Positions 1 through 51,154 of a stretch of 51,154 nt of DNA are shown in pieces. This DNA comes from a virus (Duplodnaviria > Caudoviricetes): positions 1 through 51,154 of IMG/VR virus record IMGVR_UViG_3300010401_000012; one strand, 5' to 3'. A program made the translations under genes and the position numbers. The notes below the pieces were generated by a model. That model was not told where the DNA came from, did no database searches, and saw only the letters and a program-made list of their open reading frames with translations. Each line of letters starts with the position of its first letter. Position 1 is the stretch's first letter.

Positions 1-123
1 CTGGTGAGTTTAAATGACTCGGGTGGGTACATACAGCGGGGAAGACCTAAAACGCACCAGTGAGCTTCTAATGGCCTTACAGAGGCTATTGCCTTTTTAT
101 GAAGAAAACCGACCTAATTATGA
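1..123. repeat. Terminal direct repeat, left copy (probably circular-assembly overlap)
   Basis: 1..123 is identical to 51032..51154. Confidence 0.95.
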
Positions 124-193
124 AATTAAGAAGGTTAAACTGGAAATCAAGAAACATCAGGAATTCTTAGATGGTTCTAGAAATTTCTGGTGA
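14..193 (+). CDS. Hypothetical protein, 59 aa (MTRVGTYSGEDLKR...), continuing the operon across the circular join
   Basis: Hand-translated open frame; its ATG (51045 in the right copy) overlaps the TAA of 50842..51048. Confidence 0.5.
   Translation: MTRVGTYSGEDLKRTSELLMALQRLLPFYEENRPNYEIKKVKLEIKKHQEFLDGSRNFW
51..89 (+). repeat. Degenerate 39-bp repeat, copy A (also at 51082..51120)
   Basis: AACGCACCAGTGAGCTTCTAATGGCCTTACAGAGGCTAT aligns without gaps to 11942..11980 and to the reverse complement of 51003..51041. Confidence 0.75.
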
Positions 194-564
194 GATATTT
201 TGTAGGTGTAAATTCTGTCGAGATATTTTCGAGATGTAGTTCATTGGCGCGTTTGGACCCCCCGACCCCCCTTGATCGATCGTGGGCAATCGAATTGTGC
301 GAGATGCAACCCAAGGTAGTAGCGGCGCACGTGGCGCGGAGGCTGAGTAAATCATCTTACATACTTAACAGATCAATGTAGTGAACCTTATTACCTAAGC
401 ATTATACATGTCACCTTAAGGTATACCTTACGGTTCCGAAGGGAACTAAGGGAACCCGACGAACTATAATGCACCAAGATATATTGTCATGTTATAGTTC
501 ATCTTCGGATATCCCGAATGCACTATAGTTCCTCCTTAATCACGAACCTGTGACTTAAGGGCTG

Positions 565-593
565 TTGACTTAGGCTCTAGCCGGGATTACTGT
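565..593 (+). promoter_or_regulatory. Sigma70-like early promoter
   Basis: TTGACT-N17-TACTGT; spacer resembles that of the promoter at 2599. Confidence 0.5.
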
Positions 594-746
594 ATACCCA
601 AGCTGGAAACAGCGAGTTGGCCCACGGCGAGGCTGAGCAGGTTGGCGGTAGAACCCGTTAGAGCCTGTCCGCGCACGGGACACCCAACACCGGACCATTG
701 CTCGCATAGTGCGAAGCATTGGTTAAACCCAACAGAGGACAATACA

Positions 747-1820
747 ATGAACGCATTAGTAAATCCGGCTGCTGTTGCTGGCCACAATCAGCCGCAGCTT
801 CCCAAGCTCACGGACAGTCAGATGAAGGCCATTGCGCAAACGATGGACAAGCTGGCTGATACCATGGTCGCGCTGGTGGACGACACCGCCGAGGTCATGG
901 TGACGACCATCATTCAGGCCAAGAAGGACTGGCAAGGTGGCCCGTTTAGGCTGCTTGGATACGCCAAGGAACACTACACCGAGGCGCAACTCGCGGCCTT
1001 CCCGACCGTCGGCAGCGAGGTCGGCGAGTGTCCCGACAAATACAAGATCCCGTACTATCGGGACGGCAAGTTGAAGTTCAAGGCGACTTCGTTCTACGCC
1101 GAGTTCTTCAAGCGCACCAAGACCGGCAAGGCTATCGAGGTGGCGCTCGCATTCGTGGCGCTCGCCAAGGACGAAAAGGCCAACCATACCACGGTTCCGG
1201 CCGATATCCTCAACATGAACCCGGTTGATCTGGACCGCTACAAGACCACGTTGGAGCAGGAGCGCACTGTCGCGATTGCGGCATGGCGCAACGCCTTTGC
1301 TCTGGACCAGCAGTTCCGGGCAGTCAACCGCCTCGACAAGGTGGAAGCTGCACCGCTCTGCGACCGCGACGGCAACGTCATCCAAGCTGCGAAGCCCATC
1401 AAGGTGTGGAACATCGATCAGCCGGAAAAGGAATGGAACCTCTATTCCGTCGGCGCCTTCCTGATGTTCGACGCTGCGCGGGCCAGCGAATTGGGCGGCA
1501 CGTTCGAAGCCCTGAAACTCACCGTCAAGCGTGAGCAAGGCGAAGACGGCCCGGCCGGAACCGAGGTGGCACCGCATATTGCCACAAACAAGACGCTCGC
1601 CGCGTTCCTGCTCACGACGCACGAGTTCATCGCGAACAAGCATCTCGCCGACAAGAAGCGGGAACTCTACGGCCTGTTCCTCAAAGACCAGATCAACGGC
1701 GCTGGCTCGGACCAACTCGTTCAGGCCATTCGCGATCTGGAATTGTGGGCAAAGACCATCCTCGATATCCCCTCCGTTCAGGCACGACTGGAGAATATCG
1801 ACGCCAAGGCTGCGGCCTAG
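747..1820 (+). CDS. First early gene, hypothetical protein (~357 aa)
   Basis: Long ORF with strong GC3 bias; GAGG RBS before ATG 747; no motif recognised. Confidence 0.85.
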   Translation: MNALVNPAAVAGHNQPQLPKLTDSQMKAIAQTMDKLADTMVALVDDTAEVMVTTIIQAKKDWQGGPFRLLGYAKEHYTEAQLAAFPTVGSEVGECPDKYKIPYYRDGKLKFKATSFYAEFFKRTKTGKAIEVALAFVALAKDEKANHTTVPADILNMNPVDLDRYKTTLEQERTVAIAAWRNAFALDQQFRAVNRLDKVEAAPLCDRDGNVIQAAKPIKVWNIDQPEKEWNLYSVGAFLMFDAARASELGGTFEALKLTVKREQGEDGPAGTEVAPHIATNKTLAAFLLTTHEFIANKHLADKKRELYGLFLKDQINGAGSDQLVQAIRDLELWAKTILDIPSVQARLENIDAKAAA

Positions 1821-1898
1821 TCCCCATCGGATTGCAAGTCGTTGCCTCGCTTACGAGCGGGGCAACAGCGTGCAATACCGCACGTAAGGGGAACTACA

Positions 1899-2258
1899 AT
1901 GCAATACGTTGTTCAATGCTACACGAAACGCATCGATCGCTCAGTATCACATGATGACCGCAACCGCGAGACCATCACGGCTCATACCATGATGACGTGC
2001 GTCAACCGCGATGACGCCGAAAGCATGGTTCGGTTGCTGGAACACGGGGACAGCGGCACGCTGGAAGATGGCCCGTTCCAGATCGAACGCGCCTACGAGG
2101 TGGCTGCCGTGTTCTACCTCTCCAAGCGCACCGGCCACACCAAGGTCACCCTCTCAACGGGCGATCTGGAAATGATCGCCAGCGAATACACCGCACCGCG
2201 TGACACCCTTCACAATCGCATGCGCAACACGTTCGAAGCCGCACGCGCGGCGGAATAA
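1899..2258 (+). CDS. Hypothetical early protein
   Basis: AAGGGG RBS before ATG 1899; followed by a terminator. Confidence 0.75.
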   Translation: MQYVVQCYTKRIDRSVSHDDRNRETITAHTMMTCVNRDDAESMVRLLEHGDSGTLEDGPFQIERAYEVAAVFYLSKRTGHTKVTLSTGDLEMIASEYTAPRDTLHNRMRNTFEAARAAE

Positions 2259-2276
2259 CTACCGCACTGCAACATC

Positions 2277-2310
2277 AGCCCCGGCACCGCAAGGTGACCG
2301 GGGTTTTTTA
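2277..2310 (+). terminator. Intrinsic terminator
   Basis: CCCCGGCACC-GCAA-GGTGACCGGGG followed by TTTTTT. Confidence 0.9.
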
Positions 2311-2598
2311 TTGCGCTGCAACATAAGAACATAACGGCAACGCACAATACCATTGCTGCACTGCACCATATCGTTTTTATGATAGGTCATTAATAGTGCA
2401 TGTGTGTGTAATACAATACCTTATACGCATGTACCCGTGTGTGCAGTGCACACTAACGGGGCGTTGATGATAGGTTTTGGCTGTGTATGTGTGTATGGTC
2501 GTAAGCGCTTATCTGTACGGGGTTAGTGTGAACAAACGACTACGAACGGTAGTGTCTTATAACTTATTGATATCATTAGTCTTTTAACTTACCCTCAG

Positions 2599-2627
2599 TT
2601 GACTTAAGCCCAAGGGCGGGTTATACT
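2599..2627 (+). promoter_or_regulatory. Sigma70-like promoter
   Basis: TTGACT-N17-TATACT. Confidence 0.8.
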
Positions 2628-2673
2628 AATGGTACAATCGAGAGACCAAAACACTCGGTTGGGGGAGACACCA

Positions 2674-2865
2674 ATGGCACGTATGTATGCCGGGTATATC
2701 GTCGTCGCTGTGTGGGACGACCAACACAAGAGTTACCACGGTCCTTTCTTTACCGAAGACCGTGCAAAGCGATACGCTGAGAGCAGCGATACGATTGTAG
2801 ATTACTCAATCGAGCCTCTCGTCATTCCGCACCATCTGGTGCTAGAGGCAACTGAAAGGGGATAA
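2674..2865 (+). CDS. Hypothetical protein
   Basis: GGGGAG RBS, ATG 2674, directly downstream of a promoter. Confidence 0.65.
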   Translation: MARMYAGYIVVAVWDDQHKSYHGPFFTEDRAKRYAESSDTIVDYSIEPLVIPHHLVLEATERG

Positions 2866-2869
2866 TACT

Positions 2870-3076
2870 ATGAGACTTCACATACAATACGTAGATCGCC
2901 AAGGCGCGATCTTGGTCAGGGAAGAAGTCAACTACATGCAGGGACATGCTTCCGAGCAACAACTGCAGGACGTTGCTAAGCTTCATCTCGAAACCCTCAA
3001 CCTGTCGCAGCGCTGCGTAGCAGCAATCGTTGCGGCTAATATCTACACGCTGGTAACGACGGCGGTGTGGTCATGA
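2870..3076 (+). CDS. Hypothetical protein
   Basis: AGGGGA RBS; tight packing. Confidence 0.65.
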   Translation: MRLHIQYVDRQGAILVREEVNYMQGHASEQQLQDVAKLHLETLNLSQRCVAAIVAANIYTLVTTAVWS

Positions 3077-3240
3077 AGATCGAAATGGAACTCAGGGACA
3101 ACCCGAAGGGCCGGCCTACCATCAAGGCCGTTGTTGATCAGAAGGTACATCGTAACGTCTGCATTACTGATCTCGTGCGGTATGCCAAGACCGCTCATCC
3201 GTGGGTCAAGATCATAGACCTGCGTATCGATCTGCGTTAG
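3073..3240 (+). CDS. Hypothetical protein, 55 aa (MKIEMELRDNPKG...)
   Basis: Hand-translated; ATGA overlap with the previous gene. Confidence 0.55.
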   Translation: MKIEMELRDNPKGRPTIKAVVDQKVHRNVCITDLVRYAKTAHPWVKIIDLRIDLR

Positions 3241-3334
3241 GTGCATCATGCCCTGTTTTTGTGGCAGTAAGGACATGGGCTTTCACGCCCATGACATCGC
3301 CGACGATGGTTTAATCATACCAAAGGGGAATACT

Positions 3335-3589
3335 ATGACTAGGCCAAGGCCTACAGGTCGCGGACCCGGTGGTTGGGGTCCTGATTACTTAAGTGTTGCG
3401 AAGTTAATCGAGCTTATACCCAACGATGGGTGTCTGCTCGTGTTCAACGCCGACCACGCTAACTGGCGTGTGAAGGTCCACGAGACTGGCGTACTGCGCT
3501 GTCATGTAGCCCAAAATGGTCATGGGTTGGACAAGACCGACATCGGCAAGCGTCGCCGTGACCTGTACATCACATGGAGGGACGGATGA
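3335..3589 (+). CDS. Hypothetical protein, tandem paralog 1
   Basis: AGGGGA RBS; clear similarity to 3586..3798. Confidence 0.8.
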   Translation: MTRPRPTGRGPGGWGPDYLSVAKLIELIPNDGCLLVFNADHANWRVKVHETGVLRCHVAQNGHGLDKTDIGKRRRDLYITWRDG

Positions 3590-3798
3590 CCGCCAGTAAG
3601 GGTGTAAGAGGTCCTCTCAGTGTTCGGGAATTAATCGGACACATACCCAAGGATGGCTGCATTCTTGTTTTCAATGGCAGCAACGCTCATTGGGCACAAC
3701 ATGCCAACACAACAGGTGTTCTGAGATGTAGGGTTCTCGATACGTCTCAGAAGTATCAAGCCAAGCGTGATCTACGCATCTCGTGGAGGGACGAATGA
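3586..3798 (+). CDS. Hypothetical protein, tandem paralog 2
   Basis: GGAGG RBS, ATGA overlap; shares LSV..LI..IP.DGC.LVFN...TGVLRC.V...RDL.I.WRD. Confidence 0.8.
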   Translation: MTASKGVRGPLSVRELIGHIPKDGCILVFNGSNAHWAQHANTTGVLRCRVLDTSQKYQAKRDLRISWRDE

Positions 3799-4022
3799 TT
3801 ATCATAGATAATCCCGGCTACGTACCCGTGGAAGAAATGTCGTTGGTTGTTGGTCCGTTGCCCAAGAGCCACCCTCGCTACGGCGAACTCGCGGCTGTTA
3901 TCGTCAGTAGGTACGAGGACAGCCAGATCATACTTGATTTTGAAATAGTAGCAGACAGAGAGGCAGCCCACGCGTGGTTCGCTGAAGCTTCTGTGCTGCA
4001 GAACTGGATCGAACGGTCATGA
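3795..4022 (+). CDS. Hypothetical protein
   Basis: GGAGG RBS, ATGA overlap. Confidence 0.7.
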   Translation: MIIIDNPGYVPVEEMSLVVGPLPKSHPRYGELAAVIVSRYEDSQIILDFEIVADREAAHAWFAEASVLQNWIERS

Positions 4023-4237
4023 CTGAGCTGTATCACTTCAAGAATAAGTGGGGTAGGCATATGGTCGGGGTCTTCCTCGAAGTCAAGCCACGTACCCCAG
4101 CAGAACACGAACATGAACAGCGGTACGCCGCTGGTCTGGAACCACCACACTACACTCCTCTGCCTGTCCAGTACAGGTTCTGCGGGTGCTGCAAGGACGG
4201 ACACCCTACGTGTCTGACTGAATTACTTAGGAGATAA
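4019..4237 (+). CDS. Hypothetical protein with a Cys cluster
   Basis: ATGA overlap; CGCC..H..C near the C-terminus. Confidence 0.6.
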   Translation: MTELYHFKNKWGRHMVGVFLEVKPRTPAEHEHEQRYAAGLEPPHYTPLPVQYRFCGCCKDGHPTCLTELLRR

Positions 4238-4238
4238 C

Positions 4239-4541
4239 ATGTCTATCCTCAACAGCACGGTGCCGTGCAAGGTCATACCTATGCCTAACGGCCTGTACCG
4301 TAAGAGTAGGCGTGGTGTGCCTGAGTGCAAGGCAGGCGTAACCCTTTACTATTTGTGGCACGAGCCTACTGGCTTGTACTTCAAGGAATGCTACACCGAT
4401 CGAGTGTATGCAGTAAGGAAGGCTACACGGACTACTGGCCCGCGTAGTATGTCAGACGTTGCGGAGGCTTGGGTTACCGATACCAAACTCTGTGAACATT
4501 CATATCGGACACAAGATGAGGACGACAATGACCATAGCTGA
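4239..4541 (+). CDS. Hypothetical protein
   Basis: AGGAG RBS. Confidence 0.65.
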   Translation: MSILNSTVPCKVIPMPNGLYRKSRRGVPECKAGVTLYYLWHEPTGLYFKECYTDRVYAVRKATRTTGPRSMSDVAEAWVTDTKLCEHSYRTQDEDDNDHS

Positions 4542-4734
4542 GCTACTTAAGGAATTGAACGACAACCTCACCGAGGAGCAGAAGACCATGCCTGCTCGGT
4601 TCGCCGATACTGATGGGAACTACTACCCCATCGATGCGATGTTCGTCATAACGAAGTCGGCGCTCAGCAGTCTGCCCGAAGGTCAGGTGGTCTTCGCCTG
4701 CTTCGGCGAGGACTCGGCGGACGACAAGGAATAA
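4528..4734 (+). CDS. Hypothetical protein (MTIAELLKEL...)
   Basis: GAGG RBS before ATG 4528; typical small phage protein N-terminus. Confidence 0.7.
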   Translation: MTIAELLKELNDNLTEEQKTMPARFADTDGNYYPIDAMFVITKSALSSLPEGQVVFACFGEDSADDKE

Positions 4735-4771
4735 CTCTTCGCCACGGGTTAAACTCCCAACGGCGTTGATC

Positions 4772-4813
4772 GGACGGAGGTACGGGTGCCGCTACCTGTG
4801 CTTCCGTCCTTTT
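4772..4813 (+). terminator. Long hairpin with short U-tract (terminator or processing site)
   Basis: GGACGGAGGTAC...GTGCTTCCGTCC followed by TTTT. Confidence 0.55.
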
Positions 4814-4835
4814 CATTCATACTGTGGAGGACGAA

Positions 4836-4976
4836 ATGAATAATCCAAAGGTACTAGGTGTGTTGGTTGGCGTGCTGAGCTTTATTATTGTTTGGCGCTC
4901 ACTAGACATGAGAGTATTCACGCAGTGTTCTGAATACTACTGCATGGTCGGTGTGACTTTCTTCAAACTCTTCTGA
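4836..4976 (+). CDS. Small membrane protein, 46 aa
   Basis: GGAGG RBS; hydrophobic VLGVLVGVLSFIIVW. Confidence 0.55.
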   Translation: MNNPKVLGVLVGVLSFIIVWRSLDMRVFTQCSEYYCMVGVTFFKLF

Positions 4977-4988
4977 TCGGAGAATACA

Positions 4989-5528
4989 ATGTGGAGTTCT
5001 AAGCAAGCACCTGAAGTCACTGCGCTATTGATCGACGGTGCCAACGCATACCATAGTAGTCAGAAGGTCGGGTATATGCTCGACTACAAGCGCATTCGGG
5101 CTTACTTCAGGCCACAGCAGGCGTTGTACTTCACTGCTCTGCCTGATCGTGCCGCCGGTGAGAACAACATCCACAAGATGATCGATCTCATCAACTACAA
5201 CGGCTACGTCGTCATCCAGAAGCCGATGCAGACGTACGACAACGGCTCTGAGGGCGTAAAGACCAAGGGCAACATGGATGTCGAGCTGGCTGTTCACATC
5301 ATGAAGTGTGCCCGATGGGCCAACCACATCGTTCTCTTCAGTGGGGATGGTGACTTCCGGTTGGCTGTCGAGGACGCACAGCAGCAGGGCGTGCGTGTCA
5401 CTGTGGTATCAGCCTTGAAGGTCTCGGGTTCCCCGATGATCTCGGATGTACTGCGACGGCAGGCCAATGACTTCCTTGACCTTGCTGACCCGAGGATCAA
5501 GGCAGACTTCGAGATGACCAGACTATAG
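4989..5528 (+). CDS. NYN-domain (LabA/DUF88, PIN-like) nuclease
   Basis: Motifs IDGAN, KGNMDVELAV, LFSGDGDF, GVRVTVVS and SDVLRRQANDFLDL. Confidence 0.92.
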   Translation: MWSSKQAPEVTALLIDGANAYHSSQKVGYMLDYKRIRAYFRPQQALYFTALPDRAAGENNIHKMIDLINYNGYVVIQKPMQTYDNGSEGVKTKGNMDVELAVHIMKCARWANHIVLFSGDGDFRLAVEDAQQQGVRVTVVSALKVSGSPMISDVLRRQANDFLDLADPRIKADFEMTRL

Positions 5529-5597
5529 ATCACTATAGGTAAGAACAATAGGTATAGTATCCTTGCCGGACCGGCGCAGTATACACGGAGAAATACC

Positions 5598-5747
5598 ATG
5601 TGTCAACAGAAAAAACGTATATTAGTTCGTCTCGGCAATACTAGTATCCCCAAAGTCTTTGACGACTGGTCCGATCTGCTTGACTACATCAAACAAGAGA
5701 ACCTCGCGGGCAGGGTGGTAGCAATACGATGGTGGGAGTATGTGTGA
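5598..5747 (+). CDS. Hypothetical protein, 49 aa
   Basis: GGAG RBS; TGATG overlap with the next gene. Confidence 0.5.
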   Translation: MCQQKKRILVRLGNTSIPKVFDDWSDLLDYIKQENLAGRVVAIRWWEYV

Positions 5748-5938
5748 TGGAATATCTCATCGTTCATCGTGGAGATGAAATCCACAGGCTTGTCTTCAAG
5801 TTGGAGGCAGACGGACTACTCTATCTCGAAACCAACGGACCGGTGTTCAACACCGTGTACGGGTGGGAATCAGAGCGTGTATTGAGTTGGCTGGAAGAGC
5901 GGGACTTTGAACATTACTGGGAGAGCGACCATGACTAA
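5747..5938 (+). CDS. Hypothetical protein
   Basis: GGGAG RBS; tight packing. Confidence 0.6.
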   Translation: MEYLIVHRGDEIHRLVFKLEADGLLYLETNGPVFNTVYGWESERVLSWLEERDFEHYWESDHD

Positions 5939-6278
5939 GAGCTTATTATTCGCATTGTTCCTATCACAAGCGCCTATTCAGGACGTGCCGGTCTTCCGCG
6001 ACCAGCCCACATTGGTGGAGTACCTCAATGCAGACCTTCGCCTACCTGCTCGACGGGTTCATACTATTCATGTTCGTATGTCTGGCGACGGCGGCGTGGG
6101 TACCGAAGAGACGTTCACCAAGACGTACCCGCCGATCCCATACATCGACTTCTGGCGATGTCCGCTAGGCCAGACGGCGGTGCAGTGCATCGCCATAGAA
6201 AGCGTCATCCAGCAGGAATTACCCGGCAAAAGCATGCTAGAGCTTAAGCCGTTCTTCCCGGACCCTCTCGGGAAGTAA
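5931..6278 (+). CDS. Hypothetical protein, possible signal peptide
   Basis: GGAGAG RBS; N-terminus MTKSLLFALFLSQA. Confidence 0.6.
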   Translation: MTKSLLFALFLSQAPIQDVPVFRDQPTLVEYLNADLRLPARRVHTIHVRMSGDGGVGTEETFTKTYPPIPYIDFWRCPLGQTAVQCIAIESVIQQELPGKSMLELKPFFPDPLGK

Positions 6279-6285
6279 GCTTCGT

Positions 6286-6314
6286 TTGACATAACCACTA
6301 AGACGGGTTATACT
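6286..6314 (+). promoter_or_regulatory. Sigma70-like promoter
   Basis: TTGACA-N17-TATACT. Confidence 0.85.
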
Positions 6315-6341
6315 GGTTCTACAATCGGAGAGGGCAAACCG

Positions 6342-6839
6342 ATGGCAAAACGATGGCTTCAGCAGAAGCGCCTGAAGATGAAAGTCTACCGCGCTAAGGC
6401 TAGGGGAGTGATGAAACAATACTCCTCTGAGGTCATAAGTGTCGGCCGGTCAGTCAACAAAGAAGGCATGGCCGCGCTGTATCCCAACAAAGGTCTGAAT
6501 GTGACCTTCAAAGAATTAGATCGATACAATCGGCAGACAGAGCCTATTAGTGAGCCTCGCCAAGCAGCCCGTGAGCTGCGGGAGAAAGTCCGTAATGGTA
6601 CTGAACCTCTGCGGTACTTCAGACTTCTCGACGACGCATTTGCGCGGGCGAGGCTTTACTATTCCAGCAATCCTGAATACTGTTACATCATTGAGTTGGA
6701 CCGGCGGTGTTCCCTCCATCGTCGGTCCATTAAGTACCTTTCCAGAGACATAGCCTACGCACGATACTGCGACGGTTCCATCGATTGGTCTCCTGAGTTC
6801 TACCATCCCTTGATACCCGAGACACACCCCTCGGCGTGA
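6342..6839 (+). CDS. Basic hypothetical protein
   Basis: GGAGAGGG RBS; lies between a promoter and a terminator. Confidence 0.7.
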   Translation: MAKRWLQQKRLKMKVYRAKARGVMKQYSSEVISVGRSVNKEGMAALYPNKGLNVTFKELDRYNRQTEPISEPRQAARELREKVRNGTEPLRYFRLLDDAFARARLYYSSNPEYCYIIELDRRCSLHRRSIKYLSRDIAYARYCDGSIDWSPEFYHPLIPETHPSA

Positions 6840-6921
6840 CGACGCCGCCCTACTGATGCCTCTGGCAGATGCCCATGTAAGGTAGGGACTGAACCCAGCC
6901 TGACCCGCCCAGTCAGGTTGC

Positions 6922-6965
6922 AAGCCCCCGTTGACCGGCTTCCCCTCCGGTTAGCGGGGGCTTTT
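6922..6965 (+). terminator. Intrinsic terminator
   Basis: AAGCCCCCGTTGACCGG...CCGGTTAGCGGGGGCTTTT. Confidence 0.75.
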
Positions 6966-6989
6966 CTGTTGCTTACAGAGGAGAGCCAG

Positions 6990-7196
6990 ATGTCAGCAAC
7001 TAAGCCTCGTGCAGGATACTGCACTGGATGCGGCGTTACCTTCCCGAAGATGCACTTACTACGAAACCACCGGAATACGTTTCGTTGCGGTGGTCGCTTC
7101 CTCCCCAAAGACGAACGCCGTGTACTCGAAGTGCTCCGCTTGGAGCGCGAAGAACAATTTCGTCTGGCGCGGGAGAAAGCCAAAGACTCTACTTAG
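6990..7196 (+). CDS. Small zinc-finger protein (C-x2-C-x12-H-x5-C)
   Basis: GAGGAG RBS; YCTGCGVTFPKMHLLRNHRNTFRC. Confidence 0.7.
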   Translation: MSATKPRAGYCTGCGVTFPKMHLLRNHRNTFRCGGRFLPKDERRVLEVLRLEREEQFRLAREKAKDST

Positions 7197-7224
7197 CCAA
7201 TAATGGCAAGAAGGAGAAACAGAA

Positions 7225-7782
7225 GTGTGGAAAACTACTCTGATGGAGTGGGTTCTCGACAACGCCGCCACTGTCACACTGAGTACGTTACTGGTGCTCT
7301 GTGTACTGACGGTCATCGGCGCTGCTGCCTACGATCGACGGGCATCGATCAAGGCGTATTGGGAACACCGACGATCTATCCGTATCCAAAGGGGACTCGT
7401 CATGGGCCGCAAGAAGCAGGTTGAACGACGAGCCTACATCAAACAGATGCTGGGCGACATCATCACCCACGGCTTCGAAGAAGCTTGGTTTGCCGGCAAG
7501 GTAACACGTGAAGAAGCCAACGCTGTGTATCGGGCGATCGGCAAGACCCACGGCATTCCTGACCTGCTGCCACATCTGACGCCGGAACAACTCAAGTCGG
7601 CGATCAAGGGACGTAAGGCACGTGGTGGTGGTGTCACCGCTGGCCCAGTCCAAGAGCATCCCTCGTGGGGTGAAACACCGAAGCCACCGGCGACTGCCCC
7701 GGTTACCACCGAAGGCAATGTCGTCAACGCCGCCAAGAGGTTCGGAGCCAAGGCTCTGGCCCGTCTGTCAAAGACCGCGTAG
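7225..7782 (+). CDS. Membrane-anchored hypothetical protein
   Basis: AAGGAG RBS; N-terminal transmembrane segment. Confidence 0.75.
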   Translation: MWKTTLMEWVLDNAATVTLSTLLVLCVLTVIGAAAYDRRASIKAYWEHRRSIRIQRGLVMGRKKQVERRAYIKQMLGDIITHGFEEAWFAGKVTREEANAVYRAIGKTHGIPDLLPHLTPEQLKSAIKGRKARGGGVTAGPVQEHPSWGETPKPPATAPVTTEGNVVNAAKRFGAKALARLSKTA

Positions 7783-7830
7783 TCCATCCGGATAGCGGAA
7801 CGGTTAGTCTCACAGAGGAAGACGTAGACC

Positions 7831-9303
7831 ATGACGAAATCGACTAATAAGACCATTATCTTCGTTCGCGAACCGGGCGTCGACGTGCCCGAAGCCTACC
7901 TCCGTAAGGTCCTGGCGGCCTGCCCCAGCGGCGGCGGCTACAGTATCCAGTCCAAGGACAAGGACGGCAACCCCGAACTCATCACCGACAACATGGACGT
8001 CGCCGTCCAGCTCAGTGATGTCCAGGATCTCTTGAAGTCGGCGGTCAGCCATCGGGTTCTCTTCGCCTTCAACAAGCTGGAGAAGGTCGACGAGAAGTTC
8101 CTCCAGCCGTACCACGTCGCACTCGACGGCGACGACGTCTTGCTTTCCTTCGCGATCGACGGGCACTTCCCGACGATGGTCGAGGCCGGCAGCACGGAGG
8201 AGTCGCTGCTCGCCCAGCGGGTGATGTTTCCGAATATCCAGAAAATCATCAAGTACTCCGCCGGCGATCTCGACAAGTTCCTCGCCGAGCTTCGCGATCC
8301 CACCTTCGTCGACATGGTCATGTCCCGTATTGGTGACCGTGGTGCATTCTGCTTCCTGCCGCCCGTCGGCGACGCCATCTGGCTCGGCAAGAACACGCTG
8401 GGCTCGACGTTTCCGTGGGGTCAAACCTCTGATACTCTCGGCTATACCGAAACGGCCGCGATGGCTGCGCCGGCCAAGGCGGACGTGAACGACAAGAAGA
8501 AGGGGTGGTGGGGCAAGAGCAAGGGACCAGAAGTCCCCGTGGCTCAGGAGACGGCTCCGGTTGTCCCCGCAGCGCCGGCCGCCCCACCGCCCAACCCCGT
8601 TCCGCTGAATATCCCGGCTACCCAGCCGGATACCAAGGTCACTCCGCCCGAGGTCACCCCGGTCGAGATCGATCCGAACGCACCGCCACCGGCGGGAAGC
8701 TGGAAGGTCGTTCCGAAGGGGATGTCGAAGGACCAGCGGAAGAAGTTCATTCGGCGGGTTACCAACTGCGGCGCCCAACTGCCGATCGGCTGGAACGTCG
8801 ACCCGTTCCGGTATTGGGAAGTCGAATACCCGAAGGACGAACGGCTGACGGCCTTGGTCGAGCAGAAGCGGCTCGAACCGAAGGACATGCGGGCACCGGC
8901 TCCCAAGCCTGTCGCCCCGAAGTCCGGCAGCGAGGTCGACGTCCTCATGATGTCCAAGGAAGAGCGCGACGGCATCGAGACCCACATCCTCAATGTCCTC
9001 GGCTACAACGCCAAGCATCGGACGGAACCCTTGGAAATCCAGAAGCAGGAGAGCGTGTACCCGCCGTTCAGCCAGGAATTCGGCGTCAAGTTCGAGGTCT
9101 TCAACGGCTGGACCCCGAAGCAACTCCGTCTACTCGGATCGAAGGGGCTCATCCACTACGCCCTCGAAGCCCGACGTCGTTTGATCAATACCGCCGCCGG
9201 CTCCCCGCCGGTGGAAGTCGGCGACACCGCACCTGCGGTCGCCGAGAATTCGGCAACCCCGGCCCCGAAGAAGGGTTACTGGGGCAAGTCGAAGGCTGCC
9301 TAG
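7831..9303 (+). CDS. Protein with degenerate class II glutamine amidotransferase (Ntn)-like N-domain and Pro-rich C-half
   Basis: GAGG RBS, strong GC3 bias; spacing matches phage GATase-II motifs but key residues differ. The CDS is secure, the fold is inferred. Confidence 0.65.
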   Translation: MTKSTNKTIIFVREPGVDVPEAYLRKVLAACPSGGGYSIQSKDKDGNPELITDNMDVAVQLSDVQDLLKSAVSHRVLFAFNKLEKVDEKFLQPYHVALDGDDVLLSFAIDGHFPTMVEAGSTEESLLAQRVMFPNIQKIIKYSAGDLDKFLAELRDPTFVDMVMSRIGDRGAFCFLPPVGDAIWLGKNTLGSTFPWGQTSDTLGYTETAAMAAPAKADVNDKKKGWWGKSKGPEVPVAQETAPVVPAAPAAPPPNPVPLNIPATQPDTKVTPPEVTPVEIDPNAPPPAGSWKVVPKGMSKDQRKKFIRRVTNCGAQLPIGWNVDPFRYWEVEYPKDERLTALVEQKRLEPKDMRAPAPKPVAPKSGSEVDVLMMSKEERDGIETHILNVLGYNAKHRTEPLEIQKQESVYPPFSQEFGVKFEVFNGWTPKQLRLLGSKGLIHYALEARRRLINTAAGSPPVEVGDTAPAVAENSATPAPKKGYWGKSKAA

Positions 9304-9360
9304 TCAAGGGCAGTCGACCCAGCGGGAGTTCCCTCCGGCCCCGCTGGGTCACCTTTATCC

Positions 9361-9390
9361 TTGACAATTCCCCTTAGATTGCTGTATCAT
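9361..9390 (+). promoter_or_regulatory. Sigma70-like promoter for the replication genes
   Basis: TTGACA-N18-TATCAT, 8 nt upstream of the ATG (possibly leaderless). Confidence 0.6.
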
Positions 9391-9398
9391 GCGAAAGC

Positions 9399-10985
9399 AT
9401 GAAGAAACCCTCCGATACTATTATCGAACAACACGTCCCTTGTGATGACTGTGGCTCCTCAGACGCTCGGTGTGTATACGCCGACGGTCACAGTCATTGC
9501 TTCTCCTGCAATACCCATATCCCCGCTAAGAGGGCGGAGAAAGAATACTTGGAAGAAACATTTACTTATGAATACTTAGACTATCGTGGTATATCTAAAG
9601 AAACATTCCGCTTCTACGAAGCGAAGACTAAGATTGATAAGGAAGGTAAACCTATAGCCATAGGTTTTTCTTGGCCTAATCAATCTATGAAGGTTAGGAC
9701 ATTACCGAAAGGCTTCCATACCATAGGCGATATCGCCAAAGGCGGATGCTTTGGTCGTAACTTTTTCATGGCCGGTAGCAATCGATCCGTCGTTATTACT
9801 GAGGGAGAACTCGATGCGCTATCCGTATATCAAGTCTGCCGTGTGCCTGCTGTTTCTGTTCGAAGCAGCAATACTGGGAAGCTGGACGCTGCAATCGATC
9901 GACAGTGGCTTAACTCATTTGAACGCATTTACCTGTGCCTTGATGGAGATGGGCCGGGGCGAGATGCGGCTCGTGAGATCGCTGGGCTCTTCGATTTCAA
10001 CAAGGTTTACCAGATCAAGTTCCCCGGCGGAAGCCGAAAGGACGCCAACGACTACGTTCGAAATGGAGAGTCCGAAGAACTAGCCAAACTCTTCCTTTCT
10101 GCCAAGAGGTACTTGCCAGAACAGGTTGTGTCCTCTTGGCAGGAGTTTGACAAGATACTTTCTGAAGTTCCAAAGAGTGGTGTTTCATACCCATGGCCTA
10201 CTCTTAACTATATGACTTATGGAATACGCACTGGTGAGTCGGTTCTTATTACCGCACAGAAAGGTGTCGGTAAGACAGAAGTGATGCACTCAATTCTTTA
10301 CCATCTGTTGAGGGAGACTAAAGATGCGATCGGTACTATATTTCTGGAAGAGCCAAAGAAACGGCTGTTACAGGCTGTGGCGGGCATACATCTCCGAAGA
10401 CCAGTCCATCTACCAGACTGTGGTGTTGCCGACACTCAGGTATCTGCTGCTGTCCACGAAGCTGTACAGGAGGATGACCGTCTTCACCTGTATTCTCATT
10501 TCGGCTCTGATGACCCAGAAACTATTCTGGATACTATTCGGTTTCTCGTTAGCGCGCGTGGCTGTCGTTACATTCTCCTTGACCACATTACTATGGTTGT
10601 ATCTGGTTTGGGGGGAGATAATGAACGACGGGCTCTGGACTACCTGTCGACGCGTCTGGAAATGATGGTCAAGGAATTGGACTTCGCGTTGATCTTTGTC
10701 AGTCACGTCAATGACGATGGATTGACGCGAGGTTCGCGTAATATCTTTAATATAGCGGATATGAGAATAGACCTTAGTCGTGATGTTAAGAGCCCAGACC
10801 CTATCATAAGACGCACGACGCACCTTATGGTGTCAGCTAACCGCTTCTGCGGGAGGACTGGTCCGGCTGGCGACTTACTTTTTGACCCTGTGACGTATAC
10901 TCTGACCGAGGACTTCGGCTTCAAGGCTGAGGAGAAACGTCAGGCTGCTAATGATAATACTCTAGAAAGAATAGCTGCGGCATGA
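9399..10985 (+). CDS. T7 gp4-like DNA primase/helicase
   Basis: Zn ribbon CDDCGSSDA..HCFSC, TOPRIM EGELD and DGDGPG, Walker A AQKGVGKT, LDHI. Confidence 0.96.
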   Translation: MKKPSDTIIEQHVPCDDCGSSDARCVYADGHSHCFSCNTHIPAKRAEKEYLEETFTYEYLDYRGISKETFRFYEAKTKIDKEGKPIAIGFSWPNQSMKVRTLPKGFHTIGDIAKGGCFGRNFFMAGSNRSVVITEGELDALSVYQVCRVPAVSVRSSNTGKLDAAIDRQWLNSFERIYLCLDGDGPGRDAAREIAGLFDFNKVYQIKFPGGSRKDANDYVRNGESEELAKLFLSAKRYLPEQVVSSWQEFDKILSEVPKSGVSYPWPTLNYMTYGIRTGESVLITAQKGVGKTEVMHSILYHLLRETKDAIGTIFLEEPKKRLLQAVAGIHLRRPVHLPDCGVADTQVSAAVHEAVQEDDRLHLYSHFGSDDPETILDTIRFLVSARGCRYILLDHITMVVSGLGGDNERRALDYLSTRLEMMVKELDFALIFVSHVNDDGLTRGSRNIFNIADMRIDLSRDVKSPDPIIRRTTHLMVSANRFCGRTGPAGDLLFDPVTYTLTEDFGFKAEEKRQAANDNTLERIAAA

Positions 10986-11671
10986 GATACCCTTGGAACT
11001 TAAAGTATTGGAAGACGGGCGAGTGGCAGGTCGTTAACGAACGCCTCCACGACATGGAGAAACGCCATGAAACGTACAACCCTCCGCGTGGGAGCCTTTT
11101 TCGAGCGTTGGCACTTGTTCAACCTGAAAAGGTTAAGGCGGTTATTCTCGGACAAGACCCCTATCCAGACGCGCGATATTCTACAGGCGTCGCCTTCTCA
11201 ATCCCAGAAGGAATTGAAGCTAAGGATTTCCCACCGACTCTTAAAACATTACTCCAAGAGTACTCCATTGACACTGGTTACCCTTTACCATCTAACGGCA
11301 ACCTCGAACGATGGTCAGAAGAAGGAGTACTGCTGTGGAACGTTATCCCTAGCTGTACAAATGGTCGAAGCTTATCTCATGACTGGGATGAGTACAGTTA
11401 CCTTACAAGAGAAATACTCACCCGTCTTTCCTCACAGGGAGGGATCGTTTTTGCTTTTCTCGGAGCGGTGGCCCGACGCTACGTCGAGGAGGTCGACCTC
11501 ACTAAGAACTCAGTCGTCGTCACATCCCACCCCTCGCCAAGAGGATCTTTATCAAGTCGGAGCCCTTTCATCGGGTCGCGTATATTCACGGTCATCAATG
11601 ACCACTTAGTCAATATGGGACAGACCCCGATAGATTGGGAGCTGAAGGATGATTGTGGAAATCCTAGTTAA
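10982..11671 (+). CDS. ung: Uracil-DNA glycosylase (family 1)
   Basis: VKAVILGQDPY, GVAFS, GVLLWN, SHPSP. Confidence 0.93.
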   Translation: MRYPWNLKYWKTGEWQVVNERLHDMEKRHETYNPPRGSLFRALALVQPEKVKAVILGQDPYPDARYSTGVAFSIPEGIEAKDFPPTLKTLLQEYSIDTGYPLPSNGNLERWSEEGVLLWNVIPSCTNGRSLSHDWDEYSYLTREILTRLSSQGGIVFAFLGAVARRYVEEVDLTKNSVVVTSHPSPRGSLSSRSPFIGSRIFTVINDHLVNMGQTPIDWELKDDCGNPS

Positions 11672-11712
11672 CGGAAAGATCGAACTCGTGGACAGCAAGT
11701 GGGAGCCACGTC

Positions 11713-11943
11713 ATGCACAAGCTGTACAGACCACATCGAAAGAAGCGTCAGCCTCCGGTGAAGATTTCGGACGCAAAGGCCCAGATAATAGCGAAGGCTA
11801 TCGTCAGGAACGACCGGACGCTCAAGCAAGTAGCCGCTGACTTTGGGATTTCCTACCAGTGGGCCTACAGAATACTCCAAACTAGGGTAAATGTTAGTAA
11901 AGTACTATCTCTCCGGTACCCTGACACCCCTGAAGAGAAATAA
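11713..11943 (+). CDS. Small helix-turn-helix protein
   Basis: TLKQVAADFGISYQWAYRIL. Confidence 0.7.
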   Translation: MHKLYRPHRKKRQPPVKISDAKAQIIAKAIVRNDRTLKQVAADFGISYQWAYRILQTRVNVSKVLSLRYPDTPEEK

Positions 11944-11980
11944 CGCACCACGGAGCTTCCTAGGGCATCCTAGGGCCTAT
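11942..11980 (+). repeat. Degenerate 39-bp repeat, copy B
   Basis: AACGCACCACGGAGCTTCCTAGGGCATCCTAGGGCCTAT. Confidence 0.75.
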
Positions 11981-11997
11981 CTAGAAGGAGTGGACCA

Positions 11998-12195
11998 ATG
12001 AAAAATAGACCTTCCAAGTTGGTCCAAAAGAAAATCGACTACACTGAAGCCCGGATAAACCATATCAAAGGCGTAAAGTGTTCCTCAGATATGTGGGATT
12101 ACTATTCTGGACTAGAGTTAGATTTCCTTGATAATTACAGAAATGCATTGTACGCGGAGCTTCAGCGCTCCCAGATGCGGGAGTGGAACATATGA
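11998..12195 (+). CDS. Hypothetical protein
   Basis: AAGGAG RBS. Confidence 0.6.
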   Translation: MKNRPSKLVQKKIDYTEARINHIKGVKCSSDMWDYYSGLELDFLDNYRNALYAELQRSQMREWNI

Positions 12196-12917
12196 GATAC
12201 TATGCAATCGGGGACCTGCACGGGCGGCTTGATCTCTTAGAAAAATCTGTCCGAAAAATTTCCGATCACGCAGAGCAAAGTGATTTTCAAATCATAACTC
12301 TCGGCGATTACATCGACAGGGGCAAAAATTCTAGGGGAGTAATCGAATTTCTGATGGCTCACCCCGAGATCATTGCTCTTCAAGGCAACCATGAAGTCAT
12401 GGCTGTCCAATCTATCTCTTGCCAACTCAATCCTAGTTGGTGGATGGGCAACGGTGGTGACAAGACTATGATCTCCTACGGACAGCGGTTTATGGGTGGT
12501 ATGTATTACCACGGAGCTGATGTTTACTACTCACTCGTCCCTGACGAACATGTCAAGTGGATGCATAGCCTTCCCCTATACTATGAAACTGAGAAACAGG
12601 TCTTCGTCCATGCCGGTATCCCCAACGACGCCCCACTCGCTGAGCAGCAGTTCGATACAAGAGCTGACGGAGCTACTAAGTTCCAGTGGATGCTCTACGG
12701 TCCGGACGACCACGGCGGATGGCGTGGAAAGCACGTCGTCCATGGTCACCATCAATTTAAAGACGGGCCTCACGTATGGCACCCCGGAAGCAAGGGGGGA
12801 GGACGAACTGATCTTGATACATATGCGTGGAAAACCGGACGCATCGTCATAGGTGTCTTCGACGACACCCAAGGACCAACAATAGATTTCATTGAGGTGA
12901 CCGATGCAGAAGAGTGA
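12192..12917 (+). CDS. Calcineurin-like metallophosphoesterase (lambda NinI/Ser-Thr phosphatase-like)
   Basis: GDLHG, GDYIDRG, GNHE, FVHAGI, VHGH. Confidence 0.93.
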   Translation: MRYYAIGDLHGRLDLLEKSVRKISDHAEQSDFQIITLGDYIDRGKNSRGVIEFLMAHPEIIALQGNHEVMAVQSISCQLNPSWWMGNGGDKTMISYGQRFMGGMYYHGADVYYSLVPDEHVKWMHSLPLYYETEKQVFVHAGIPNDAPLAEQQFDTRADGATKFQWMLYGPDDHGGWRGKHVVHGHHQFKDGPHVWHPGSKGGGRTDLDTYAWKTGRIVIGVFDDTQGPTIDFIEVTDAEE

Positions 12918-13233
12918 AGCTATAGAAGCCGAGGTCATCGACTTCCAAGAAGCTGTTCAAGCCAAGGTCTCCGGCAGTGGTGGGGGCTTTGATCACTTCC
13001 CAGGTATGACCGTAGGAAGTAAGTTCCTTTCCATACCTAATGGTAGCTCAGATAGTTTGTGTACTGAGTATCATCTCACTGGTAAGTACGGCGTGTCTGT
13101 GCTATTATGGAACGTCGGTGAAGAGAACTACGAACGACACATCAGCCAGAAGTTCTGGAAGCTAAATACTCTAGTGCAAATACTGCACGATCCCGAGAAG
13201 GATAAAAACAATGGGAACCGTGTACCAGATTGA
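12904..13233 (+). CDS. Hypothetical protein
   Basis: GAGGT RBS; overlapping packing. Confidence 0.65.
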   Translation: MQKSEAIEAEVIDFQEAVQAKVSGSGGGFDHFPGMTVGSKFLSIPNGSSDSLCTEYHLTGKYGVSVLLWNVGEENYERHISQKFWKLNTLVQILHDPEKDKNNGNRVPD

Positions 13234-13384
13234 CCAAGCCACATGGTCTACCATGCGGATGGTTCAAGACGCTCGGAAGTGGTGTGAAGAACGCAACGGC
13301 GACGGAAGTCGTCAGGGTGCGATCAAGACCCACAAGACCGTGCTGAAGACCTTCATCGAAGGCATTCGTGGTGAGGCTGCGTAA
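13211..13384 (+). CDS. Hypothetical protein, 57 aa (MGTVYQID...)
   Basis: Hand-translated; AAGGA RBS. Confidence 0.55.
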   Translation: MGTVYQIDQATWSTMRMVQDARKWCEERNGDGSRQGAIKTHKTVLKTFIEGIRGEAA

Positions 13385-13437
13385 GCAGCCCTCACTATTA
13401 CTTAGCTCATACCGAGCGGACTAACAGAGGAACTCAA

Positions 13438-13581
13438 ATGGATAAGGCTACGCACGTCATCCTCGTTGTTGCCCTGACTGTGGGTATCATCGTAGGCTTC
13501 GTCTACATCAGTCGCACCGTGTCCGTGGACTGCTGGAACTTCTTCGGTCTCCGAGGTTGTGCCGCTTCCACGGTCAAGTAA
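13438..13581 (+). CDS. Small membrane protein, 47 aa
   Basis: GAGGA RBS; ILVVALTVGIIVGFVYI. Confidence 0.6.
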   Translation: MDKATHVILVVALTVGIIVGFVYISRTVSVDCWNFFGLRGCAASTVK

Positions 13582-13818
13582 CGGACGGTGCCCGTAGGTC
13601 CAACGACCGCAGCGGGCACCTCCTACTTAGGAGCATAGCTCCGTAACGGCAGCGAAGCTGCCTAGGATATACTATGAAACCAAAAGATTACCCATTGCCC
13701 TGGTGCGATAAACTTGATATGCCTTACTACGCTGTAAACATGTACCTGATAAATACAGTGGAAGGGTGGAGTAAGAAACAAGCTTACAAACCAATGTCTG
13801 AAATCATTCCTTGGATTG

Positions 13819-15783
13819 ATGAAATACTTGAGAATAGCGTTTAATATAGAAGCTAATGGCCTGAAGCCTGATCACATCTGGTGCGTAGTCTGTAAGGACA
13901 TAGACACCGGAGAGATACGTCGTTTCAATAATTTAACAACAGACGATAAGGAACGAGATGGATTTCTTAGCTATTTCAATGACGCTGAATATATTATTGG
14001 TCATAACATCCTTGGCTATGACCTTCCTGTGTTACATCAACTTATCGGAATACAATTTTCAGCTAGCGCAGAACATTGCTGCGATACGCTCGTCATTAGT
14101 AAGCTTGCAGACTACCCTCGAAAAGGGCACTCAGTTGAACATTATGCCGTTGAGTTCGGAGGAGTTAAACAATCTCAGGTATCTTATTCCCATCACTCCC
14201 CAGAACTCCTCGAATACTGTGAGCGTAAGGCTGAACTAGCCCATAAGATATACCAGAAGTATGAGAAATATATCCACAATGAGAAATACCAACGAGCTAT
14301 TGATCTCGAACAACGGTTTCAATTAGTATGTAATAATCTTCATGACAACGGGTTCTCCTTTAATGTAAAGAAGGCGGAAGCCTTACTCGATCGAGTTGAA
14401 GGAGAACTCGCTGTCCTCGACAAGGATATCCTTGAAGCTTTCCCACCTAGACTTAAGCTCATAAGAGAGATCAACCCGAAGGAGACGAAGCATGGCACTA
14501 TTAGTCTTACTTCCATTCCTAAGGAAATGCGTCAAGACATTCCTGATCTTAACGTTGATGCTCCTTTCTGTTATTGTAGTTGGGTTAGTTTTAACCCAAG
14601 CAGTCATAAGCAAATTGTTAATGTACTTAACGAAGCTGGCTGGCGACCTGTAGAGAAAACACAGACCCACATAGACGTAGAGCGTGAACTCCAGAAATTA
14701 AAACATACTAAGCGGGATGCCACGCTTGACATAACGCTTCAAGAGTTATATACTAAACTTAATAATCTCAAGGTGTCTGGCTGGAAAGTAAACGAAGCCA
14801 ACCTTGATACCCTTCCTATGTCCGCGCCTAAAGCAGCGCGGGTGCTAGCACGTAGGATACTCCTTGAGTCCCGGCGCAGAACCCTCACCGAGTGGTTGGC
14901 GTTAGCAACCGAAGACAGCCGTATACACGGAAAGTTTTACGGCATCGGCGCCTGGACCCATAGGATGGCGCACCAAAATCCCAATACTGCTAACATACCA
15001 AATGCTGTTAAAGTCTCGGACGGGAGTAAAACTCTCTACGGGAAAGAACTTCGTGCATTATGGCAGGCTCCAAAGAACCGCCTTCTCGTAGGCGTGGATG
15101 CCGAAGCTATTCAGTTACGAGTATTCGCACACCTTATCAACGATCCAAATCTCACAAACGCTATCGTAAATGGTAAGAAGAGCGAAGGAACTGATCCGCA
15201 TTCTCTCAACAAGAAATACTTCGGCAGCTTCTGTAAGACTAGAAATGCTGCAAAGCATAGCCTATACGCCATGTTCTTTGGTGGTGGTCCCGGCAAGATA
15301 GCCGAGATCATGGGTTGTACAAAGGAAGAAGCCGAAGAAGCCATAGCTTCACTGATCGAGAAGTACCCCGGGTTGCATGACCTTCAAACAAAGGTCTTCC
15401 CCACTGATGCAAAACGTGGGTACTTCGTCGGTCTCGATGGCAGAGCTGTACGAATACCCGGTGATACTGTAGGTAATAGAAAACATCTATGTATGTCAGG
15501 CTACCTCCAATGCGGAGAAGCCGTCATAATGAAAGCAGCTACACTTAAATGGATAAACAAATTGAAGGAGTACGATGCGAAGCTAGTGAATTTCGTACAC
15601 GACGAGTGGCAGATCGAATGCCCGAACAACATGGCGACGGCGGTTTCGATTGCAGATTTGGTGACCAAGTCTTTAGAAGAAGTGGGTCGAGACCTATGTC
15701 TCAACTGTCCTATGGCGGGCAGTTACTATAACGACGACGACAAAGACTATACTATCGCGACCAATTGGTCCAAAACACATTAG
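13819..15783 (+). CDS. Family A DNA polymerase (T7 gp5-like) with degenerate 3'-5' exonuclease
   Basis: GHNILGYD, GAWTHRM, motif A VGVDAEAIQLR, motif B RNAAKHSLY, motif C VHDE. Confidence 0.96.
   Translation: MKYLRIAFNIEANGLKPDHIWCVVCKDIDTGEIRRFNNLTTDDKERDGFLSYFNDAEYIIGHNILGYDLPVLHQLIGIQFSASAEHCCDTLVISKLADYPRKGHSVEHYAVEFGGVKQSQVSYSHHSPELLEYCERKAELAHKIYQKYEKYIHNEKYQRAIDLEQRFQLVCNNLHDNGFSFNVKKAEALLDRVEGELAVLDKDILEAFPPRLKLIREINPKETKHGTISLTSIPKEMRQDIPDLNVDAPFCYCSWVSFNPSSHKQIVNVLNEAGWRPVEKTQTHIDVERELQKLKHTKRDATLDITLQELYTKLNNLKVSGWKVNEANLDTLPMSAPKAARVLARRILLESRRRTLTEWLALATEDSRIHGKFYGIGAWTHRMAHQNPNTANIPNAVKVSDGSKTLYGKELRALWQAPKNRLLVGVDAEAIQLRVFAHLINDPNLTNAIVNGKKSEGTDPHSLNKKYFGSFCKTRNAAKHSLYAMFFGGGPGKIAEIMGCTKEEAEEAIASLIEKYPGLHDLQTKVFPTDAKRGYFVGLDGRAVRIPGDTVGNRKHLCMSGYLQCGEAVIMKAATLKWINKLKEYDAKLVNFVHDEWQIECPNNMATAVSIADLVTKSLEEVGRDLCLNCPMAGSYYNDDDKDYTIATNWSKTH
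14726..14754 (+). promoter_or_regulatory. Sigma70-like promoter inside the polymerase gene
   Basis: TTGACA-N17-TATACT, same hexamers as the promoter at 6286. Confidence 0.65.
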
Positions 15784-15791
15784 GAGTTACT

Positions 15792-15959
15792 ATGACTAAT
15801 TACGTTACTCAATACGACTACAGCATCCGCACTGGTGGAACGATGACGTTCGATGCGGATAGCAAAGACGAAGCCGAAGAGATGGCGAAGGAATACATCG
15901 CTGAGACTTACCCCGAAGCTTTTGATATCGAGGTTGTAGAAGTGGATGCTGTCCTCTGA
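15792..15959 (+). CDS. Small acidic hypothetical protein
   Basis: AGGAG RBS; TGATG overlap with the SSB gene. Confidence 0.65.
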   Translation: MTNYVTQYDYSIRTGGTMTFDADSKDEAEEMAKEYIAETYPEAFDIEVVEVDAVL

Positions 15960-16471
15960 TGGCACAGTTCTCAAAGACAACCCACGAGAGTGTCAAAGGT
16001 AAGTGTAAGTGGGCACACGTCACACGGCTTAATCGATACGACGCATGGAGTATTGAACTTTGGCCTATACCCGAAGACCTTGAACGTATCCGTGAATGGC
16101 AAGCCAAAGGCTTGAAGAACACGATGCGCAAGGACGAGGAAGGCTATAATATTCGGTTCAAACGTGAGCCGACGAAGAAAATTACTCTACGTACAGGTGA
16201 GATTAAACACCTGACGTTCGCACCTCCCTCTGTCGCCATGGCCGATGGGTCACCCCTCCCTCAAGGTGTATCCATCGGCAATGGTAGTGACGTCACAGTC
16301 CTACTGGAAGTCTATACTCACGGTACACCTGGTGGTGGACAAGCAGTAGCGTGTCGTCTCGAAGGAGTGCGGGTAGATAACCTCGTACCGTTTGATCCTT
16401 CTCGTGATTACACTCCTGAAGAAAAAGAAAAGGTAGACGCACTGACGTCTCAACCGGAGCATATATTCTAA
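15959..16471 (+). CDS. Single-stranded DNA-binding protein (T7 gp2.5-like)
   Basis: GKCKWAHV, IGNGSDV, RLEGVRVDNLV; C-terminal Phe; lies just after the polymerase. Confidence 0.85.
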   Translation: MAQFSKTTHESVKGKCKWAHVTRLNRYDAWSIELWPIPEDLERIREWQAKGLKNTMRKDEEGYNIRFKREPTKKITLRTGEIKHLTFAPPSVAMADGSPLPQGVSIGNGSDVTVLLEVYTHGTPGGGQAVACRLEGVRVDNLVPFDPSRDYTPEEKEKVDALTSQPEHIF

Positions 16472-16683
16472 TGGCTATGGATAATCTTAACATCTCTAAT
16501 GAAGATGTATGGAAGCGTGTCGATAACATCGGCAGTACTCGTTTCATAAATATGGTTGACGGAACTACACGGGATGTCCCGTGGGGTACCCTCGACTACT
16601 GGAATATCTTCGTTGGTAATATCCTTACCTTTGCAATCCTCGGTGGGTTTGCTTGGATTGGTATTCACTACTTGACTAAATAA
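16471..16683 (+). CDS. Small membrane protein
   Basis: TAATG overlap; C-terminal transmembrane segment. Confidence 0.6.
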   Translation: MAMDNLNISNEDVWKRVDNIGSTRFINMVDGTTRDVPWGTLDYWNIFVGNILTFAILGGFAWIGIHYLTK

Positions 16684-19195
16684 GCGGCTGTTGCGCCCGC
16701 ACCTTGGCAGTAGGGTAGGTTAAACTGCCATTATTCAATCTAGCCAACTCCGATGCATATGCCGGAGCACTGGACAAGAGGGTGAGAGGCCCTCCCAATA
16801 CAGTAGTGCTTTGAGGCGGTGACAAGCCATAACCTCATCGATCTCCACAGGGAGCCGTGCCAGTCGGCTGCTTATCCGTAAGTGAGAGCCACTACGAAAT
16901 TCTTGAACGTAGCTCAACAGCAAGAGCCCCGACTTGTATAGTCTTGTGGACCCGATTAAAGACGGTCGTAATTCAAGGTGGGAAACCTCGGGAGATCAGG
17001 GTTAAAGTCCCTGCGTTCAGCCTTAGTTGATACTGAAGAGCAAATCGTCTGAGCATGGCTCTATGGGTTGACGCCCCCAGTATCATGCCTCCTGCCTTCC
17101 AACGCAGTAGAGGTGAAGAAACCGTACAGGTAAAACTGGCGGGAAGAGACCGCAGCCGGGTTTGGAGTAAGGTCCACGTCTGAGGTGAATTCCTGATCGG
17201 GAACCGTGATCCGTAGGTGGAAGCGTACAACCGCATGCCGTCTAGGCTGCTCTGTGATCAGGCGTGGAGTAATCGCACGAGGAACATGCCACGTTAATCC
17301 GTCCTCCGCTACGTACTTACGAAAGCATCTGAAGGCTGTCGTAGCCTCGGTGGCCCGCGTAAGCCGTCACCAAAACAACGTAGATGTCGGTAGGGACACT
17401 CCGCAAGGAGGCACGTATAATCCGTGCGTTTAAACAGGCGACCTCTCAAAGTAAGATGCGAGACAGGACATTGAGGGACTGTCGTTGTAAGCACACCGCT
17501 CTCATAAGGCGGTATATAAAATGCATGGCTCGCAGATCGGCCAAGCGGTGTCGTAGTGCAGCGGGTGGTTGTGGACCATCGCAGCATAGGGGTTGTCTGG
17601 AATGGCAGCTCTCGAAGAGCACTGACCTACATGGTAGGTACACACCAAGGATGCTAAGCAAGACTTCTAACGCGGACCCATTCTTGAGTGGCAATCCGTA
17701 GTACACCGTGACGCCACGGGGTTACAAGGTAGCATAGATACCGACGATCTTTCTGACCGAAATGAGGGAGCGTGACCCTCGCCCGTGGGACGGGTTTCAT
17801 GAAGATAGTAGGTTGGACGGCAAGAAGCCCGGTTCGATGCCGGGGTAACAGGTGAAACTTCTTGACGACGTATGGATCGCTGAAGGTCGGGGTGGGATGC
17901 AATCGGGGTGCAACCCGATTTAGGAAGCGTCGAGCACTTCCCTTGTATGAGTCGCCTACAGCCCGGGCATGAAGTCGCTATAAAGCCGATGCATCAAAAA
18001 CCAGGGTATGCTCAGCCGTATCTGAGCTACAGCTTGATCGTCCACTGACGCTGGTTGGTAGGATGTAACCGTAGGGCCTGAGGTCACCGGACCGTTTAGG
18101 AACTCTGGAGCTGGAAGTCCATTTACCAAGACATGCTTCTGCAGCATTGAGGACTGTTCGCTAGGTTCTGTAGTGCTCAATCGTAGACGTAGCTTGGTCT
18201 AGGTTTAGGGTTCCCTATAGCCCAAACCGTAGGACGTAGAGCAGTGTATTGATTGTCGACACTTGCTTAGTAGGAAGAATGGTTTGGATGGTTACGACCG
18301 TACCCGCTGTGCCTGACTGTAAATCAGGTCCCTATTGGGGGGCGTGTTAGCCGTAGTGTACGACGCTGTAGTGGCCCGTATAATAGGCTTTCCTTAGCAG
18401 CACATTAAAGTAGGTCAAGAGAACACCCGACAGTCCATCGGGAGGTTCTAATCCTCCGACTCGGAGGGGTACCGCGGTAAGAACAACTGTGGCGAAGCAC
18501 CGCCGGTCTAGGTAGGCAGCGTATAGCAATGCCGTAGCCGAGAGAGACTGACAAGGATTGACCCAGTGAGACAGCGTTCACAACGGTACCAAACAGACAA
18601 CAGGGTTAACGACCCATTGTTTGCAACAGACTTGAGCCAGCGTAGCTGGCAGGCAACTTCGTTGCCGAACTAACATAAGCCAGAGGTCGTAGAGGTACGC
18701 CCTGAGCCGAATGAAGTCGTGGAACTCCGCATGGGGTGCAACTCCCTGGGATAAGAGCCGAGCATGTGGCTAGAGGGCCTTTACATGACCCTGACCGGAG
18801 CTGTAACGTAAACCTTCTTGTTAGCAAGTCCATGAGAATTCACCTAAAGCAGCGCCAGATTAGCGTTGAGCTATAAGAAGGGGATGTACCTTCTTAGATC
18901 AGAGAGAGGCCCGCAGGCAACACATCTCACCACAGAATGCACTCTGACAGAGGAGAGCACACAATGTGTGTCATGATCACGATGCTCAAGATGTTGAAAT
19001 ACCTCCAGCGTTGCCGGGAACCACCTTAAGAATTTCCCGGGGTGGGACGTAGGAACACCAAAGCAGTAGAGTCAGTTCTGCTGACGGCTAGTTAAATAGC
19101 TTGAAAGCTTACGAGTGTTCTAGTCCCACAATACCCGGATCGAATGGGAACCGGGGTGGCCCCTACTGGATGAGCGCCCCGTAATCCCCCATAAA
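16684..19195 (+). ncRNA. ~2.5 kb putative structured non-coding RNA or RNA array with tRNA- and rRNA-like parts
   Basis: No credible ORF in an otherwise tightly packed genome; dense short hairpins whose G-U pairs and loops read correctly on +; anticodon stem-loops and T-arms. Confidence 0.8.
16903..17021 (+). ncRNA. tRNA-like element with enlarged anticodon arm
   Basis: Acceptor TTGAACG/CGTTCAG, TA, D-arm GCTC-AACAGCAA-GAGC, CCGA...TCGG enclosing ~55 nt, GAGAT, T-arm CAGGG-TTAAAGT-CCCTG; no CCA. Confidence 0.7.
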
Positions 19196-19205
19196 GGAGA
19201 CGACC

Positions 19206-19490
19206 ATGAGTAAACTCGACAAGATTTTGGTCGAGGCCCTGCTCTTCAAGGATAAGCCTCCGACCGAAAAGAAATCCAAGAAAGCCATCACGATGAAGGA
19301 GTACATCAAGTTCAAGAAAGAATTTGATGAATTCCAGAAGTTGCTGAAGGAAGAAGCCGACAAGAACAAGCCGAAGGACGACAAGAAGAAAGACGAGCTG
19401 ACATTCTGGCAGAAGACTGCGCTCCTCCACATCGGTGCGCTCGGTTACTTCGCCACGTTGGCCTTGTTGTTCAGGCTGACATTCCACTAA
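19206..19490 (+). CDS. Lys-rich protein with C-terminal membrane segment
   Basis: AAAGGAGA RBS; strong codon bias. Confidence 0.75.
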   Translation: MSKLDKILVEALLFKDKPPTEKKSKKAITMKEYIKFKKEFDEFQKLLKEEADKNKPKDDKKKDELTFWQKTALLHIGALGYFATLALLFRLTFH

Positions 19491-19560
19491 CATTAGGACG
19501 GCCCCTCTGCGACGTCAGACTTAATATTGTACAGGCAAGGGTCGTCCTTTAGGACATACA

Positions 19561-19920
19561 ATGACTGATAAATACTATAATAAGAACGGTGATGTAGCCG
19601 TCTTGATCTCCAAAGATTATGGTGGGGGTTGGAGTACGTGGAATTCTGATTACGCAGAAGAGATGGTCTTCGATAAGGATATCGTTAAGATCATACTTGA
19701 CAATCCTATTAGACCTGAAACAATTCTTCGTTTGAGGCCTGAAGACTACGATAAGGTTAAAGAGATTTGTAAGACTAAGTACCCTAAGGCATACGTAGAC
19801 GGTATGGATGACTGCTTAACTGTCGAATGGTTGAAACCCGGTACTGAATTTATGATCCATGAGTATGACGGATCAGAAAGTATTTGGACCGCAGAAGATA
19901 TAAAGAAATACATTGCCTAA
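19561..19920 (+). CDS. Conserved-type phage hypothetical protein
   Basis: VAVLISKDYGGGWSTWN and IHEYDGSE motifs recalled from other phage proteins; AGGA RBS. Confidence 0.8.
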   Translation: MTDKYYNKNGDVAVLISKDYGGGWSTWNSDYAEEMVFDKDIVKIILDNPIRPETILRLRPEDYDKVKEICKTKYPKAYVDGMDDCLTVEWLKPGTEFMIHEYDGSESIWTAEDIKKYIA

Positions 19921-20788
19921 TATTTCTACATTAATACAGGACATACATGAATTCCTCCATGGAAACAGAGCCGACGGAACAGGTTGGTTCAACGAAGAAG
20001 TGGCAAAGGCGTACTCCGAGGAGGTCACCGGACGACTTAGACAAAGCTTTGGCCCTAGAGAAACTAAAGCTACTCTACGTCTCAGCCAGATGGGTCCAAA
20101 GTGCCCGCGACAGTTGTGGTACAGTATACACCGGCCCGAGCTTGCCGAACCTCTCCCCCCTTCCGCCGTGGTCAAGTTCACTTATGGACACCTACTCGAA
20201 GCCCTCGTAATCTCGTGGGCTAAAGCTGCTGGACACGAAGTCACAGGAGAGCAAGATGAACTGGTTGTTGACGGGGTCAAAGGTCACCGAGATTGCGTTA
20301 TCGATGGGTGTCTTGTTGATGTTAAGTCCTGTAGCAGTATTGCATTTCGAAAAATCAAAGATGGACTTCTGGCCCAGAGTGATGATTTTGGGTATCTCGA
20401 TCAACTTGATGGCTATCTTGTGGGCTCACGTAATGATACTCTTGTACGGGTTAAGGATCGAGGATATATTCTAGCCGTCGATAAACAACTAGGACACTTA
20501 GCACTCTATGAACACATTGGACGACCAGCTCAAATACACAATAGGATTAGCGAATATAAATCAATTGTGGATAGACTTGAGCCACCCCCTTGCGGATGCC
20601 ATACGGTCCCCGACGGTGCAAGTGGAAACATTAAACTTGATGTACGAGCGAGCTACAGCCCTTACAAATGGTGTTGCTTCCCTCATCTCAGATGTTTCGT
20701 CTACGCCAAAGGACCAGTCTACTTAACCAAAGTAGTTAGGAAACCAGATGTCATTGAAATTAATCAACAAGGTCAAGTCGTATATTGA
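19913..20788 (+). CDS. PD-(D/E)xK superfamily exonuclease (Cas4-like)
   Basis: LRLSQMG.CPRQLWY, GHLLE, GHRDCVIDG, VDVKS, YLDQL. Confidence 0.88.
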   Translation: MPNISTLIQDIHEFLHGNRADGTGWFNEEVAKAYSEEVTGRLRQSFGPRETKATLRLSQMGPKCPRQLWYSIHRPELAEPLPPSAVVKFTYGHLLEALVISWAKAAGHEVTGEQDELVVDGVKGHRDCVIDGCLVDVKSCSSIAFRKIKDGLLAQSDDFGYLDQLDGYLVGSRNDTLVRVKDRGYILAVDKQLGHLALYEHIGRPAQIHNRISEYKSIVDRLEPPPCGCHTVPDGASGNIKLDVRASYSPYKWCCFPHLRCFVYAKGPVYLTKVVRKPDVIEINQQGQVVY

Positions 20789-20999
20789 GCGGCTAAGGCT
20801 CTTCAAAGAAGTCGAACGCGAAGGAACTGCAGACGATTGGGCTACTGGTTTCAATATAAGATTTCGTGATGAATTTGGTACACTATGGCATATGGGTGCG
20901 TACAAGGACCCAGAACATTGGCATGAACAAAAGGTCAATCGTTCTCAGATTGTACACACACGTAACCAAATTATCAAAAGACTGAAGCGTATACTGTAG
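20748..20999 (+). CDS. Hypothetical protein
   Basis: AGGA RBS; overlaps the exonuclease 3' end. Confidence 0.55.
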   Translation: MSLKLINKVKSYIERLRLFKEVEREGTADDWATGFNIRFRDEFGTLWHMGAYKDPEHWHEQKVNRSQIVHTRNQIIKRLKRIL

Positions 21000-21025
21000 A
21001 CAAGCACAGTAAAATCTGTTATACT
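20997..21025 (+). promoter_or_regulatory. Sigma70-like promoter with extended -10
   Basis: TAGACA-N17-TATACT with TGT preceding the -10. Confidence 0.65.
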
Positions 21026-21083
21026 TAAAGACAGTTAGTCTATTACTGCGAAATAGATAATCCCAAGAAAAGAAAGAAAAACA

Positions 21084-21275
21084 ATGAACGCAGAATATCA
21101 GATCAAGACGGCCGACAATGGTTATCTCGTCCAGCGCGTCATCGAAGTCGAAGTCGAGAACACTCCGGATGCTCCTTTCAAGGACCCTTATGAGCGCTCG
21201 ATCTTCGTGTTCGCCGATTGGGCGGGCGTGATCGCATGGCTGAATGGTAATGAGCCTGCCAAGAAGGCTGCCTAA
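21084..21275 (+). CDS. Hypothetical protein
   Basis: Strong codon bias; lies downstream of a promoter. Confidence 0.7.
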   Translation: MNAEYQIKTADNGYLVQRVIEVEVENTPDAPFKDPYERSIFVFADWAGVIAWLNGNEPAKKAA

Positions 21276-21669
21276 ATCCTCTGTTGCCCCCTCGGGATTA
21301 ACCCCCCGAGGCCGGCATCTTCTTAAGAAATATGGGATAACAGAAGAACAATATGCTCTACTATATACTCAACAGAACGGAAGTTGCTACGTCTGTGGAA
21401 GACATTCTGATGAATTCAAATCCAGACTTGCAATCGATCACGATCACGAGACTGGGGAAATCAGAGGACTTCTGTGTTTCTTTTGTAATAGATACGTTAT
21501 CGGACGCTACCGTAGACGAAGTATCGAAACGCTTAGACGCGCTGTTGATTACCTCGACAGAGAATACACAGGCTGGGTAGTACCACCGAAGGTAAAGAAG
21601 AGGAAGAAACATGGACGAAAGCAATCCTCTACAAGTAAAGTTGTTAGACGGATACGGCGATCCCCATGA
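21244..21669 (+). CDS. Endonuclease VII family (recombination endonuclease)
   Basis: YGITEEQY, Q.GSCYVC, IDHDHETGEIRGLLC..CN; start uncertain. Confidence 0.9.
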   Translation: MVMSLPRRLPKSSVAPSGLTPRGRHLLKKYGITEEQYALLYTQQNGSCYVCGRHSDEFKSRLAIDHDHETGEIRGLLCFFCNRYVIGRYRRRSIETLRRAVDYLDREYTGWVVPPKVKKRKKHGRKQSSTSKVVRRIRRSP

Positions 21670-21976
21670 CACGGTGACTCATGATGGAGTACCGTATGAC
21701 CTCAATGTAATTCGTAAAGGTGTTCGCTACCTTCCTCGCCAACTATTTGCTGTAGCTGATATGGCATGGTTACTGGCTGAGTGCCCGTGGACCGAAGAAG
21801 ACGAACAACGCATACCAATAATTAATATGCGCCGTCCTGTTTTCGTAGTATGGTGGCAGGGTAAACTCTGTAACATCGATGGTTACCACCGATTAAAGAA
21901 TGCAGAACGTCTAGGGATGAAGTACCTTCCTGGAATTATGGTACCTGATGAAGTCATGAATGAGGCTAGAAAATAA
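21611..21976 (+). CDS. ParB/Srx-like domain protein
   Basis: PVFVV...IDGYHRL..A...G. Confidence 0.65.
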   Translation: MDESNPLQVKLLDGYGDPHDTVTHDGVPYDLNVIRKGVRYLPRQLFAVADMAWLLAECPWTEEDEQRIPIINMRRPVFVVWWQGKLCNIDGYHRLKNAERLGMKYLPGIMVPDEVMNEARK

Positions 21977-22007
21977 TGCGCGACGCAAAAGGATTTGATT
22001 ACCTCTG

Positions 22008-22223
22008 GTGGGTAGTTCCACTAACAGAAGTTGTTATACTTCTCGGTATAATGCTTTACTACATGAGGCTGGTTGGTACTTGAGCTACGCCGCCGTTCTA
22101 GAAGTCTATGACCTAGAGCAAATACTAGAATTAAACGACAAGACTACAGAAGAATGTCTAGAGTTTTTAGTGGAAGAAGGCTACATTGACCTCCCTCGTA
22201 TTAAGCCCTTGGATTTCGAATAA
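22008..22223 (+). CDS. Hypothetical protein (true start probably downstream)
   Basis: Acidic helical C-half DLEQILELND..LVEEGYIDLP. Confidence 0.5.
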   Translation: MGSSTNRSCYTSRYNALLHEAGWYLSYAAVLEVYDLEQILELNDKTTEECLEFLVEEGYIDLPRIKPLDFE

Positions 22224-22448
22224 CATATTCTTTGCTGGCTTGCCTGATGAAGACTTCAGAGGCTGGAAGTACGAAGAAGATTGTACGTGTGACCGCTGTG
22301 AACAATTCTACAAGGCTGCATACTACATGGTACAATGCTACGAAAATGGTCCACCCCAAGAACAGAGCTGAGCGTTTAGCTCTCACAAAGAAGAAACATG
22401 GTAAGAAAAGTCCCTACCCTCGGAGACCAACTGAAGAGGAAGACGAAG

Positions 22449-22688
22449 ATGCCATTCGGGAAGAAGTTCGCAGAGAAGTTTGGGACCGACAAGACGGTTA
22501 AGGTCTCCGTTGCAAACATCGAAGCTGCTGTTACCAGCGCTCTGTACGCAATGAGACTCATCCCAGAAAACACCGATATCCTCCAGATCAACTGGAGTGA
22601 CCTCGTCAACAAAAAACCCACCGATATTATAACAGTGGGAATTAAGATACCAAAGGAGACTATTAACACACGTGGTACGGGCAAATAG
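22449..22688 (+). CDS. Hypothetical protein (MPFGKKF...)
   Basis: GAGG RBS upstream; codon bias. Confidence 0.55.
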   Translation: MPFGKKFAEKFGTDKTVKVSVANIEAAVTSALYAMRLIPENTDILQINWSDLVNKKPTDIITVGIKIPKETINTRGTGK

Positions 22689-22923
22689 AAACTACGCCAA
22701 GGAGACAGCCTATGAAAATCGGCCGGAACAGGTTAAGCGTAGGGAAGCAAGAAACAAAGCAAGACGAAAAGCCATGCGGGCCGGAAAGGTCCACAAAGGG
22801 GATGGTAAAGAACTTGACCATGTTGGATATCATCGGACTGGGTCTCTTGACCACGTTCCAGTCAGGGTTGTTTCACAACATGCTAATAGAATTAGACAAC
22901 CGAAACGAAAAGGACGACGGTAG
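22672..22923 (+). CDS. Small HNH-like protein
   Basis: AAGGAG RBS; RNKARRK..GKVHKGDGKELDH...VVSQHANR. Confidence 0.75.
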   Translation: MVRANRNYAKETAYENRPEQVKRREARNKARRKAMRAGKVHKGDGKELDHVGYHRTGSLDHVPVRVVSQHANRIRQPKRKGRR

Positions 22924-23046
22924 TGCCTAACTACGTACTTAGTAGGACTAGTCCTCCTGCACACATATACGAACGTAAAGTTAACCTAGGTTATGGAGTG
23001 AAGGTCGATACAAGCGACGCACCCGGCCCAAAAGAAAGAAAAGAAG

Positions 23047-23241
23047 ATGTTAAAGAAGTTCTGGACGTGGTTGACAAGCCCGTTCGACCCGCTGCCTTCG
23101 CAGACGGTACTGTATTCGAAAGTGGTGGAAGAAACATCACCGACGCTTCCTATGAGGCCCAAGAGGCGGAGGAAGTCGAAGACAGTAGTCACGGAGGAAG
23201 CCACCCGTAGTATGCGGGAACGTCTAAATCTGCCGATGTGA
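23047..23241 (+). CDS. Hypothetical protein (alternative frame 22923..23210 possible)
   Basis: Two overlapping candidate ORFs that cannot be resolved by eye. Confidence 0.35.
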   Translation: MLKKFWTWLTSPFDPLPSQTVLYSKVVEETSPTLPMRPKRRRKSKTVVTEEATRSMRERLNLPM

Positions 23242-23330
23242 TCAGCCTTTACGGAACTTGACCAGCTAGATCATCGACACGGGGAGCAAAACGCGCTACT
23301 AACACTAGTGTAAGTTGGCTCCCCACTTTT

Positions 23331-23930
23331 ATGGATACTACAATGTTAGTCTACGGAATTACTGTAGCGGATACTCCGCCTCCCCCAACTCCGATAAAGA
23401 AAGGAAGTTGGTGGACAGAACAAATCAACAAAAAAGAAGTGGATCAAACCATGTTCGACGAATGCGTCTCTGCACCCTGCCTTCCCCGCGTGAAGGCCAA
23501 GGTTCTCGCTCCGATGGCTAACGCCCAGGTGATCGGGGCTACCCCCATCGAGGCTACCCAGCGGGACTACGTTGTCCAGAGGATCAGCCAGATCAAGGAC
23601 AAGCACAACTCTGCCCTCCGTGTCCAGTTCAATATGGACCCGAAGAACCCCAGCACCTTCTTGGAGCTGGAGAAGGCGATCAAGGACGGTGATTACACCG
23701 TCGATCTGGAGAAGGCCAAGTCTGGCGATGCCCGTTGGAACGGCATCTACTACGGTGTCACCTTCGGCAAGCCCACGGACGAGGAAGGCTACAACGCTGC
23801 CCGTCAGGTCCTGAAGATTGCGACCCAGAAGGCTCTGGACAAGGCAGCTCTGCGGTCCCCTGACCAGCTCGAAGCTCTCATCGAAGAGTTCGAGGGCTGG
23901 ACCCTCCCTACGTCGACTACGGCCGCCTGA
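23331..23930 (+). CDS. Hypothetical protein (start may be ATG 23451)
   Basis: Strong GC3 codon bias from ~23451. Confidence 0.75.
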   Translation: MDTTMLVYGITVADTPPPPTPIKKGSWWTEQINKKEVDQTMFDECVSAPCLPRVKAKVLAPMANAQVIGATPIEATQRDYVVQRISQIKDKHNSALRVQFNMDPKNPSTFLELEKAIKDGDYTVDLEKAKSGDARWNGIYYGVTFGKPTDEEGYNAARQVLKIATQKALDKAALRSPDQLEALIEEFEGWTLPTSTTAA

Positions 23931-24053
23931 GTGATCTCATCAACTCTATCCGCCGTAGCCACGGTATGCCTGAGTTAGATGGTGGTAAGTACCACCGAGG
24001 CGTACTGCCCTACCGTTGAGTTGGTGGTTCCGTAGCTTTAAACCACAAAGAGA

Positions 24054-24088
24054 AACCCCGATGTCCTTACGGATGTCGGGGTTTTTTT
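24054..24088 (+). terminator. Intrinsic terminator between the convergent arms (possibly bidirectional)
   Basis: AACCCCGATGTCC-TTAC-GGATGTCGGGG followed by TTTTTTT; A-rich upstream. Confidence 0.9.
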
Positions 24089-24126
24089 ATGCTTATTTGG
24101 CTTGTTAAGCGCCTATGATAGGTTCT

Positions 24127-26220
24127 TTATTTTAAGCTGTTAAAAGGGATGTCTTCCCAAGTCTGTCCGTGTTTCTTAGCCATCTCTCTGCCCATCTTAT
24201 TGTACTTATGGATGTCTGTTTCTGACTTAAGATTCATCTTTTGTCCGAATTCATGCAAGGCATCCCAGTCCTTTAGGAAGGCTTCTGATTCATTAAGAGG
24301 GCGTACGTTGTCGTTGTTAGGCCAGCGTCTGCTAAATGCAGGAGGAGATTTACCTATATCGGGAACTCTTATATCAGCCATATTTTTGTTTATTAAAGTT
24401 GGTATACCTGTAGCATAAGGATCGTGTTGTAGTTCTCTAGCCATAATAGTACTTTCAGTACTTTGTGGAGAATTAAGGAACCTTTCAGTAGCAGTCATAC
24501 CTATGCGAGCTTGGACATTACGGGCTTCTACTTCACCCATAGTACTCAAGTACTTCTTTTTAGCTTCTTCCTTGGCTTCCCTTAAAAGCTTTTCACTCTT
24601 AGCTATATTACTTAATCGTTCGTAGATTTCAGGATGCTTTTCTTTAAGGAAAGATAACCTTTTATAGGCTATTGTACCCGGCTTAGCGTTACCTTCTAGT
24701 TCAATATTTACAGCACGTTGCATTTCCCCAACACGGGTAGCATTACCGAGCTCCCTCTCAGTATTAGCTAAAGCTTCATCGCGTATCTTAATGAAGTTTT
24801 CTTCTGCAGCGTGAAGTTCCTTAGGGATAAACATATTAGCATTACTGCCTTGTGCAAAACCTTCGTGTGTTTGAATTAGATGTTGGACTTCATGCATCAA
24901 CGTACTGTGAAAGGTTTCGGGGCTAAGCTCAGCCATATGTATTTCATTACCACCCTTGGCCATACCGTAATAAGGACTATCCTTAGCTAGTGGGTATACC
25001 TTTATATTCTGTAGCCAGGGATAAGCGTTATACAATGTAGGATGATATAAAATATGTCCGAGTACTTTTTGGTCCCTAGGTTGAGACAAAGATTTAAGTA
25101 AGTCTTCTAGAGTATTAGCATTTTGGATACCCTCATATGGGCCAGGAATACTAACAGTCTTTGTAACTTCTCCATGGTTCTTAGGACTGGTCCAACCAGT
25201 AGGATTATCAGTTACAGTTTCTGTAACGTTAAGGTGTTCTTCTTTTAGGTTACTATGTTTGTCATTAATCTCTTGTCGCCATCTACCATCAGCTCCACGG
25301 AATGTACCCGTATCTTGCCAGATATCATCTGGATGCATACTATTCATTTCCATCTCTTGAGCTTTGGATAGCTTTGTCCTATCGAAAGTCCTAGACTTAA
25401 CTCCCATAAAAGAACCTAACGTACCATCAGCCATCTTAGCAGCTACAGGAGCAGGTCCGAAGACCATCAGACTAGCCAGATCGAAAGACTTTTCGATACC
25501 TTGGTCAGACATAGGATCAATCTTACCACCGTAGACATCTCCTGGTAAACCAAAGGCACCTTTAACAGTGTCGTAGAACCCAGTAAGGATCTTCTTATCT
25601 TCTTCAAGATTAGGACCCTTTAACATACCTTTGACAGCATTTATAATGCTAGGTCTATTAATGATGGAAGGTTCTTGGGAACGTTCTGGGGGGTTTACGT
25701 AAGAAGTACCAGGAGGCAGAAGAACTGCATTAGGTTCTACTCTTTTGAAGTAGTCTTGTAGTTCTTCCATTGAATAGTTCTTTAGATTGGTGGACCCTGG
25801 GGTAAAGGTATCTCTACCTTGCTCATCAGTTCCCCAGTGTCCTCCTTTGTCTTCTCCCTTATGATACATACTCTCATCAGAGAAAGTGATGTGATTGGGT
25901 AGTTTATACGTGTCTGGGTAATGTTGTCCTGGAGCCATTTCAACCCCTGGATTAGCCTTCTGCCAAGATTCGTAATCGTAGTCAGGTTTAGTCTCAGGAG
26001 GTTTCTCCGGTGTCTGACTAAGGGCACTATGTTTTAACGCACCAGCGAGCTCCCTAAGGCTTCCTGGAGGCACTGTAACATCGAACCTAGACCTGAAATC
26101 ACCACTTGTAGTGTTAGAATCAATCTCAGCTTGGTCCGACTTCTGCTTAGGAGTCAGAGTATCTAAGACGTAGCTCATCTCGTCTTCGTGTGATGTACCT
26201 AGGCTAGTACCAAAACCCAT
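24127..26220 (-). CDS. Polyvalent (likely ejected) protein with LPD23-like segment and zincin metallopeptidase motif
   Basis: IWQDTGTFRGADGRWRQEIND; LMHEVQHLIQ..EGF; GEVEARNVQAR. Confidence 0.75.
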   Translation of the reverse strand: MGFGTSLGTSHEDEMSYVLDTLTPKQKSDQAEIDSNTTSGDFRSRFDVTVPPGSLRELAGALKHSALSQTPEKPPETKPDYDYESWQKANPGVEMAPGQHYPDTYKLPNHITFSDESMYHKGEDKGGHWGTDEQGRDTFTPGSTNLKNYSMEELQDYFKRVEPNAVLLPPGTSYVNPPERSQEPSIINRPSIINAVKGMLKGPNLEEDKKILTGFYDTVKGAFGLPGDVYGGKIDPMSDQGIEKSFDLASLMVFGPAPVAAKMADGTLGSFMGVKSRTFDRTKLSKAQEMEMNSMHPDDIWQDTGTFRGADGRWRQEINDKHSNLKEEHLNVTETVTDNPTGWTSPKNHGEVTKTVSIPGPYEGIQNANTLEDLLKSLSQPRDQKVLGHILYHPTLYNAYPWLQNIKVYPLAKDSPYYGMAKGGNEIHMAELSPETFHSTLMHEVQHLIQTHEGFAQGSNANMFIPKELHAAEENFIKIRDEALANTERELGNATRVGEMQRAVNIELEGNAKPGTIAYKRLSFLKEKHPEIYERLSNIAKSEKLLREAKEEAKKKYLSTMGEVEARNVQARIGMTATERFLNSPQSTESTIMARELQHDPYATGIPTLINKNMADIRVPDIGKSPPAFSRRWPNNDNVRPLNESEAFLKDWDALHEFGQKMNLKSETDIHKYNKMGREMAKKHGQTWEDIPFNSLK

Positions 26221-28490
26221 TATTCTTTAGCTCCTGGACGGAAGGTGTCTTCCATCTTCTGAAGCTTAGTCTTATTAGCTTGAATGACTGCTTCCATTAC
26301 TCTAGCAGGAAGACCGGTAGTCTTATCGTTAGGTGTCCATGTCCGTAGCATATCCTGAAGGATAGGCATGTTGGTGTCTTCGTTGTCTTTACGATAGAAC
26401 TGATGTAGGTTGTACATCGCAGAGTTCACACGGACGATTGTCTGCTCGACATTCCTTGCGGCAGCACCGAGGCTTCCCGGAGCATTGCGACTATCGAACA
26501 CAGCACCCTTGTCGTCTAGAAGGGCCATACGGGGAGGTTGCCCATTCTCACCTGTACTCCAGCCGATGTGAAGCTTACTGGTTTCTTTAAGAGGATCGTA
26601 GTTACCACTAACAGCGGCGTAAGGATTAACTATGTTAGTCGTATTTAAAGACGCTAGGTCTTTATTCATGAGCTTTGAAAACTCAGTACGTGTCCAGTTC
26701 TTAGCGTTGTCCCAAATCTGTGGACCATCGGGTACAGACTTACGAACCTTATCGAGGTTGTCTACGATGTCTGGGGATGTCATACGCTGGAATGCAGAAT
26801 ACTGACCAGGGATTTGTCGTTTAGTATAAGGATCGTAGTAGTCTAGTTTGATACCTTGAAGGATACCGATGTTCTCAGGATCATAGGCATGCCTAGCTAT
26901 GTTGGCCTTAAGCTCCACAGGAGCATTAGGGTCAGCGATAGTCTTAGGTATATTGAATGCCTCAGTCTTAAGCTTAGCTATGTCTTGGGGAGAATACTTC
27001 TGAGTACCATCAGCATTCTGTATCTTAGCTACCTTGTTGTCGATTTCATCGAGGGTCTGTTTCATAGTATTTACTTTACCACTACTGAGGAAATCAGGTT
27101 GGGTAGCAGCATCGATACGCTTTTCATTCCAGTAAGTATTTAAATCTTCTGTAACATTACCAACTAGCCCAGCCTTGATAAAGACATCAGCGTAGTTAGG
27201 AGCTATCTTCTGTAGAGTAGCTACCTTACGCATAGGAGGACCTAACGTAGGATGTTCTAGAAGAGCTCGTTGGTCTTGGTCACCCTGAGCAGCCATACGA
27301 CGTTGAACGTAAGTACCGATACCCCACTGTTGATTGTTGACACTCTTGATGTATTGATCGAGACCGGCGAGGTTACCTTCGATTTCTCCCTTGACCTTAT
27401 CTACACCGCCCATACGGGTGATATAATTTTGGCCTGTCTTATCTCTTTCAGAAGCACGTGCAAGACCAGCTTGGTACAGTTCGTCTCGTTTGGCGTTCAA
27501 AGCTGTTACGATAGCTTGGACTTGTTTAGGGTCGGCTTGGTCAGGGTTTTGAGACATTTCTGTAAGCCAGTTGACTGCATCTCTAAGAGACTTAGTACCT
27601 GTTCCTACTTGGATAAGTCCCATATCTCTATTTACTTTTTCACTAAATTCTGCAGAGAAATCTCTAGTAGCCACAGCAGCAGTGTCGTCACGATCACCCT
27701 TACGGGCAGTACGCTGGGCCTCAGCGGCTGTTACAGCAGCCTTAGCAGCTCTGGCCTTATAGATTTCATGGATAGCTTCATCGTCAGACATAAAAGGTTG
27801 GCCAGTCTTAGGATTGATAGCCTTATGCATAGACCAGATTTTGTCTGCGTTGTCGACATCACCTGACTTGACAGCTTCAAGAATGATGTTGTCTACTTTG
27901 TTCTTATCCGCATTACCTTTAGCTGCAAGGGTGTTGATGTCTTGCATAAGGTTCTTGTAGTAAGCATTAGCTGGGTCCATACCAGAATACTTACTGAACT
28001 GTTCATCGATGTAGTCTTTATAACCACTCCACTTAGCACGAAGACCACTGGCTTCTGAAGCCAACCTAGCTGAGTACAGTGTGTCGTTTATTCTGTTACC
28101 GGTGTTGCCTCCTGCAGCAAGGCTCTTAGCTCTGTCTAAACCTGTTTGTAGTCCGTCAGGTATATCCATACTAGCATTGGCGTCCATTATGGACTCGCCA
28201 CCACCAGCACTGGGTATCTGATTAGTTTGCTGCATACCTTTGAGAGTTTCTAGGTAAGTAGTGTAGTTATCCCGTTCTTTCTCAACTGTGTTCCTAACTG
28301 TGTCTTTGAGGTAGTTCTTGACAGTCGTATCTGCTACGGTAGCACCTTCTTCAATGCCTCTGGCTATAGTCTTTAGGGCTATACCAGTACTTTCATCAGC
28401 CGCTGGGACACCAAAACTACCTGGAGTACCGTGGGAATCTCTAACGAAGTTAGGGTCTTGAGAAGGGACTTGTGGGTTAAAGATAGCCAT
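26220..28490 (-). CDS. Putative internal virion/ejection protein
   Basis: 756 aa, helical; synteny after the tail genes. Confidence 0.7.
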   Translation of the reverse strand: MAIFNPQVPSQDPNFVRDSHGTPGSFGVPAADESTGIALKTIARGIEEGATVADTTVKNYLKDTVRNTVEKERDNYTTYLETLKGMQQTNQIPSAGGGESIMDANASMDIPDGLQTGLDRAKSLAAGGNTGNRINDTLYSARLASEASGLRAKWSGYKDYIDEQFSKYSGMDPANAYYKNLMQDINTLAAKGNADKNKVDNIILEAVKSGDVDNADKIWSMHKAINPKTGQPFMSDDEAIHEIYKARAAKAAVTAAEAQRTARKGDRDDTAAVATRDFSAEFSEKVNRDMGLIQVGTGTKSLRDAVNWLTEMSQNPDQADPKQVQAIVTALNAKRDELYQAGLARASERDKTGQNYITRMGGVDKVKGEIEGNLAGLDQYIKSVNNQQWGIGTYVQRRMAAQGDQDQRALLEHPTLGPPMRKVATLQKIAPNYADVFIKAGLVGNVTEDLNTYWNEKRIDAATQPDFLSSGKVNTMKQTLDEIDNKVAKIQNADGTQKYSPQDIAKLKTEAFNIPKTIADPNAPVELKANIARHAYDPENIGILQGIKLDYYDPYTKRQIPGQYSAFQRMTSPDIVDNLDKVRKSVPDGPQIWDNAKNWTRTEFSKLMNKDLASLNTTNIVNPYAAVSGNYDPLKETSKLHIGWSTGENGQPPRMALLDDKGAVFDSRNAPGSLGAAARNVEQTIVRVNSAMYNLHQFYRKDNEDTNMPILQDMLRTWTPNDKTTGLPARVMEAVIQANKTKLQKMEDTFRPGAKE

Positions 28491-31400
28491 TATTGGTTAT
28501 TCCTGAGTTCTTTTCTGTATTGTTCAAGTCTGGTTTGCGGGACATCCGATTGGAACCACTTACGTGTCGGGACGTTATTGAGACCGAACGAGTAGTCACC
28601 ACGACCGATGATGTCTTCCATTGATTTATTCATTGCTGCCGTGGCTTCTGCCCGACGGGAAATTGGAAAGCCTCCTATTTCTAGGATTGCTTTCATTCTT
28701 GTGCCCATCTTTGTAGCTAGATCATAGTCTTTGTCTTTGACAGCCAAGGCCCATCGACGACCATCTTCAGCGTATACCTTCATTAGGTACTTCTGGTAGT
28801 TGTCTTCACCCTTACTTATCTGACCCTTCTGGAAGGCGTCGTCTTGCTTTTGGGGGGACAACCCAGTCATACCCATGAATATCGCTGATGGAGCTGAGAT
28901 GTCTTTAGTGACGGTGGCTTCTTGTTTGTTAAACCATATACCGTAGTTCAGAGCGGCGTAGACTTTCCAAGCTTGGTTGTAGGAAGATATCTCCTTGAAG
29001 AGATCAGAGAAGTCACTACCGGTTAGAGGGTAAATAGATTTATCATCTGAACGAATAATACCGAGGATATGTCTTAGGAAAGGATCACCACTTGCAACCG
29101 TGTTAGCAAAGATACCTAACGATGCACCACCAAGGATTGAAAGCATAGTGCTGTCTTGGCGGAAGATATCACGTACTTGAGTAAAGCCTGACGGTCCTAG
29201 TCGGTTACCGACGTTATACGTCTGACCGGTCGCCATGGTCATAATCCAAGATGGGATACCTTCCATAGCCATAGTTGTCAGGTAGTTGTCATTGATGACA
29301 TACCCACGATCGATAGCTTCTCGTCGTATAGCGTCTACCATCGGTATACCCGAAGCAGACAATCCCGGACCTGCACCGTAGAGTGCAGAGTACATACCGA
29401 GTATTCTAAGTCGTGCAGCAGTACGTTCGCCTATGGTCTCACCGAGGCGTTTACCCCAGAAGAGTTCTCCCATACGGAGTTGGTAACTAAGGAACTGACT
29501 GGTCATGCTAAAGACACCACCGTGTAATACGGAGGCTGAAGCACGAGACATGTTGTTATTAAGAAGGTCGGCGTAGTTAAGGATTTCTGCTTTATCTATA
29601 TCGTTAAGTATCTTGCCGGGGTTCTCATCCATGAACTTCCTGAATGATGTATAGTACGCAGTAGTACGGCTCGCTCGTTCACCTTCGTCGAAGAACACTC
29701 GGCCTGCTTTTAAGAAGCTACCAAATTCACCCTTGACGAATTCTGGTTTAGAGACGTCATCATAAGCATGTTCATGTCCGACTTTCTCGAAGCCAGACTC
29801 ATTGAAGTTCTTTCTAGCTTCTAGGAACTCACCGGGCTTCCACTTACTACCAAACATATTAAGCTTAGTGGCGTACTCGTCGAGATGCTTGAGTATCTCT
29901 GGGTTCTCAGTAAACCTAGCCCAAGTATGAAGGAGTGTAGCGTAAGTACCAACAGTACCGTGACGAGGTTCAATAGCCCAGATCAGTGCGTGGCTCTGTG
30001 CCTGTACAAGGAACTGGGGAATACTGAATAGCCCAAGTTTGAAGTTAAAGGCCATACTACGTAGATAGTCGACAGGGTCAGTGACCTTAGAAAGCATACG
30101 AAGAGGGATTATCTTGACGTTATCTACGACACTCCTAGAGCCTTCTGGACCGTACTTAGTGTAAGCCCGGTCAGATAACTCTTGAGTCAATCCATCGATC
30201 CAGGTATCAAACTTATCTGGGATGCCAATGAACTGTTTAACCTTCATTCGGTTGCTGCGAACAATCCATTGAGTGGCTTTGTCTACGCCGGGTTTGAAAT
30301 CAAACGGAGCATTCTCGAAGTGCCACATAGGAGAACTACGAAGATCACTCTCACTAGCTTTGAGGTGGGCTGCGTTCTCACGCATCCATGCTTCTACTGC
30401 GTGAAGTTTATAGTCGTCCATGAAGACTGAATTGATAGCCCTGTTAAGACTTCTATTGAGGGTAGGAATAGGATCAACGAAGTCAGCAGGCTGATAGTGG
30501 TAAAGGGCATTTCCCTTAGTACCTGTATCAGTTATATTCATCAACCGGCCACTGTCTCGTTCTTGGTTCCAACCAACTCTAAACTGAGCTGCGTCGCTAC
30601 CAGACTTGACAGCGTTATTCCATGTCCCTGGGTATTTATCTTCGAGTGTTTTATCTAGGTCAGCGATCAATCTATTCTTAGGAACTAGCCTAAATTCTTG
30701 ATCAGTATCCAACGCAGGAGGTATTATCTTACCCCCAGGGCCACGACTAGGCTTATACCATTTGCTGAATTCGTCCCACTCCATAGGAAGGGTACGTCTA
30801 GCCAATGCCTCAGCATCTACCCATTTATCGTCGTGGATTAGCTTACGGACAGCTTCCATCTTTTCAGTCATAGCTCTGCCCATGACTCTGTTCTGGACGC
30901 CCATTACTGTGACGTCTCCGACGTAGTCATGTTGGAAGGTACGACGTTTATCCGAACCCGCAGCACCGCCCTGCTGGGGTACGACTCTAGCTACCTTGAC
31001 GTAGTTATCGACGTCATGTTCAAAGTGACCACCACCTCTACGATTGACGTGATTGAATTCTAGTTCCTTCGTAGAAGCATCTTTAGTAAAGACATACCTA
31101 ATACGTTCATTACCGGCTACGTTACTGAACTCACTCAACGGATGGGCATCAGGATTATAAATCCGGATTACCTTACCACCACCATTCTGGGTAAGCTTCT
31201 TTAGATTATCTCTAGTAGGCTTGTCCATAGAGTTTAGGTTGTAGATTTTCTCATCACCTAGCCTGTCTCCCATGACAAGGATTTGATCCTTACCACCGGG
31301 AAAGGATTTCTCCTGCATACCATCGAACCACGTACTAGAGAGTTTTTCTCTACCGTTCATTACATTGATTTGATGTTGAGCTGCACCTAACCTAGCTCGA

Positions 31401-33943
31401 TTGCGGTACTCAGCCATCTCTGCAAAGATACGTTCAGCTTCGTAGGTCCGGACATACGCACGATAAGCTTCATGCTCAGCCATTGAAGCTGGACGATTGA
31501 AGAAACGAATGTACAGGTCGTTCAATGCGCCGGGGGTTTGTTCGAACCACCCGGGCTCACCTGTGATAGGGTCTTTTGCTTCCGTCTTGGCGTAGTTTAA
31601 GACTCTATTGAATTGCTCAGAGATTTCTTTATTGCTGATCTGGCCAAGCCAAGCCTTAGGTCTAGCCCAAGCGAGCTTAGCCCCAGTTACTGGATCATTA
31701 CGGATAATGCCTGTAGAGACTTGTTTGATATACTTACCTTGTTCGTCAGCCCATTCACGGAAACGATTGATACCGTAGGTAGCAGTCTTACGCTGCATCG
31801 TCTCATATTTGGCCAACGTATTATCAGCACCAGTGATCCACCCAATGGCCGCCTGTCTCCAAGCGGTTATGCCTTTAGCTGAACTAGTAGACAACGCATT
31901 GGGATCAGGACGATCTTTAGTACCAATGAGCATATCTCTGAAGAGGTCGCTAGTTTCATCGACATAGTGATTGATCACAAACTTATAACCAATACCATGT
32001 TGTTCGACAACAGGATCAATAGGAGTCAAACGACTAGTTATATCTTTTAGATCACCTTGATACTTCTTGATAGTAGCTTTGAAGAAATCCCTATCTGCCT
32101 TAAGAGAAGTTAACTTAGCTTTTCCATCTACGATCTCATCACTAGGAACATAGCTTTCTTTACCTTCGTACTTAACCTTTTGGTATTTACGACCATCAGG
32201 ACCAACTTGAGGTTCTTCTTTGACAATCTCTATAGGGAAGTCACCATCCTTGTTCCTCCATATAGTCTTAGCCCCCTTAGTCTCCTTAGAAGCAACCCTA
32301 ATCTTAGCTTCAGTATCTTTAAGAGCACGCTGTGCAGCAGGAATACTATCTTCTAGTTGTGCCTTACGGCGGAGGTCTGTCTTGTTACCCATCAACCGGG
32401 CAGGTTCTTTTTCTACAGAACCAATAGCTTCTTCAACGTGGACATTCTTGAAACCATTGAGTTCAGCGTTGTTCTTAGCTACATCTATTTCACTAAACAG
32501 ATTACCGTCGGCATTACCAAAGGAAACCCTATGACGGAATGCTAGACGTAATTCATCGTACTCAGGATTACTAATATCAAGTATTTGGTTATCTACACCG
32601 CGATATGTTTCTCTGGCTGCTTCATTAAGCTTAGCGACGTACTCAGGGTCTTGTAGAGGAGTTACAGCACGACGGACGCGGGCAGAGGTATCTAGAGTAT
32701 TCTCTAGTTTAACTCTAGCCGCTACGTCTTGATCATATAGACGGGTCGCTTGTTCTCTGGACAGACCTTCATAATTTTCGAAGATCTTTTCACTGTCCAT
32801 ACGGAGATTGGTAGTCAGTGTGTCCATTGGACTTACTGTCCTACCAGCGGTAGCTGTCTCTATGACTTTAGTTTCTGCAGCAGTCTTTAGGTCTCCGCCT
32901 ACTTCAGCAATCTTGCTGACTGTAGGAGTACCCATAGCTTCCGCACCCTTTACAGCTTCTTTGAATGCCTTGTTAGTTTGGTTGAATAAATTACCATAAC
33001 GGATGACGTTAAGACTACCTTTAGCCGCAGCAGCGATGTCAAAGGGAGCTAGGAGGGTAAAAGCGTTATCAAGAAGGCGATCATCATTAGCCTTGCCAAC
33101 TGCGTACTCAGCGTACTGCACAGCAAGACTAGGATTGTCTTTCTTTAGTTTATTGAAAGTAAGAAGAAACTCTTCCTTAGCTTGGGCCAAAGGTATTTCA
33201 TAAAGATGATCAGCTTGGGCTTGTAAGTTACTACCAAGTAGTAAACCATTACTGAAGAAGCCTTGTCCTGGACTAGGACGCATCTTAAGTTCAGGGTAGA
33301 TTTGGGTCATACCCTTAAGCAAGTCTACGCCCCAACTAAAGTAACCCTGCTGTTGGTAAGCCTCTTGGGCATTCTGTAATTGGGTTCTAAAGAACTCCAT
33401 ACGTGTAGTGATATCTTCAGCCTTAGCCTTAGCAGCTTCGACGTGTTCGGGTACATCAAGCATAGCTTGGTTATACCAACTCGAAGTAGCTATTGCTGCA
33501 GCATCTTGAAGGCTACCAACATATTTCTTGGCGTAACTACTTTCAATAACTAAATCAGGATCAGTTCTTTCGAATGGACGAGTGATGTAGTCGACTTCAG
33601 CCGTCGTTAGAGGACCTTGCTTTCTAGCAGCATACTTTATGAGTTCACCTTGTTTAATTGCGTTAGCTTGTTGATCGAGCTTGCCTGCAGCTTCCTGACG
33701 TACAGTGTCTTCATGTCCAGTAGCAATATCTTGATAGATTTGTTCTGCACTCCTCTTCATGACATTGTTAGCGCCATAGTTGACCTTAAAGGTACGCTCT
33801 TGCGCTAAGGCAGGAGACGGAGGTACATTCGCAGAAGGATCACCCTCAGGTACTAAACTTATCTGTTCAGGAACGGGCTGAGTATCAAGGGTTTGTTCGG
33901 AAGGATTTAGGGTAATTAGGGGTAGGTTTAGGGTCTCGTCCAT
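28490..33943 (-). CDS. Large internal virion/ejection protein (T7 gp16-like position)
   Basis: 1817 aa; synteny. Confidence 0.75.
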   Translation of the reverse strand: MDETLNLPLITLNPSEQTLDTQPVPEQISLVPEGDPSANVPPSPALAQERTFKVNYGANNVMKRSAEQIYQDIATGHEDTVRQEAAGKLDQQANAIKQGELIKYAARKQGPLTTAEVDYITRPFERTDPDLVIESSYAKKYVGSLQDAAAIATSSWYNQAMLDVPEHVEAAKAKAEDITTRMEFFRTQLQNAQEAYQQQGYFSWGVDLLKGMTQIYPELKMRPSPGQGFFSNGLLLGSNLQAQADHLYEIPLAQAKEEFLLTFNKLKKDNPSLAVQYAEYAVGKANDDRLLDNAFTLLAPFDIAAAAKGSLNVIRYGNLFNQTNKAFKEAVKGAEAMGTPTVSKIAEVGGDLKTAAETKVIETATAGRTVSPMDTLTTNLRMDSEKIFENYEGLSREQATRLYDQDVAARVKLENTLDTSARVRRAVTPLQDPEYVAKLNEAARETYRGVDNQILDISNPEYDELRLAFRHRVSFGNADGNLFSEIDVAKNNAELNGFKNVHVEEAIGSVEKEPARLMGNKTDLRRKAQLEDSIPAAQRALKDTEAKIRVASKETKGAKTIWRNKDGDFPIEIVKEEPQVGPDGRKYQKVKYEGKESYVPSDEIVDGKAKLTSLKADRDFFKATIKKYQGDLKDITSRLTPIDPVVEQHGIGYKFVINHYVDETSDLFRDMLIGTKDRPDPNALSTSSAKGITAWRQAAIGWITGADNTLAKYETMQRKTATYGINRFREWADEQGKYIKQVSTGIIRNDPVTGAKLAWARPKAWLGQISNKEISEQFNRVLNYAKTEAKDPITGEPGWFEQTPGALNDLYIRFFNRPASMAEHEAYRAYVRTYEAERIFAEMAEYRNRARLGAAQHQINVMNGREKLSSTWFDGMQEKSFPGGKDQILVMGDRLGDEKIYNLNSMDKPTRDNLKKLTQNGGGKVIRIYNPDAHPLSEFSNVAGNERIRYVFTKDASTKELEFNHVNRRGGGHFEHDVDNYVKVARVVPQQGGAAGSDKRRTFQHDYVGDVTVMGVQNRVMGRAMTEKMEAVRKLIHDDKWVDAEALARRTLPMEWDEFSKWYKPSRGPGGKIIPPALDTDQEFRLVPKNRLIADLDKTLEDKYPGTWNNAVKSGSDAAQFRVGWNQERDSGRLMNITDTGTKGNALYHYQPADFVDPIPTLNRSLNRAINSVFMDDYKLHAVEAWMRENAAHLKASESDLRSSPMWHFENAPFDFKPGVDKATQWIVRSNRMKVKQFIGIPDKFDTWIDGLTQELSDRAYTKYGPEGSRSVVDNVKIIPLRMLSKVTDPVDYLRSMAFNFKLGLFSIPQFLVQAQSHALIWAIEPRHGTVGTYATLLHTWARFTENPEILKHLDEYATKLNMFGSKWKPGEFLEARKNFNESGFEKVGHEHAYDDVSKPEFVKGEFGSFLKAGRVFFDEGERASRTTAYYTSFRKFMDENPGKILNDIDKAEILNYADLLNNNMSRASASVLHGGVFSMTSQFLSYQLRMGELFWGKRLGETIGERTAARLRILGMYSALYGAGPGLSASGIPMVDAIRREAIDRGYVINDNYLTTMAMEGIPSWIMTMATGQTYNVGNRLGPSGFTQVRDIFRQDSTMLSILGGASLGIFANTVASGDPFLRHILGIIRSDDKSIYPLTGSDFSDLFKEISSYNQAWKVYAALNYGIWFNKQEATVTKDISAPSAIFMGMTGLSPQKQDDAFQKGQISKGEDNYQKYLMKVYAEDGRRWALAVKDKDYDLATKMGTRMKAILEIGGFPISRRAEATAAMNKSMEDIIGRGDYSFGLNNVPTRKWFQSDVPQTRLEQYRKELRNNQ

Positions 33944-33973
33944 TAATAAAGAACACCTGTGTTTTTAATTTTA

Positions 33974-34588
33974 TTATGCATGTCCGATACCTCCCATACC
34001 AGCCGGGGTACCATAACTCCCAGAACTACCTATGTTATTAAAGAAAGAACCACCGATACTACCAATAGTAGGACCAGCTTTCATGAATGCTCCACCTAGA
34101 CTTGCAATTCCTTGGTCTGTCGCAGACTTTCCTTGCACTTGTGCTAGCTGTCCTTGGTATTGAGCGATCTGTTGCTTCTTGGCTGTAATATCTTTATTGA
34201 TGTCAAACATCGCTTCGCCTATCTGTAAATTCTGTTGAACACCAGCGAGATTAAACAGACCTTGACCTTCAATCTGAGATAGACCACCTTGAAGACCCGT
34301 ACCAAGGTTTGCTCCCTGGTTCGTAGCATTGTTTATAGCTGAAGACCTAGCACGTTGATTAGCTCGTAGTATTTCTACACTTTGACGATGGGCCTGTAGC
34401 TCCATCGCTTTACGACGTTGGTCTTCCAGTCTGCCCTCATCCCCCATAATAGCACTTTGAACTCCTGCTATTTGACTTTGTATTTGCGAAGCTTGTTTAG
34501 CATCATCAGCAGCAGAAGCTCCACCAAAGAGAGACATGCCTAAACCTACAACTTGAGAAGCCATAGTTAAGGCTGTAAACGGGTCCAT
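33974..34588 (-). CDS. Internal virion protein (gp14-like pilot)
   Basis: MDPFT...Ala/Gly/Gln-rich, directly after the nozzle gene. Confidence 0.75.
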   Translation of the reverse strand: MDPFTALTMASQVVGLGMSLFGGASAADDAKQASQIQSQIAGVQSAIMGDEGRLEDQRRKAMELQAHRQSVEILRANQRARSSAINNATNQGANLGTGLQGGLSQIEGQGLFNLAGVQQNLQIGEAMFDINKDITAKKQQIAQYQGQLAQVQGKSATDQGIASLGGAFMKAGPTIGSIGGSFFNNIGSSGSYGTPAGMGGIGHA

Positions 34589-34589
34589 C

Positions 34590-36767
34590 TCATACTCCTT
34601 GGTTTATAGTTTCGAAGAGAGACCAACCGATAATATCAAAGGGTTGTCCTTCCACTGAAGTAACTTTAATTTGGAGAACCATTCCCCTTCCTCTAAGACG
34701 ATGACGTCTAATAATAACACTAAAATTTGGGTTGAAATTGTTTACTTGTTGTTGGGCACTCCACTTACCAGAATTACCAGTTGAAGCGTAATCCCACAAG
34801 CTTTGAAGATAGAAAGCAGTAGGTTCATCGTTCTTGGAGTATGTATAAAGATAAGGTATTTGTGTTTTCAATACACCTTTTCCATGGACCTTAAAGCCTG
34901 TAGTAAAGGTAGCTTCGTAGTCTGAACCTATCGAATCATAACTAAACCAGTCTACTGTTGGGTGATCTACGTCTAAATTATCTGCCATAGTTGAAGTCAA
35001 AGTACCGTTAACATTATTGTGTGAGCATAAATATTTGAAAGCATGATCTACTGGATTAGAAGCTTGATCAGTTTGCTTTGCTCTATCGATCACAACAATT
35101 CCGTGTAGTCCTATTTTAGTAATATCCACAGACCATGGGTAAAAGGCTTTGATAGCAACGTTATAATTTAGGATTCCATCAAAGGTATACTGTTCCATTG
35201 TAGTAGTAGGCGTCGTGGTTCTGAATAACCATTGAACATTGTACTCAGATGGATGATAATACCCACGTGCGTATTTTCTACTGTTAAGAGGAATTGTATC
35301 GTAATAACTCTGGATAGTTCCTACCGTCAGGGGTTCAAAGATGATGTTGTTGGTCTGGGGGTTTAGCTGTAGGGTATAAATACCCTCTTGAGCCCACCAA
35401 ATAGGAATACCAAGAACATCTACAAAGGAAGTTCCTGAAAGAGTTTCTATAGCACTTATCTTCTCGACTACGTAATCATTAGCTGCGAAACCACCTTGGG
35501 CTGACCCAGAGATAGACCACACACCATTACTTGCGAAGACTAAAAGTCTACCCTTCAAAGTAAAGAGTTTATATATTGTTCCACAATCAAGTATCTTTAC
35601 AATACCCCCGTCTGTAGGAAGTAGATCAAACAAGTCCTCTGCCGTAGGGTCATTCTTTTGATAACAATTACCAAACTGAACACTTGCGTTAGATATTGTT
35701 TCTAGTACCTGTGTAAAATACAAACTAGAATTAAAGCCAGCCGCAGATACGCCTGCGTACCAAACACGCCCTGCGTAGAAGGCAGTTGTACCAGGTCTAG
35801 CCTTACCAGAGGATAGATCTGGAAATGAAGGAGTTAACAGGTTTCCGTAATAAACTAAGTCTCTACTTCCATTGAAGGCGGGAAGTAGAAAGTGTCCTTT
35901 AGGAGCTGGGGTATTTACAGGCGGTGGAAATACAATGTCAGTTGCAGCAGTACCTGTTTGGGTTCCTAATATACCCGTATCTCGACCTGCAGCAGGTACA
36001 AAAGGTCTAAACGTTTCATTCGAACCTGTCGAAGTTGCTGAAGTAATATTACTACTCTTAAAGGTATACCAAACATCGGCATTACTCGGCATCAAAGTAG
36101 TAGCATTTTGAAAAATGTCGATAGTCGTGGAAGCTGTATAGTCCCCGTGAAGACTGTCTGTCCAACCTTGATTGAGAAGGTTATACTGGTGATACCCACC
36201 AGAACCTGAAGGAGGTCTAGCAGTTAAAGAAAGTCCGTCATCAAGTCCATCTAGATCCCTAACCTTGACATCTATTTGAGTAGCTGTAAAAGTAGCGGGC
36301 GCGGTGTACTTAATTGAGATTGGGTTCATATAAGGCTGAACTACAAAGAGGTAACCCATACCGGAAGAGAACTGACATTCAGTCAGGGGTCCTAAAGTAC
36401 CGTCTGTAAATTGACCTGTAAGAGCAACAGCGTTATGGAAGACATTAGTAGAAAGAGCGGAACCATCTGAATTAACTACATAGAAGTCTAAGGCTCCACC
36501 TACTTGGACAACCCAAAAGTTAAGATCACCATTACCATTAACACTGCGCCATAGGTAAGTAGAGATTGCTAGATCACTATTAATTCCTAGACTAACGTGG
36601 TTTTGTTCGAAGTTAAGACTATCTCTAGAGCGAACATTACCAAGAACAGAAAAGACACAATTATCCGTATCCGTACAAGCATTCTCCGGAAAGTTAAGTC
36701 CAGTAGATTCAGTTATTAAACCTCTAGTAAAGTTGTTCTCTACAGAGAAAGTTGTCTGTTGCGGCAT
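34590..36767 (-). CDS. Tail tubular protein B / nozzle (stabilisation protein)
   Basis: NNFTRGLITE..LNFPENA, AFYAGRVWY, YQKNDPT, beta-propeller character. Confidence 0.85.
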   Translation of the reverse strand: MPQQTTFSVENNFTRGLITESTGLNFPENACTDTDNCVFSVLGNVRSRDSLNFEQNHVSLGINSDLAISTYLWRSVNGNGDLNFWVVQVGGALDFYVVNSDGSALSTNVFHNAVALTGQFTDGTLGPLTECQFSSGMGYLFVVQPYMNPISIKYTAPATFTATQIDVKVRDLDGLDDGLSLTARPPSGSGGYHQYNLLNQGWTDSLHGDYTASTTIDIFQNATTLMPSNADVWYTFKSSNITSATSTGSNETFRPFVPAAGRDTGILGTQTGTAATDIVFPPPVNTPAPKGHFLLPAFNGSRDLVYYGNLLTPSFPDLSSGKARPGTTAFYAGRVWYAGVSAAGFNSSLYFTQVLETISNASVQFGNCYQKNDPTAEDLFDLLPTDGGIVKILDCGTIYKLFTLKGRLLVFASNGVWSISGSAQGGFAANDYVVEKISAIETLSGTSFVDVLGIPIWWAQEGIYTLQLNPQTNNIIFEPLTVGTIQSYYDTIPLNSRKYARGYYHPSEYNVQWLFRTTTPTTTMEQYTFDGILNYNVAIKAFYPWSVDITKIGLHGIVVIDRAKQTDQASNPVDHAFKYLCSHNNVNGTLTSTMADNLDVDHPTVDWFSYDSIGSDYEATFTTGFKVHGKGVLKTQIPYLYTYSKNDEPTAFYLQSLWDYASTGNSGKWSAQQQVNNFNPNFSVIIRRHRLRGRGMVLQIKVTSVEGQPFDIIGWSLFETINQGV

Positions 36768-37078
36768 TAGTTAGTAGTTCTGCTCTGCACGATTTCAGTA
36801 ATCTTGATATTACGTTCTCTGAAGTAAGTCTCTAGGTCTTTGAAAAGTCTTGAGAAACTAGTCCAACGTTGCTCCTTAAGAGCACCAGGAACGGCTCCCT
36901 TTTCATAGTGAACGGTCCACATCATAGTCTGTGGATCAATGCGGGCATGTAGGTTGTTTTCACCAGTAAATAGATTAGTGTCTACCATACCAGTGCTAGT
37001 CTTAGGGAGTTTAGTATCTATAACTTCTAGTTTGATAACTCGGTCAGAGCTAGCAGTATTCATAGCGTTCATCGCCAT
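36767..37078 (-). CDS. Hypothetical virion-module protein
   Basis: Packed between tubular A and B. Confidence 0.7.
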   Translation of the reverse strand: MAMNAMNTASSDRVIKLEVIDTKLPKTSTGMVDTNLFTGENNLHARIDPQTMMWTVHYEKGAVPGALKEQRWTSFSRLFKDLETYFRERNIKITEIVQSRTTN

Positions 37079-37914
37079 CGTAGTTTACGCCTTCCAAAAT
37101 CAGGGAGTTGTTGAAAACTCGTCGGCGCATCAGCCAACGATTTAGTTCTTTGTATAGTCCCCCATTGTCGTTTTGCTTCTTGCTCAGCCTTAGGATGACT
37201 CATTTGTTTGAGTTCAAGGAAAGCTAAAGACTTGGCTTCATTGAGTAACAACGGAAATTGATTTTCGTCCAAGTTAGGTACGAAGTCATCTTCCATTTCC
37301 CACTCAACAGTACCTTGCCCAAAGCACTGTGTCTTACTAGACTGTAATGTACTATCTACGGTGTTGTCATAACTATCGAAGAGAATGTAATAGTTCTGAA
37401 GGATAGTACAGAAACGGGGATTTACATTAGTCTTATATCGTAGGTTAAATATACCACCTGTAGTTTCAAAGACGTATTCTTGTACAGTAGTATCATTTAG
37501 ATTATAGTTATTGATATAATCTAGGAACTGATCAATTGGTAGAATAGTTACATACTTCCAACTAGGTGCAACTGAAGAAGACCCACCTTGGCTGATAATG
37601 TCAACGTTCAAGTCATGTTGGAAGTCATCATTAGTATCAGCGGCAATATGGGTATCGTAGTACTTGATCCATTCGATTTTATTGATATGATCAGGCTTGT
37701 ACATTATTACAGGCTTGGTACTATCAAGACTGGGTTCAAGTTGGAACAACTGACTTTGTTCTAACACACCAGCTCGCGATGATATATTCATAAAGGCTTG
37801 CTTTATGATTTCAGCAACTTGCATGGACTCAGTAGTATCTGAAATACTATTGACTTCGTCAGAACTCAATGAACTCAAGATAGCTTGGTCCATTTCTAGG
37901 AGTGTCATTTTCAT
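37069..37914 (-). CDS. Tail tubular protein A / adaptor
   Basis: MTLLEM.Q.IL..LSSDEVNSISDT.ES.QVA.II. Confidence 0.82.
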   Translation of the reverse strand: MKMTLLEMDQAILSSLSSDEVNSISDTTESMQVAEIIKQAFMNISSRAGVLEQSQLFQLEPSLDSTKPVIMYKPDHINKIEWIKYYDTHIAADTNDDFQHDLNVDIISQGGSSSVAPSWKYVTILPIDQFLDYINNYNLNDTTVQEYVFETTGGIFNLRYKTNVNPRFCTILQNYYILFDSYDNTVDSTLQSSKTQCFGQGTVEWEMEDDFVPNLDENQFPLLLNEAKSLAFLELKQMSHPKAEQEAKRQWGTIQRTKSLADAPTSFQQLPDFGRRKLRWR

Positions 37915-38285
37915 TTGCGGTTCCACATATTGATACCAATATTCCCTAGTAAGAAAGCGACTACTGCGTAAGGAAGGTAGGGTGCAGAAGTCTTATCGAA
38001 GCCTGCTGTATGCCACATATAGTCATGGAAGTAACTCTCAGCTAGGATAGTATCCCAGCTTACAAGAGCAACCCAAATAACAATTGGGAAGACCATAAGA
38101 TCTCGCATAAAGCGAAGGCCGATGTCATCCTGAGTAGTCTGGATTATCTGGGCAGCGACTTGAGCTTCCTGAACATCAGATGCCCTGTTAGTCTTTAGGA
38201 CTTCAACCTTAGTATCCTCTACCTTAGTAAAGATAGATACGATACCTTGGATGATCGGTCCGATGATTGGAAGGAAGGCTAACAT
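37911..38285 (-). CDS. Putative holin / multi-TM membrane protein
   Basis: 2-3 hydrophobic segments; lies in the lysis cluster. Confidence 0.6.
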   Translation of the reverse strand: MLAFLPIIGPIIQGIVSIFTKVEDTKVEVLKTNRASDVQEAQVAAQIIQTTQDDIGLRFMRDLMVFPIVIWVALVSWDTILAESYFHDYMWHTAGFDKTSAPYLPYAVVAFLLGNIGINMWNRK

Positions 38286-38608
38286 TAACCTTTGGTTTCC
38301 CTCATGTTACGTCTACGCGCCAACTCAGTGAAAATACCCTTGACGAAGGAAATACCACCGAGGTAAAGAACTTGGTTCTTATCGAAGTTGGTTACACCGA
38401 GTAAGGGAGACCAGTCCATAGCTCCGCAGGCCATGACAACCATACCGACTAGAGCCTCGGTACGGGCAATGACTACAGTTTCGGAATAGATAAAGAACGC
38501 CTTAATGGCGTCCCATTTACTTACTGGGGGTAACTGTAATCGCTCCGGAATTGGGAGCTTTACTACCTCTGAAGGGGGTAGTGACTTTAACTGTTTTAGG
38601 TTAGGCAT
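38285..38608 (-). CDS. Putative holin-like membrane protein
   Basis: Two hydrophobic segments and a basic C-terminus, adjacent to the endolysin. Confidence 0.55.
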   Translation of the reverse strand: MPNLKQLKSLPPSEVVKLPIPERLQLPPVSKWDAIKAFFIYSETVVIARTEALVGMVVMACGAMDWSPLLGVTNFDKNQVLYLGGISFVKGIFTELARRRNMRETKG

Positions 38609-39237
38609 TAGTTTACTTTCTTATATTGATAGTATTCAACAACTAGGAAACCAACGAGGGCAGCGACAATAGTGCCGACTACGATCCAAGGCCAGTAGTG
38701 ATGAGGTGTGGAAGCCAACGCAGCTCCGCCTGCAACTACAGCACCAGCCGCAGCTCCACCGGAAGCCATACTAGAAGGCTTATCTAGTTCAAGACTGTGA
38801 GCGCGAACTCTGGCAACCCTAGCTGTCCAACCTTTTCCAAAAGTAGGAAAGGTCTTCAAAGACCTTAGGAAGTCCATACGTTCGTCATTGATAGCGTTGA
38901 TGAGGTCTACACCAGTCTTATCTTTAAACCGCTGTAGAGCCTTCCTAGGCCGCCCTAGACCCGAGTTAACACCGTAATCAAAACAAGTATAATCGACGCC
39001 AGAAGGGAGAGAATCACAGCCAAGAGCGTCCCAGTACTTTGATTTATAAATTTCTTTAGCATCTTCAACTTTCATTTGTCGAACAGAATCAGCAGTCCCT
39101 TCACTATCAATATACTTGCGATAATCAGTAAGGGTAATACCAAAATTAGTAGCCCCACCAGGATCTCTTGGGTCATTGGTAAAGCCTCCTTCGTCTTTAA
39201 GGAGTCTTGAAAGACAGTCTTTATAGTTTTGCTTCAT
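38608..39237 (-). CDS. Endolysin, glycoside hydrolase family 108, with C-terminal TM
   Basis: EGGFTNDPRDPGGATNFGIT, FDYGVNSG, FGKGW..R. Confidence 0.92.
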   Translation of the reverse strand: MKQNYKDCLSRLLKDEGGFTNDPRDPGGATNFGITLTDYRKYIDSEGTADSVRQMKVEDAKEIYKSKYWDALGCDSLPSGVDYTCFDYGVNSGLGRPRKALQRFKDKTGVDLINAINDERMDFLRSLKTFPTFGKGWTARVARVRAHSLELDKPSSMASGGAAAGAVVAGGAALASTPHHYWPWIVVGTIVAALVGFLVVEYYQYKKVN

Positions 39238-39238
39238 A

Positions 39239-40396
39239 TTAAGACACCGGTACGAATTGGAGGGTAACTGTAACTGTTGCTTGGTTAGCCGCAGCACCTT
39301 GTCCTGTTGTAACCCTGAAGAAAATAGGATTGGTTGTAAAGTAAGCTGTCGCACCTACTGCTTGAGTGAATTGTATAGTCGCTGCGTTTGTGGTAGCTGC
39401 GTTTGTGGTAACGGCAGCTAGTGAAGTACCACCGGTAACAATAGCTGTTCCTGTACCTCCTGCACCAGTGAAGACACCGATCTGTGCAGTAGTTAACGAA
39501 GCTGTGTTACTGGTATTAACGAGGACAATAGCTCCAAGACGATAACGTGTATGGCCATTTGGCAGCGTGAATGTAACCGTAGTATCCGCAACAGTATTTA
39601 GATCGACTTGGAAGGAATAATTAACAATAGGATTATTCAACATTGAAATAACCCTAGCTACTGTAAGATCAGTAGCGTTAGCTGTACCACCAGTGTCATT
39701 ACCCTTAATGGTCTTAGTAGCCATCTGAGCAGCCTTGGCGTTAGTTACCGCGTTATTGGCGATAGTAGCAGTCAGGTTACCGGCTGAAGTAGTAACGTCA
39801 CTTGTTAGGGCTGGGAAGTTCGCAGCAGCCAAAGTACCGGATACACCTGTTGCTAAAGGCAAACCTGTAGCATTTGTAAGGACAACTGCTGAAGGTGTTC
39901 CTAGATCAGGAGTTATCAAAGCAGGAGAAGTCTTGCGAACCATAGCTCCTGTACCAGTAGGAGTTACAGCCCAGGCACCCGTAAGAGTACCTGAAGAAGT
40001 CACAGGTGAGTTAGTAACCGTTAAGTCACTGGGTAGAGACAAACCAACCGAAGACAAAGGTGTATGCCAGTGAGTATCGTAATTGGTATTACTTGCCTTG
40101 CTTAGTACTTGCTCTGTAGTACCACCTATAGGAATATTTGTTACCGTACTACCACCTACAAAATCAGACAGGTCTTGCAAACGAAGGGGAGAGTTAGCTG
40201 TAGCTGGAGCTGGGAGATTTAAGACTTGGTGGGAGTTCATGTCTAGTTCAGAGGACATCGTATTAGGTGTCGTTCCGTCCCTAGACAAGGTTTTCTCCAC
40301 GGCAGTTTGAATTGCCGTGAAGTTACCATTTATTGTGTTGGCAGCAGTCGTTGTATCAATCAAACTGCCAACTGGATTTATTGTTACCTTAGACAT
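39239..40396 (-). CDS. Tail fibre protein 2
   Basis: N-anchor LSRDGTTPN.M..ELDMNSHQVLNLPAP; Thr/Ala/Gly-rich. Confidence 0.8.
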   Translation of the reverse strand: MSKVTINPVGSLIDTTTAANTINGNFTAIQTAVEKTLSRDGTTPNTMSSELDMNSHQVLNLPAPATANSPLRLQDLSDFVGGSTVTNIPIGGTTEQVLSKASNTNYDTHWHTPLSSVGLSLPSDLTVTNSPVTSSGTLTGAWAVTPTGTGAMVRKTSPALITPDLGTPSAVVLTNATGLPLATGVSGTLAAANFPALTSDVTTSAGNLTATIANNAVTNAKAAQMATKTIKGNDTGGTANATDLTVARVISMLNNPIVNYSFQVDLNTVADTTVTFTLPNGHTRYRLGAIVLVNTSNTASLTTAQIGVFTGAGGTGTAIVTGGTSLAAVTTNAATTNAATIQFTQAVGATAYFTTNPIFFRVTTGQGAAANQATVTVTLQFVPVS

Positions 40397-42507
40397 TAGT
40401 TGTATTGTCCCCCTGTACCGACTAGGCCAACGAAGGTTAGGCTTGCGCCCGTTCCAGCAGCAATTGACTTACGGGTAAGGCGAAGATCACTATTAGTACC
40501 TAAACCATAGGCCCCCTTAACCATATCAACAAGCGTCATTTCAGAAGTGGCTGTTCCGAATGTAGGATCACTAGGGTCTCTAAATTGAGAAGCAACAACC
40601 AGATTACCAGCAAAGACTTCTGTACTTGAGTAAGGAGTATTATTATTACTACTAATTGTGATATCAGCAGTATCCGCAGCGAAGGTTGCTGTCTTGGTGA
40701 AGGAATCTCCGGGAAGATAAGTCGCTGGGTTATTGAGAGTAGCTAGAGTGTCTATCGAACCCAATGTCTTGGCTTCAAACTTAATACCTGTAGAAGTACC
40801 CGTGAAGGCGATAGACTGGAAGCTCGCTTGAGCACCTGAACCATTTGCCAGCAAGAAACCAACGAGGTAATGAGGATTACCTAAGAGAGTAATAGCGTTG
40901 TAACCTGGGGTACCATTTGTATTATGAATGATCTGACCACGAACACCAACGTCAGCGTGACATTGACGAGACATCGTAAGAGTGATTGGTTCAGCCACCT
41001 TAGAGGCAAACGAACCGGCTCCATTCAAGGTTAGGACATTACCTACTTTGCTGACTACGTAAGAGTTGGCGTAAAGACCTGTTCCCCTAATAACCATGCC
41101 GGGTTTAATGGCAGAGGCATCTGGGACGGTAACAGTACCTGCACCTGAGGTCCAAGTACCTGTGGTAGAGATTGCATCTCCTGTACTATCGATTGTATAC
41201 TTAACCCAGCTATCGATGAAGATACGTCCGTCGAAAGCGGCAGACATGTCGTTGAAACTAATACCCGCAGAAGTACCAAAGATAAGTACGTTTACAGGAG
41301 AACCTGGGTTAGGATTGACTATCCAGATTTCACCACCTTGACCTGTCGATATCATATCTTGAGTACCGTTGGTCATGTCACACTTGAAGCCAGCTATTGA
41401 ATACTTGGCATCGAAGGCAGCACCGAAACAGTAGTTAGTAGTCGGGGCTATGATGACATTCTGTGGACTGGTTACATTACCTTTAAATAACAATCCTGTA
41501 GGCGCAGTCTGACCTACAATAGGACCAATAGGAGACAGACCGTCATAAGTACCATCAGCTACGTTTACTGTAACCGACTGACCACTTAGATCGTACTTAC
41601 TCTGTAGTTCAGTATAGGCATGACCCATAGAGGCCCATGGAGCTGACAGAGATCCTGTACCCGTAGTATCACTTCCTGTAGTAGCTACATAGAAGTTAGT
41701 GGGAGCATTAAGCCTAAGTCTAGTCGGGAGTGTACTCGGGTTGCTTTGGGTTAAGAAAGCAGAGTACATCGGTATAGCATAGATAAAAATATCTGCTGTA
41801 GCTGCTGCACCTTGTGGGGTAGTCAGTGAAAAGTAAACGGTACTGAGATTTAATCTAGGAGAAGTAGCCCCTAAAGAAAGACAATCACCAGTTGTGTTTA
41901 AGGCATTGGTAGTCAGCGCTGAGTAGACTTGGGAGTTAGGAATTAACTGAACCCCGGTTTTACCTGCGCCTGTGTATATACCACCGACAGCAGTCGTCAA
42001 AGAAATACTAGGATTAGTGACCAATACTCTGAAGATGAGGTAGTGGTCAGGCATTGTAATCGTAATAGCCTGGTCTGCAGTACTATTCATATTAGCACCG
42101 AGTAGGACACCAGCTAGGATCAAGCCTTGATTAGTCATAGCTTGAATTTGATTGACGTGGACGTCTGTGACATCTGCTGTAGCAGAAGTGTTGTTGCCCT
42201 TCAGCGTAAAGGCAGGGGCCTGTGCTAGCTTGTCATTGCTGACGCTGTGTGCAGTCAGGATATTACCGATCGCAGTCGAAGTGTCCTGAAGGCGGACTAC
42301 ATCGTTAGGATAGATTGGCGCTGGAAGATTTAAGATACGATGCGAGTTCATATCAAAATCAGAATTCATTACATTCGGGGATGTTCCGTCCCGAGATACG
42401 GTATTGTCTAGTGCCAGTTCAATTATAGCACTGTTAGTATTCATAGCGTTAACAGCAGTCGTTTCGTTCTGCAGATTAACGATGTCAGTTAACGTTATTT
42501 TAGACAT
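40396..42507 (-). CDS. Tail fibre/spike protein 1
   Basis: Same N-anchor; FYVATTGSD..GTGS..APW segment typical of beta-helix spike starts. Confidence 0.82.
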   Translation of the reverse strand: MSKITLTDIVNLQNETTAVNAMNTNSAIIELALDNTVSRDGTSPNVMNSDFDMNSHRILNLPAPIYPNDVVRLQDTSTAIGNILTAHSVSNDKLAQAPAFTLKGNNTSATADVTDVHVNQIQAMTNQGLILAGVLLGANMNSTADQAITITMPDHYLIFRVLVTNPSISLTTAVGGIYTGAGKTGVQLIPNSQVYSALTTNALNTTGDCLSLGATSPRLNLSTVYFSLTTPQGAAATADIFIYAIPMYSAFLTQSNPSTLPTRLRLNAPTNFYVATTGSDTTGTGSLSAPWASMGHAYTELQSKYDLSGQSVTVNVADGTYDGLSPIGPIVGQTAPTGLLFKGNVTSPQNVIIAPTTNYCFGAAFDAKYSIAGFKCDMTNGTQDMISTGQGGEIWIVNPNPGSPVNVLIFGTSAGISFNDMSAAFDGRIFIDSWVKYTIDSTGDAISTTGTWTSGAGTVTVPDASAIKPGMVIRGTGLYANSYVVSKVGNVLTLNGAGSFASKVAEPITLTMSRQCHADVGVRGQIIHNTNGTPGYNAITLLGNPHYLVGFLLANGSGAQASFQSIAFTGTSTGIKFEAKTLGSIDTLATLNNPATYLPGDSFTKTATFAADTADITISSNNNTPYSSTEVFAGNLVVASQFRDPSDPTFGTATSEMTLVDMVKGAYGLGTNSDLRLTRKSIAAGTGASLTFVGLVGTGGQYN

Positions 42508-42531
42508 GTGTTTCCTTTATAAATGGGGTGT

Positions 42532-42555
42532 CCCTAGGAGCCGAAGCCCCTAGGG
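42532..42555 (-). terminator. UUCG hairpin after the capsid genes (partial terminator or stabiliser)
   Basis: Minus strand CCCTAGGGGC-TTCG-GCTCCTAGGG; weak U-tract. Confidence 0.5.
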
Positions 42556-42566
42556 TCCCATTACCA

Positions 42567-43091
42567 TTACTGAGTAATAGTAGAGTTAAGACGCCATTTA
42601 ATGCGCACTTTGATTTTACCTTGCGTGAAGTTAGCGGTGTTAGCCGTAACCCACAGGTAACCGTTGCTGGGGGTACCAGCAGCAGTGCCGATGTAACCAC
42701 CAGCGAAAGTAGAACCACCCGTCAAGATTTGCTTAGAACCCTGAGTAAGTGAAGCCACAGTCATAGCATTGACGAAACCAGTCGCCGACGCCACGGTAGT
42801 ACGATCGAAACCAACCAAACCGACGTTGAGGGTAGCCGTAGCACCCACACCGGCGAGTTCGCATTCGACTTCAACCTGCTCGATGAAAGCACCTGCAGGA
42901 ATGAAAGCGACGTCAGCACCAACGGGGATAGCCGCAGTGCCGAAGGCTGGCAGTGTAGTAAGGTCGATATAGAATTCTGCCGTACGGAATTCACCGTAAG
43001 TCAGATATTCACCTGCAGTAGCGGGCACGACTTTCGACACGCCGTACTTCAGGTAAAGACCATCATTGTTCATCCAAGAACCTTGTACCAT
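42567..43091 (-). CDS. Putative capsid decoration/minor structural protein
   Basis: Follows the MCP; AGGAGGA RBS; beta-rich. Confidence 0.7.
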   Translation of the reverse strand: MVQGSWMNNDGLYLKYGVSKVVPATAGEYLTYGEFRTAEFYIDLTTLPAFGTAAIPVGADVAFIPAGAFIEQVEVECELAGVGATATLNVGLVGFDRTTVASATGFVNAMTVASLTQGSKQILTGGSTFAGGYIGTAAGTPSNGYLWVTANTANFTQGKIKVRIKWRLNSTITQ

Positions 43092-43101
43092 ATTATCCTC
43101 C

Positions 43102-44076
43102 TTATGCCGGAACTGCGGCGGTAGAAGTAAGCACGGTAACTAGGTTTTCAGGACGATACAGCTTGAAGCCGTATTCGCAGAACGTAGCATACTCAGTCTG
43201 CTGCAGGTCTTTATTAAAGTCCATGTAGACAGTAGGCTGCTGACGGAATGCGCCAATCCAAGGCAACGTATCGCCAGGGGTTGCGCTGAAGAAGTAGTTA
43301 CACACACCATTAGTCACCGATACAGAGTTAATGGTTTCGGAACCGTTACCTGTTGCTCCGCAAGAAGGCAGGTAGTTCGACACGTAGACATCGAAGCCGT
43401 AGATGTTGAACATGAAACGGAAGCCAGACATGAGACCATCGCTGACGATCGAATTCCACTTAGGAACCGGCGAGAGCAAAGATGTCACGTTTGTGAGTGT
43501 AGCGATCGTGTAAGCGACCGAGGGATCAACAACCGCACAGAGATTGTTCAGAGGAACGTTAGCACGTTGAAGTGCATAAAGAGCCTTTGCGAAATCTGCA
43601 AATGCGAGAGTAGGGGTGCCGCCACCGGCAACCCAACGATGCGACGCACCGTTGATAGTATTTAGAGAGCTAACAGTTTGACCTGCATTTGCCACCGCGA
43701 AGATACGAGCTTCGACGTCTTCCATAAGAGCCCGGTGCTGTTTAGGCACGAACGATGCAATTACTTCAGGCGACCAGAACGAGTCACGCTTGAACTTCTC
43801 GCTGATCGAGATAGCAGAATACTTATACTGGTCAAACGAGAAGGTAAAGTTACCTTGATCGAGAGAGTTATAAGTAATCGCCTGACCTTCATTGAAGTCA
43901 TGCGTTTCTGCTTCACCGAGAGACGGAATATTGAAAGTATAACCGTCGGGGAAGTCTGTGAGAATGCGGACAAATCTCATAGCAATCAGTTCATCAAGCA
44001 GGAGGCTCTTAAGCTGTTTGCTATAGAGGTTCTGCCTAATGAAATATTGATTGGTGGTATCCATAATACCGGCCAT
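43102..44076 (-). CDS. Major capsid protein
   Basis: 324 aa after the scaffold; DFPDG..FNIPSLG, YGFDVYVSNYL, YGFKLYRPENL; AAGGAG RBS. Confidence 0.9.
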   Translation of the reverse strand: MAGIMDTTNQYFIRQNLYSKQLKSLLLDELIAMRFVRILTDFPDGYTFNIPSLGEAETHDFNEGQAITYNSLDQGNFTFSFDQYKYSAISISEKFKRDSFWSPEVIASFVPKQHRALMEDVEARIFAVANAGQTVSSLNTINGASHRWVAGGGTPTLAFADFAKALYALQRANVPLNNLCAVVDPSVAYTIATLTNVTSLLSPVPKWNSIVSDGLMSGFRFMFNIYGFDVYVSNYLPSCGATGNGSETINSVSVTNGVCNYFFSATPGDTLPWIGAFRQQPTVYMDFNKDLQQTEYATFCEYGFKLYRPENLVTVLTSTAAVPA

Positions 44077-44101
44077 GAAATATCTCCTTTAGAGAATTAA
44101 A

Positions 44102-44863
44102 TTAATCCACATCGAAGAAGGCTGCTCCCAAAGCTTGGGAATCCTTATCCATCTGGACTTGAATTTTAGGGTCCAGATACGCCTTAGGATTAGTCTCTCT
44201 CATTTTCTCGTAGTAAGACAAAGTCCTAGCACCGTCGTTCTGTTGAGCGAAGGTAGTAGGTCTTACAGTAGTACGCGGAGGAGCCTGAAACATAGTTTCC
44301 TGCTGTGCGGGTTGTTCAGTGATACCCATCAAGCTATAGAAAGCCTGTGGGGATCGCTTAGCAGTTCCGACCAAATAAGCGTCGTCAATCATAAGTGTAT
44401 CCATTTTTTCTTTAAGGACTTCATTGACGCGCGGGCCAAATTTCTCCTTAAGTGTTTTCTGAACCGAAGCATAGTTAGCAGCTTCACGCTTTTGGACTTC
44501 AGATTGCTGAAGTTCTGCAGCGATCATGCTACGCAGTTGCGTCGGATCAAAGGTCGGGGGTTTCTCTATATCCTCGATGGTGGTTGAGTTTTGAGATTGA
44601 CTGGTCTTACCCTTTTCAATTCGGTCAATAAGGTCTTCCAGTTTTGCCCTGCCGTCTACCTGCTCTTTAAGGCTCAAGTACATATTCCGGATTTCGTCCT
44701 TCTGTTGTTCTAGAGTCTTGACATAGCGGTCAGCTTCGGCTTTGCCTTTTGCGAGGTCCTCAGGGGATCGAAATTTCTTTCCTTCTCCTACGAGTTCCTC
44801 AAGCCAGTTTTTGTTGTCGTCAAAATCTGGTAGTGTGTTGTTATTGTCAAACAACGTGTCCAT
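44102..44863 (-). CDS. Capsid scaffolding protein
   Basis: LVGEGKKF.SPEDLAKGK.EAD.Y..TLE coiled coil, between portal and MCP. Confidence 0.82.
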   Translation of the reverse strand: MDTLFDNNNTLPDFDDNKNWLEELVGEGKKFRSPEDLAKGKAEADRYVKTLEQQKDEIRNMYLSLKEQVDGRAKLEDLIDRIEKGKTSQSQNSTTIEDIEKPPTFDPTQLRSMIAAELQQSEVQKREAANYASVQKTLKEKFGPRVNEVLKEKMDTLMIDDAYLVGTAKRSPQAFYSLMGITEQPAQQETMFQAPPRTTVRPTTFAQQNDGARTLSYYEKMRETNPKAYLDPKIQVQMDKDSQALGAAFFDVD

Positions 44864-45150
44864 TAAATAGTTCTTTCCATTGGTCTAGGTTGAAAATCCT
44901 CTTCATGTAAAGTGATGAGGTGTCTGATATGCTTGATAGCACGGCGATAGCCGTTGTTATCAGCTTGTCTGTAATCCCAATTAGGTTTATCGTAAACTGT
45001 GGGATTTAATTCTTGTCGGTTAACATCAGATTCCATCTCATTGAGGATTTCGTTCTGACGCTCTAGGACTGCTCCTGCACTAATTACAGTACGCTTGAAG
45101 TGGTCAACCTGCTCGGGGTCGTCGAGGTGTTTGTACCAAGCTGTGATCAT
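44863..45150 (-). CDS. Hypothetical head-module protein
   Basis: YDKPNWDYRQAD..GY.RA; synteny. Confidence 0.75.
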   Translation of the reverse strand: MITAWYKHLDDPEQVDHFKRTVISAGAVLERQNEILNEMESDVNRQELNPTVYDKPNWDYRQADNNGYRRAIKHIRHLITLHEEDFQPRPMERTI

Positions 45151-45269
45151 TAGTCTTTGAAACCTTTCTTACGATCGATCTTCTTGTCCTTCTTAGAACC
45201 TTCTTTGATCTTACGTTTCTTATCTCTTGCTTTATCGGCTTTCATAGCCAATGCTTTGCCTGTGGCCAT
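45150..45269 (-). CDS. Tiny highly basic protein, 39 aa
   Basis: MATGKALAMKADKARDKKRKIKEGSKKDKKIDRKKGFKD; TAATG overlaps on both sides. Confidence 0.65.
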   Translation of the reverse strand: MATGKALAMKADKARDKKRKIKEGSKKDKKIDRKKGFKD

Positions 45270-47146
45270 TACATAGTTCCTAGTGTTCCTGTAGGTGTAG
45301 CATTCATGCGTGGATTATTTTGTAACCCAAAGCCTGGCTTAACCTGTGGTTGTGATTGATCCGGTTGAACCGGAGGTTGGTTCATGTCGTAATCTTGCCC
45401 CATACCAGAAGCAGTAGCTGTTTCCTGATGGAGTTGTTCTTCAAGCTTCTGTTGGATACGTTGAGCTTCAGCGGCTTCAGCCAGAGCGATAAACGGCGTA
45501 TTAATACCGTAGTCTTTCAGATCGAAGGCATCTATAATAAGCTCAGCCATTGGAACACTACCGATATGCATCTGAACCTTCTGCCACAGCCCACTACCAG
45601 CTAGAGCTGTGAGATTTTGGATCATCTCGGCTCTTTCAGCGAAGTGACGCGCAGCAATAGGCTTGATACGCCCAATACCAGTGATGTCTTCAACAGTTAG
45701 TGTAGAGAAGGTTGTAGCCTTAGTCTCATTATCGAAGACGCGGATACTCGTAGCACCAACGAGGTTACGCCTAGCCATTTCTAGCATAGCGTTGAGAACC
45801 ATCTCAAAGAACTCTTCAAAGGACGTAATACGGCTTTGGAATAGTCTTCCAGAGGCATTCTCTAGTCGTTGGACTTCGTATTTGGTTTTTTCACCAGGGG
45901 AACGAATACCCATAGCTTCCTTAGGTGCACCAGCCATTTCTTCCATCAGTGCTTGAAGCATTCCAGTTTCAGAATTGCTTTGCATGATTTGGACTTGTGG
46001 CTGTATGATATCGACATCTCCCTCTTCAGAGTAGAATATCTTCTCACCGGGACCCCAACGGAAGTCTTCGACGAATCCCTTGATCTTGATGACTGGGAAG
46101 GTCGTCAAATCCCAAATGTCCGCCTTCATGTTCTCAACATGGTCCATTCGATACTGCATACCGACGAGATTAGCGAGAGGACCCATACCCCAGAGGTTGT
46201 CTTGACGAGCACGCCAAACACCTTGGTAAATCGGTGGATAACCAAAGAAGGAAGGATTTTCTCTATTGGCAATCAGCTTATGGCGATCGACAACTGTAAT
46301 TACTTTGTTCTTTTCGAAGGTGTCCGTATAAGGATCATACCAGTCGCCATAGAAAGTAAGGACTTCACATGTCCCGCTCAGTAGATAGTCACGGAAAGAA
46401 GTAAATCCTTCCATAGCGTACATGTGATCACGCTCAGACCAATCACCTTGGAATGAACGGGCTTGGAAGCGAATGTCTTTGAGGTAGTGCCACAGAGCTT
46501 CGTTTGTTTCTCTAGAATCATCATTGGACATACGTTCGAGCATTTCTCGAAGTTCACCCATACTGACGATACTACGAACGATCTTCGGAGATGAAATAAA
46601 ATTCTCTGCCGTCGGGTTCATAACGATATCCATCGGATTGATCCGACGGACCGCAGGTCCTACATAACCTACTTGTGTACCGTCTTTACGAGCAACACGA
46701 CGATCTACCCATTCGACTGTGCCAAAGCAGTTGCCGAAGTCGATGTAGTCCATCACGAGCTTTTCCATCTCCTGCTTGAAGTTAGGTTGCTCTATAACCC
46801 AACTCATATAGCTTACGATGGCTTCACGCTTCTGACGAGAATTAGCGTCTTCTTCATCTGCTTCCCAAATTATGCTCTTACGCTTGGGGAACAGAACTTG
46901 CATGTAATTAGCAAGGAGATTGTCTCTGATCTGACACAACTTAGGAATAGTTGTAGTATTCTTCCACGGGTTGATACTATTAGTCGTACCCCGTGTATCC
47001 GTAGCATAGACGTAACGTCGGACTTCTTCTACGTCCTGTTTCCAGTTTTGGCGATAACCATCATTCCTTATCCAAGTCTCAGTAATACGAGTGGCAAGCA
47101 AGTCAGGGGTTATGACGTCAATAAGTTCTTGAACCTTACCGGTCAT
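45269..47146 (-). CDS. Portal protein
   Basis: 625 aa after the terminase; PWKNTTTIPKL.QIRDNL, GIRSPGEKT.YEVQ. Confidence 0.9.
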   Translation of the reverse strand: MTGKVQELIDVITPDLLATRITETWIRNDGYRQNWKQDVEEVRRYVYATDTRGTTNSINPWKNTTTIPKLCQIRDNLLANYMQVLFPKRKSIIWEADEEDANSRQKREAIVSYMSWVIEQPNFKQEMEKLVMDYIDFGNCFGTVEWVDRRVARKDGTQVGYVGPAVRRINPMDIVMNPTAENFISSPKIVRSIVSMGELREMLERMSNDDSRETNEALWHYLKDIRFQARSFQGDWSERDHMYAMEGFTSFRDYLLSGTCEVLTFYGDWYDPYTDTFEKNKVITVVDRHKLIANRENPSFFGYPPIYQGVWRARQDNLWGMGPLANLVGMQYRMDHVENMKADIWDLTTFPVIKIKGFVEDFRWGPGEKIFYSEEGDVDIIQPQVQIMQSNSETGMLQALMEEMAGAPKEAMGIRSPGEKTKYEVQRLENASGRLFQSRITSFEEFFEMVLNAMLEMARRNLVGATSIRVFDNETKATTFSTLTVEDITGIGRIKPIAARHFAERAEMIQNLTALAGSGLWQKVQMHIGSVPMAELIIDAFDLKDYGINTPFIALAEAAEAQRIQQKLEEQLHQETATASGMGQDYDMNQPPVQPDQSQPQVKPGFGLQNNPRMNATPTGTLGTM

Positions 47147-48726
47147 AGCATGCCGCCGAATCGTGAATGGAAGTTCTGTTCATTGTTAGTTAGAGCTTTC
47201 TGAGTCCTGTAGGTATTTAATGGAGATTTGCCAGCAGAAAAATCAATGACACTGGCGAGAGCGTCTTTGATGTCATCATGGGCAGGATTAGTGTAAATCA
47301 ATTCTTCTTCGAGGGCTTGGGTGTACCCGCCCCGGTAATGCCATATCTGTCTGTTGGCGTACTTCGGTTCCAGTACAGCAGCGATACGTTCTTCTTTGGC
47401 ACCTTGCCAACGAGTAGGACGAAATTCATCGACTGTAAGGGACAGACCGAGTTTCTTGATGTAGTTATCTTTTAGGTCTTGAACGATAGCTGCCTGGGCT
47501 ACTGAGACTTCGCATCTGATCTTTCTGAAACCCCATTTCTCGTAGAGTTTGAGGATATGATCGAAGTATTCGGATATCTTCTTAGTTTTGAAACGATCTA
47601 TCTCACAGATGTAGTAGTTACCTTCACCGTCTACACCTATGACCACAATTGAGCTAAAGTCGGCGGCCTTTTCAGTAGAATAAGCGAAGTCCACGGCGGC
47701 AAAGACGTTAAGACGTTTGTCTCTGAAGAACCACTGGTAGTCTTGTCTGTGGAGGTACTTTTCGTCATAGTATTGGAATTGTTCTCTCTGAATAGCAGCG
47801 GAATCTACGTCGTGGGGGTCGTTGTAATATTGCGCCCGGAAATGTGTTTGATTGCTGTATTGGGCCTTCTTGGTACGGAGAATCTCGGCATCGAAACCAA
47901 ATTCCTTACCATCTGAACGTCTCTGCCTCGGCCAGAGGAACTGACCGGAGCCATCTCCTGCTGTTTCGACCTGACGTTCGAAACTCTCGAACAAGGGTTC
48001 ATGACTAAGCATGCCTGTTTGAGGATCATAGATTTCAATTTGCTTGCTGAGTATTTCTGCATATTGGTCTTCAGGGTGGTACCGAGTACCGGCTGCGAGT
48101 TCCTCAGCATTTGCACCTTCTACAGACGACAGATAACCGTATTGTTCAGAAACCTTGCTTCTACCTTCTTTGGTATAAGCGTTCTTAGCTACGACTATAT
48201 CATCCAGAATACATAAGTCACAATGGAGACCAATAATATTGGTAGTAAGACCAGCAGTGAAAATACTAGGTTCGCGGACGCTTTCAGCTTTTCGTCTAGG
48301 GTCATCTACGGATATTTCCCTTTCAGTCCATTTCTCACGCTTGGCTTCCTCTTTGTTAACCATATCCGGCCAATACAAGCGGTAGACATCGGAAGTCAGG
48401 ATGTCTTTCATGAACTTCAACTGCTTGATAGCAAGGTTGGCAGTACTTGAAATATAAAGGATTTTAATAGTTGGGTCTTTAGTTAACCGCCATACAGCAT
48501 AGTAAGCTGCAATAGCTGACTTCATATGGTCCCGAGGAAGTAATAGAAGCTTATGCTTCTTACCATTACTCGACGTAAGCCATGCGATTACTTCTCTGTG
48601 GATATTACCAAGTAACCTATGGGGATGAACCAGCTCAATGAAATCCGCTAAGGAATTCTCTGCTAGTTCTCTACGGTCATGACGGGCTTGTTCTACTACA
48701 GATTTGAGGGGTCGTCCTCGCTTCAT
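47143..48726 (-). CDS. Terminase large subunit
   Basis: Walker A PRDHMKS, Walker B ILDD, GTRYH, nuclease AAVDFA and HDD.KDA. Confidence 0.95.
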   Translation of the reverse strand: MKRGRPLKSVVEQARHDRRELAENSLADFIELVHPHRLLGNIHREVIAWLTSSNGKKHKLLLLPRDHMKSAIAAYYAVWRLTKDPTIKILYISSTANLAIKQLKFMKDILTSDVYRLYWPDMVNKEEAKREKWTEREISVDDPRRKAESVREPSIFTAGLTTNIIGLHCDLCILDDIVVAKNAYTKEGRSKVSEQYGYLSSVEGANAEELAAGTRYHPEDQYAEILSKQIEIYDPQTGMLSHEPLFESFERQVETAGDGSGQFLWPRQRRSDGKEFGFDAEILRTKKAQYSNQTHFRAQYYNDPHDVDSAAIQREQFQYYDEKYLHRQDYQWFFRDKRLNVFAAVDFAYSTEKAADFSSIVVIGVDGEGNYYICEIDRFKTKKISEYFDHILKLYEKWGFRKIRCEVSVAQAAIVQDLKDNYIKKLGLSLTVDEFRPTRWQGAKEERIAAVLEPKYANRQIWHYRGGYTQALEEELIYTNPAHDDIKDALASVIDFSAGKSPLNTYRTQKALTNNEQNFHSRFGGML

Positions 48727-49014
48727 TTAGGATATGTCTTCTAATTTCTTAATTCGTGCGTCTTTGGATACTAATCTGAGCTTTACTTCCCAGAGGTCTT
48801 TGATTATGTTCTCAAATCTAGAGTCGTCATGCTTTTCATGGTATTCTAGTTTATTAATAATTGTGTCTTCTACTCGGGACATCTGCTCAAATACAAATGA
48901 GCGAATTTCACTGAACTGTCCTGATAACCACCAAGCTAGACTCCAGATAATCCCACCGACGAACACACCTACAGATAAGCCCACCAGTATCACGTCGGGT
49001 ATCTTTTCCATCAC
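48727..49014 (-). CDS. Membrane-anchored hypothetical protein
   Basis: N-terminal TM followed by a coiled coil. Confidence 0.65.
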   Translation of the reverse strand: MMEKIPDVILVGLSVGVFVGGIIWSLAWWLSGQFSEIRSFVFEQMSRVEDTIINKLEYHEKHDDSRFENIIKDLWEVKLRLVSKDARIKKLEDIS

Positions 49015-49145
49015 TTTTTCTTCTCAAGTTCTTTATGTACTTGAAGAATATCCATAGCCCGCTTACCGAGCAAGGCCATCGCTAAAAGCAATGACCTTTG
49101 ATCGAGTTTGTCGATAGCGTCTTGGAAGTTGTCTTGGTATTCCAT
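49011..49145 (-). CDS. Hypothetical protein, 44 aa (MEYQDNFQDA...)
   Basis: Hand-translated; overlaps both neighbours. Confidence 0.5.
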   Translation of the reverse strand: MEYQDNFQDAIDKLDQRSLLLAMALLGKRAMDILQVHKELEKKK

Positions 49146-49603
49146 TAGACTTGGTAACCCCAAGCTGAAACTGCGGAGTTAGTATTACCTGCACCAAGGG
49201 AAGGCACAGAAACAACGATAGCAGTATTGGTAGTAGAAGCCGGAATAGCTGGAATGAAATCCAAATAAATAGGCTGATTACCAATAGTAACACCCGTAGC
49301 TACAGGAACTGTAAAGGTCATAGTACCGCCGAGTAACCCTGTAATAGTACCATTGACTACTGAACCTGCAGTAGCACCTGCACCCGTTACGACTGCACCA
49401 GTGATGTAAGTAGTCTTACCAACTGCAGCAGCTAGCGTAGCTGTGGCTACGGCAGCGGCTACGTTACCTGAAGAAGACTGTAGAGGAGTATTACCAATGG
49501 GAGTACCAGAAGTATTACTACCAGTGACGTTACCATTACCATCGGTAAGGGTTACGTACGTTGCTCCATCGGGAGCTTGAAAACCATTTGATTTAGCTGT
49601 CAT
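49145..49603 (-). CDS. Putative structural/decoration protein
   Basis: Ala/Thr/Gly-rich beta-sandwich character. Confidence 0.65.
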   Translation of the reverse strand: MTAKSNGFQAPDGATYVTLTDGNGNVTGSNTSGTPIGNTPLQSSSGNVAAAVATATLAAAVGKTTYITGAVVTGAGATAGSVVNGTITGLLGGTMTFTVPVATGVTIGNQPIYLDFIPAIPASTTNTAIVVSVPSLGAGNTNSAVSAWGYQV

Positions 49604-49743
49604 TATTCAGGAATCTGCGTCCAGGCGATACCGCCTACGAAAAGGGGTAGGGCCATCTGAGGGGCGAGCCACATAGCGACTGTACCTGCGACAATGAATC
49701 CTACAGCGAAGATGATCTTAACGATATGAAGGGCTTGGGTCAT
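49603..49743 (-). CDS. Small membrane protein, 46 aa
   Basis: MTQALHIVKIIFAVGFIVAG...; TAATG overlaps. Confidence 0.55.
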   Translation of the reverse strand: MTQALHIVKIIFAVGFIVAGTVAMWLAPQMALPLFVGGIAWTQIPE

Positions 49744-50069
49744 TACTTAGCCTTTGCTGGAACGATAGTAACTGGAGTAGGGTCGACGGCTTTCTTGGCT
49801 TCATCAGCCTGATGCTTCTCGATGACTTTGGTATCGCCGCTGTCGCGGAGCTTCTTGAGGTCTTCGTCCTTAATGACGTTGACTTGATCGAAACGTTCGG
49901 TGTGGTATTTCTTGAGTTCTTTCTTCTCAGCTTCTGTGAACTGAAGTTCAGAGACCTTAGGAGAGAAAGACTGACCTTGGTGGTCTGTCACCTGTACGGT
50001 GTCGTAGACGGTAAGGGCAGGATTGACGAGATTGGTGATCGTGACTTCACGACCTTTGTAAATTGCCAT
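49743..50069 (-). CDS. First late gene, hypothetical protein
   Basis: AAGGA RBS; strong codon bias. Confidence 0.75.
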   Translation of the reverse strand: MAIYKGREVTITNLVNPALTVYDTVQVTDHQGQSFSPKVSELQFTEAEKKELKKYHTERFDQVNVIKDEDLKKLRDSGDTKVIEKHQADEAKKAVDPTPVTIVPAKAK

Positions 50070-50149
50070 TGTATTTGTATTCCTTTTGTGATATTGTAAT
50101 TCCACGGGGTGCCTAGGATGCCTTAGTGGTCTTATATACCCTTAGCAAC

Positions 50150-50179
50150 ATTATACCATTATAAGACATTGAAAGTAAA
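50150..50179 (-). promoter_or_regulatory. Promoter for the structural arm
   Basis: Minus strand TTTACT-N18-TATAAT with TGG extended -10. Confidence 0.6.
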
Positions 50180-50186
50180 GATAAAT

Positions 50187-50384
50187 ATGAGCAACTTGAT
50201 AAACCACGCGAATGAACAACTAAGTAAAGCAGGATTATTTGATAGAGACTCAGACTACGACGGTGAATTAGGTCGAGGAGTCCTAGAGTTAATTACTGTG
50301 TTTGCTGGACAAGGACATTCAGGAATGAGCGCTGAGATGACTGTTCAGCTCTTTGAAAGACTTGCTAGGTTTAAGGAAATATGA
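50187..50384 (+). CDS. Hypothetical protein
   Basis: F..QGHSG.SA motif recalled from phage hypotheticals. Confidence 0.7.
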   Translation: MSNLINHANEQLSKAGLFDRDSDYDGELGRGVLELITVFAGQGHSGMSAEMTVQLFERLARFKEI

Positions 50385-50632
50385 AGGTAGTACATTGTAG
50401 AAAGGAACCATATGACGTCTACATCGGAAGACCAAGCAAGTGGGGAAACCCGTATGAGATTGGAAAGGATGGATCTAGAAGCGAGGTCATTAGCAAGTAT
50501 GCATCCTACTTACAAAACTCTCCTGAACTATTACGAGACGTCAAAAGCCTTAAAGGATTACGTCTTGGGTGCTGGTGCAGTCCCAGTCCGTGTCATGGAG
50601 ATACCCTTGTCAGACTGGCCAATGAGCCTTGA
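50381..50632 (+). CDS. DUF4326 family protein
   Basis: VYIGRPSKWGNP...LGCWC.P..CHGD.L. Confidence 0.85.
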   Translation: MKVVHCRKEPYDVYIGRPSKWGNPYEIGKDGSRSEVISKYASYLQNSPELLRDVKSLKGLRLGCWCSPSPCHGDTLVRLANEP

Positions 50633-50841
50633 AGAACTGGAGTTAGCTAACCAATGAGAGTACTCGTTAAGGAAAGGACGTTAGATGATAAAGGAAACTG
50701 ACGAAGAATTGGTAGAAAGGGTACTACAAGGCTTCCTTCCACAGAAAGCCCAGACAGGAGAGTTTGACTTCCTGAGGGAACACGGATACGGTGTTGTTTA
50801 CGGTAAGGAAGCTGTACTGAAGAAGATAAAGGAAATAAGTA

Positions 50842-51048
50842 ATGCTAATTGAAGGTAAGTATATAACGCTCGAAACAGAAGACTACGGTAAAGCCCAGAG
50901 TATAGTTAACTACATGGACTGGGTACTCGAACGACCGGAGTTTAAGGAAGAAATCAAGAGACAATACGATAATTTGATTCTGTATGGGACGACAGACATT
51001 AGATGGCCCCTAGAAAGCCCTAGGAAGCCCACTGGTGAGTTTAAATGA
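50842..51048 (+). CDS. Hypothetical protein
   Basis: AAGGA RBS; operon packing. Confidence 0.55.
   Translation: MLIEGKYITLETEDYGKAQSIVNYMDWVLERPEFKEEIKRQYDNLILYGTTDIRWPLESPRKPTGEFK
51003..51041 (-). repeat. Degenerate 39-bp repeat, copy C
   Basis: Reverse complement AACTCACCAGTGGGCTTCCTAGGGCTTTCTAGGGGCCAT. Confidence 0.75.
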
Positions 51049-51154
51049 CTCGGGTGGGTACATACAGCGGGGAAGACCTAAAACGCACCAGTGAGCTTCT
51101 AATGGCCTTACAGAGGCTATTGCCTTTTTATGAAGAAAACCGACCTAATTATGA
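51032..51154. repeat. Terminal direct repeat, right copy
   Basis: Identical to 1..123; ORF 50842..51048 ends inside it and the next ORF starts inside it. Confidence 0.95.

Follow-up and report, generated by a model that had tools for sequence, protein, structure and literature searches.

A probable family of very large, structured non-coding RNAs encoded between the SSB and exonuclease genes of soil phages

Between the genes for a single-stranded DNA-binding protein (SSB) and an exonuclease, the soil phage DNA analysed here (51,154 nucleotides, hereafter the window) contains a non-coding stretch of about 2.5 kb (16684-19195), which raises the question of what such a stretch specifies. Its upstream flank is formed by a gp2.5-like ssDNA-binding protein gene (170 aa; 15959-16471, + strand; PHROG phrog_112, E-value = 8e-05) and by a small ORF from the ORF list whose 70-aa translation has a hydrophobic C-terminus (16471-16683, + strand); this ORF is absent in the homologous locus L002, belongs to no Pfam or PHROG family, and has no tblastn homologue in any locus. 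Downstream lie an ORF for a lysine-rich protein of 94 aa, likewise with a hydrophobic C-terminus (19206-19490, + strand; 65% identity to the L002 homologue, weak Pfam matches only), and the gene of a Cas4-domain exonuclease (291 aa; 19913-20788, + strand; PHROG phrog_1990, E-value = 1.6e-28). The same arrangement is found in the relatives, in which SSB homologues sit 5' of a non-coding interval that is ended by the Cas4-domain exonuclease gene and measures 1.5 to 4.2 kb. The phage record carries terminal repeats, and the carrier phages form a clade of ~50-kb soil phages with terminal repeats, distantly related to Zobellviridae. Neither a dedicated promoter nor a terminator was found for the non-coding stretch, no promoter lies directly upstream, and no defence or toxin context was found around it. 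A gene for an NYN ribonuclease (4989-5528 in the window) was considered as an obligate partner and discarded, being carried by only two of the four complete relatives. The complementarity of the stretch to the rest of the genome amounts to only two 13-nt matches and gives no antisense target.

The first-pass annotation of this DNA had reported no credible ORF and no tandem repeat unit in the stretch, and both statements were upheld. The longest open frame within 16600-19300 comprises 108 codons and lies on the - strand, and the three frames of the + strand are interrupted by 50, 50 and 48 stops. An alternative genetic code, with one or two stop codons read as sense, yielded no frame spanning the region, and none of the 10 longest chance ORFs matched Pfam at E <= 0.1. 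Mismatches between the window and L002, sorted by position modulo 3, number 165/141/153 in the RNA region (no codon periodicity), whereas those in the polA coding control number 106/80/256, and the single indel in that control is a multiple of three. In the conserved core described below, only 6 of 41 indels (window versus L002) and 6 of 40 are multiples of three. In short, none of the marks of a protein-coding gene (an open frame, codon periodicity and triplet indels) is recognized. No direct or tandem repeats or iterons were found inside the stretch. In two of the relatives (L013 and L016), + strand ORFs of at least 70 aa run through much of the interval.

Three close homologues were found (L002, L041 and L085), and their conservation is about equal to that of the neighbouring DNA polymerase gene; summed from the mismatch counts, the identity between the window and L002 is ~75% in the RNA region and ~77% in polA. 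The conserved core (17023-19070, + strand) is homologous to L002 8284-10220, to L041 11160-12926 and to L085, with nhmmer E-values of 1.9e-251 and 3.4e-101. In an alignment of three genomes (the window, L002 and L041), similarity fades after ~19070, and there follows a poorly conserved 3' tail (19071-19205, + strand) that includes the ribosome-binding site of the next gene (AAGGAG upstream of the ATG at 19206). The stretch is evidently under purifying selection. Weak nhmmer matches also favour one strand, with 10 on the + strand and one on the - strand. No blastn match was found among 50,697 phage records, and in the nearest cultured phages (polA ~37% identity) the interval is occupied by genes. 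A 19-nt conserved block matched, among viral contigs, only those of L002 and L041, and a two-block pattern recovered only known contigs among the viral ones and a single metagenome contig, L085. A further match of this pattern, in the genome contig L087, was rejected as chance; it falls within a 600-aa ORF on the opposite strand, R2 (see below) is unmatched there, and there is no blastn or tblastn similarity.

Comparison of the homologues indicates that base pairs of the stretch are kept by compensatory change. RNAalifold found compensatory changes in 143 of 552 pairs of the three-genome alignment at an energy of -1152, most core helices being supported by three or four sequences and the program itself favouring covarying pairs. 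Six column shuffles gave 62-81 compensatory pairs (energy ~-765), and the polA coding control gave 71 on the + strand and 88 on the - strand (energy ~-670). Pairs predicted from the window only include 79 doubly changed cells that are still paired, against 39.7 +/- 6.1 for random pairable columns. In other subgroups, the compensatory pairs number 91 versus 31-44, 67 versus 10-15 and 113 versus 78-91, likewise without periodicity. Conservation and compensatory changes are unbroken from 17028 to 19015, and the predicted helices span up to ~130 nt with several hairpins nested in them. At the 5' end of the core, the consensus fold contains a three-way junction (17028-17085, + strand) composed of a closing helix and two hairpins, all three of which show compensatory changes. 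Since the compensatory counts do not differ between the strands, the + strand was assigned from motif asymmetry, G-U pairs and the orientation of the genes; the broken cells after consensus folding number 141 on the - strand and 104 on the + strand. With compensatory changes above the controls and with strand specificity, the stretch has the features of a generic conserved structured RNA.

Across the clade, at least two sub-domains are conserved, collinear and strand-specific. Module R2 (17858-17970, + strand; covariance models R1 and R2) consists of a hairpin with a GUGCAA loop (17902-17919) beside a T-loop-like hairpin (17924-17940), both enclosed by outer helices. In a search of 967 kb, its covariance model matched 25 times at E <= 5, in every case on the + strand and in 24 cases within the SSB-exonuclease interval by coordinate comparison. 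In the alignment of these matches, 84.7% of cells are paired (a value inflated by the fitting of this alignment to the covariance model), against 58.4% in shuffles and 34-48% with the partners slid; 26 of the 30 pairs show double changes, many pairs are G-U, and the covariation score is 0.491, which none of 500 shuffles reaches, versus 0.148. Both R2 hairpins were also recovered in a structure-blind MAFFT alignment of 12 members. Module R3 (17390-17521, + strand; covariance model) comprises a GCAA-tetraloop hairpin (17399-17410), whose stem changes from CTCC/GGAG in the window to CTGC/GCAG in L002, and hairpins at 17411-17427 and 17495-17513. The R3 model also matches L016, L013, L051 and L029 at E <= 0.0011, and in L016, L013 and L029, as in the window, R3 lies ~430-475 nt upstream of R2; this spacing is kept in subgroups in which the sequence between the modules has diverged. 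Each module has one match in the window, and numerous relatives at a greater distance contain both, collinear and without exception on the + strand, in their SSB-to-exonuclease intervals. Loop motifs are biased too; in 48 intervals, T-loop and GNRA-type hairpins are 2-4.5 times more frequent on the + strand, T-loop hairpins numbering 86 on the + strand and 19 on the - strand, GNRA hairpins 121 and 59, GTGCAA 34 and 9, and GTGAAA 78 and 20. The window contains the word CGTAG 16 times on the + strand and twice on the - strand (3.4 expected), with a weak bias across the family (145 versus 101).

The stretch had been described as a near-continuous run of hairpins, and perfect hairpins (stem >= 5, loop 3-8) do number 31, against 14.5 +/- 4.6 in 200 dinucleotide shuffles, none of which has as many, while six equally long coding windows contain 15-25. 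All six hairpins quoted in that description were located (17399-17410, 17411-17427, 17706-17719, 18010-18027, 18652-18666 and 18875-18897). Folding no better than shuffles had been named beforehand as a refutation, and this is nominally what was found. The mean folding z of 150-nt windows is ~-0.56 in the region (33 windows) versus ~-1.17 in upstream coding sequence (22 windows), and the z of 16684-17030 is -0.94, which is not significant. The case for structure rests, therefore, on comparative evidence and not on folding energy.

Among the tRNA arms and rRNA-like words reported earlier, the arms are real. A T-arm-like hairpin, CCGG-TTCGATG-CCGG, was found by motif scan at 17829-17843 (+ strand), and in L002 and L041 its stem is GTGG/CCAC while the TTCGA loop is kept. 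There is in addition a whole tRNA-like cloverleaf (16903-17021, + strand). The rRNA-like words found no counterpart, since no rRNA model matches at E <= 10. The cloverleaf, with acceptor, D, anticodon and T stems and an insertion of ~50 nt in the anticodon loop, occupies under 5% of the region and matches Rfam RF00005 with 35.8 bits (cut-off 29; E-value = 5.2e-06), so that by gathering score and cloverleaf it falls within the tRNA family. A search of the whole genome with the Rfam tRNA model gave no match, so that the match is owed to the less strict filters used in a 401-nt scan. An uninterrupted 7-nt anticodon loop and the canonical elbow contacts of a functional tRNA are not present. In canonical tRNAs the D-loop contains GG, with which a T-loop C normally pairs; in the window element, however, the D-loop (AACAGCAA) is without GG, the T-loop UUAAAGU lacks the expected C, and the anticodon loop is broken by the insertion. 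ARAGORN called no tRNA in the window, nor an ordinary tRNA in any other interval that was examined; with introns allowed, only L005 and L034 were called among 49 intervals. In L034, the homologous element reaches 34.1 bits and contains an insertion of 29 nt, and five pairs of the element show compensatory change between the window and L034.

The cloverleaf is carried by a segment of ~289 nt (16736-17024, + strand) that corresponds to a gap in L002, both in the three-genome alignment and by blastn, and of which L034 has the 3' part. This segment is preceded by a 5' leader (16684-16735, + strand) in which the same alignment shows a hairpin, TTGGCAGT...ACTGCCA, common to L002; by blastn, 16701-16735 aligns with L002 8253-8287. 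Only the window and L034 yielded the tRNA-like element. L002 lacks the carrying segment, the L085 record ends short of it, and no tRNA was matched in the 5' segment of L041. Being missing in L002 and without a match in the L041 5' segment, the element cannot be the core function of the family. Other segments vary in the same way. A twin-hairpin insertion of 36 nt (18633-18668, + strand) is present in the window only, being exactly absent in L085, L002 and L041, and a hairpin TAAGAAGG-GGATGTA-CCTTCTTA (18875-18897, + strand) is specific to the window in the three-genome alignment, being absent in L002 and L041. The twin hairpin is likewise missing from one contig of run X5 (short side 20 letters). 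With the 289-nt block, the 36-nt twin hairpin and hairpins of 21-41 nt all differing between relatives, the RNA is modular, whole segments as well as hairpins being gained or lost. A copy of the 36-nt twin hairpin was found on the opposite strand at L002 281-314.

Coverage by a known RNA family, which had also been named as a refutation, was not seen, the tRNA-like cloverleaf being the sole match. At the gathering score, the whole window gave no Rfam match. At E <= 10, in 16400-19500 and in four windows of 400-800 nt, GOLLD, ROOL and OLE were unmatched, as were group I and group II introns, rRNA, RNase P and tmRNA at this threshold; besides tRNA, the scans returned only chance-level matches to animal lncRNA, Alpha_RBS, mascRNA and Mcr7. 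[quoted passage not shown] The same paper describes GOLLD as phage- or prophage-encoded, very large and ornate, conserved in its core but variable in its 5' part, frequently located close to tRNA genes, in some cases with an embedded tRNA, and of unknown function; ROOL as phage-encoded, large, rich in pseudoknots and tertiary contacts, without a known protein partner and often near tRNA islands; and large ornate RNAs of this kind (GOLLD, ROOL and OLE) as RNAs for which the formation of RNA-only cages and pipes was demonstrated recently, with functions unknown. Like GOLLD, the window RNA is phage-encoded; a tRNA-like element borders its core on the 5' side, though among the intervals examined only those of the window and L034 yielded it. 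The RNA differs from both in size (a core of ~2 kb versus ~800 nt for GOLLD and ~600-660 nt for ROOL), from GOLLD in phage lineage (soil relatives of Zobellviridae), and from ROOL in lying inside a replication gene cluster and not in a tRNA island. Self-assembly into RNA-only homo-oligomeric cages is a mark of GOLLD and ROOL as a kind. In bioRxiv 10.64898/2026.09.22.753630, the ncRNA arrays of UG27 reverse transcriptases of phages are described as repeated units of ~150 nt beside the reverse transcriptase and two accessory genes, and they share with our stretch a long phage intergenic region and a sequence-diverse structured RNA that is missed by standard repeat and homology tools. An array of this type was rejected, with no repeats found, R2 and R3 present once each, and no reverse transcriptase in the genome (PF00078 unmatched at E <= 1 in a six-frame search of all 51 kb). 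The supplementary tables of PMC10690425 hold 8,495 candidate structured RNAs from IMG/VR, which may include fragments of the present RNA; in the literature searched, no phage ncRNA of such kind above 1 kb was found described.

It is thus likely that the stretch specifies a very large, highly structured + strand ncRNA of a previously undescribed family. The new class of large structured RNA, one of the two proposals of the first-pass annotation, is well supported, since the stretch is non-coding yet conserved, has compensatory pairing about twice that of the controls, contains two covarying clade-wide modules and strand-specific motifs, and is covered by no Rfam family. It may correspond to one RNA or to a few adjoining ones, with a core of ~2.05 kb (17023-19070) and ~2.5 kb with the 5' additions, and by analogy would resemble GOLLD and ROOL in kind. 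The absence of a promoter immediately before it suggests that the RNA is transcribed by the host RNA polymerase together with the replication genes, and its own fold would keep it stable. Like GOLLD and ROOL, it may act not by base-pairing to a target but through its three-dimensional architecture, as a scaffold, a particle or a binding platform of GNRA-type loops and T-loops; the tRNA-like element, where present, may be a processing signal that sets the 5' end of the core. More speculatively, and in our opinion with rather little probability, a single folded RNA of ~2-2.5 kb built of T-loop and GNRA modules could form a particle or cage during phage DNA replication that captures or presents molecules of tRNA shape or components of translation, perhaps as a decoy against translation-targeting defences.

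Among the rival explanations, a string of separate smaller elements in place of one giant RNA, either independent RNAs or cis-acting elements that stabilise or regulate a polycistronic replication mRNA, would account for the variable 289-nt block, twin hairpin and 21-41-nt hairpins, for interval lengths of 1.5 to 4.2 kb, for the absence of a dedicated promoter or terminator, and for the fact that clade-wide sharing is shown for only two modules of ~110-130 nt. However, conservation and compensatory changes run continuously from 17028 to 19015, the R3-to-R2 spacing of ~430-475 nt is kept despite the diverged intervening sequence, and helices of up to ~130 nt nest several hairpins; to our knowledge, cis-regulatory leaders are far shorter than 2 kb. 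We regard this explanation as unlikely. Phages counter tRNA-cleaving defences with their own tRNAs, and the other proposal of the first-pass annotation, a decoy or sponge that displays many tRNA-like and rRNA-like pieces to host ribotoxins or RNA-binding proteins, agrees with the cloverleaf of the window and L034, the + strand enrichment of T-loop hairpins (86 versus 19), and CGTAG (16 versus 2 in the window), which could be a repeated protein-binding word. Yet there is only one cloverleaf, which is missing in L002 and unmatched in the L041 5' segment, and whose insertion of ~50 nt makes it a poor mimic for anticodon nucleases. Moreover, no anticodon-loop or sarcin-ricin mimic, defence or toxin context, or rRNA similarity at E <= 10 was identified, CGTAG is only weakly biased in the family as a whole (145 versus 101), and the conserved parts are ornate non-tRNA folds. 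A decoy as such is accordingly held to be quite improbable.

The equality of the compensatory counts on both strands, the excess of short perfect hairpins and the position between SSB and exonuclease genes would also suit a DNA-level site, namely a replication origin or a recombination or packaging site made of hairpins among the replication genes. Such a site would hardly explain why RNA-type loops are strand-biased (T-loops 86 versus 19, GNRA 121 versus 59), why many conserved pairs are G-U, which become A-C mismatches on the other strand, or why broken cells number 141 on the - strand and 104 on the + strand; iterons or repeats were not found, and we consider this reading very improbable. 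Decayed or recoded protein-coding sequence, for which only the position between genes speaks, can be set aside almost with certainty. Stops are frequent in all frames under every recoding tried, third-position bias is lacking, 35 of the 41 indels are not multiples of three, Pfam matches are absent from all 10 chance ORFs, and conservation about as strong as that of polA would not result from decay.

Large ornate RNAs of the type of GOLLD, ROOL and OLE are seldom found. If the large structured RNA proposed here is real, a family unrelated to them in sequence and two to three times larger would be added, widening the size range of non-ribosomal folded RNAs, and a whole clade of uncultured soil phages would be found to invest in RNA architecture (~5% of the 51-kb genome here). 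If it is a single RNA of ~2-2.5 kb, it would be about three times the size of GOLLD and near to 23S rRNA, and no larger structured RNA outside the ribosome would be known from a virus of bacteria. It would also offer structural biology a target with natural variants, with and without the tRNA-like block and the 36-nt twin hairpin, and the fixed SSB-exonuclease position gives a handle on what such RNAs do during infection. A run labelled RNA-Seq (X6), rated 'probably DNA', contains two 151-nt contigs that match 16741-16891 and 16899-17048 with one mismatch each; the matching shares of other runs are small, or possibly come from the source sample.

The region studied here lies in a complete IMG/VR virus record (51,154 bp, direct terminal repeats of 123 bp), in which structural genes occupy the - strand and the + strand genes from ~640 to 23,930 include those for a primase-helicase, a family-A DNA polymerase, a calcineurin-like phosphoesterase, endonuclease VII, a uracil-DNA-glycosylase-like protein and an NYN-domain nuclease. 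Among cultured phages, Zobellviridae come closest (Lentibacter phage ICBM2 and Roseobacter phage CRP-5, for example), with polymerase identity of only ~37%. The runs containing this stretch carry soil or rhizosphere metagenome labels and may include the source sample itself.

The first-pass annotation described 16684-19195 as free of protein genes, and this proved correct: the longest open frame has 108 codons and lies on the - strand, each + strand frame contains 48-50 stops, none of the stop-codon recodings tried opened a frame across the region, and 0 of its 10 chance ORFs had a Pfam match. Tandem repeats were likewise absent, as were dispersed ones. All six hairpins quoted from the region are present in the sequence, and short perfect hairpins number 31, against 14.5 ± 4.6 in dinucleotide shuffles (0 of 200 shuffles reached 31). 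However, 150-nt windows of the region fold no better than shuffles, which counts against that observation. Between the region and the related locus L002, mismatches by codon position (165/141/153) lack codon periodicity and only six of the 41 indels have a length divisible by three, whereas the polymerase genes of the same genomes show 106/80/256 and exclusively triplet indels. Because nucleotide identity is similar in the region and the polymerase gene, selection evidently holds the region's sequence, but not for a protein.

Among 80 related loci collected with the polymerase as query, clear homologues of the region were found in two, L002 (E = 1.9e-251) and L041 (E = 3.4e-101), and L085, a contig from a metagenome, matches 17399-18805 with 93-99% identity; close homologues are limited to these three. 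Pairwise alignments contain compensated stems, such as CTCC-GCAA-GGAG changed to CTGC-GCAA-GCAG, GAGGG...CCCTC to GTGGG...CCCAC, and, in a T-arm-like hairpin, CCGG/CCGG to GTGG/CCAC with the TTCGA loop kept. The consensus fold of the three-genome alignment over the core (17023-19100) has compensatory changes in 143 of 552 pairs at -1152 kcal/mol, compared with 62-81 compensatory pairs at about -765 in six column shuffles and 71 and 88 at about -670 in the polymerase gene. The circularity of RNAalifold was avoided by folding the window alone and scoring its pairs in L002 and L041, where 79 cells were doubly changed yet paired (39.7 ± 6.1 for random pairable columns). With L085 added, the alignment yields 96 helices of at least three pairs between 17028 and 19044, and the last of them to show a compensatory change ends at 19015; compensation occurs in 117 pairs, and 87 of 1,686 cells are broken.

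The SSB-to-exonuclease interval was also followed in related phages: 48 relatives, all with at least 46% polymerase identity, share the gene order polymerase, SSB, interval, exonuclease. The interval measures 1.5-4.2 kb in these, and 31 of the 48 contain at least 1 kb without a + strand ORF of at least 70 aa; no such interval exists in relatives with 31-37% identity. Within the 48 intervals, sequence similarity to the window has almost gone, yet a profile search still gave ten weak collinear matches on the + strand versus one on the -. A covariance model, R2 (17858-17970, + strand), describes a GUGMAA-loop hairpin beside a T-loop-like hairpin, both enclosed by outer helices. Rebuilt once and run against 967 kb at E ≤ 5, the model gave 25 matches, spread over the window and 22 loci (E ≤ 0.01 in 16 loci), all on the + strand and all but one (L025, 5793-5923) within the interval. 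In the R2 alignment 84.7% of cells are paired, whereas shuffles reach 58.4% and sliding the partners leaves 34-48%; double changes are seen in 26 of the 30 pairs. As this alignment is fitted to the model, 12 members were cross-checked by blind MAFFT alignment, which recovered both hairpins. A second model, R3 (17390-17521, + strand), also matches loci L016, L013, L051 and L029, and lies ~430-475 nt upstream of R2 wherever both match, as in the window. An excess of compensatory pairs and a lack of codon periodicity recurred in three further subgroups analysed separately. The region is shown to be a conserved, base-paired, strand-specific and modular non-coding element, which may specify one RNA or several. 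The nearest cultured relatives, with Lentibacter phage ICBM2 (6813-9969) as the example, retain the gene order from polymerase to exonuclease, but genes, including ThyX, fill their interval without a non-coding gap, so the large RNA appears to have arisen within the soil clade.

Watson-Crick compensation is blind to strand, and compensatory counts are equal on both. Across the 48 intervals, T-loop hairpins (86 on the + strand vs 19 on the -), GNRA hairpins (121 vs 59) and the motifs GTGCAA (34 vs 9) and GTGAAA (78 vs 20) are asymmetric; G-U pairs are frequent in the R2 alignment, and broken cells in the consensus fold number 104 on the + strand versus 141 on the -. Together with the orientation of all neighbouring genes, these sequence features support the + sense proposed at first and indicate that the + strand is the RNA strand.

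Compared with L002, the window has an extra block of ~289 nt (16736-17024) immediately 5' of the core, and the last 119 nt of this block score as a + strand tRNA (35.8 bits in a small-window Rfam scan, cut-off 29); the anticodon loop of this tRNA-like element carries ~50 extra nt. Its homologue in locus L034 scores 34.1 bits, with a 29-nt insertion and compensatory changes in three stems. ARAGORN made no call on the window's copy, L002 lacks the block and the 5' segment of L041 has no tRNA match; the element is therefore regarded as an accessory module. Another insertion is a 36-nt twin hairpin (18633-18668, + strand; GCCAGC-GTA-GCTGGC then GGCAAC-TTCG-GTTGCC), exactly missing from L085, L002 and L041. 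A contig of sequencing run X5 also skips it, the short side of that match being only 20 letters. A near-copy occurs on the opposite (-) strand elsewhere in L002 (281-314), and the twin hairpin resembles a miniature mobile element made of hairpins. Several further hairpins vary by insertions of 20-40 nt. In an RNA-Seq-labelled run rated "probably DNA", two contigs of 151 nt, each with a single mismatch, fall within 16741-17048 and cover exactly the tRNA-like-bearing block and its core junction; the run's other contigs on 13800-21700 are less than 95% alike. The run is not taken as evidence of expression.

The Rfam scan found no family other than the tRNA match, so no Rfam family covers the region as a whole. 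Rfam includes profiles for GOLLD, ROOL and OLE (PMC12286853), and none matched here. GOLLD and ROOL, described as phage-encoded, ornate, frequently tRNA-associated and of unknown function (PMC12286853), are closest in kind to the window RNA, but the latter has two to three times their length and, judged by the models, is unrelated to them. UG27 arrays, described only recently, do not apply, because the window genome has no reverse transcriptase and each module is present once. Literature searches turned up no description of the window RNA, and the IMG/VR candidate-RNA catalogue (PMC10690425) may list pieces of it. Of the tRNA and rRNA parts first suggested, the tRNA ones are borne out by one tRNA-like cloverleaf above the cut-off and the T-arm-like hairpin. 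A decoy built from such parts is possible but has no specific support. As a structured RNA, the region would act as architecture, by analogy with GOLLD and ROOL, since its abundant GNRA-type loops and T-loops would favour a compact tertiary fold or assembly.

A 55-nt repeat at 2586-2640 and 6273-6327 (71% alike; TTGACT or TTGACA, 17 nt, TATACT) is sigma-70-like and probably represents two host-type early promoters, suggesting host-polymerase promoters upstream of the region. A promoter search found none beside the region, which is therefore probably co-transcribed with the replication genes. Its G-over-C excess (GC skew ~+0.10) and dense structure would fit a long untranslated stretch. Between the gp2.5-like SSB gene (15959-16471) and the region lies a 70-aa ORF (16471-16683) with a hydrophobic, membrane-anchor-like end; downstream, a very lysine-rich 94-aa ORF with a similar end (19206-19490) precedes the Cas4-domain exonuclease gene (19913-20788), all on the + strand. 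Neither ORF has a family beyond weak membrane-protein matches, and their products could be partners of the RNA. The NYN-domain (PIN-like) ribonuclease (179 aa; 4989-5528, + strand; PF01936, E = 6.8e-27) is a candidate for the enzyme that would process either the RNA or the tRNA-like element; its gene occurs in two of four complete relatives checked, without strict linkage to either.

A 490-aa ORF (7831-9303) without a Pfam or PHROG family lies in a stretch of 63% G+C, against ~45-50% elsewhere in the window, and may have been acquired separately. Within 16684-19195, counts of CGTAG are 16 on the + strand and 2 on the - (3.4 expected), and those of CCGTA are 12 and 0; the CGTAG bias is weak over the 48 related intervals (145 vs 101). 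Several of the copies in the region read CC-GTA-GG or TC-GTA-GA.
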